Below the pieces are notes generated by a model, which was given only the letters and a program-made list of their open reading frames with translations, searched no databases and was not told where the DNA came from. This document shows, in pieces, positions 1 through 64,000 of a DNA stretch of 64,000 bases. The position numbers were made by a program, and so were the translations under genes. Numbering within the stretch: the first letter of the stretch is position 1; every line of letters starts with the position of its first letter. Origin of the DNA: Hormiphora californensis (lineage: Eukaryota > Animalia > Ctenophora); NCBI GenBank assembly GCA_020137815.1, contig CM035361.1, positions 2,976,001 through 3,040,000 of the forward strand. The letters run 5' to 3'.

Positions 1-32
1 CACTACCAAGTTACCAAACCCCCTCTTCCCAC

Positions 33-11561
<11,529 letters not shown>

Positions 11562-11828
11562 TCTACGGGGAATTTATTTGTTATATTGATATTGGTAATC
11601 CAATCCTAAACAGCACCGAAAGTCCCTAGGCAGCTTTAGCTTTTCCGTGGTGACTGGCGGGCAATGTATTTTTTTAATTTTTGATAATTTCATATTAAAA
11701 TCGCGATTTCTTCCCGTCTTTAACCGGAAAAGTGTGTCCTGGACCAAGTGGAGTGTAGACACAGCCTTTCTTTGCATCTGGGCTTACACGGTAGCCCTGT
11801 GAACGGAAAGAAACACGAAAAGGGGAGT

Positions 11829-11980
11829 AAAGTCGGATTTTTTGAAGTTGTCACCCCAAAATGACCGCGCATGTGAAATTTATCAATTTTGACGCGCACA
11901 CCACACGTTAACATGTGATATGACGCGCAAAAACATTCCGCGCACGAAAAGGGGGGTGACAACTTCAAAAAATCCGACTT
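11829..11980. mobile_element. Short TIR element (AAAGTCGGATTTTTTGAAGTTGTCACCCC); second copy at ~13548-13693
   Basis: Inverted termini aaagtcggattttttgaagttgtcacccc / ggggtgacaacttcaaaaaatccgacttt; near-identical internal sequence at 13548-13693. Confidence 0.75.
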
Positions 11981-12709
11981 TAAAAAATTAAAGGTTTCAA
12001 GTTTTGAAACGGACACGAAAAATAGAAGTTGATGCAGTGTTGCGCGCACCAAATTTTAGATATCGCGCGCCTGAGATGGACTGCACAAAAGAAATGTACC
12101 CGCGCGCTACTGTATCGACAATAATGGGCAGCACTTTCAAAGAAGTTTTGGACACAATTGGCAAATTAAAACAGCATTCGTATGGGAAGTTAAGTTAAAG
12201 CACAGTATATTACACAGCATGCTCCTCTGACCAACCCTAGATCATCTAAATCACCGTATTCAATTTCACTCAGCATTCTGTCTGCAGAGGCCAGAAACTC
12301 TGATTCTGAACAGAAGCAGTGGTACCATGGCAGTACACTTGAAAATATATTCATTTATGTACACCGCACTTGCACTAATAATATTTACAATATGAATCTA
12401 ATTGTGCTATTTACAGTAAAACTTGATAAACGTCTACGATCAATCAAGACTCAGGAACAGAGATCTAAAGATCTAGATTCTGAATAAATACTTGTAAAAG
12501 AACATGCATGGACAGAATCGGAATCCAACCTTCCGATGGCCATTCTCTCCTCACCCATATAACCCCCTACACACTTTCTACAATACACCAGTCCATTGAA
12601 AATATTCACGGATATTATCACCCAGGCCTCTCTCTTTCTCTCTCTCTGCTCTCACAGAGTTGGTGGGATTGATAGTTCCATCATTATTATTGTGTAACCT
12701 CTTTGTAAC

Positions 12710-15084
12710 TCATTGTGTAACCTCAGCACTGTTCTTGTTGAGTGGACCCAACACACTCATCGTGTCGTCGTAACTGTTCCTAAATCCAGTTGCCATGTGT
12801 CGCAGGCCCGCCTCCAGGGCTTGAGAGGCTTGCAGGTGGGACTGGGGGAGGGAGAGAGGGTGAGTTGGGATACTTGTAGGTAGGACTGATGGGGAGGGAT
12901 AGAGGGTGAATTGGGATACTTCTAGACAAAATGAGATGTAAGTTTGGGAGCCGGAGAGTGTGAATTTCATGGATTGCGAGCTTTTTGCAGGTGGGAATGC
13001 TAGGGACTGGGGGAGAGTGTGAATTGTGATAGGTGTGACTGGGGAGTATTATGTGAATTTGGCTTTGGAGGCTTGTAGGTGGGACTGGAATCGGGAGGGA
13101 GAGGTTAGCTCTCTCAGTATATCCTACCTGGTGAGCTTCTACAAGTTTTTCCAGTCTGCTGAGTATCTCATAATCAGGAAGGGGACATCCCTCTAGATCC
13201 ATACCAATTACCTTAGCCAGGGCCACCCTGAACTCCAACAACTGCAGGGAGATAATTAGCTAGTAATTAGCTAGCAATTAGCCAGGGCTACCCTGAACTG
13301 CAAAAAACTGAAGGAAGATAAATTAGCTAATGAATTATTTGAGTAATTAGCTATAGGGATTAGTCATTAGGGCCACCTATTACAATATATTAGCTAAATC
13401 GTCATTTAAATGGTAATTCATTAAGATTTACCTGACGCTCCCGTGACCTGCATTCCTCAAGAGTTCTCATTGTCTCCATTAGTTCATTTTTCAACTTTGA
13501 GGTGGAATCTCTTGCAAGCTCCTAGATGGGAAATAATGTTATGTTCTAAAGTCGGATTTTTTGAAACTGTCACCCCCAAATGACCGCGCAAGTGAAATTT
13601 AGCAATTTTGACGCGCACACCACACGTTAACATGTGATGTGACGCGCAAAAACATTCCGCGCACGAAAAGGGGGGGTGACAGTTTCAAAAAAACCCTCCT
13701 TTACATTTTGGAGCTCGCGAAAAGGGGGTCGAGATAGGCAAGGGAAATACGTGTCATCCCCAGATTGAACCTATTTTTAGCGAGATTACGGTCTTGGTAT
13801 TCCAAGAGGTCCAGCGATAAAACATATATTTAAAATTAGTTAGCTGTAAATGACTACTCACTTAGTACTCAATTAGTACTCAATTAGTACCTTGTGAGAC
13901 TTTAGATAGTTCCTTTCTGTTCTGAGTTCACTTTGAACTCCATCAAGTTCAACTCTTAGCTGTTCTTTCAGCTTATTAACTTTAGAAATCTGAAATTAAT
14001 TAATCAATTAATTATAAATCCGACCAAAATACATAATTAAAATTATTAAATTAAAAAACAACAAACCTGCCGCTCGTACTCTGCAATTCGGTTTGCACTA
14101 TCAGCCAGTTCTTCCTCTACTCGCCCCTTGTCGTGAAGTTTAGCCTTCAGCTCGGTGATCAGAACCGTCTTCTCCTGATTAGGGTAATGAGCAATTAATT
14201 AGTTAGTTAATTAATTAATTAATTAATTAACGATATATAGTCGTGGAATGTTTTTGAAAAGAACTCTGGAATCAAATGTTTTGTAAGGAGATGGATCTGA
14301 ATTTTACCTGGCACATAGTGCTGAACTTCTCGACATTTCTTTGGGCCTTTTTCAGCTTGATGTACCCCTGGTCCCTGTCTTCTTCAATCTGGAAGATTGT
14401 TATGTTCTAAACCTCGCACGGTAAACAGTGAGGGAACTGCACGACGTGCATGCACGTGCACTGCACGTCGTGCAGGGGGTTGTAAATCTAAGGTGATGCA
14501 AGATTAGCCTTGAATCTGCAGGCCCTGTATATTATTCGTACCTGTGTAAGGCGACTAATTCTCTCCTCCAATGCAGATGTCTTTTGCCTCTGGAGGGACA
14601 TGTGAAGTTCCTTCTGTTCAAGTTGTTGTTTCAGGCCCTTCACTTTCCTGGTTGCGTTGTAGAGGGAGGCAGTTCGCTCCTTTACCAGCACACCCTGTAG
14701 GGATTTGTTAGGGGTGGAGAGAGGAGGGTAGGGATGGGTTGTAGAGGGAGGCAGTTCGCTCCTTCACCAGCACACCCTGTAGGGATTTGTTAGGGGTGGA
14801 TAGAGGGTAACTCAACACCTAGGGATGGGTTGTAGAGCGAGGCAGTTCGCTCCACAAAATGAAAGCAAATCCCATTATTATACAATTACAGTGGTTAATT
14901 AACTAATTAACTAATTAATTAACTAATTAATTATCATCTAATTAATTAACACAAACCTCGTTATTAACGAGAAGTTCACATTTAGCAGTGATGACATCTT
15001 TCACATCAACTCCCTCTTCCAGAGTCTCACCGTCCAGCTGGAGGGTGTTCGCTAGTTCCTCCAAATACCGCATCAACTGGGGAT

Positions 15085-15131
<47 letters not shown>

Positions 15132-18100
15132 GGGAGGAGGGGAGAGGGAAATAAGGACTACAGAGGGATAAAGGGATAGTAAACACTATCCATCCAGTTG
15201 GAGGATGTTAGCTAGTTCCTCCAAATATCGCATCAACTGGGGATAGAGAGAGAGAGAGAGAGAGAGAGGAGAGGGAAATAAGGACTACAGAGGGATAAAG
15301 GGATAGTAAACACTATCCATTCAGTTGGAGGGTGTTAGCTAGCTCCTCCAAATACCGCATCAACTGGGGATAGAGAGAGAGAGGAGGGGAGAGGGAAATA
15401 AGGACTACAGAGGGATAAAGGGATAGCAAACACTATCCATTCAGTTGGAGGATGTTAGATAGCTCCTCCAAATACCGCATCAACTGGGGATAGAGAGAGG
15501 AGGGGAGTGGGAAATAAGGACTACAGTGGGATAAAGGGATAGCAAACACTATCCATTCAGTTGGAGGGTGTTCGCTAGCTCCTCCAAATACCGCATCAAC
15601 TGGGGATAGAGAGAGGGGGAGGGGAGAGGGAAATAAGGACTACAGAGGGATAAAGGGATAGCAAACACTATCCATTCAGCTGGAGGGTGTTCGCTAGCTC
15701 CTCCAAATACCGCATCAACTGAAAAGTACAGGATAGAGCGAGGGTGATCAGAGCTCGGGAGGTGAGAGATACGGATTGCTGCATCAGAGGCACTGTGTCT
15801 AATGTCTATCCCTCTGAAATCTGTATTGCTCCCCTCCCCTCTCAGTTACAGGTGGACGGACAAACAGACAGACACAGACACAGACATACACGCAGAGAAG
15901 TTAAAGATAGCTATTGAGCAGACAAGACCATTAAGGCACACCCCGGCACACCCTCTAAAGGGAGAGACATGGAAAAGAATGGAGATATAGTTGAAGATGG
16001 TTCAAGAAAAAGATAGATCACAGAGAGCTATCTCAAACTATAAGATCGCGTGATTTTATTCTCAAACATCCTGTGATAGTTGTGTTTGTTCGTTCAAGGA
16101 TCAAAAAAGAACCAAAATGAGGAGAATTCTGGTTTTCCTTTTATTGTTTACCACTCTTCCTGGAACAGAAGGTAAGGTGCAATTACCAAAGTCCAAGTTT
16201 TCACGGGCCGCAGCACACTTGAATTAAATTGAATTCAATTGAATGATTACACAGATTGCGGAATGTTTTTGCCAGGTAAGTCAAAATCACACTTGCAATT
16301 TTATTTCAGCGTGGATTCCAGTTGAACCAGGTGGTCTGATCAAACGTTTTGATATGGAGACCACCCCTCTTCAAATCAAAACCAACTCTACTGCCGGGAG
16401 TGGGGACAGGATTTTCGTGCGAACATACAAGTACATTGATAATATTGATACTGGACTCCACCATCGGCAACTGTATCGGTAGGACTGCCTTCTCAGTACA
16501 ACCAACAGGGGAAATAGACAAGATTTGGACCATTCGGAAGACGGCTACTAATCTCAGTATAGAGTGCAACGGGGTGGAGTTACTGAACTACCAGTTCAGT
16601 GACAGTAGAGATGGTCGCTGTGAATCAAAGTGGGAAGGAGATGTTGTGGAGATGATAAGATTTCCCTCTGATGACAATGCATCAGACCACTACCGTGCAA
16701 TGCCAACAGGTAATGAAGTGACTTAATTACTGATTTAATTAGTGATTTAATTAGTATCACTGTAGTACAGCTTTTCCATGATTATGACGAGAGTCTGTAA
16801 TGTTGAATCTCTCAACACCATTTCTATATCCATTAGTGTGTCCCGGGTTTACCGTGGACGGATCAGTGCAAGGAATGTGGAACGATACTGATCCTGGACA
16901 GACGGTGACCATCAACTGTCAGAAGAAGCACGTGCTAGACGGTAGCTCTGAGAGGACCTGTAATACCGACGGAATGTGGGATGATGAAGCTCCTATTTGC
17001 AGGAAACTGAGTAAGTATAATAGTCAGAGAAGTAGCCGGTAAGTTTTTGAAGTGCAGCACACTTGAATTCAATTGAATTCAATTGAATGATTACACAGAT
17101 TGCGGAATGCTTTTGCCAGGTAAGTCAAAATGAATCACACTTGCAATTTTATTTCAGCGTGGATACCAGTTGAACCAGGTATTCCGATCAAAAATTTTGA
17201 TCTGGAGACCACCCCTCTTCAAATCAAAGCCAACTCTACTGCCGGAAGTGGGGACAGGATTTTCGTGCGAACATACAAAGCAGATTGGGATTGGATAGGA
17301 GGAGTGCAGGTACAATTCACTTCTCCTACCATAATGGAATACGCCATCGGCAACTGTATCAGCTGGACTGCCTTCCCAGTACAACCAACAGGGGAAATAG
17401 ACAAGATTTGGACCATTCGAAAGACGGCTACTAATCTCAGTATAGAGTGCAACGGGGTGGAGGTTCTGAACTGCCGCTTCAGTGACAGTGGTAAAGACTG
17501 TGTATCAAGGTGGGGAGGAGATGTTGTGGGGTCGAGCTCCTGCTCTCTACTGTCTCTGTTATTTAAAAGACTCACCAGTAGGGGGATGCACTTAGGTCCC
17601 GGTCGGTTTGGCACCCGATGACCTAGGAGTGGTAACCACGCAGGCTGCGTAAGCGGCCATTGCCCGCGTGGGCTAAACAGTGCAATAGCATAGGGAGTCC
17701 CCACACTGACATTATATTGTCTTTGTGGACCAGACCTCTGCTTAGACAACTGCTCACCAACAGTCTATCCAGCTCAGCCATACATGCTGTTTTGATGAAC
17801 TGAAAGTGACTCAGCCAGGTGAAGTGGTGACCCACCTGGGATACTGCAACCAAGAAAAACAATATGAATAGCTATGACTCGACTTAATACACGCATTGGA
17901 ACATTTAACTGTCGAACGCTCCGTGTTAAGGAAAAGTTAAAAGAGCTGGTTTACCAATTTGCTGACAATGGCTTGGGCATAATCACTTTGCAGGAACACC
18001 GCATTGTCCACGCAGACACAGTCAGGCAGATTCAGGCTGGGCTAGGAGAAACTCTTATCACATCTACAGCCTGGCGCAACAGCGCAGGGGCATCGGTTGG

Positions 18101-21100
18101 AGGGGTTGGAGTTCTGATGAGAACTGAGTACTCGAAGCTCATTTGTGAGATACGAGCTGTGTCACATAGAATTCTAGCCATTACCTTGGCCGGTAACCCG
18201 AAACTGACAGTCATCTCGGTTTACTCGCCCACGGAGTGTGCGAATGTAGAGGAAGTTGAGAAGTTTCATCACGATCTCAGGGACTACATCAATACTGTTC
18301 CAGCTCATAACCTCCTTGTCGTTGCCGGAGATTTTAACGCCAGAATTGGCTGGGAGGACTCTGGCTTCGGGTGGTACTTGCATCAGCATACCAGTAGAAA
18401 TGGAGAGCTGCTCCAGGAGACAGTTGAGGAGACCAGATTGGAGGTAGCCAACGTTAGGTTCCGGAAGAACAAGGGAAGACTCTGGACTTTTCTCTCGGAT
18501 GGTACTGGACGGAAAGCTACATTGGATTACATTCTCGTCCGTCGGAAATGGAGAAACAGTATAAAGGATGTGGATACGTCCGAGGCACTAAGCTCGATTG
18601 GGTCAGACCATCGACTTTTGGTGGCCAGGGTTAAGGTCACTCTCAGGAAGAGGAAATTGGCCCCAGGTCGCCCCAATCTGGACTATAGTGCTCTGAAGAA
18701 GGACCCTGAACTGCAGGAGAGATTCTCGGTAGAGGTGCGGAATAGATTTGCTGTCCTTTCACCCACCGGATGTACTGATGCCTCGGAAAGGTATGGGGGC
18801 TTGATACAGGCGGTTGAAGAAACTAGCAAGAAACTACTGGGAAAGAAGAGGAAGAGGCTTAAGGATACTGTAGCTGAGGACTTCCGGGTGAAGAGGGCAA
18901 GAGAGGATCTTGAATCTGCCACTGCTAGATACCACACCTCACCTTCAGAAGAAACACGTTCCACTGTGAAAGAAGGCAAAGAGGCACTCACTGAAGCGTA
19001 CCTAGCCGTCGAGGAAGAGCATCTCGATAGGAAAATCAAGAGTGTAGAGAGAGCCACTCGGAACGCGAAGACGAAGGAATCATGGAGGCTAGTAAACGAA
19101 ATCTCTGGGAGGAAGGACAAACACCCCATCCAAATTGAAGGAACGTCCCCAGACGATCGGAAAGCCAAATGGTTCAGCCACTTCCAGTTGCTCCTCGGGA
19201 CAGAACCTCCGGATGAAGTAGATCAAGACATCCCGGAAGTGTTTCCCCGAGCAGATATCTACGATGGTCCCTTTACTGAAGAGGAATTTAAGAAGGCGAA
19301 GGATCGGATAAAGGAGGATAAGGCCTACGGAAATGATGCCATCGCACCCGAGATTTTGAAGCGATGCGACATTGATGACCTCGTGCTGACCTTTTGCAAC
19401 GATGCCTTGTGCGGAAAGGGAATTCCGGAACAGTGGACTCTGAGTAATATTGTCCCTGTGCCGAAAAAGGGCGACCTCTCTCAACCCGGAAACTATAGAG
19501 GCATCTCACTTACCTCTATAGTTGCGAAAACCCTGAACCGTATGCTACTTCACCGGATACGGCCTTACATCGAGACTGTGTTACTCGATTCCCAGAACGG
19601 TTTTAGAGAGGAACGGTCCACAGTCAGCCACATCCTCACGCTTAGGAGACTCATCGAAGGAGCTACTGCCAAACAACTACCACTGGCAGTAGCCTTTTTG
19701 GATTTCGTTAAGGCCTTCGACTCCATTAACCGGAAGCGCATGATCAAAGTTCTCAGGGCTTATGGCATCCCAGGGAAGATTGTCGACCTCATCCAGTGGA
19801 TGTACAGTAATACAAGAGCTCAGGTCCTCACCCCAGACGGCCTCACGGATATATTTGAAATAGTCGCCGGGGTGTTGCAAGGGGATACTCTAGCGCCCTA
19901 CCTGTTTATTATTGTGCTCGATTACTGTATGCGAACAGCACTGGAGAGGCACCCTGATATCGGATTCACACTGAAACCAGCCCGGAGTAGAAGAGTACGA
20001 GCGGAGAGGGTTACTGACACAGACTTTGCTGATGATGTAGCTCTCCTAGCAGACTCAGTGGAGGATCTTGGCGTTATCATGCGGGAGGTAGAGAGTGTCT
20101 GTAAGGAGGTGGGTCTCGAGATAAACCGGGCGAAAACAGAGTTCATGGTTGAGGGTATACCAGACCCCGGTCCTCTCCACAGTATCGATGGCACTAGGAT
20201 AAAGTTGAGTGAGGACTTCAAATATCTCGGATCGTGGGTAAGGGACTCTAAGAGGGACATTAAGGTTAGGAAGGCGAAAGCATGGAACGCGTGTCACGGG
20301 CTTAGGACTGTTTGGAATTCGAAACTAAACGATAAGATCAAGGCCAGACTTTTTGTAGCAACGGTTGAAACAGTTCTGTTGTATGGGTGCGAAAGCTGGA
20401 CGCTCACCAAGGACATGGAAAGGAGTCTTGACGGTACCTACACGAGGATGCTACGGATGGCACTAAATAAAAACCAGTACCTCCTTAAAATGAGCAATGC
20501 CACGTTGTATGGTATCGGAAATCTACCTATCCTTAGCACCAAAATAGCGGAAAGGAGACTCCGACTAGCCGGTCACGCTGTGCGTCACCCTGAACTTACG
20601 CTCAACAAGGTCATACAGCACAAACTCTGGGAGCCTCTCCACGGAAATTCCAGGCGAGGGCGACCAAAGCAGACCTTTGTGGATGTACTCAGGCGGGACA
20701 CGGGACTCAGGGAAACCTCCGAATTGGCTACTGTTATGACTGATCGTGTCGGGTGGAGAAGTGTTATTCATGGAGTTCGGAAATACCACTCGTGGAATCC
20801 GCCCTAAGTAAGTCAATAGTGACAACGCATCAGATAGCTACCGTCGAATGCCAACAGGTAATGAAGTGACTTAAGGCCAAAGGGGGGGGGGGGGGGTCTA
20901 AAAAGCCACTTTCGGGGGTTGGTCCGGCTCGAAGAGCCGAACCAGATGAAATAGTTGGAATCGTTTTAGTGCGCACCGTTAAGGAGAAAATTGAGGTGAA
21001 CTTTCACATATGTAAACCTCAGAAAAGTGCATTTTTTACCCTCTGGCCTTAATTAGTGATTTAATTAGTGATTTAATTAGTGATTTAATTAGTGATTTAA

Positions 21101-24100
21101 TTAGTATCACTGTAGTACAGCTTTTCTATGATTATGACGAGAGTCTGTTATGTTGAATCTCTCAACACCATTTCTATATCCATTAGTGTGTCCCGGGTTT
21201 ACCGTGGACGGATCAGTGCAAGGAATTTGGGACGATACTGATCCTGGACAGACGGTGACAATTGAATGTCAGAAGAAGCACGTGCTAGACGGTAGCTCTA
21301 AGAGGACCTGTAATACAGACGGAATGTGGGATGATGAAGCTCCTATTTGCAGGAAACTGAGTAAGTATAATAGTCAGAGAAGTAGCCGGTAAGTTTTTGA
21401 AGTGCAGCACACTTGAATTCAATTGAATTCAATTGAATTCAATTGAATGATTACACAGATTGCGGAATTTTTTTGCCAGAAATCGGGCAGGGAAAAAATG
21501 AATCACACTTGCAATTTTATTTCAGCGTGGATACCAGTTGAACCAGGTATTCCGATCAAAAATTTTGATCTGGAGACCACCCCTCTTCAAATCAAAACCA
21601 ACTCTACTGCCGGGAGTGGGGACAAGATTTTCGTGCGAACATACAAAGCAGATTGGGATTGGATAGGAGGAGTGCAGGTACAATTCACCTCTCCTACCAT
21701 AATGGAATACGCCATCGGCAACTGTATCAGTTGGACTGCCTTCCCAGTACAACCAACAGGGGAAATAGACAAGATATGGACCATTAGAAAAACGGCTACT
21801 AATCTCAGTATAGAGTGCAATGGGGTGGAGGTTCTGAACTGCCGCTTCAGTGACAGTGGTAAAGACTGTGTATCAAGGTGGGGAGGAGATGTGGTGGGGT
21901 CGATAAAGTTTGGTGCCAATAATGACAACGCATCAGATAGCTACCGTCGAATGCCAACAGGTAATGAAGTGACTTAAGGCCAGAGGGGGGGTCGGGGGGT
22001 CTAAAAAGCCACTTTCGGGGTTTGGTCCGGCTCGAAGAGCCGAATCAGATGAAATAGTTGGAATCGTTTTAGTGCGCAATTGAGGATAACTTTCACATAT
22101 GTAAACCTCAGAAAAGTGCATTTTTACCCTCTGGCCTTAATTAGTGATTTAATTAGTGATTTAATTAGTGATTTAATTAGTGATTTAATTAGTGTCACTG
22201 TAGTACAGCTTTTCTATGATTATGACGAGAGTCTGTTATGTTGAATATCTCAACACCATTTCTATATCCCATCAGCCTGTCCCGGGTTTACCGTGGACGG
22301 ATCAGTGCAAGGAAGTTGGAACGATACAGATCCAGGACGGACAGTGACCATCAACTGCCAGAAGAAGCACGTACTAGACAGTAGCTCTGAGAGGACCTGT
22401 AATACCGACGGAGAATGGAATGAAGATGCTCCTCTTTGCAGGATACTGAGTAAGTACGAGTATAATAGTCAGGGATGTAGCCGGTAAGTTTTTGAAGATG
22501 GGTGTATATGGGTCTGGGTACTAGATAAAACATTTTTTTATTTGACAAAAAGTTTGGGCAACTTTTTGTCAGCTAACTTTGGGCTGTAGGAGGGGGGGGG
22601 AGGGGGGGTCAATTATTGATTTGTTGTGTATTGTGTTTGTCAAGTTATACAGGGTTCTGATTTCTGAACGCACCCCTCTTGGATAAAACTTAGTTTCTAA
22701 ACGATTTGCAATGTTAATTATTATGACTTGTAATATTGTTTTAGGTGAGCTGTCAGACTCTTGAAACACATAATTCAAATTGCTCGCTTAATTACCATTA
22801 CAACTATCACACTAACAAACTAATTAACTTACTAATTAACTAACTAATTAGCTAATAAACTAATTACTGATTTTCGTACCTGATCCTTCTCTTTTCGTAG
22901 TGCATCTCTAACTGCATCAGCAGCTATCAGCTCCCCTTCCAATCCACTGTACTGCTTTTCCTTGTCCTCAACAAGAGCCACTGCCTAATTTTAATTAACA
23001 TAATTAATTAACTTGATTTATTAAGTTGCAGTTATTATACTAATTAATTGGTAATGAACAATTTTACCTTAGATCGATTAGTGGAACACCAAATCACTAA
23101 ATTACATAACTTTAGTTTCATCAATTAACTAATCTTTAAATTGGATTATTTAATTAATTTTTAATAGTTTTAATTGATTATTAATTAGTAATTACCTCTG
23201 ATGCTTCTCTTCTCATTCTGTCTGCTGTTCCTTGTGTGGTACTAAGCATAGTCCCCAACCTTTCTATCTCTCTCTGCTTTTCAACACTTTCCACCTATTT
23301 GAATGGGAGAGCGGTGAGAGACGGTCGAGAAATGTAACTATAGATTTCAGGTGGTGGGATAATGGTTTGGACAAAAGACTGCAGTCTGGTGGTGATCCGA
23401 AAAGGATGTTCCGGCACTGTACTAAAAACAATAAACAGTAAAATTGTAAGTAAGTAAGGAACAAATCAAACTGAGCTGTATTAGATATTTGTACAGTCGG
23501 ACCCCGATTTACCGGGACGCTCGGGGAAGAATTTTCCCCGGTAAATCAGGGTGCCCGGTATACCGGGGTCCAATAGTACCTTAGTACGGTTGAGTGCGAT
23601 AACAAAGTTCTCAAGTGCCTCTTTTATCTCCTGTTCGTTCCGTTCTACTGTATATCCACATGTACCTGGGGGGTTAGATTTGTAATTAGTTACCATAAAG
23701 GTATATAAATGGGAACTAATTGATCACCTACTACTTAGTTTACTAACTAATTAATTAATTTATCAGCAACTAAATACCTAAAACTGAGCAGATATTCTCC
23801 ACAAATTGGGTATGTTTTAGATCGCTCATCTTTGTAGCGTCTGTCTGGGTGTCCAAGGCAACCCCCAACAAGGAGTGTTTCTGTTCCAGTTTAGCGAGAT
23901 TTGACCTGAAGGGTCGAAGGGATCAATGATCAGATCTAAATTCCGAGCTCTCTCTAGTAAAAGTAACAATCTCTATTTTGCTCTCTTTAGTAAAATTAAC
24001 AATCTCTATTCTGCTCTCTTTAGTAAAAGTAACAATCTCTATTCTGCTCTCTTTAGTAAAAGTAGCAATCTCACCACCACTACCACTCACCTAGTAGTCT

Positions 24101-27100
24101 GGAGGGCATCGTTGCTGGCTGTTAACCGCTTGGTTACCTCGGATAACTCATTCTCCAGTTCTCTCTTGGTTAACATTGTCATATCACGTTCCTGCGAATA
24201 GTGACTGTTTTACATTTTACCAAAGACTTATTATTATAATAGGGCAGCCTGTCACGCTCATTGAAAATTATTATACATTTTAGACACGTATGATATTTTC
24301 CATATAATTAGTTTCTAGATGATTAACACATTTTAATGACATTTTGAAGATGATATATTGGTATCTCGATCTGACACTTGACAGACTTGACAGACATGAC
24401 AGACATGACAGACATGACAGACATGACAGACATGACAGACATGACAGACATGACAGACATGACAGACATGACAGACATGACAGACATATGACAGACATGA
24501 CAGACATGACAGACATGACAGACATGACAGACATGACAGACATGACAGACATGTCATACCTTTTGTAGAAGAGATATGGTAGCGGTATGTCCCTGAGTGT
24601 GTTCCTTCTCTTTACTGCACTCTGCCACCAGCCTCATGATCGTCTCCCTGTTTGCCTTACCCTCCAACTCCTGGGGATGATCACTTGGTCAGACAAACAG
24701 ACAGACAGACAGAGATATATAAGGACAGACAGACAGACAGGCAAGTAGACAGACAAGCATATATTGTGATCCAGACAATTACAGTTGTAAGATTAGGTTA
24801 GAAAGATTTTAATTAGCTCTATAATTGCAACCTAGTAGGTTGCCAACCTACCTGAGAGTGAACACTCTTCTCCAAAGCTGAGATCTTCTCTTTGTAACTT
24901 TCCTCCGCGTGAACTGCAAGGGAGAAACAGATCAGCAACTAAGGTAATATCCCATCACCAAAACTCGCCCCAGACCTACCCTAGGGTGGGTCTGGAGGGG
25001 GTTTGGGAATTGTCCGGGGGAGAGGGAGCTCCCTCTCCCCCGGAAATTCCCAAACCCCCTCCAGAACCACCTAAACCCTCCCCAGAACCACCTAAACCCT
25101 TTCCAGAGATCCACCTAAACCCTCCCCAGAACCACCTAAACCCCCTCCAGATCCACCTAAACCCTCCCCAGATCCACCTAAACCCTTTCCCCAGATCCAC
25201 CTAAACCCTCCCTAGATCCACCTAAACCCTCCCTAGATCCACCTAAACCCTTTCCCCAGAACCACCTAAACCCTTTCCCCAGGACTAACCCAACTCCACA
25301 ATTTTGTTGATGGCAGGCTCATGTTCACCAGCGGGGGCCGGATCCATCTGGAGGCACGTCCTTATCCGAGCAGAGAGATCCAGGTACTAGAAGAGAGAAG
25401 GTCAGAGAAATCTATGTGATGGAGGGAAAGTGTTGAGAGCTGTTATTACACACGATATCTTGTCTTTTTGACCTATTCCAAAAGTAAGGTAAGTTATGAT
25501 ATTACCGGGCTCTCTTTTCATTCATTTCAACCCCCCCCCCATTATTTACCAGATCTTGCCATTTCTTCATTGTTGCCAAAGTGTTGCTCATCTTACTGTC
25601 AGTTTCAGTCAACTTATCTACCTACGCAAAATATGATCACTTTTAACTATCCATTGGTTGAATAAGTAGTTATGTTCTAACCCTCATTTAAGATTATAAA
25701 CGAGGCAAACAAATAAAATTACAGTTTTAATAAATCACAATTATATTACCTCAGCCTGAAGTTTTGAGTTCAAGCCCTCCAGAGTTTCATCTTTGAGAGA
25801 AACATCTCTCTTAGCATTAGCCAGGGATAATCTGAATCAGCTGCATACTTCGGCAATTCGTGAATAGTTCTGGAGGGAGGAGGAGGGGGAGAAGAGAGGA
25901 GTGGGAATGGGAACGCAGCGAGGAGAGGGGTTTAGGAGGTTGGAAGGGAACGGGAGGGGCGCAGGAGTGAGGCGATGGGCTTTGGGAGGGGAGGAGTGCA
26001 GAGGAGGGACGGGAGGACACCTCGGCGACGGGGATACCGTGAGGGAGGGAGGGAGGGGGAGGGGACGGGAGGGAGAGAGGAGGGAAGGTGGCGAGGGAGG
26101 GAGGGAGGAGGGAGGGAGTGAGAGGGACGGGAAGAGGGACACGGGAGGGGAAAGGGGAGGGACCGGCAGAAAGAGGCATCCCAGGGAGGGAGGGGAGGGA
26201 GGGTAGGGAGGGAGGGGGAACGGGCGAGAAGGTGGACGGAGGAAGGAAGGGAGGGAGGGGAGGAAGGGATGAGAGAGAGGAGGGTAGGAGGGAGATCGGA
26301 GGGAGGAGAAATGGCAGAGGGATGGAGGGAGGAGGGAGGGAGGGAAAGGGGGGGAGGGGGGGAGGGAGGGAGGGAGGAGGGAGGGGAAAAAAAAGGGAGG
26401 GGGGAGGGGGGAGGGAGGGGGGGAGGGGGGGAGGGGGGGGGAGGGAGGGAGGGAGGGGGGGGAGGGAGGGAGGGAGGGAGAGAAGAGGAGGGAGGGAGTA
26501 GAGGATGATGGTGATGATGCCTGCAATGAATAGCATTACTTTGGGAACTGGTGGTTAACTGCGGCAGACTCTATCTAGAAAACAGTATATACCCGTACGG
26601 ACCAGACGGAAAATGCCGTACAAGAGGTTGAACTGTTTGTACTGTCTCTACTTTCTGCGCTCCCCAAAAACAAGAGGGAGAGAATGGGGAATATGGAATA
26701 AAGTCCGATTTTTAATAATGTGAACGGGGGGCACTTAATTCCATTTGCGCATGCTAAATTCTGTTCCTGATAAGATAGAGACTTTTCATTGGTCGCATTG
26801 GAAAGATACAGTTTTTGTCTTTCCAACGCAACCAAGATCAAGTCTTCATCTTATCAGGAGCCAGAGACATGGTCGAAACAAATGAAGAAAAAACTTTCCA
26901 CGGTGGTGGGAAAATTTTTGCGCGCCCCCCGTTTAATTATTAAAAATCACGGAAAAAGAGGAAGGAAAGATAGGGAGATTAGGAAGAGAAGGGGGAGAGA
27001 GAGAGAGAGAGGAGAGAGAGAGACAGAGAGAGAGGAAAAGAAGGAACGGGAAAAACGAGAAGAGGGAGAGAGAGAGAGAGAGAAAACGAGAGGGGAAGGA

Positions 27101-27126
27101 GAGAGAGAGAGAGAGAGATGAGATGA

Positions 27127-27159
<33 letters not shown>

Positions 27160-30100
27160 AGAGACGAAGGGGCGGTTGACACACCAGTCAAGGGGAACCC
27201 TCTCCGAGAGGGGAAATGGCCCAAGACGGGGCCCGTTTACTGACCCATCTCGAAGTGACCCCGCTCAGCAAAGGATCGAATCCGACAGGGGAGGGAATCA
27301 AATTATGGTTTAAATCATGGGAGAGGGAATTACAAATCTAGGGGTCATGGGAGGGGGAATTTGAGATTGTGAAAAAGTAAAAGTCGTATGGGGCAAAAAC
27401 TTGGGGGGTGAATCACAAATCTAGGGGTCATCATGGGAGGGGGAATTCGAGATTGTGGAAAGGTCGTATGAGGTAAAAACTTGGTGGATGGAGAGGGGTG
27501 ATCACAGATCTGGGGGAGAGAGAATCACAGACATTTGGTTACGAAATAACCTGGCAAGGAGTAACTTCGTAACCAACACAGACCTAAAGTCCGTTTCAAG
27601 CGACTTGACCCGTAATTCTTGGAATTTGGCGCATTGCGTGTGTACAGTCGGACCCCGATTTAGTGGCATCCTCGGGGGAAAAATCCTGCCACTAAATCGG
27701 GGTGCCACTAAATCGGGGTCAAATAATGTTAATTTCCTATATCGGGGGAAGAAAAAATCCTGCCACTAAATCGGGGTGCCACTAAATCGGGGGCCACTAA
27801 ATCGGGGTCCGACTGTATTTACAAAGGGGAAATCCTGAATTTCCAGGAATCTCAGGTCAAGTCGTTTGAAACGCACTTTATTAGGGGAGGGGGAATCACA
27901 GAACCAGCCAACTCAGTGCTCCACAGTTGCACGTGCATAACAACTGCGCGCGCGGAGAGTGGTCGCGCGAGATATCCCACCAGACCTCACATCGCGCGTT
28001 CCACACAACAGCTTCGCAACCCAGCCCCTCCTGTGCATTGGTCACCATGCAGCATGGTGCTGCACATGTGTCACGAGCATGCTTCTGCTGCTGCTGCTGA
28101 CTTGATGTTCTAGAGACAGAGCATGCATAGAAACTATTCACTCTTTCTCTCCTGTCCAACAGAAAACATAATCTTCCCGTAAAAAGGAGAGGGTGTCGTG
28201 TAAAGCAGTTAAAAAGAGCAAAAAGTGGGAAATTTTAACAAACCACCACCCCAGCTCCGGATGTGTATTAAAGAAAACCCCGCCAGCACAAGTTTCAATT
28301 TCTCCTTTTAAATTGTACCGCTTCTACACACAAGTGCAGGATCATATGGCTACCAACGTTTGCTTCTCACACATACAATTACACAGCAAGCAGAAACAAC
28401 TGCTAACTGCTATCTCTAGTCTCTACATGACTTGATGCTTGAAGGAGCAATAAAAACAGTAAAAAAAGGTAGAAAAGCACTCGACCGAAAAACCGCTTTT
28501 TAAAACGCTTTGAAAAGCGGTTTTCTAGGAGCATTGCTTGTTGGCCAAAAACCGACAAACTCGTGCTAAATACTGTATCTAAGCTACGTTACTGAAAGTA
28601 TGAACAGTGAAGGATGAACAACAAAGGTTAACTTACATCATTGTTAAGCCGGTTAACCTTGACCTGCTCAGCTGCAAGATCACTCGCCCTTCCCTCGTGC
28701 TCTCGCCGCTGGGCTGCTATCTGCAGGCGGAGAGGTTGAGAGGTTACTTGGGGACAACCTAATAGCGTGGTCGGTTGAGAGGTTACTTGGGGACAAGTTG
28801 GGGACGCCCTTTTTAACCAACTTTAATTTCCTTAGCTGGTATAAAAAAAGGAAAGTTGGGGGGGCAAAGGGGGACTCGACCCCAAAAAACCCGGGGGGGC
28901 CCCCGATTTCCGGGGTAAACCCCTTCCCAGGGGGGAGCCGGAAATCGGGCCACTGTTATAAAAATTTTTCCCCTTTCCGGCACGAGACGTTTTACAGCCC
29001 TGAAACATCCCGGACAGCCTGCAGGCCCCCGCCGAGAGGCAATTTTACAAACCCTGCGAACCCACAAAAAGGGGGAGAGGGGGGAAGGGGGGGGGGGAAA
29101 AGGGGGGGGGGGGGGGAAAATAAATTTCAGAAAAAGAGTGGGGGGGGGCCCCAAAAAACCCGGGGGGGGGGTAGGGGGGGAAAAATTTTGGGGGGAAAGG
29201 GGCAAAGGGGGGGGGGGGGGGGGGGGTTTTTTTTAAAACCCTTTTTATTTTAAGGCGGGGAAAAGGGGGAAAAGGGGGGAAAAGGTGGAGGCAGGGGGAA
29301 AAGAAAAAAGGGGGGGAAAAAAAGGGTGAAGGGGGGGTGTGGGGGGGGAATTTTGAGTGAGATGTAGAGAATAAATAAATATGTTGTTTCCTAAAAAAGG
29401 CCTTTGTATTCATAAATACAGATGATCGTGATCATGAGAATTGTGTTAACAGACGGATGTTTTAATACATGCGTTTTGGAAACACATGTTTTAAATGGGC
29501 TTTTTTCCCTTCCCCCTTTTCCCCCACTCCCTTTTCCCCTCTCTCTCTCTCTCCCCTCTCTCTTTTCTTTTTTTCTCTTCTTTTTCCCCTCCTCTCTTCC
29601 TCTTCTCTTTTCCTCTCCCCCTTTTCTCTCTCTCTCTCTCTTTCTCTCTTTTTTTTTTCCCCCCAATCTCCCCCTTACAGTAGATAGGATTAGAAATTGT
29701 TGCTATGGCAACCCTCACACACTCCCACATACAACACACAAACGCATTCTCAATGATTTGCAATCAAAAGCTCGATGGAGCCTACTTTCAATCCTCGGAC
29801 CTCAATTAATCGAAATTAGGGTTAAAAGGGGAAAATTTAGGAGGGAAAAGAATCCCAAAAAATGAAAAACCCCAAAAGGGGGGGGGGGGGCCAAAAAGAA
29901 TTCCCGCCTCATCCGGGGGGGAAATTTTTTTAAAGGGGGGTTTAAAATTTTTGGAAATTTTCCCCATTTTTGGGCCCCAAAAAACCCTTTTTTTTTTTTA
30001 AAATCTTTCTTTTCTTCCCCACTTTATTTTTTCCTCTCCTCCCCCTTTAAAAATTCTCATCTTTTTTTTCATCTTTTTTATTTCAAACTTACCGGTTGTA

Positions 30101-32436
30101 AGCCCTCCAATTTTTTTCAGTTTAAGTTCTTGGACAATTCCCAAATTTGGGTTTTCCCCGGGGGGGGCCCCCCGGGAAAAATTTTAAAAAAAACCTTTTA
30201 AAAAAAAAGGGGGTTTAGCAGGGTTTTGGGGAGGGCCCTTGGAAAAGAAAGGGGGAAAAAAAGGAAAAGGGGGAAAAAGAGAGGGAAAAAAAAGAAAAGG
30301 AGGGGGAAGAAAAAGGGGACCCAGGAAAAATTTTTTTTTTTAAAAAGGAAAACGGGGGAAAAAAAAAAATTTTTTCCCCCCCTTTTTTTTTCCCTTTCTC
30401 TTTCCCTTTTTCCCCTTCTCAACTTTTCCCCCTTTCATTTCCCTCCAAATTTTATGTTTTTCAAAATTTTGTCAAAAACCAAATTTAAAAAAAAACTGGG
30501 GGGGGGGGGAAAGGTCCGGAAAAAAAATTTATTTTAAAAAAAGGGGATAACCTTGTAGCCCCCTTTGATGAGACAGTTCTAATCTTGTTTCCTTACAATC
30601 TCTCCCCTCTTTGTTTTGGGCCAGCTTTATTCCCTCTACTCCTCTATCGAGATGTATAGCCGAGATAGACTATTCGAAGAGGACATATAGAGAGAGAAGG
30701 CGATCTAGAAGAGATAGCTCGAACTTCAATAGCTAATATCTCTCTTCTATCTCTATCCTCTCTATCGATACTCTCTCTCTCTATCTTTCTCTCTCTTTTT
30801 CTCTCTCTCTCTCTCTCTCTCTAATCTCTTTCTCTCTCTCTCTCTCCCTCACTCTCTACATCTTTCCCTCTGCATTGTAGGCGCCTCCGAAATTGTGTGC
30901 ATGTTGTTTACAGTTCTCGTAAAACAAGGACAGCAATTTGAGGAAAATAAACTGGGGGGGGGGGGAACAAACAGAACTAACCGGAACTAACTTGTATTAT
31001 CAATCTTTATGGAGTGGGGATAAATTAAATCTGTTTTTTACCGTTAATTAGACTTTTTAATGAGATAATTAGAGTCATCAATGATTGATGTTCTGATGTA
31101 AAAGAAGTGTGATCAAGTTGTTGAAAAGTAGGGGAGACCAAAAGAAAGAGAGGAAGGATTCAAATAAAGAGAGGATTAAGAAGGATTCAAGGAAAAAGAG
31201 GATTATTAGGAGGGTGTCAAAGAAAGAGAGGTGGTCAAAGAATGGACTCATTGTTCATTGTCTCCCCATCTTTCTGACAAGCAGGAACAGCCCGCATTTC
31301 CCCCCTCCAATAATGTCTCTCCTGCCCCTGCATCAAGCTCTGCTTGTTTCCCTACTTCTCTAAAAAGTGTGCCGACTAAAGGGTGTCCCATTCCTCAACA
31401 TCCCACAAATGTGCACATTTCCCCTCCATTCCTTCAATATTTTATGTATCCCATGTCAAACTCTGCTTGTCTCCCTACTTCTATCTTTCCTACTCTCTTG
31501 TAGGCTACAAAGTGTGCCGACTATAACATATCATAAGAACTCGTCACTCGACGAGGGGAAAATTAATTCAGGGGACGGGGAAGATTGAAAGACAGATATA
31601 ATATCCTTGTTAGTATTGGGGAGATTGGGCAAGGATCGAAGATTGTAAAACTGCGACAGCTCATTTTTTCACGGTTTGGGAATCTTTTTTCAGTCCTAAA
31701 AAAGTGTTACTGAATTCCGGCGGTTCGTTATGCGCGTTACCGGTAGTTTCAGGACCATAGCAAGCAGGAAACGCGAGTTACAAGTGATTCCATGCTGTGT
31801 GCGGCTGGGTTGGTTTTAGATGTTGGGTCACATTAGGCGGACTAAGTTTGCAAAAATAGCAGGAAAAATTGTGCGGCGGGCAACTTGAACCGCCTTAGTC
31901 ATTTTCCAGGGTTTATAATTTCACATCAACTACCAAATAATTATTACCGTCTTCACATTTGTCTTTAATACAAGTCATTGCAATATAATTGCAGCCTTCT
32001 CACAACAAATGTTTTTGTTGTTGTTTGTATCCATGGTAACAACCCGAGCCCCGCTGTTAAATTAGTCGAGGAGGTCCATTTCATATTTGGAAACAAAAGC
32101 TCCAGCCCTTTTTGTAATTATGGCTTTGTCCCCCGCCCTCTAAACACCCCTTGCCCCTTCCATTATACTCCTAGAACATGAGTCTCACACTTTGGGTTGA
32201 GGAAACTGATCCATTACGTGAAATGAGAGTCCTCGTGTGTACAGTCGGACCCCGATTTACCGGGATGCTTGGGGGTTTTGTTCGATGAATCGAGGTCCGA
32301 CTGTACTAACAAGTCTCAGTGACTGTCCCACACTTTCGAAAGTGCTATACATCATCATCATCATCCCTACAATTAGAAGAATATAATGTTGAGCGTGTAA
32401 GAAGTTCGTCATGCTTTTAGATTTGTGCAACACACT

Positions 32437-32506
<70 letters not shown>

Positions 32507-32568
32507 CGTGCGTGTTTCTGCTCTCTAGCAGCGTATCACAAGCTGACAGTACCTGCTTGACAGACGGG

Positions 32569-32659
<91 letters not shown>

Positions 32660-34393
32660 GTGAGAGAGAGAGAGAGAGAGAGAGGACAGGAAAAAAAGAG
32701 AGAGAGGAAGCAATAGCTATTGAAAGATATGATGAAAGTGATTGGAGAGCAGTGTAAAATATGTGTATTTATCCCGGTGCAACCAGGGGGTCCCCACCTA
32801 AGTTAATGGAGTGGTCAGTGTGGTCACACCTAAAAGTTCACTATCGACCCCTGACGACCTGTCATTTCAAAGAGCAGAGGACGGGAAGAGTTTTAGACCA
32901 TCTCTCAGGTTGTACACATGGTCACACACCACAATTGTTCGTGGAGATGACATTAAAAAAGAGGTAGATGGAGAAGGAGGAGGCGAGGGTATGTTTTAAA
33001 ATTAGGAATTTAGAAGGGTCTACTTGTTGAAAATGAGACGTGATATTAAACCGTGTACAGTACACACATTATTAAATGGCGGGGGAGGATACTAGGATAG
33101 GTTATTATATGTTGGATTGGGTGGTATGATATAGGACATTGGGTGGTATGATAGGACATTAATTGTTGTATTTAGGTGTTGTTAGGGGCTGATCGTTTAA
33201 GGAAGGACCCAGGGGGTCAAATCTTGTTATATGTTCTAACCATCCTTTACAATACAAATTTGCAGGGCGTGGTGAGATGAAAAAAAAGCTTCAATACATA
33301 CCATGGCATATACCGATGTTTGATGTCGAGCAGACTTTATCTCTGTCCCGAATGATATATTACTTGACCTGGAACAATGAATAGAATTAGTAGTAGTATT
33401 TAAGGCATATTTTATTGTGGAAATATTATTGGACTAGCGCACCCATTGGGTGCGCCTCAAGTAAGGGTTTTTTGATAACCCACCCGGCTTCGCCGAGTGG
33501 TTCTTTTCGCCACTTTTAACGTCAATAACACGGTTGCCATGGCAACTGAATTGATAACTATGGGGACTGGCATGTTAAAAGGCATTCGAAAATATTAAAA
33601 AACTTCCGCTGGAAGTTCCAAAACTGTGAGTAACAGCTTTACAGCTTTGGGCACATAGAGTGTTTTATGAAGGAGCAGCCTGTCGCTTAGATACCGCCTA
33701 ACGAACGACTTCGACGCGACATCTCCAAATTATAATAGAGATAATTTGAGGCAGTACATTCCATACAACTGTCAACCACCTGTACTAAACTGTGGGCGTC
33801 TTGGAACCAAAGAGTAACAGTAGTAGTATGACGATTGACGAAAAAACGGAAGAAAAAATTAAAATATACACGAAATAAACCTGAGTTTAGCTATTTCGTT
33901 GTCTCTTTTATCAATTTCAACCTTTAAGTTATTCATCTGTTCCCCCAACTGAAAAAGTTATCATTTAATATTGGCCGACCCCAGGATAATTTAAAAATAA
34001 ATTTAAGTCACAAATTGTCTTTTGTTCTTTTAATTAAATTATAACGATCTCACCTTCTCTTACCTTAATAAACCATAACGATCTCACCTTCTCTTACCTT
34101 AATAAACCATAACGATCTCAACTTCTCTTACCTTACTTAACTATAACGATCTCACTTTCTCTTACCTTAATAAACCATAACGATCTCACTTTCTCTTACC
34201 TTAATAAACTATAACGATCTCACTTTCTCTTACATTACTAAACTATAACGATCTCACTTTCTCTTACCTCAATGACCATTCGTTGGGACGAGCTCGTTTC
34301 ACCTATTTTACCCCTTGGTGACAATATCTTTAGAGTTGTGACGGAGCTGTCTCCGTTGATTTTGGGTAACATCGAAGTCTCTCCGGTTGCCAT
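12710..34393 (-). CDS. CCDC170: Coiled-coil domain-containing protein 170-like, multi-exon
   Basis: Exons: 34393-34268, 33948-33881, 33368-33302, (probable degraded exon ~30640-30552), 28720-28664, 26574-26540, 25831-25750, 25386-25290, 24913-24852, 24670-24560, 24191-24091, 23905-23778, 23665-23580, 23294-23196, 22984-22880, 15076-14957, 14694-14542, 14388-14308, 14174-14067, 13989-13891, 13521-13432, 13241-13128, 12841-12710. Motifs ELEGKANRETIMRLVAE, LEQKELHMSLQRQK, TELKAKL and LPDYEILSRLEKLVEAHQ match recalled CCDC170 sequence. N-terminal exons are less certain. Confidence 0.85.
15036..15720. repeat. ~120-bp tandem repeat (x6) carrying the acceptor and first ~42 nt of the CCDC170 exon 15076-14957
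   Basis: Six copies of ggagg(g/a)tgtt..ctag.tcctccaaata(c/t)cgcatcaactg, separated by (AG)n and gggaaataaggactacagagggataaaggg. Confidence 0.9.
17536..17684 (+). ncRNA. HDV-like (delta-like) self-cleaving ribozyme at the RTE 5' end
   Basis: P1 GCTCCT(17536-41)/AGGAGT(17625-30) with G1-U wobble; J1/2 hairpin CTCTCTACTG/CAGTAGGGGG; P2 TGCACT(17587-92)/AGTGCA(17679-84); P3 AGG(17594-96)/CCT(17622-24); L3 begins TCC, able to pair with GG 17631-32 (P1.1); P4 CCACGC/GCGTGG containing a GTAA-capped stem; J4/2 GCTAA with candidate catalytic C17673. Confidence 0.78.
17874..20807 (+). CDS. Apurinic-like endonuclease + reverse transcriptase polyprotein (RTE clade), 977 aa, intact
   Basis: APE motifs TFNCRTL, LQEHR, VAGDFNA, LDYIL, SDHR; RT motifs NYRGISL, FLDFVKAFDS, GVLQGDTLAPYLF, DFADD, FKYLGS; C-terminal RLRLAGHAVR...RRGRPKQT typical of RTE. 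Confidence 0.96.
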   Translation: MTRLNTRIGTFNCRTLRVKEKLKELVYQFADNGLGIITLQEHRIVHADTVRQIQAGLGETLITSTAWRNSAGASVGGVGVLMRTEYSKLICEIRAVSHRILAITLAGNPKLTVISVYSPTECANVEEVEKFHHDLRDYINTVPAHNLLVVAGDFNARIGWEDSGFGWYLHQHTSRNGELLQETVEETRLEVANVRFRKNKGRLWTFLSDGTGRKATLDYILVRRKWRNSIKDVDTSEALSSIGSDHRLLVARVKVTLRKRKLAPGRPNLDYSALKKDPELQERFSVEVRNRFAVLSPTGCTDASERYGGLIQAVEETSKKLLGKKRKRLKDTVAEDFRVKRAREDLESATARYHTSPSEETRSTVKEGKEALTEAYLAVEEEHLDRKIKSVERATRNAKTKESWRLVNEISGRKDKHPIQIEGTSPDDRKAKWFSHFQLLLGTEPPDEVDQDIPEVFPRADIYDGPFTEEEFKKAKDRIKEDKAYGNDAIAPEILKRCDIDDLVLTFCNDALCGKGIPEQWTLSNIVPVPKKGDLSQPGNYRGISLTSIVAKTLNRMLLHRIRPYIETVLLDSQNGFREERSTVSHILTLRRLIEGATAKQLPLAVAFLDFVKAFDSINRKRMIKVLRAYGIPGKIVDLIQWMYSNTRAQVLTPDGLTDIFEIVAGVLQGDTLAPYLFIIVLDYCMRTALERHPDIGFTLKPARSRRVRAERVTDTDFADDVALLADSVEDLGVIMREVESVCKEVGLEINRAKTEFMVEGIPDPGPLHSIDGTRIKLSEDFKYLGSWVRDSKRDIKVRKAKAWNACHGLRTVWNSKLNDKIKARLFVATVETVLLYGCESWTLTKDMERSLDGTYTRMLRMALNKNQYLLKMSNATLYGIGNLPILSTKIAERRLRLAGHAVRHPELTLNKVIQHKLWEPLHGNSRRGRPKQTFVDVLRRDTGLRETSELATVMTDRVGWRSVIHGVRKYHSWNPP
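20875..21048. mobile_element. TTAA-flanked MITE with GGCC termini (Kolobok-like)
   Basis: ttaa|ggccaaaggg...ccctctggcc|ttaa. The paralogous site in unit 1 (~16723) has a single TTAA, i.e. an empty site. Confidence 0.8.
21978..22136. mobile_element. Second copy of the TTAA-flanked GGCC MITE at the paralogous intron position
   Basis: ttaa|ggccagaggg...ccctctggcc|ttaa; nearly identical to 20875-21048. Confidence 0.8.
23945..24070. repeat. 36-bp tandem repeat (~3.5 copies)
   Basis: ctctctttagtaaaagtaacaatctctattctg repeated. Confidence 0.85.
24379..24555. repeat. 9-bp minisatellite (GACAGACAT)n
   Basis: Direct inspection. Confidence 0.95.
25050..25282. repeat. ~21-bp minisatellite (CCACCTAAACCCTCCCCAGA(A/T))n
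   Basis: About 11 copies next to the donor of the CCDC170 exon 25386-25290. Confidence 0.9.
27645..27815. mobile_element. Tc1/pogo-type MITE (CAGTCGG family)
   Basis: TA-flanked, same TIR. Other copies or fragments at 23493-23571, 32242-32303 and 55225-55290. Confidence 0.85.
34040..34268. repeat. ~37-bp tandem repeat (x6-7) reiterating the CCDC170 first-exon splice donor
   Basis: Unit ataacgatctcactttctcttaccttaataaac; on the minus strand each copy contains g|gtaagagaa, the same as the real donor at 34267. Confidence 0.88.
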
Positions 34394-34918
34394 GGTATAA
34401 AAAGTCTAAAATTGATGAAGGAGTTAATATATTGAACACACCTCGTTCAACAGAATAATCGGTAAAAATCTCCCGAAACTTGGTCTTCGATATTAATTCT
34501 ATGTTTTCTCTGTCTACATATAATCTCCCTCTTTGTATGTCTCTCCTCGCCAACTTTCTAAAACATTTGAAATAGTCCGTGCTCATAAGTGGTTAACTGG
34601 ACTGAGCGGGAGACAGCTCAGTGTTAGAAAGATAACTGTTTGATAGACACAGAGATATTGAGAGATATTGCCTGGCTAGACTGTGTTTCGGGAGGGTTAG
34701 AACATAGCAAGAGAGATATTGAGCTTCGTAATTGACACACGTGCTATCATCTTTCCGGGAGCCAATGAAAAAAAGGTTGAAAGTTTTTCATAACGTTTCA
34801 TCAAAAACAGCTGATGGAGAAGGGAAGGCGTGGACTGTGGCACATGCAGTACACGTCTCTAATAAACGGACTAGTTATATATATATCTGCATTCATTTCG
34901 TTGTATCCTTTCTTGAAG

Positions 34919-36221
34919 ATGTTTCTCAAGCGATTGCTCCTTGTCGTTTTGCTGATTCACTCTGTGAATCCCGCAGGTTGGTAACAAACTATAAATTAAT
35001 TGAAAATATCCATGTTCATTATCGGTAGTTCATAGTTCGTTTTAAGCAAGAGCTTGGACCAGCTAGAAATTCCTGTCAGAAATCTGTGAGCCAAAATTAA
35101 TCACACTTGCAATATTATTTCAGCGTGGATTCCAGTTGAACCAGGGGCTCTGATCTCAAATTTTGATCTGGAGAGCACCCCTCTTCAAATCAAAACCAAC
35201 TCTGCAGCCGGGAGTGGGGAACAGATTATATTTTATGATCGGATTGTAGTGTATGCATACAACGGTGTGAGTTGGATTGGAGCACTGCAGGTGAAGTTCG
35301 CCTCTCCTATCCAATACCGAATCGACTACTGCGCCGGGTGGACTGATCTCCCAGTACAACCACCAGATGAAGTGAATAAGATTTGGACCATTAGAAAAAC
35401 GGCTACTAATCTCGGAATAGATTGCAATGAGGTGGAGGTTCTAAACTTCCAGTTCAGTGGTATAAACAGTGGTAAAGACTGTGTATCAAGGTGGGGAGGA
35501 GATAAAGTGAATCAGATACGCTTTCACTCCGACGATGCTGCATCAGACCACTACCGTCGAAAGCCAGGTAACGAAATTAACAAAAAAACATCATATGATT
35601 TTTCATGATTTTTTCTTCACCCAGATGCCTTTTGCAAAAAGGCATAGGGGTTTAGAAATCTAAACGGATATAGTGACTATGTGTAGCAAGTCAGCTCTCT
35701 TGTCCCGTTTCAGGTTGCGAGGGGCAACATGTAGCAACTAGAGCCACGCACACAACAACAACCTGCTCCTTCATAAACCACTTCATTGACACGTTTTCAG
35801 GAAATGTGTGGCGCACAATTCCGCAATGTGGCGCGCAATTTAGTGCTACTAAAACACAAGGATTTGTTCTATACTGTTTGCGTGATCTATAAATGATCCA
35901 AAATGTCTGTCCCGCCTTCGTGTTAGAAATGAAACGTTAGCGGGGAAACATAGCATTATGAAACATAATGCATTTATTCTTGTTTGCCATGATAAGCTGC
36001 ATATATATATCGAATCTCTTGAGACCATTTCTATTGATCAGCACAAACGTGTCCCGGCTTTACCGTGGACGGATCTGTGCAAGGAAGTTGGCACTACATT
36101 GTTCCTGGACAGACCGTGACGATCAACTGTCAGAAGAAGCACGTACGAGACGGTAGCCCTGAGATGACCTGTAATGACGATACAATTTGGGATGATGAAG
36201 TTCCTCTTTGCAGGAAACTGA
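34919..36221 (+). CDS. Secreted protein: signal peptide + family domain + Sushi/CCP (paralog of 16117-22764); terminal exon uncertain
   Basis: Exons 34919-34976 (MFLKRLLLVVLLIHSVNPA), 35124-35567 (WIPVEPGALISNFDLESTPLQIKTNS...DAASDHYRR) and 36042-36221 (CPGFTVDGSVQGSW...NCQKKHVRDGSPEMTCNDDTIWDDEVPLC), all phase 1 and open. Confidence 0.85.
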
Positions 36222-36682
36222 GTAAGTATGATTGTATGAGTGGTGAGTATGTCAGGGAAGTAGCCGTTGTATTTGGGTCTGGGCAATTTAACTTTTTTAC
36301 CCGACAAAAAGTTTGGGCAACTTTTTGTCAGCTAACTTCCCTTTTGACCATTTTTTCTAACTGTTCACGCCCTTTCAATGACATCTCAGGTTCCTGATCA
36401 GTCATAGAGATAAGAGACTTCGTCCGACTGCTGTGGAAATTTGAAGTTGTCACCAAAAATAAAATTCGTGAAATTGTGTAAAATAAATTGGTGAAATTTA
36501 TTACTTTTCGACGCGCGCATCCCTCCTGAAGGGCGCGCATTTGGGATCTGCAGCGCATTTCAAATGTTTACGCTGCAGCTCAGTCCCCTGTATTTTATCG
36601 CGATATCGGTTGTAGGTGGCCGCGCCGTCAAAAACGCACGCACTTGAGGACTTCAGATCCATCTGTTAAAAAGTGAAAGATA

Positions 36683-37114
<432 letters not shown>

Positions 37115-37265
37115 GGAATATAATATTCATTTACAGACAACGAATGTTTAAGATATCATTTCTTCAATCAAATATTTAACTTAAATCTCAAATAACGTAT
37201 AACATCTGTATTATGTAAAAACTTGAAATCGTGTAAAATGTCTATGGTCTATCGTCGTCAAAAGG

Positions 37266-40225
37266 TTAAAAGAAGGGGTTTTGTGACTGGGTAAACTCTA
37301 CGTAATCAAGAAAACCGTCTTTATTGATGTCGTCACTCTTCAGAATATCATCTATCACCTGAAAAATATGGTACGATAACATCATGAAATGGGCTTTTGA
37401 GGACTTGAGGTATTATACCCATTTGAACTCCAATCGGTACATTACAAACCCCATGAGGCCCCTCGGAAATGTTCAAGTCATGCACAATCAAGTCACGCCC
37501 ACCAATCACAGCTCAGAACGCGCGAAGCACTCCGCGCGTTCTGAGCTGTGATTGGTGGGCGTGACTTGATTGTGCATGACTTGAACATTTCCGAGGGGCC
37601 TCATAGTGGGATGTGCGTAGTGAACTGATCACATTTATAAGAAGTATTAATTTGTTAATTAGTAAATTAAGATAGTTTTAAAAAGAATTCAGACCTGAAT
37701 AAGAGCCTCCTCGTCCTGTATTCCGTGTTCACTAAAATGTGAAATTGCATGGACCAACTCTGGAATAATGGTCAAGCTTAACACGGTCATTAGTTAATTA
37801 ACTTTTGGTAGAAAATTTTAGAACTGCAGAAGCGATTATTCTTTCCATATACATACTGTCATACTATAACTGTACTGGAACAACATTTAGCAAAAAGTTG
37901 TTGAGTTTACTCAAAAAGTAAAAAGAATTGTTACCTAGCCCGTCCAAGCTCTGGCTATTGTCGTAATCATGTTGACGGAACCAGTGGAAATGCAGCTCTT
38001 CCTCTGACTCTAACGTTGTCTAGTAGGGAAATTATGTTGCTTAGCAACGTTGTCTAGTAGGGAAATTATGTTGCTTAGCAACGTTGTCTAGCAGGGAAAT
38101 TATGTTGCTTAGCAACGTTGTCTAGTAGGGAAATTATGTTGCTTAGCAACGTTGTCTAGCAGGGAAATTATGTTGCTTAGCAACGTTGTCTAGTGGGGAA
38201 ATTATGTTGCTTAGCAACGTTGTCTAGCAGGGAAATTAGGTTGCTTAGCATCGTTGTCTAGTAGGGAAATTATGTTGCTTAGCAACGTTGTCTAGTGGGG
38301 AAATTATGTTGCTGAGCAACGTTGTCTAGTGGGGAAATTGTGTTGCTTAGCAACGTTGTCTAGCAGGGAAATTATGTTGCTTAGCAACGTATTCCGCTGG
38401 GTTGCTCTGATCGACCGGGAATATCAAACCCCTAAAAACTAATTAACTAATTACCGCAGCATTTCCAAGTTCTTCAGACAAGTGGGCCAGAACGTGTTCT
38501 CTGCTGTCTGCCCCATGATCATGATGGTGATCTCCGTGACTTGTAACTGCATAATGGGGGATTAATTATATTTTTAACAGTTGGGCCACGGGATGATCAG
38601 GGGGAATGGAATTTTTTGGGGAATTTGAGATTTCAGATTTATTTCTAAAACCTCTTTAGGGTAGGCGGGGGTAATTCGGGTCACCTTTTTGATTAAAGTG
38701 GTATTCCCTTGGTTGTGGCAGAATGTCTGCACATAAAATCTATTCAATTTATCCAATGTGACACTTGTTAACATATTTGGACTGTTGAAGTTTTCAAATC
38801 CAACCTTTTTCACACATAAAAAAGCCCACGAAATCGTTAGTTTGCGTATTGTTGGTAAATCGGGTCAGTGGCTAAATCGGGCCACGCGCGTATTCAGCCA
38901 ATCACAGCCCTCGCAAACAAACACGTGACCAAATGACCCGAATTACCAACACAGCGTGTTGCCGCTGAAATCATGCGGTTAATTCGGGTCAAGTGTTTGT
39001 AATTCGGGCCAGCTGTTGGTTGGCTGATGGTTGGCTGTTTTAGGGGCCTCTAGGGGGCCTCTAGGGGCCTCTAGGGGCCTCTAGAGGCCCCCAGAGGCCC
39101 CCTGGAGGCCCCCAGAGGCCCTTAGAGGCCCCTAGAGACCCCCTAGAGACCCCTTGAGACCCCTAAAGGCCCCTTAAGGCCTCTAGAGGACCCTTGAGAC
39201 CCCTAAAGGCCCCCTAGAGGCCCCTAGAGGCCCCTTAGAGGCCCCTAAAGGCCCCCTAGAGGCCCCTAGAGGCCCTTAGAGGCCCCCTAGAGGCCCCAGA
39301 GGCCCCCTGGAGGCCCCTAGAGGCCCCCTAGAGACCCCTTGAGACCCCTTAAGGCCCCCTAGAGGCCCCTAGAAGCCCCTAGAGGCCCCCTAAAAGCCCC
39401 TAGAGGCCCCTAGAGGCTCCTTAGAGGCCCCTAGAGGCCCCAAGAGGCCCCTAGAGGCCCTCTAGAGGCCCCTAGAGGCCCCGAGAGGCCCCTAGAGGCC
39501 CCTAAAGGCCCCCTAGAGGCCCCAAGAGGCCCCTAGAGGCCCCAAGAGGCCCCTAGAGGCCCCCTAAAAGCCCCTAGAGGCCCCTTAGAGGCCCCTAAAG
39601 GCCCCCTAGAGGCCCCAAGAGGCCCCTAAAGGCCCCCAGAGGCCCCAAATCGAGAAGAAAGCATAAAATATGGGGCCAGAAATCACTCAAACTTGCTGAT
39701 TTATCGCAAAAATAAGGTGACCCGAATTAGCCGATTTGCCTGTGACCCGAATTACAAACATGACCCGAATTAGACACACTGTTTTATGACGTCATTTTGG
39801 TAAATCAATAATGACGTAATTCCTTCAAAAACTTAGCCAATAAGTGCTGAATTATCCCATTGGATAAAATCATATGTTTTCTTCTCGAAAAAATTCCGCA
39901 AATTCACGGGAATACCAATTGAATCCAAAATCGGGAAATGAACGATATTCCGTATTTCAAATTTTCCCGCCAAATCTTGATACATTAGAATGGCCCGAAT
40001 TACAAACAAGTGACCCGAATTACCAACTGACCCGAATTACCCCCTCCTACCCTACTCTCGCTATTTTTCAAAATGCGGGGGAGTGAGACATAACGTTAGA
40101 CTGTAACCGAAATAGTGATATTTTCATCTGTTGAAGGACCGTGCTCATGGTGTGATTGGCCCCCAATCCCCATCCAACTAACCTTGACTGGGTAAGAGCA
40201 CCAGTAACACAACTAGCAACAACAT
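37266..40225 (-). CDS. MCFD2: Multiple coagulation factor deficiency protein 2 (EF-hand ER-Golgi cargo receptor subunit)
   Basis: Exons 40225-40183, 38546-38455, 38019-37935, 37759-37695 and 37358-37266 give MLLLVVLLVLLPSQVTSHGDHHHDHGADSREHVLAHLSEELGNAATTLESEEELHFHWFRQHDYDNSQSLDGLELVHAISHF...VIDDILKSDDINKDGFLDYVEF*: a signal peptide, an EHxxxHL motif and two EF-hands typical of MCFD2. Confidence 0.92.
37453..37604. mobile_element. Perfect ~70-bp-arm palindromic MITE-like element in the last MCFD2 intron
   Basis: atgaggcccctcggaaatgttcaag...cagaacgcgcg / cgcgcgttctg...cttgaacatttccgaggggcctcat. Confidence 0.75.
38011..38390. repeat. 34-bp tandem repeat (~11 copies) reiterating the MCFD2 exon-3 acceptor
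   Basis: Unit aacgttgtctag(t/c)agggaaattatgttgcttagc; on the minus strand it reads gctaagcaacataatttccctactag|acaacgtt. Confidence 0.92.
38659..40052. mobile_element. Non-autonomous TA-flanked TIR transposon with subterminal repeats and an internal GC-rich minisatellite, in MCFD2 intron 1
   Basis: ta|GGGTAGGCGGGGGTAATTCGGGTCA ... TGACCCGAATTACCCCCTCCTACCC|ta; several TGACCCGAATT motifs; (GGCCCCTAGA)n at ~39042-39647. Confidence 0.85.
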
Positions 40226-40383
40226 CACTGGGAAAATGTACTGCAGCAGCTTCAACACATGGGATCAGCTGTACATCCCACGTAGACGATGTGTACATCG
40301 GAACCACATGAGGTGATGGGGGTGGGAGAGAGAGAGAGAAAGGAGAGAGAGAGAGAGAGAGGAGAGAGGAGAGAGGCGAGAGG

Positions 40384-40419
<36 letters not shown>

Positions 40420-40704
40420 CGATGAGAGAGGAGCGAAGAGAGAGAGAGAGGCGAGAGAGAGAGAGAGAGAGAAAGAGAGGAGAGAGAAAGGATAGAGAGA
40501 GAGAGAGTAGAGAGAGAGAGAGAAGAAGAGAAGAGGAGTGAGAGAGAGAGAGAGAGAGGAGAGAGCGTAGAGAGAGAGGAGCGCGAGAGAGGAGAGAGAG
40601 CGAGAGGCCCATATATCTCCGAGATATCAGTAGCGCTATAGTCGACGCGAGAGATCTTCTCTCTCTCTCTTATATGCTAGTCTCTCTCTGCTCTCTCTAT
40701 TCTC

Positions 40705-40752
<48 letters not shown>

Positions 40753-41356
40753 GATTCATTTCAACGGAAACTCGGGTTTCAGAAATTTAGTTTTCAGTCA
40801 CCGATCAAGCCTTCCATCATTACCAACCCTTTCAGGCCAATGCTCTGACAGCACCAATCCCCAACGTTATGGTACCAGTATGTCTTTACTATAATTGGAC
40901 GCTCAAGGCCAAGGTATTCATCATTCCGTGACATGGTATGTACAAATATAAATATTGTAGTTTTATTCCGGGAAAAAGCACCTTTTGGGGGGGGGGGGGG
41001 GGGTGGGTAAAATTGTGTTATCCTTGTTATAAGAGCTCTACACAGCTACTGAACTTCATCTCAAAGATTATCTGTAACTGCAAGCCTATCAAGTTAATTA
41101 AAAGAGGGGCAGGATCAGGATTCTCTAGTTGAATACATTTCATGTGTAATCCCCTGCTGTGAAGATACTGATGTGATATATCCGTTTTTGTGGATAATCC
41201 ATATATGTTCATTTGGTTAATCAATTAATTAGTACATTGGCAAAAATTGTAATTACCTTTATATAATTATACTTTGATACTCTGCTATTATAACAGTTCC
41301 AGTTTTCATATCGTAATATTCATTTCAATGAAAGGGATTGGTGACACATCTGCAAG

Positions 41357-44300
41357 ATGAAACCGTGGATTATATATTTGGTCCTGTTGACCACCACATA
41401 TACGCTGTGTCAGGTAATATTGAATCAAACTTTCAAAACACTAGTTGCTCATAATGCGTATGACGTCACATGTTAGTAGCATCACGCAAAATACAGTGAA
41501 AAAACCAGAAAAAGCCAAATAAACGAGTTATGTTTTGGTAAGATTTAATTAACGTTAATTATTATAATTAACGTACTGCTATAATAATAGCAGTACTAAA
41601 TATTGGTTAATTGCTATATCCACGTGCAGGCTGCTGAGACAATTCAAGCGCAAGGAATGAAAATGAAAACTAACACCACTGTTGGAGAAAACATGTTCGA
41701 ACTAAAAGGTATAGTACTATTATTAGTGGTACCTTCCCATATTACAATGTGAATACATATATTTATCTAATTACTGATTTAGTTAGAGGTATACATAGTG
41801 TGTTTAATCTCAGCCGGGTGGATCTATGCAAGCCTTGGCCTTGGCCGAATTGTATCGGTGATGCATGACTTGGTACCATTACTATATCTATTCTTGCTTT
41901 GCAATGTGAGATCAATCTCAGTCGATCTCACATCTAGCGTGTCACAAAATGAATGCCACACATTTTTTTCTCCGACAGGAAACAGTAGTGATGATACAGT
42001 TAAATTTGGATTTGCAAAGATTGTAGAGCTTGACGAAGATGACAATACGATTAACGCGGTAATTAACTATGACAATTTATCGCGTAAATTAATTGATTAA
42101 TAGATTAACTTATGTGAACTTATTATCATAGTATGTAACGGATAACTTGGATGCTATTCATTTGGTTAATATTATATGTTGGCTAATTTAACAGCAATTG
42201 TTGCAGGCGGGCCATTTTTGTGATTTTGAGAAAGATCAAGTAAGCTGTGCTGCTGGCGAAGAGAAGGAAGGATATTTGGAGGGAGTCAACATGAATGGGA
42301 CTGAAACGAAAGCTTATTACACGATGCAGGAATTCAGTTGTGACTTGAGTGATTGTAACACTAATTCAAGGTGGATATGTTACTCCATTTGTAGCATTCA
42401 GCAACCCTTTTTATCAAATGCAGAATTGTTATTTACCAAAAAAATATTTTCAGCGCAAAGTTATTAATCATTGAGCCCATTTTCAGCGCAAAGTTATCAA
42501 TCAGTGCCACATTTTCAGCGCAAAGTTATCGGTACGAAGCTACATCATGAAAAACAAAGCGTATCTCTGCCTGCCAAACTGCAACTCAAACGACACCTAT
42601 CAGGTCAGTTATCCACCTGGCTTCTTAAATATTTCCATCTGACTTGAATATTTGTTGCTTTTTATATTTATAGTGATTTGTGATATAGAATTTAACTTTT
42701 TTTCAGACTCCTGTTTTCCCTGGAACAGCAAAATGGGAAATTGAAATATCAAGCTGGAACTTTTGCAGTTCTGAAGAGTCAGCGTGTAATGGGGTAAATT
42801 AATATTCCATGATTTTACAATTAAATATTTCCATACCACTTGAAAGTACAGTCGGACCCCGATTTACCGGGTTGCTCGGGGGAAAGGGTTTTGCCCGGTA
42901 TATCGGGGTACCCGGTATATCGGGGTCGAATACCGTTATTGTTAATTTCCTATATTGGGGGAATTTTATCCTCCCGGTAAATCGGGGTTCCGGTAAATCG
43001 GGGTCCGACTGTATAGATATTATTTACACATGGAAACGAAATGTTTTGTTCAAGCTCTGCAGGTAACTCTGCCGAGCACTTTCTCCAGTATCTTTTCACA
43101 GATCAAGTTAGATATTATTTATTTTTTGAGATAACAAATCCTCTTTCACCTGCAGGTCGATGCAGAGAAGATGAAGGTTTATCTCACGGCATCGGGAGAG
43201 AAAGAAGGCAAAGAGATGAAAGTGAAGAGGAAGGAAATGGAAGTTTTTGACATGGAAGATGGAAATATTGCAGATTTTTGCAAAGAACGTGAGAATTAAT
43301 TAATTTGTGAATAAATATCAGTTCACACTTTTCTCCGTTTTATAACCATCCTAAGCTATAAACCCCGGTGGAGGACAACCTGTCAAATGATATTGTTAGA
43401 CAGTTTCATAATCATGTGAAGCTATAAAATTATTATCATTTCAGACTTTGACGACGGGTCTGGAAACGAAAAAAATGACGACAAAGGACAAAATGAAGAC
43501 AATAAAGACGGCGGCGAAAAAGACAACGGAAATAAAGATGACGAAGAAAAATCTGATGACAAATCAGGTGACAATGACAAGTCAGGTGACAATGACAAGT
43601 CAGGTGACAATGACAAGTCTGGAGACAATGACAAGTCAGGTGACAATGAAAAGTCGGGTGACAATGACAAGTCAGATGACAATGACAAGTCAGGTGACAA
43701 TGACAAGTCGGGTGACAATGACAAGTCAGATGACAATGACAAGTCAGGTGACAATGACAAATCTGGAGACGGAGACAAATCTGGTGACGGAGACAAATCT
43801 GGAGACAAATCAAACAACACGACAGAAGATGATGACAAATCAGGAGACGATCAAAAATCGGACAATAAAACAGAAGATGACAAAGACAAATCAAGTGATA
43901 AGTCTGACCAACAATCAGGAGAAAAATCTGGTGATAAATCAGATGACAAATCAGATGACAAATCTGGAGACAAATCTGATGACAAGTCAGGTGACAAATC
44001 AAACGAATATAAGACAGAAGATGGAGAGAGATATTACGACATGGAAAAAATGGAAAACATGGGTAAGATTAGAAACTTTCTAATAGAAAGTCGATGTTAG
44101 AATTTAGTAAACTAATGATGATATTGATAGGACATTATTTGCTGACCTATAATTAGTGATGGACCCCACCATTAATTATAGGTCCAACTCTATATTGAGG
44201 AGGTGAAATTTATACGGGTCTCGAATCTCTCAAAAGCTTCTGTCTTAGTTGATTTAGTAGTTTTATATCGTCAATATCATTACCTATTTCACTTATATAT

Positions 44301-47300
44301 GCAGTTCAATGTTATGATGGATGTGTTGCTCTGAGGAAGTTCACTTTCGGTAACGATGATTGGATGCCAAACATGCCTGACATGCTCAGTAAGTACTACA
44401 GATAGGCCCCGATTTACCGGCCCCGATTTTCTACTTTCGTAGACAATTATACTAGACTTTTCGGCTGCTATGGGATATCATGATCATAATCAATATCTGC
44501 AGATAAAACATGTTTTATAGATTTTGATCGAGTTGAATTGCACCTTGAACTTATCCTAGCGCCATTCCCAATACATATTCTCAGAGAGTTGTCAAAAGAT
44601 GAATGTTGATTTTTGTCCCATGGACATGGTTTGTCGAGTGCAGAATGTTTCCACGACTGCTGATGTAGTTGTGAAGGAGGACAATAAGGAAACTGTTAAA
44701 CGAGGGGACATTCTTCAACAAATATACACGTTAGTATAACATAATATGATAATAAATTTATCATATTATTTATTTATAGTGTGGGGCAGTAAAAATGCCC
44801 CCCCAAGTCTACCATAGTTCCAGATAATAATAGCCCTTAAATTTTATCGAATTTAAATTGAGTTGGTCTTTTTAAAATACCATAAAAAGTAAAACTCTGA
44901 TTACTTGTGTATTGTTTATAGCAATTGTTTATCCATTCTTTTTTATTTATCTAATCAGATGTGGACCTAAAGAACAAAATCAAACCGATACAAGTGAGGA
45001 GTGTGATAGGTTTGGAGATGATTTTGCCGAAAAGTTGAAAGAGACGCTAAACACAACATCGCTGAGTGATATGACTGTTAAGTGTTCAGATGTCAGTGCT
45101 TGCAACGGAAGTTCCTGTGTACCTGAGGTATGTGTGAAGCAGTCGGACTTTGTAATTCTAGTTAACTAATTGACTAATTATTACTAATTACCTGCACCTA
45201 GGACCATCAAATAAAACCCGACGAGAAGCCAGTTCAGTGTTACGATCAGTGTGTGATCACTAAATCCATGACTCTGGATGGTGCTGATGTTGTACAGTGG
45301 TTAGAAGAGAAGGACCGTAAGTTATGACCAAATATAGACATGACCAGATATAATAGACATGACCAAATATAGACATGCCCATTATATATCAAAGTCAAAA
45401 AAAGTCAAGACATGACCAAATATAGACATGACCATATACCAAATATCACTCATTACTCAATGTATGATTTGTTGTAGGAAAGTGTATGAAATCAGACGTT
45501 AGGAGGTGCGACAGGGGATTTGGGTGTGCCAAAGTTTCAGTAAATGCCACTGCTACTGGAGAGATTAAAGGTAAAAAGTTATTAAAAAGTTATTGGCTTT
45601 ATAGGGTCACTTGTAAATTTGTTAGTTACTGAACTACCGATTATTTACTCAGCTTCTGATAATATGACAGATCGACTTGAATTTCCATTTTCCAATTTGC
45701 ATTTGCTCCATCTGATATGACACAATCATCACACTCTGTATTTCCAATCTGTATTACTATTTACACTGTATTTCCAGCTGAGATGGAGTTGGAGGGTTGG
45801 TTTTGTGTTCCTGAGTCATACGACATGACCTCGGAAGAGTGCTCCGCTTGGAAGACTGGAATCAAGGAGGAACTAATCAATAATGAGATGCTGGGCGGGA
45901 AACTGAATAATGCAACATTCGAGACTCAGTGCAAGAAGGTAAACACTTGTTTTGTTCAAACTCTTTTTATTTTATCGGCTAATAAACAATCAATTGATTT
46001 CATTTTATCACTTGTTTTAAAACCTCACAAACAATAAGACAACTGACATATATGTGATCAGTCAATGAATGACATGATTTCATAACTCCACTAATCCTGC
46101 AGGATGAGATGTGTTTGGAGGATTGTGTTGAGGAGGAGCATGAGCTGGGGGAGAATGACGAGGAGGCGGTGGGAACACTGTGTTATCTTGACTGTGTGTA
46201 TGTTAACAAGTACAAGATGAACGGTCAGAGTATCAAGGGGGTTGTACAAGGTAAGTATTACTTATTTCGATGTCTTGGTTATCACTATAAATACCTAATA
46301 CCTATTCTTTTGCGAGTGTCTGGGCTTGCCTATCGTTGTGATAGACAATCGATGTTATCCATGACTCATGATTTATCCTTGAATTATTCAATTGCTTTAA
46401 TTATTAATTTGATTGAATTTAGATGGTTGTGATTTGTATACGGTTGGTTACTGTCCTTCGTCTCGGTATACCTGCTCAACTTATGATGTCAAATGGAACA
46501 GCACTTTGAAGACGAATGGTTAGTTAAACAGCCTAGGAGGCATATAATTATGGATTCCAGGAATCAAATATCTGTTTCCGATTCCTTAAATTCTAAGTTT
46601 ATTCCCTAATGTACTCGTTTTTGTCTAAAGTTCTAAAGATTAATCAGTTACGGCATCACGCCATCACAATTAAATAACTCCTATTCAGGGACGTCAATGC
46701 AGTTAGAAGCTGGTTTTACAAACATTGGATGTATGCCCTCCTTACTTTACTGAAATGGATGACGCATCGTGCAAACTGTACGAATCTGCTGTTGTAAGTA
46801 CAGTCGGACCCCGATTTACCGGGCCCCGATTTACCGGAACCCCGATTTACCGGGCAAAATCCTTTCCCCCGAACATCCCGGTAAATCGGGGTCCGACTGT
46901 ATATTAGCTAGCTATGATAGGTATGATGGATGAATTGAGTATTGACACCAGTCTGACACTAGAACTCAGGAAGCATTCTCAGTGTGGAAGGGTTATGGTT
47001 CATTCCCAGCTACCTAGACTTATTACTTCTGCACTGTGTAACACGCCATACCAATACAAGTTCCCAATTTCAGATAAGTGATATGCAGAGATCCAACACT
47101 ACGACTGTATCTGACAGTAACTTTACTTGTGGAAAGGTTAGTTTTAAAAAGTCGGTATGACGGTATATATATATACGCATAATTAATTGAAGTCTTTATA
47201 AAGACTTCAATTAATTATGCGTAGAAGTTTAACGGCGTACTTCAATAATAAATTTATAGATGAGCATGGCTTCAAATTGAAGTTCAATCTCGAACTGGAT

Positions 47301-49213
47301 CCGACTGATTAAAACTTCCTCAATTATTGCCTAGCTAGACTGTGTTTCACACGCCCCGCTCGCGAAAATGTAAAGAAGGGTTAGAACATAACGACTCAAT
47401 TATAGGGCAGTATAATATTTGTGTTTCAAATATGATTTAAGATTCTGTTTCCTGTGTCAGGTAACAAAGTGTACCGAAGACTGCATCAGCGATGAACATC
47501 TTAAAATCTGGGAATATGCACAGAAAATGGACGGGGCTAGAGAGGATATGGGTAATTAAGTTAATGAGTCGTTAACTAATTGTTAATTAATTGTTAATTA
47601 ATCAAAATGTGATTTGACGGGTGTTTTAGTGGCCCTCTGCTGGTACGTCTACTTTGTACTGATTTACATATCCTATATATAGGTAACAGAGAAGGTATGG
47701 GAAAATGCCGGAACTCCCTCTACAAATCTTTTGGCGATGAGCCAGATGATCAAGAGGGATTCTCCTTTGAGGGAGATAGCGCAACATCAAACTCTACATT
47801 CAGGTTCGGGAAGGATTACTTTTTGACAGTGGCTAATGGTTGTTGGTGAAATTGTGCTGTACAGTTATTATAACGGGTGACAACTAAAAATTGTTACTAA
47901 TTTAAAACAGCTGTAGAATTTTTCCCTTTTGCGATACAGCTTCGGGCCAGTGATAGAACGATTTTTCAGACAATTTTGAATCAGGATAACATAACGGCGA
48001 TGACTAAAACGTTCATTCTCATAGCGATATCGGATCATTTCCTCTTGCCCCACCAAAGCATATAGAACGGAGATTTGAAATGATTTATGTTATCAGAAAC
48101 GACCTTCCCGATGAGATAGAATTCTCATAATTGGAAGTCTGGTTGTTCATGCCATAATCAACTGACTGCCAAGTTTGAAGATTTTGGCTCATTGGGAAGT
48201 TGGGTTTCCACAGTCATTAATGTTTCGAGAGATGCCGAAATGGCGATTTCTCAAATTACCTGTAAACTACGCTTTGTTACAGAAGATTCTGATCAGGAAA
48301 TTGAGATTTATGAAGTTTGAAGCAAAGTTAATTTCGTTCAAAATTGTCTGAAAAATCATTCTATCACTGTCCCGAATAGAAGCTGTATTTCGACTAGAAC
48401 AGGCGCTAGAGGTGCTAGAAAAACGTGTAGATTTCACGTACTATATGCTTTGGTGGGGCAAGAGGAAATGAGCCGATATCGCTATGAGAATGAACGTTTT
48501 AGTCATCGCCGTTATGTTTTTCTGATTCAAAATTGTCTGAAAAATCGTTCTATCACTGGCCCGAAGCTGTATCTCAAAAGGAAAAAATTCTACAGCTGTT
48601 TTAAATTAGTAACAATTTTTAGTTGTCACCCGTTAGAGCTCCAGTATTGAAGTCAACTTGAAAACTAAGGTTCATTCAGGGTATTCTTTTGAATATGCCT
48701 GTCTATTAATTTTTACTTCATTTCACCAGAATGTTTGGTGTAGCGACCTTGGACGGTGACAAGGTTATCGGGAACGGTACCGGATTTGAGGGCCCAAACT
48801 ATCGAGACTGGTGGACACGGAGACGAGGAGAAAAACTATGTAAGTGGAGATTTCATATGATATTATGATATATATCGTACGATGAGATTAAACTGATTGC
48901 TCCTTCATAAACACTATCTATTACTCCTTCATAAGTACATATATTCATGATTGTTTCTTCATAAACACATCCATTATTGCTCCTTCATAAACACATCCAT
49001 TGCTCCTCCAGATTGTGGTAGCGTTTACCAAGTTCGATAACAAGTTTGTGTATGACCCAACGTATGATGTCAATGAAAATGGAGGGACTGTTGGAGACCC
49101 AGATGATGCTGTAGCGGAGGAAAGCACACGAAATGGTGCCAGAGCCAGGGGTACAAAATGTATTGTTTATCATACTTGTACCCATTGTTTCCCTACTGAT
49201 CAACTTCCAATGA
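41357..49213 (+). CDS. Secreted, probably GPI-anchored acidic protein resembling coral skeletal aspartic acid-rich proteins (SAARP/acidic SOMP), with a (GDNDKS)n tract and three Cys-rich modules
   Basis: About 22 GT-AG exons starting at ~41357, 41630, 41979, 42207, 42518, 42707, 43157, 43445, 44305, 44585, 44959, 45202, 45478, 45778, 46103, 46423, 46689, 47074, 47461, 47683, 48730 and 49012. Signal peptide MKPWIIYLVLLTTTYTLC; motifs VKFGFAKIVELDEDDN, LSVRSYIMKN, PGTAKWEIEISSWNFC...AC and VAFTKFDNKFVYDPT; hydrophobic tail VLFIILVPIVSLLINFQ*. The model needs three single-base corrections (~46742, ~48797, ~49150). Confidence 0.7.
42849..43011. mobile_element. Tc1/pogo-type MITE (CAGTCGG family)
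   Basis: TA-flanked TIR element in an intron. Confidence 0.85.
46801..46899. mobile_element. Tc1/pogo-type MITE inserted at the TA of a splice donor (gtaagTA)
   Basis: gtaagta|cagtcggacccc...ggggtccgactg|ta. Confidence 0.85.
47871..48646. mobile_element. Non-autonomous DNA transposon with ~195-bp inverted repeats; left end apparently truncated
   Basis: 47871-48064 is the reverse complement of ~48441-48635, as shown by the mirrored ORFs 47868- and 48450+; no clean TSD found. Confidence 0.75.
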
Positions 49214-49647
49214 AAAAATTGAAATGTTAATGTAATTGAAACAATTATTTACGTAGTTTTTTAGAATCCACCAATTATTTATTATGTGCATAATAAATTG
49301 CTTTGTAATTTTTGTCCGTGAAGCGTTTTTTAAACAAGTTTGTTAAACAATAAACATGTGTAGATTTAAATATTTATTAGATTTTTAGAAAAACATAGCA
49401 AAATCAAATATTGAGTCGTTAAAACGTATCACCCACCCCCAAGTTGGCATTATTCTCTTTACTTAATTGCCACAAATTTCAAAATAGTGCCATCTAGAAA
49501 CTCCTACTGTTTTTAGTTAAAATATGGTAAAACATTCAAATAACACCCAGAATAATCATCATATAAGAATGTTTCAGTTGCATGTTTCAGTTGCATGTTT
49601 CAGTCCCTGTACATGTACAACGTACACGTCACAAAAGACACACATGT

Positions 49648-50374
49648 TCACGCCACAACATCGGTCTCAATACACGGGTTAGATGTAACATCTCCCTCCC
49701 TCTCTCTGACTGTGTACAACCTATGGGGGACCATGTGGGATGTGATGAATCGTAGCATGTCCTTTATTGCTGCTCTCCTTGATATCGGGGATCTCTCAGT
49801 TGGGGATGATCTGTCAGTTGAGGGGGATGCGATGGAATTTAGTTTCCTAACTGATCGGTCTCTCCTTCGCTTCTGTTCGTCTAGTGTCTCCTGCAGGTAA
49901 AATTCACTTTTACTAAAATTTTACTAAAATAAAACGCTAGGTTGACAGAATGAGGTAGATAGGTAAGATGGGAGAATGTAGGTGAGATATAGGAGAGATG
50001 TTGTTATGTTCTAACCCTCCTTTACACAGTCTAGCTAGACAAGAGAGATGATGACTGATGAGGTAGATGGGAGAGAGGAAAAAAGAATAAAACTCGTCAG
50101 AAGTATTGATGAGTCATTGTGAATCAAATATTTGAGTCAGTAATTGTTATGGGCATCATATATGGGCATATCATGTTGTGACACACACCAAATATGGGCA
50201 TATCATGTTGTGGCACACACCATATATGGGCATATCATGTTTTAACACACACCATATATGGTCATGGCATACCTGAATTGTGTGAGCGGGTGCTGATTGT
50301 GTCCGTCTAACTCTTGATTTATCTTTTTTCTCCAACACACCCGCATAGCACATGTTGAACTTACAAACCTCCAT
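49648..50374 (-). CDS. Small two-exon protein (~114 aa), Ser/Arg-rich, function unknown; may have upstream exons
   Basis: Exon 50374-50273 (MEVCKFNMCYAGVLEKKDKSRVRRTQSAPAHTIQ|gt) joins in phase 0 to ag|49890-49648 (ETLDEQKRRRDRSVRKL...RRAAIKDMLRFI...CIETDVVA*). Confidence 0.55.
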
Positions 50375-50963
50375 ATTCGAGCTATAAATATACAAAAAAG
50401 GATAGATTATCGGGTTTACGGTATTCAATTTAAGTTTTAAACTGGCAAAATACTCAAGCATCAATAATGAATTTATGAAAACAAAAATAAATAAGATTTT
50501 TTTCATTCGCAGGGGTAAAAAAGTTGCAATACGAAAGTTAACTGAAAGTGCACGAGGAAAAGTTAACTCACTGAATTGGGAAAGCTGAATTTAGAAATTA
50601 TAATTGCGACTGTTAGTGAAAGTGAATTGTACTGAGACATACGGTTGTTCTCTTAGTACAACACGTTATTGTTGTCACGAAACTGGTAGTTTGGTTCAAA
50701 AACATTCCAATTTCTACAATGTGAGACGGCGGGAATACGAGACAGACAATTCAAACTGAAATAGGATATGGAAAAGTCTAGAAGTCTAGAGAGAACTTGC
50801 ACGCAATCGATAAGGGACTGTCTCAACTTGTTACTCAACAAGTCTCAACTGAATGAGAGTGCAAATGTATAGGTGTCTTGTTGCAAGCATTTGTTGTTAC
50901 AGTGTGTAATAATGAGAGACCTGCATTCTTTATCGGAAAACAAGGCTTTTTGGGCTGTGTTTC

Positions 50964-52598
50964 CACGGTGCACCAGAAGGATCGTCAACCCAAAGTTGAG
51001 CCCACAAAACAAACTTTTGTTGGGGGTGACCCAGGAGGCCTTCCTGAACATCCCCACGGTGAGAAAAGTATATGTTATCGGGGGAAATTTTTGTTAAAAT
51101 CGAAAAAACTGGTTTTTGGTCCAAATTTGTGCATAACTTACTTGACTGCCGTTTGATGAAATATCTGATTGACATAAAATAAGTATACAAGACCTATTTT
51201 TGCACGAGGAATCGATTGCCGGTGGAGAGAAATCTCTAAAATGACCGGAAAATTGTCAAATATGGGAATTTTGTCATTTTTTGTGGTTTTTGGCCCTTTA
51301 ACCATTGAAAACGTTGAGATAGGAAGTTGGCAATAGCGCCAATCGTTAAAATGGTCATTTTTCTACGGGATCCCAAAATTTCATGTATATCCGATTTATG
51401 GTTAGATTTTGGCAAACTATTGAGATGTGCTTACTGAAAAAAAGATAACTTGATTTTCTCGTTTTTTGCGATTTTTTAACTTTTGACAGAATTCTGATTG
51501 AAATGGCCAATCAGGGCCATGCTAAAGTTGTTTATGGGACAATTTTCTACCAAAATCCAAGATTTCATGCAAATCCAATGACAGACCATTGATTTATAGA
51601 AAGTTGAAATAGGCAAAAAAGGCCAAGTTTTACCATGAAAATAAAAATTCACATTTTTTCTGGTCAATTTCCGTCAACAACTGGTACCCTACCTATTTTT
51701 GCACGTAGAATCGATTGCCGGTGGAGTGGATCCTCTTAAATGATTGGAAAGCGGTCGAAATGCCATTTTTGGGCGGTTTTTTGGGCCTCCAAAAAATGGC
51801 ATTTCGACCGCTTTCCAATCATTTAAGAGGATCCACTCCACCGGCAATCGATTCTACGTGCAAAAATAGGTATGGTACCAGTTGTTGACGGAAATTGACC
51901 AGAAAAAATGTGAATTTTTATTTTCATGGTAAAAATTGGCCTTTTTTGCCTATTTCAACTTTCTATAAATCAATGATCTGTCATTGGATTTGCATGAAAT
52001 CTTGGATTTTGGTAGAAAATTGTCCCATAAACAACTTTAGCATGGCCCTGATTGGCCATTTCAATCAGAATTCTGTCAAAAGTTAAAAAATCGCAAAAAA
52101 CGAGAAAATCAAGTTATCCTTTTTTCAGTAAGCACATCTCAATAGTTTGCCAAAATCTAACCATAAATCGGATATACATGAAATTTTGGGATCCCGTAGA
52201 AAATGACCATTTTAACGATTGGCGCTATTGCCAACTTCCTATCTCAACGTTTTCAATGGTTAAAGGGCCAAAAACCTCAAAAAAATGACAAAATTCCCAT
52301 ATTTGACAATTTTCCGGTCATTTTAGAGATTTCTCTCCACCGGCAATCGATTCCTCGTGCAAAAATAGGTCTTGTATACTTATTTTATGTCAATCAGATA
52401 TTTCATCAAACGGCAGTCAAGTAAGTTATGCACAAATTTGGACCAAAAACCAGTTTTTTCGATTTTAACAAAAATTTCCCCCGATAACATATACTTTTCT
52501 CACCGTGGGGATGTTCAGGAAGGCCTCCTGGGTCACCCCCAACAAAAGTTTGTTTTGTGGGCTCAACTTTGGGTTGACGATCCTTCTGGTGCACCGTG
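50964..52598. mobile_element. 1.63-kb foldback element, CACGGTG...CACCGTG termini, 4-bp TSD (Chapaev/CMC-like, non-autonomous)
   Basis: Two ~810-bp arms that are near-perfect reverse complements around a short spacer at ~51775-51790; flanks tttc|CAC...GTG|tttc. Confidence 0.85.
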
Positions 52599-54312
52599 TT
52601 TCGTCTCTTGAAAAGTGCGATGTGCTATTATAGCAATTCTGAAATATGAGTTCTACAAATTACAAAAATAGATCAGCTACACAGACACATACACAATATT
52701 CGTCTCAATTTTCTCTCCTCCTCTTGTCTTCACTCTACTACTCACGCCCAAAATAACACTCTAATTCTACACATGGTAGAGCTGTCGAGAATAGGCAGTA
52801 CCGGGCGGTGAAAGCTACATGAACACACAAAGAAAGATGAGAGAGCAACATGAAAATTGAAAACATGTAGAAACATAGGAAATGAGAGGAAAGCAAATGC
52901 TAAAAGTTGTGTATTGTTGAGTTAGCGCAGGAAAACAATGGAAGACAGGAATAGCATGTCTCAACAATATGCAATTGTTGTAACTGCTGAGTGCTGAGTA
53001 TTGTAATTAAGAAATTTCAATTAGTTTTCAAACTAATTTCATGAAATTAGTTTTCAAACTTTCCGGATCCGGATAGATGTATCATTATCAATATAGCTGT
53101 AGAATGGATCTATTATACGTCACCTGCTTTGTGCAGCACATGTGGCGTATAAGCTAAAATGAAAAGACACACCACCGCATTGCATTTGTCCTGCATATAT
53201 AATGAGTAGGAGAAGAGCTCGGTCGAGCGTAACTACTAACTAGATCCGGAAAAGGAGGGAAGTGGTACTACCACTTCCCATCTGCTGTATGGAGCAGTTA
53301 GAGCAACACATGCGATGGGAGAACAGCTGTAATACAGATGCAAATAAGATTTAGAATCTTCCAGCTGTTGCTGAGGAACAAACCTCGCGAGTTACTGTTG
53401 GAGGCATCAACAATATTAATAGGACACCACCTACAGTATATTATATATCTCTTAAAATTTCAATATCTGACAGACATGGTCGTATTATAGGAGACATATA
53501 ATACCGACCATATGTGTCTCTTGATGGCAGTTGGAAGGAAGCCAAATAAGGGAAGGGATATTTCCCTTTATCAGACACAATATGTGTCAAGCATCACTAT
53601 AAAATCTGGATGCCAACTTGGCGCCACGCCAAAAAATGCTACCGTAATTTTGGACAGGGAAAATATGAAATTCTTCCTGAAATAAATAACTGAGTCTCTA
53701 TTCGTCCATATTACTATCATACTATTATTAAAGCAAATAGGGAAATGATGGGTGATGGTTTTTTTTACCAAATATGGCAAATAGTGTTCCTATTTCCTGG
53801 AAATTCCTGGAAATGGCCTTTTGCACGTGTTGTCCCTAGAGGGACCCTGGCAACCTGCCAGCTTGAGCCTTAAACTGCACGTGCATCCTTGATTCATCTC
53901 TCTGCCGGTTGTGTGATTGATCATTTGCTCGATTTGATCTGTTCACCACGTTTCGTGAACATGACTACTCAACTTCAACACAATCGCCAGCGAGTTTGGA
54001 GGAGCCATATGTCGCAAACTGGCGTTGACCCCTATAGACTACGTGATAGAACCCTACAAAAGAGGTGATTATTATTCAAAAAATGTTGTCAACACACGTA
54101 ATAACAAAGTATCAATGGCACTAATAAGAAATGACAGTAATACGTGAAAGTATTTTGCAAATGTGCTCCTTCATAAAATACTTCAAGACTTGGCAAAAGA
54201 GGACCCGTGGTTTTTCTGTCGAAAGAATCCCTGTGGTTAATTTACTGATTTAAAAAATTTCAAATGATACTACACTATTTGCGTAGTTTACTGTATGACC
54301 ATCCCGACATTC

Positions 54313-54338
54313 GCCCGCAGGGCGAGCGGGCTTACTAG
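54313..54338 (+). mobile_element. Probable Helitron 3' terminus (hairpin + CTAG followed by T); 5' end not located
   Basis: gcccgc-agggcga-gcgggc, then ttaCTAG|t. Confidence 0.5.
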
Positions 54339-55483
54339 TATGCATCAACTGATTTATCAATATCATGAGACTTATATCGAACGAGGCATTGGCAACGAAT
54401 AAACTTATGAAAATATGAAAGCGAATGTAAAAGTGATTTAACTTTAGTCCCTTATGGGTCCATTTAGTTGCAAGATTCCTGATATACCCGCGTGAATTGA
54501 ATAAACACAGGAATAATTTGTTGAGTAGGTACTGGGGTCCCACCCTTAAGGAATGACGTAATCACGATCACACCCTTTTGTGAAGATCTTAGATCATTAC
54601 TCACTATTGGGTTTTTATAAACGTCATCAAAAAATGAAAAATATTACCTTGTATTGCCTCGTAAAAAAATCGGTATTGCGAATCTCAATTTTCAGTTTTA
54701 CATTTCCTTCCTGTTTATATGAATTCAAAGTTGTATCCAACCATATGGAATTCACAGATTCAAAAAATTCGCCTGCTACTGCAAATGTGAAACAGAAGAA
54801 ATACAGTCTGCACTGTATTATACTACCTGCACAGTAGAAAAAGCTGCATTCCTCCTCAATGAATCAATTATCGAGGAAGTAATTGGCTAATTAACATTCC
54901 GGAAACTCTGCTGCTGCAGTAACTCTCCGGTTTCCAGAAGTACCTATAACTCTCCGGAAGGGAGTTGGTACAGACAAATCAACAATGCAACAACACGCCC
55001 AGCTATTCTGCAGACAGGTAAAATGTTTGTAGGTGTAGCAGAATAGAACTAGTGTCTATATCTGGGTGTCGGGTGTGGTAATGATACTATAGTGTGCATT
55101 TGTTTGTGTGTGTGTGTGTGTGTGTATTTGTGAACGTGTTGTTTTACTGCCACTTTCTACTAAATTAGATGAGAAAGCACCCCAGGATTTACTGAAGAAT
55201 TATTTATTTGTACAAAATATATTACAGTCGGACCCCGATTTAACGGGATTTTTGGGGGAAGGGTTTGCCCGGTAAATCTGGGTCCGACTGTAGACATATA
55301 TGATAGAAGCTGGCAAAGTTTAGTTGTGTGAGCACTCTGTTGTATTAATAGTCCGCCAAGAGAGATGGATAGAGAAGGAGAGAGAAGGAGAGAGAGAGTG
55401 ATATCTCTAATTGCTGTATTTATAGTTCAGCATGAGAGTCTGTGCGTGAGAGAGCTCAAGGGTCAGGAATATAAGGGTATTAA

Positions 55484-56294
<811 letters not shown>

Positions 56295-56966
56295 ACAATA
56301 ACAACTCCTCCAGTATGTGGTCCCGCATTACACAAAAAGCTTTATAAACGCCGTTATTAAATGGCCTCAAAAGCAGCCTTTGTCTGCACATCCATATTGT
56401 CTAGACCACGTTTAACAAATGTCAGTAAAGTTGAAGTTCCATAATAGGTGCTCACAGCTGCTTGTATTGTCCACCCAACTCCAAGCTTCCCCTCCCATCT
56501 CCAGGTACAATAACACTGTCCCTTTATCCAGCAGTGTCGGTATAACAATAGCAGTTGGCCTGCCCCCTTTATCCAGCGATGACGGATCAAGGGCGTGGTA
56601 GACAAGTCTAGCTATTGTAAAGTGCTAGATGTCCATTGTTATGGAGGATAAAAGGGGACACTACTACTATAATAGCTGAATTTAACAACATGGTTAGTGT
56701 CAAAGCTGTCGCAGAACCGTTGCGTTTAGTTTCTCAATTCAATTCTCTGTATCACTATCAGTTGTTAGGCGTCTGTTCTATTATAAGTTGCAAATGTTAT
56801 ATTCTATGATTTCTATTACAAATTTTATTTTCTATGATTACCAATAACAGCTGGGTCTAAAACTTGGTTTCTGGTAACAGTTATTTCCCACGCTCGAACT
56901 ACTTGATATCGTAACCAAACATGCTCTGATTCCCCAACTCTTTCCAATTCTAGCTGCGAAGGAGTT

Positions 56967-59900
56967 ATGCGGTCTCTCATCGGGGTGCTATTCATAGCAC
57001 TGTCAGTGCAATCACTTATTATACCTGAAAAACTCGAAAAGAGGGAACAGAGGACAGAGATTATTTACACTAATGTAGCTGAGGGAAAGGAAACCAAACA
57101 GGTTCGTAGATCTCTCTCTCCAGTTGTAGTTACATGTATGTTGTTATAGTTGTTTATCAGGAACCGACCGAATTAAGTAAACATCCAATCAGAACTCGTT
57201 ATTTAGGTCACGTGACTGGTTATCAGCCAATCAGGGACTAGTATTTCCTGATTCGGTCGGTTCCTGCTCTCTCCAGTAGTAGTTACACGTATGTTGTTAA
57301 ACATAAACAGTTTATGTTACGTGATTTTGTTAAAATTATGTGTGATCTGTGGGCTGATCCCTGTTAACAACTGAAATAGCATCCGGAACCTAAACTAAAC
57401 TTGAACGACATTCATTTTACAGACATACAATGTGTTACTAACTAAATTCCCTTCAGTTCAAGTACTGACTGTGAAACTATATGTCCTTCCCTTTTTCAGT
57501 CAAGTACAGGATGGGGCGGTGTGTCCAGCCGGGCGGTAGATGGTGAAACTAGTGGAAATTGGGGTCACGGATCCTGTACCCATGGAAACAATAGGGGACT
57601 CCAGTGGTGGGAGGTCGACCTTGGTTCAAACTATAATATCAGCTACATTGAGGTAACATATTCGGCTTAGCGAATGATTTTACAGTGCTGAAACGAAATA
57701 ACTTTGCATGATTTACGTGCTGAAACGGAATAACTTTGCGTGATTTACGTGCTGAAACGGAATAACTTTGCGTAATTTACGTGATGAAACGGAATAACTT
57801 TGCGAGATTTACGTGCTGAAACGAAATAACTTTGCGTGATTTGCGTGCTGAAACGAAATAACTTTGCGTGATTTATTGGGTCCATATAACAATTACTTTT
57901 CGTTTGCAGGTGTACGGTAGGACAGATTGTTGTTCCAGCCGGATCTCTGGTGCTAAGTTGTGGGTGGGTAACAACCTGTGTAAAACTCTCAGTGATAAGG
58001 GGGCTGCCCAGATGGAACATGTTGAATGTGAAAATCCTGATGAGAGCGTCGGAAGGAAGGTACGTGGTGTTTCAGGAATTTTTAACTCTTCACAACTTTC
58101 TACCTGTGCTACTTTTAGAGAGGGAATTTTAAAAGTTGGTCTCCAAACTAACTCCACTAAAATACATTACCAAAAAGTTTCGTTTCATTCGATTATCATA
58201 GCCTCGTGCTTTTTCAGATCCGTATCGAGGTTCTGGACTACCTGACACTCTGTGAGGTGAAAGTAATGGTCAGGTCTTCTCTGGAGTATGAAGTTGACGT
58301 GCCTACTGACACCCCCGCAGCCCACAAAGGAGAGGAACATGGAGAGCAGACTAACGTTGCCATTCATAAAACAACCGAGCAGAGCAATACTTGCAGTTAC
58401 GGGTAGGTGCCAAATTGACAAAACCCTGCACTCCCTCTGACCCTAACCTTTGGTGACGCAGCCACCCCTACACTAGCCGCACAAACGAAGCTAAACCAAC
58501 TCTATCCTCTCGCTATACTTGCACGCCCCACCTCCCACCCTATACATACCCCACCTTCCCCCTACAGATTCTGTAGGGGGAAGGTGGGGTATGTAGATTG
58601 TAGGGTGGGAGGAGTACAGATATACAGCTCACACCCCACCAATTCCCTCCTAAAACAGATACAGCTCACAACCCACGTCCCCCTACTGCAGCTACTGCTA
58701 CTACTAATGTCCCACGTCTCCCCCTACAGATACAGCTCCAACGCTGTCGATGGCTACACTGCGGGAAACTACTGGGGTTCGAGGAGCTGCACGTGTGCTT
58801 ACCAATCCAAAACAATGAACTACTGGCAGGTCGATTTGGGCAGGTGAGCAATATCTAATGGCCATTATAGGACGTTAGTCCAGGAAATCAGGGAAAAAAT
58901 AAGATTGGTTTAGTTTATGTTGCTCATCTGGGACTGTAAACAGTCACAGCTTCACACTGCCAAGTCTCGCATACGATTCCAACGGTTGAATCTATCATTC
59001 TGTATTATATATTTCCTACAGGGTTTACAACATCTCAGAAATCAAGATCTGGAGTAGAACCGATAGCAACCCAGCCTCTATGAATGGAGCTACGGTGAAA
59101 ATAGGAACCACCACATGCGGCACACTTGAGGGATTAACTCAGTAAGTAAAACTCGATGTACCGGCCCCCGATTTACCGGACGGATAAACTTCCCCGAGCG
59201 CGGACACACTGACAGTGTCAAGCGTCATAAGTTTAACAGAATTCAATCCCCATTTTAGAAAGACTCCAGAAGCCACGGTGAAGTGCGATCAAGAGAAAAT
59301 GAGTGGACGATACGTCCGAATTGAGAAGTTTAACACTTACATCATCCTTTGCGAGGTAAGTATCATATTTGTACATACATGACTATATAGTACATAACTC
59401 CCTCCCGCGCGGGCATCTATTCAATAGACGCACTGCAGAGCAGTGCGTCTATTGAGCTGTAATGCACGGATCCCGAAGGGACCGTGCATTACAGCCCTGT
59501 AAATCCCGAGCGTCAGCGAGGGGTTTACAGGTATATCTGCACGCAAGGGAGGGAGTTGTGTTCTATAGACCCCGCTGGCGGGCTCCTAGAAGCAAAACAA
59601 GCACAATTTACGTGGTTCTCAAACAGAGAGCTCACACAAAACGGGTCAAATAGTTGGAAATGAAGCTACAGATTGTCTCTCTACATTCCTACACACTCGA
59701 AACAATCGTTGTAACAGTTTCAAAGGGTGGAATGCAGAGAGAGATAACAGTTAATTGTGGGTCATGAGCAACAGTTGCAACAGACTGGCGGGCGCCAAAT
59801 CTAGACAGAGACCGTTGTAGGTTGTACACCCACTCCCTCTTGTGTTACCAAGTCATTTTATCGTGTTTCCAGTGATTCTTTGTGATCTTTACACAAATCT

Positions 59901-62900
59901 GTCAGAGGGCGTGCGTCTATCGAGACACAAACTCACGGCAGTGCACGGCCCAATAGACCAGTGCAAATTGTTTGAGCGCGCCGTGCGTCTATTTGAGCCG
60001 GCGGGGTCTATATTAGGGCATGTTCACGTGACAACCATATCACGTGTGACATTAAAGGTCCACTACTAGTTGATTGTCACGTGCAACTCAAAATGTACTC
60101 TACGTAAAGTAACGTACATAATATATATATCTAAACTCAATTCCATTTTATTAGTTGATTATAACTCTGTTTATAACTCTGTGTTAGGTGCAAGTAATGA
60201 TTGATAACTCTTATCTGTGTTAGGTGCAAGTAATGATTGATAATGAAGTGCTACCTGCTGATGATGAGGTAATTGCTACAGTGGACTACAGTCACATTGG
60301 AGAAGAGATTGATGGATACTTCAATGTTGCTAAAGGTACTATAAAACTGTGAAATAGTAATTCGTACATTGGTCTTGCAATGCATATAAATTATAATATC
60401 CAAGTTGTTTGTTTCGTCAAAACTGGTCTAATACGTGGAGGGGGTGAACCCTGTGATGAACTCACGTAGTTCAGAGTTGCATGATCAGGGAATTAGACGA
60501 CTCGATAAGATTCCATTTCTGACCGAATTATACAGGGTGTTCATATGGGATCTTTACAAGCGTTGGGCTTCACCCAGAAAAAATTTGACAAATTTAGCTC
60601 ATGAAACTTCATACTTGGACTATTCTATACCCTCATTCAAGGTTCCTGGTGTTTCCGGAGCTCTACTACCCCTGGAAGTGTGTTTTTGGTATCAAAACTA
60701 CCAGAAGGAATTTTTTTGCTGATGCTGAGACTTTGCTAGAATGTTTTTTGGGTATTTTCTATGTCAATTCCAAAGTTTCATGATGATTGGATGTGTGGTT
60801 CAGTCACCAAGGTCAAAATAAACTGGCTGGAAAGGCCCAAAATCAGCTCAAAAACGGCAAAAATTGATATTTTAGAGCTTTTCCAGGCACTTTTTTCGAA
60901 ATTTTGAGTTCATAAAACACATCCAATCATCATGAAACTTTATACAGTGCAGCACATTAATGTGTTTGTATCTGATTTTTCGGAATGACCAGTTGGGCTA
61001 TTAAACAGTAATCACGACATATTAATTGAATTCGTGATCTTCGGATCTACTGCACGAATCAAGTGATGGCACCTCGTACCGTTGAACGGTCGATTGATTC
61101 AATAACCTGTTGTTCAGGCTTGATCAATATCATGTGTGTGGGTGATGTGTGTGTGTGATGTCCCTGCAGCATAGTGCATAATACTACGGTTAATGTAGTT
61201 CATTATCATGATATGTGAGCGCTGCAGATAACTTGTGCCCTGTTTAATACGCCTAACTGGTTAGAAAGCAAGAACCCTGTTTAAATACAAGGATTGTTGC
61301 TGTTCGAGATATCCGATATAAAGATAGTGCCAATACATCAGTACTGTGGGAATATGATATGCGCCTAGATATATCGAATCCAGTGGATCGCTTGGTTACT
61401 TCCTTCGTTAAACAAGCATTGAAACTGGAGGGTTGGAGTAACTCATATACAGTGCAGCACATTAATGTGTTTGTATCTGATTTTTCGGAATGACCAGTTG
61501 GGCTATTAAACAGTAATCACGACATATTAATTGAACTTTGGAATTGACATAGAAAATACCCAAAAAACATTCTAGCAAAGTCTCAGCATCAGCAAAAAAT
61601 TCCTTCTGGTAGTTGTAATGCCAAAAACACACTTCCAGGGGTAGTAGAGCTCCGCAAACACCAGGAACCTTGAATGAGGGTATAGAATAGTCCAAGTATG
61701 AAGTTTCATAAGCTAATTTTGTCAACTTTTTCCTGGGTGAAGCCCAACGCTTGTAAAGATCCCATATGAACACCCTGTATATAAATTAATTTATAACTAA
61801 TTAATATATAATTCCCAGGCAAGAACACCAGCCAGAGTACGATCGGATGGGGTGGTACTGCAGACAAGGCGGTTGACGGAGGCGTCGCCCAGAACTTCAA
61901 CGATGGTTCCTGTACCCACACGAAAGACTAGTAAGGAGCTAATAATTGATCTGCTGGTCGGGTTCCCTTATTGTTTTCTACACATATATACAGTCCAATT
62001 TGTTCATTAAATAGTAACCTAACAAACATTCTATCCTCAGTGCGAACCCGTACTGGAAGGTTGATCTCGGCCGGGTTTACCAAATTGATCATATCAGGAT
62101 CTGGGGACGAACTGATGGACATACCCAGAGACTGCAGGATGCTAAACTCTGGATCGACGACCACCGATGTGGTACGATCATACACTGCTCCTTCATAAAC
62201 ATTTCTTATGTCACAAAGTGTAGTTTTTACTGTGAAGCTCCTTTATAAAAACAACTTCTCATCTCCAACAGGAACACTAACATCAATGGGTACAGCGTCG
62301 AAGGCTGATGTTATTACTTGCAGTGAGAAGGAGAGTGCTGGTCGTTACGTCACAATCGAACAATGGGGACAGTACTTGACCCTTTGTGAAGTGCAGGTAG
62401 TTATAATAGTTATGTTCTAAACCCTCCTTTAACCCCCCCCCCCTTTGACCTTTGTACGGAAAGAGGGTCCGGGTAAGGCAACTTTATATACTAGCCTGTC
62501 TCATATGAAACAGCGGACATTTAGTTGAGTAAGTGGTCAACAAACGGTCATTTTAGTAAACCAAACTCCAATTATTCACCTCTTTTAAATTGTTCATTTA
62601 AACTAATCAAATAACTATTAACAACTATAATCATTAACAACTAATTATACAACTACACTAATTACAGGTTATGGTAAAGAAGGGTCAGGCTGATTACGTT
62701 CCCAACACGTTTGTTTCTCGAGGGGAGATCATTGGAAACTACACCAACATTGCATTTAGAAAGGAGACTACACAGAGTACTGTTGGATGGGGTGGGGAGT
62801 CATCCCGAGCTGTCGATGGGTGGGTGAAGATATAATTAACTAGTTAATTAATTAATAAATTAATAAATAAATTAATCAACTAATTAACCTACTAATTAAT

Positions 62901-64000
62901 CTACTGATTTACCCTTCAGATGGGTAAAACGAAAGTGGAGCGAGGGCTCATGTACACACACTGCGAGCACTGCTGACTCCTGGTGGGAGGTTGATCTAGG
63001 GAGATCTACCAATATTGATCATATCATGATCTATGGAAGGAATGATGGGCATCAAAACAGACTGCAGTGGTATGTGGTAATCAGGAACCGACCGAATCAG
63101 GAAATACTGGTCCCTGATTGGCTGATAACCAGTCACGTGACCTAAATAAAGAGTTCTGATTGGTTGTTTACTTGTGTCGGTCGGTTCCTGGTGATAATGA
63201 TTTGAAGATTTCAACCAGGTTGTAGGTGATTGGAATTCTGTAAATTGTATTAATTAATTAGTTAATTTAATCAAATAATTAATTAGTTAATTGGTATCGG
63301 TTACAGGGCTCGAGTTTGGCTGGGTAATAACTTCTGCGAATGGCTAACCGAGGATACTGCCGATGAAAGCGACACGGGAGATGTCTCCATCTTTAAAATC
63401 AAATGCCCCGAGGGATCTTACGGACAAAAGGTATAAAATATAATCATTTGAATGGAACTTTTTCATGAGTCGTGAAAATACTGGGGCATTAGCTGAGCTG
63501 TATTAAAGAGGAATATTTGATGGTAACTGTTGCCTGCAGATTTCCTAAATTGGCTATTAACTCCCACAGCAACGTATCACGTGACTATAAACCGTGTTCC
63601 AGGTTCGAATTGAAAGGCTTGCCAACTACCTTACCCTGTGTGAGGTCCAGGTGAAGGTACGGAGCGAAACTTTGGAGGACGACTCCGATGAAATGCCCAC
63701 CACAACTCCTAGTAAGTGTTACCATAGCAACCATATAACTCCCAGTAAGTGTTACCATAGTAACCACTAAACTCCTAGTATAAGTGTTACCATAGCAACC
63801 ATACCACTCCTAGTAAGTGTTACCATAGCAACCAAAACTCCTGAGTCCTGGTAAGTGTTACCATAGCAACCACTAAACTCCTAGTAAGTGTTACCATAAT
63901 CAATTAACTAATTAACTAATTCCTAGCGATCTATAACGTGGCAAGAAGGAAGAAGACAGTCCAATCTTCAGTTGGATGGGGCGGTATCTCAGATCGAGCT
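56967..64000 (+). CDS. Secreted multi-domain F-type lectin (fucolectin/FTP domain, at least 5 tandem domains); continues past the right edge
   Basis: Exons start at ~56967, 57500, 57911, 58218, 58730, 59021, 59258, 60225, 61819, 62041, 62272, 62668, 62920, 63306, 63603 and 63927. Repeated F-lectin signature NVA..K.T.QSS...RAVDG...SCTH...WW.VDLG...R.D....R...LTLCEV.V. Confidence 0.92.
57158..57266. mobile_element. 109-bp hAT-type MITE (reverse orientation)
   Basis: Same family as 4142-4250. Confidence 0.8.
57686..57872. repeat. 31-bp tandem repeat (x6)
   Basis: gtgctgaaacg(g/a)aataactttgcgtgatttac. Confidence 0.9.
59389..60120. mobile_element. Probable non-autonomous interspersed element with multiple GC-rich hairpins, class unclear
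   Basis: Hairpins caatagacgcactg/cagtgcgtctattg and cgagcgtcagcgag; repeated gtgcgtctat motifs; GC-richer than the surrounding intron; boundaries approximate. Confidence 0.45.
60533..61777. mobile_element. Tc1/mariner-type non-autonomous element with ~250-bp TIRs
   Basis: ta|CAGGGTGTTCATATGGGATC ... GATCCCATATGAACACCCTG|ta; internal ~90-bp direct repeat at ~60942-61031 and ~61447-61535. Confidence 0.87.
63082..63190. mobile_element. 109-bp hAT-type MITE
   Basis: Same family; flanks gtggtaat / gtgataat (7/8 match). Confidence 0.83.
63704..63897. repeat. Tandem repeat (~6 copies) reiterating a splice donor of the F-lectin gene
   Basis: actccta|gtaagtgttaccatagcaacc repeated. Confidence 0.88.

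Follow-up and report, generated by a model that had tools for sequence, protein, structure and literature searches.

The window, a 64,000-nucleotide stretch of the Hormiphora californensis genome (contig CM035361.1), carries on its forward strand a host gene built of tandem units, each consisting of a Sushi exon and a repeat domain of about 140 amino acids without a Pfam family. These units span positions 16216-22500 and 35090-36240 of the window. A large exon of a NOMO1-like gene is located elsewhere, at 10878-11573 on the reverse strand. Twelve protein matches to the host repeat were obtained. The four that carry species names are all ctenophore (Pleurobrachia bachei and Mnemiopsis leidyi), while the other eight carry "sb" labels, which we take to mark P. 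bachei gene models. The named relatives of the host gene thus agree with the early-branching animal that had been proposed as the source of the DNA. One exon of this gene is interrupted by a retrotransposon (Table 1). Element and host exon both lie on the forward strand and the exon resumes past the element, and the sense insertion put forward in the original prediction is supported. The same prediction described the host gene as nested, a term that is at most provisional, since no enclosing gene was found among the 57 non-element ORFs scanned, a scan that small exons could escape. The unit bearing the element is a 94% near copy of the next unit. No target-site duplication was found, and 13-16 bp of the target are missing compared to the empty paralogous exon, which is not the true empty allele.

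The open frame of the element spans 17868-20807 and has its first ATG at 17874. Its product matches both an APE endonuclease and a reverse transcriptase, as expected for the intact element that had been claimed. RTE elements are characterized by a short tandem-repeat 3' tail and by the lack of RNase H and of a C-terminal zinc knuckle. Indeed, the element ends in short repeats, a Pfam scan of the ORF product returned no RNase H domain and a CCHC motif was not seen. A single ORF with endonuclease and reverse transcriptase is also the arrangement given for Perere-3 in passages of PMC8501958. We refer to the element as RTE-like, a membership suggested by its anatomy; the reverse transcriptase tree contains no named RTE reference, and the relatives in it are unnamed or uninformatively named. 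The upstream ORF (17864-17887) starts at an ATG that follows a GAAAA motif and overlaps the main ATG in another frame. A TGATGA ... GAAAA-(4-6 nt)-ATG arrangement precedes the main ORF (window 17794-17866) and likewise the ORFs of six related loci (L001, L002, L011, L013, L020, and L082), often surrounding a hairpin. We considered this motif as a hammerhead and rejected it, as stem II has no consistent closing pair and there was no Rfam match. Pairing between the 5' UTR and the 3' end is not supported, with 21 of 30 shuffles as good and the duplex itself equaled in 18 of 200.

Table 1. Features of the interrupted exon, the predicted ribozyme and the RTE-like element (positions in the window).
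Feature	Position	Strand	Basis or remark
5' part of interrupted host exon, resuming at about 20813-20860	17158..17535	+	ctenophore domain, repeated in alternation with Sushi exons
P1, 5' strand; element starts at predicted G1 (G17536), predicted cut 17535/17536	17536..17541	+	empty paralogue, contig starts in samples X1 and X2
J1/2 domain: 10-bp helix P1.2 and small apical hairpin	17543..17585	+	folding
P2, 5' strand	17587..17593	+	pairing
P3, 5' strand, partner 17622-17624	17594..17596	+	upper two pairs G-C, in relatives C-G
L3, 25 nt: T17597 (U20 equivalent), C17598-C17599 (P1.1), G17620 (G25 equivalent), A17621	17597..17621	+	
Hairpin insert of L3, 18 nt (5-bp stem, 8-nt loop)	17602..17619	+	folding; a 7-nt L3 remains on removal
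3' strands of P3 and P1 (17625-17630), then G17631-G17632 (P1.1)	17622..17632	+	
J1.1/4 and P4 (6-bp basal helix, inner hairpin, GNRA-type loop)	17633..17671	+	P4 proper 17636-17671
J4/2 (G-C17673-T-A-A, predicted catalytic C17673), then P2 3' strand	17672..17684	+	
Rest of 5' UTR, including 7-codon upstream ORF from ATG 17864	17685..17873	+	sequence
Intact ORF, 977 codons, ATG 17874: APE endonuclease and reverse transcriptase	17874..20807	+	Exo_endo_phos 3.9e-11, RVT_1 1.1e-33
3' tail, short repeats of TAAG(T) type; CAA at 20813-20815 makes the junction ambiguous	20805..20815	+	similar repeats end related loci

Comparison with the empty paralogous exon at 21868-21953 places the 5' end of the element at G17536. 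To this we added contigs of the samples X1 and X2, each from a different study, aligned to 17516-17750 (39 and 8 contigs); X2 is possibly the source of the window itself. In X1 the depth is zero 5' of 17536 and the two longest 5' contigs (records 1 and 2) begin exactly there. In X2 both the locus junction and a second flank (255 loose letters) meet the element at 17536; one contig of 103 nt is identical over 17536-17638. The exact 5' end named in the original prediction is therefore shared by other copies, one of them with a different flank. The element is multi-copy, and its two unrelated flanks show that it is not site-specific. No X1 contig spans the locus junction; this insertion is perhaps polymorphic, though such a gap proves nothing. 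Truncated or rearranged copies among the contigs begin at 17568, 17593, and 17594. In one X1 contig the element's own 17739-17765 runs back into 17593; this rearranged 5' end is possibly due to a template jump. The RNA runs X16 and X20 yielded no contig matching 17516-17750, by which absence is not proven. In a run from organism B (X12) and in one from seawater (X7), the start of the ORF is present with about 95% identity while 17548-17799 is uncovered, which would reflect either a different 5' end or a contig break. In organism B the letters 5' of 17811 differ and the ribozyme is uncovered, possibly reflecting a swapped 5' end.

The first 149 nt of the element (17536-17684) hold all helices and key bases of an HDV-like ribozyme, with the pairings read from the sequence. 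P1, P1.1, P2, P3, and P4 follow each other as a nested double pseudoknot, and every helix named in the original prediction was found in its place. P1 comprises 6 bp (17536-41/17625-30) with a basal G-U pair (G17536-T17630), in the 6-7 bp range given for HDV-like ribozymes in passages of PMC4908430. P1.1 is formed by C17598 and C17599 paired with G17631 and G17632, and P2 by 6 bp (17587-92/17679-84) plus T17593-A17677 across the bulged C17678. Between P1 and P2 we recognized an additional helix that had escaped the original prediction. This P1.2 (17543-52/17576-85) has 10 bp, is set off by 1-nt linkers and folds with -14.2 kcal/mol and pair probabilities of 0.87-0.98; the J1/2 domain as a whole has a z score of -2.2, and 7 of 200 shuffles were equally stable. 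The catalytic cytosine of such ribozymes lies in J4/2 and is followed by N-purine-A, which is found here as C17673-T-A-A, and CTAA also occurs in seven of ten related cores. By structure alone C17673 and T17674 suit the catalytic slot equally well. We prefer C17673, because G-G-C-T-A-A matches the relatives. T17597 is the first and G17620 the penultimate base of L3, as are their counterparts in all ten related cores compared; here the distance between them is 23 nt rather than 5, and an alternative pairing is possible.

The unusual part is L3 itself, which has 25 nt where about 7-8 nt would be expected. Its inserted stem (17602-06/17615-19) has 5 bp and a folding energy of -4.5 kcal/mol, and shuffling the 18-nt insert yielded an end-to-end hairpin at least as stable in 35 of 5,000 cases. 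Without 17602-17619 the loop starts with T and has G second to last. The terminal GA recurs in the 7-nt loops of three related loci (L001, L024, and L035). A placement of the hairpin between P2 and P3 was rejected, because the CC of P1.1 lies 5' of it. Eight nucleotides of the hairpin loop (17608-17615) are complementary to the empty target site (21912-21919), a match that we judge to be chance, because another copy has an unrelated flank. No partner for the loop stands out across the element.

We searched both strands of the window with a descriptor of our own that permits an L3 of 6-40 nt. It recovered the site at 17536 and one further match, at 56689 on the reverse strand, which is weaker and has no extra core marks. 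Thus the long-L3 search proposed as a check finds the site as one of two matches in 64 kb. The same descriptor limited to L3<=8 gave no match in the window. Rfam returned no ribozyme family for the site at E<=10, only two weak unrelated matches. Since 20 related loci, several of them with canonical cores, also gave no match at gathering score, Rfam is insensitive for this element group. A covariance model built from P3 and P4 of eight canonical related cores ranked the site first of 15 in the window (8.6 bits, E 0.64). The rank lends weak support to kinship with the canonical relatives, and the low score shows directly how the insert hides the motif from a canonical model. The anticipated invisibility to standard searches is evident from all three approaches.

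A permissive descriptor may of course fit by chance: its loose form produced 27 matches in 12 shuffled windows (2.25 per window), the site has no Rfam ribozyme match, and its score in the covariance model is E 0.64. Against such an origin, 42,475 dinucleotide shuffles of 17436-17800 gave 110 loose matches anywhere and none at the offset of the junction, which had been fixed independently. Strict matches were absent from both kinds of shuffles. In addition, related elements carry HDV-like cores upstream of the same ORF. We conclude that a chance origin of the fold at the junction is negligible, and regard a mere descriptor fit as very improbable overall.

The related elements were collected in a scan of metagenome contigs, from which 80 of 260 relatives were kept. 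We examined 40 loci for which upstream DNA was available, 38 of them from this set and 2 from GTDB genomes. HDV-like cores were recognized in 12 of the 40 loci (L001, L003, L005, L009, L011, L013, L015, L020, L024, L035, L051, and L070), representing 11 families, with L001 and L003 forming one. The remaining 28 loci showed no convincing core, and many of them are cut short at the 5' end. A full P1 is present in 7 of the 12 cores; shuffled upstream sets gave 6 such matches in 10 rounds. These marine RTE-like elements share 42-54% protein identity with the element studied here, and in most of them GG-x-AAC...GGCTAA and a P2 with an irregular top recur. In a hand-fitted register, all ten cores compared retain the catalytic C, U20, a G in the penultimate position of L3 and Watson-Crick pairing in P1.1. 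In the corresponding hand-fitted alignment, the sequences of P1 and P3 differ from those of the relatives while the pairing is retained, with P3 being G-C,G-C in the element studied here and C-G,C-G in the relatives; L001 and L020 have a swapped P1.1 (G-C,C-G). The L020 core (343-480) has an HDV-like fold with a short J1/2, a long P4 and an ambiguous P2 register. L001 and L003 are 98% identical from exactly the predicted G1 onward, and their flanks differ.

In a quick reverse transcriptase tree (86 rows, 390 columns) the window protein falls into a 16-row clade together with L001, L003, and L020 (SH-aLRT 98). No relative was encoded by any of 29 viral candidate contigs, and the long-L3 pattern matched six viral loci, none of which adopts the HDV-like fold at the match. 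GTDB genomes contributed six loci of relatives, likely host contamination. Two of these with upstream DNA, L082 and L084, were scanned and had no HDV-like core. Both are near full-length RTE-like elements, and the bacterial MAG contigs in which they lie are labeled Rhodospirillales; DNA of an animal host has likely contaminated the bin.

L3 measures 7 nt in all 12 related cores, compared to 25 nt here, and the hairpin therefore looks derived. Most simply, it is a gain in this element family, because the sister clade and a deeper branch of the tree also hold 7-nt loops; for this reading the three nearest proteins (P0002, P0003, and P0026) were compared without their DNA. Two related families have a hairpin at another site: in L001/L003 and in L035 it lies between P2 and P3 rather than in L3. 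This variant (L001:885-1035, L003:1399-1550, and L035:119-312) has a 4-bp stem and a 7-nt loop, and one of its pairs is G-C in L001/L003 and A-T in L035. L035 has no P4.

Among the 16 of 47 aligned pieces listed, 17516-17750 contains no indel or joint, and hence no aligned contig has a short L3. The hairpin thus seems to be family-wide in the element. The listed pieces carry seven changes: one each at 17639, 17653, 17660, and 17663, all within P4, two at 17685 and one at 17712, both sites being outside the fold. P4 is accordingly the only part of the ribozyme with variants among these pieces, and the change at 17639 (C>T) retains a G-U pair. The variant list leaves aside changes near contig ends, and X1 record 3 (17564-17622) has one unplaced difference.

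Taken together, we think that the 149-nt fold is probably active and cuts before G17536 to free the element from host transcripts, with the hairpin as a neutral graft. A host transcript would read through the element; P1, P2, P3, P1.1, and P4 would then form, with P1 and P2 tied to each other by P1.2, as a stable P1.2 is described to speed cleavage in drz-Agam-2-1 (passages of PMC4908430, which also assign L3 and J4/2 to the catalytic core). The hairpin would stack outward from a point flanked by the counterparts of positions 24 and 25, so that the reverse wobble of T17597 and G17620 might still be possible; U20 and G25 are treated as signature bases in the parts of PMC3386971 and PMC6326823 covered, and U23 is flexible in HDV crystals (PMC4227795, in part). 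C17673 would act as the general acid together with Mg2+. Passages of PMC13635239 describe C75 as the general acid and Mg2+ as activating the nucleophile, with changes of G25 impairing cleavage about 1000-fold. The 5'-OH product would be translated and reverse transcribed, giving full-length copies that begin at G1. The hairpin is most likely derived and a tolerated graft.

Two points call for caution. L3 belongs to the catalytic core and changes of G25 are severe, which weighs against activity with an insertion there. Nested folding predictions, moreover, favor a competing fold of -58.3 kcal/mol over -47.8 kcal/mol for the P1-nested part, about 10 kcal/mol better, with the energy of the pseudoknot uncounted. 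In this fold P3 is extended by T17597-A17621 and C17598-G17620, while other hairpins take up G17631-G17632 and C17673, the latter paired at 0.99. We do not read this as a refutation, because the pseudoknot energy is ignored and several canonical relatives are similarly buried: the C75 equivalent is paired at >=0.87 in 4 of 10 of them.

The dominance of the extended P3 could nevertheless mean that an HDV-derived fold has been crippled by the insertion in L3. The 5' end would then come from an internal promoter, as in L1Tc, where promoter and ribozyme occupy the same 77 nt at the start (PMC3383444, in the passages covered), or the fold would serve as a stable and nuclease-resistant cap or as a translation signal. 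Passages on R2 are in line with this, since some R2 ribozymes with intact ORFs are inactive in vitro (PMC3774820) and R2 templates benefit from the HDV-like fold independently of cleavage (PMC11331408). However, all catalytic positions are retained here, the core is free of variants among the pieces listed, and copies begin at the base predicted by the geometry of P1, with which a promoter start need not coincide. We consider a crippled fold unlikely.

The extended P3 could also be put to use. The hairpin stacks on it and stabilizes it at -12.1 kcal/mol, and might switch the RNA between this inactive form and the active pseudoknot, or offer a handle to the element's protein, so that cutting would be timed or tuned. 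The main contigs of both samples have the hairpin, L001/L003 and L035 also have hairpins next to the core, though placed elsewhere, and R2 protein binds a structure in its own 5' RNA according to passages of PMC6765202. On the other hand, covariation for the hairpin was not detected, the element copies being too alike and none of the 12 related cores having the hairpin. The extended-P3 region is not unusually stable either (20 of 200 shuffles), and, as noted, the loop has no obvious partner. A functional hairpin seems quite improbable to us, and a neutral graft on an active ribozyme is the reading that we follow. A bolder version of it is possible but doubtful: L3 of the HDV fold, otherwise regarded as a part of the active site with a fixed 7-8 nt, may accept a whole helix and stay active, RTE-like elements may have grafted helices next to the core repeatedly (into L3 here, between P2 and P3 in two families), a large class of ribozymes may be hidden in this way, and the graft may be a switch or protein handle.

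RTE and other non-LTR retrotransposons with HDV-like ribozymes at their 5' ends were reportedly described by Ruminski in 2011. Passages of PMC5786205 and PMC6765202 report such 5' ribozymes for RTE, R1, R2, R4, Ingi, and LOA elements. Our candidate resembles the known ones in forming a nested double pseudoknot from the first base of the element, upstream of an ORF for APE and reverse transcriptase, and in its key bases. It differs in that their L3 has about 7 nt, while here it has 25 nt and its own helix, in the ctenophore host and in that its activity is predicted. With drz-Agam-2-1 of Anopheles gambiae it shares a structured J1/2 (P1.2) between P1 and P2 (PMC4908430, in part). Membership in the drz-Agam-2 type is not supported, though, since the P2 of that ribozyme has 12 bp in the same passages compared to 6-7 bp with a bulge here, alongside the L3 hairpin and the lack of an Rfam ribozyme match. 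R2 ribozymes, in the passages of PMC3774820 covered, likewise process 5' ends and conserve bases of P1.1, P3, and L3; variation there falls into J1/2 and L4/P4, and P1.1, P3, and L3 together make up fifteen nucleotides. R2 is site-specific, and the element described here is not.

In the full-text literature searched we found neither a natural helix in L3 nor a ctenophore RTE ribozyme; figures were outside this search, and L3 is unsearchable as a term alone. The passages covered include those of PMC3774820, PMC10879173, PMC4870747, PMC11331408, PMC13188248, PMC8501958, and bioRxiv 10.1101/2022.08.21.504695, and the passages of the Kojima 2018 supplement contain no RTE ribozyme 5' ends. The structural subtype can provisionally be called undescribed, as had been suggested, against these full texts. 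Ribozyme-defined 5' ends of retrotransposons are already known, and what is new here, again provisionally, is the hairpin inside L3. This copy heads an intact autonomous element and is therefore a good one to test. If cleavage proves true, the catalytic loop of the HDV fold would accept a helix, present search descriptors would miss such ribozymes and need to be changed, and RNA engineers would gain a new point of attachment next to the active site. Ctenophores would then also count among the hosts of ribozyme-processed RTE-like elements.
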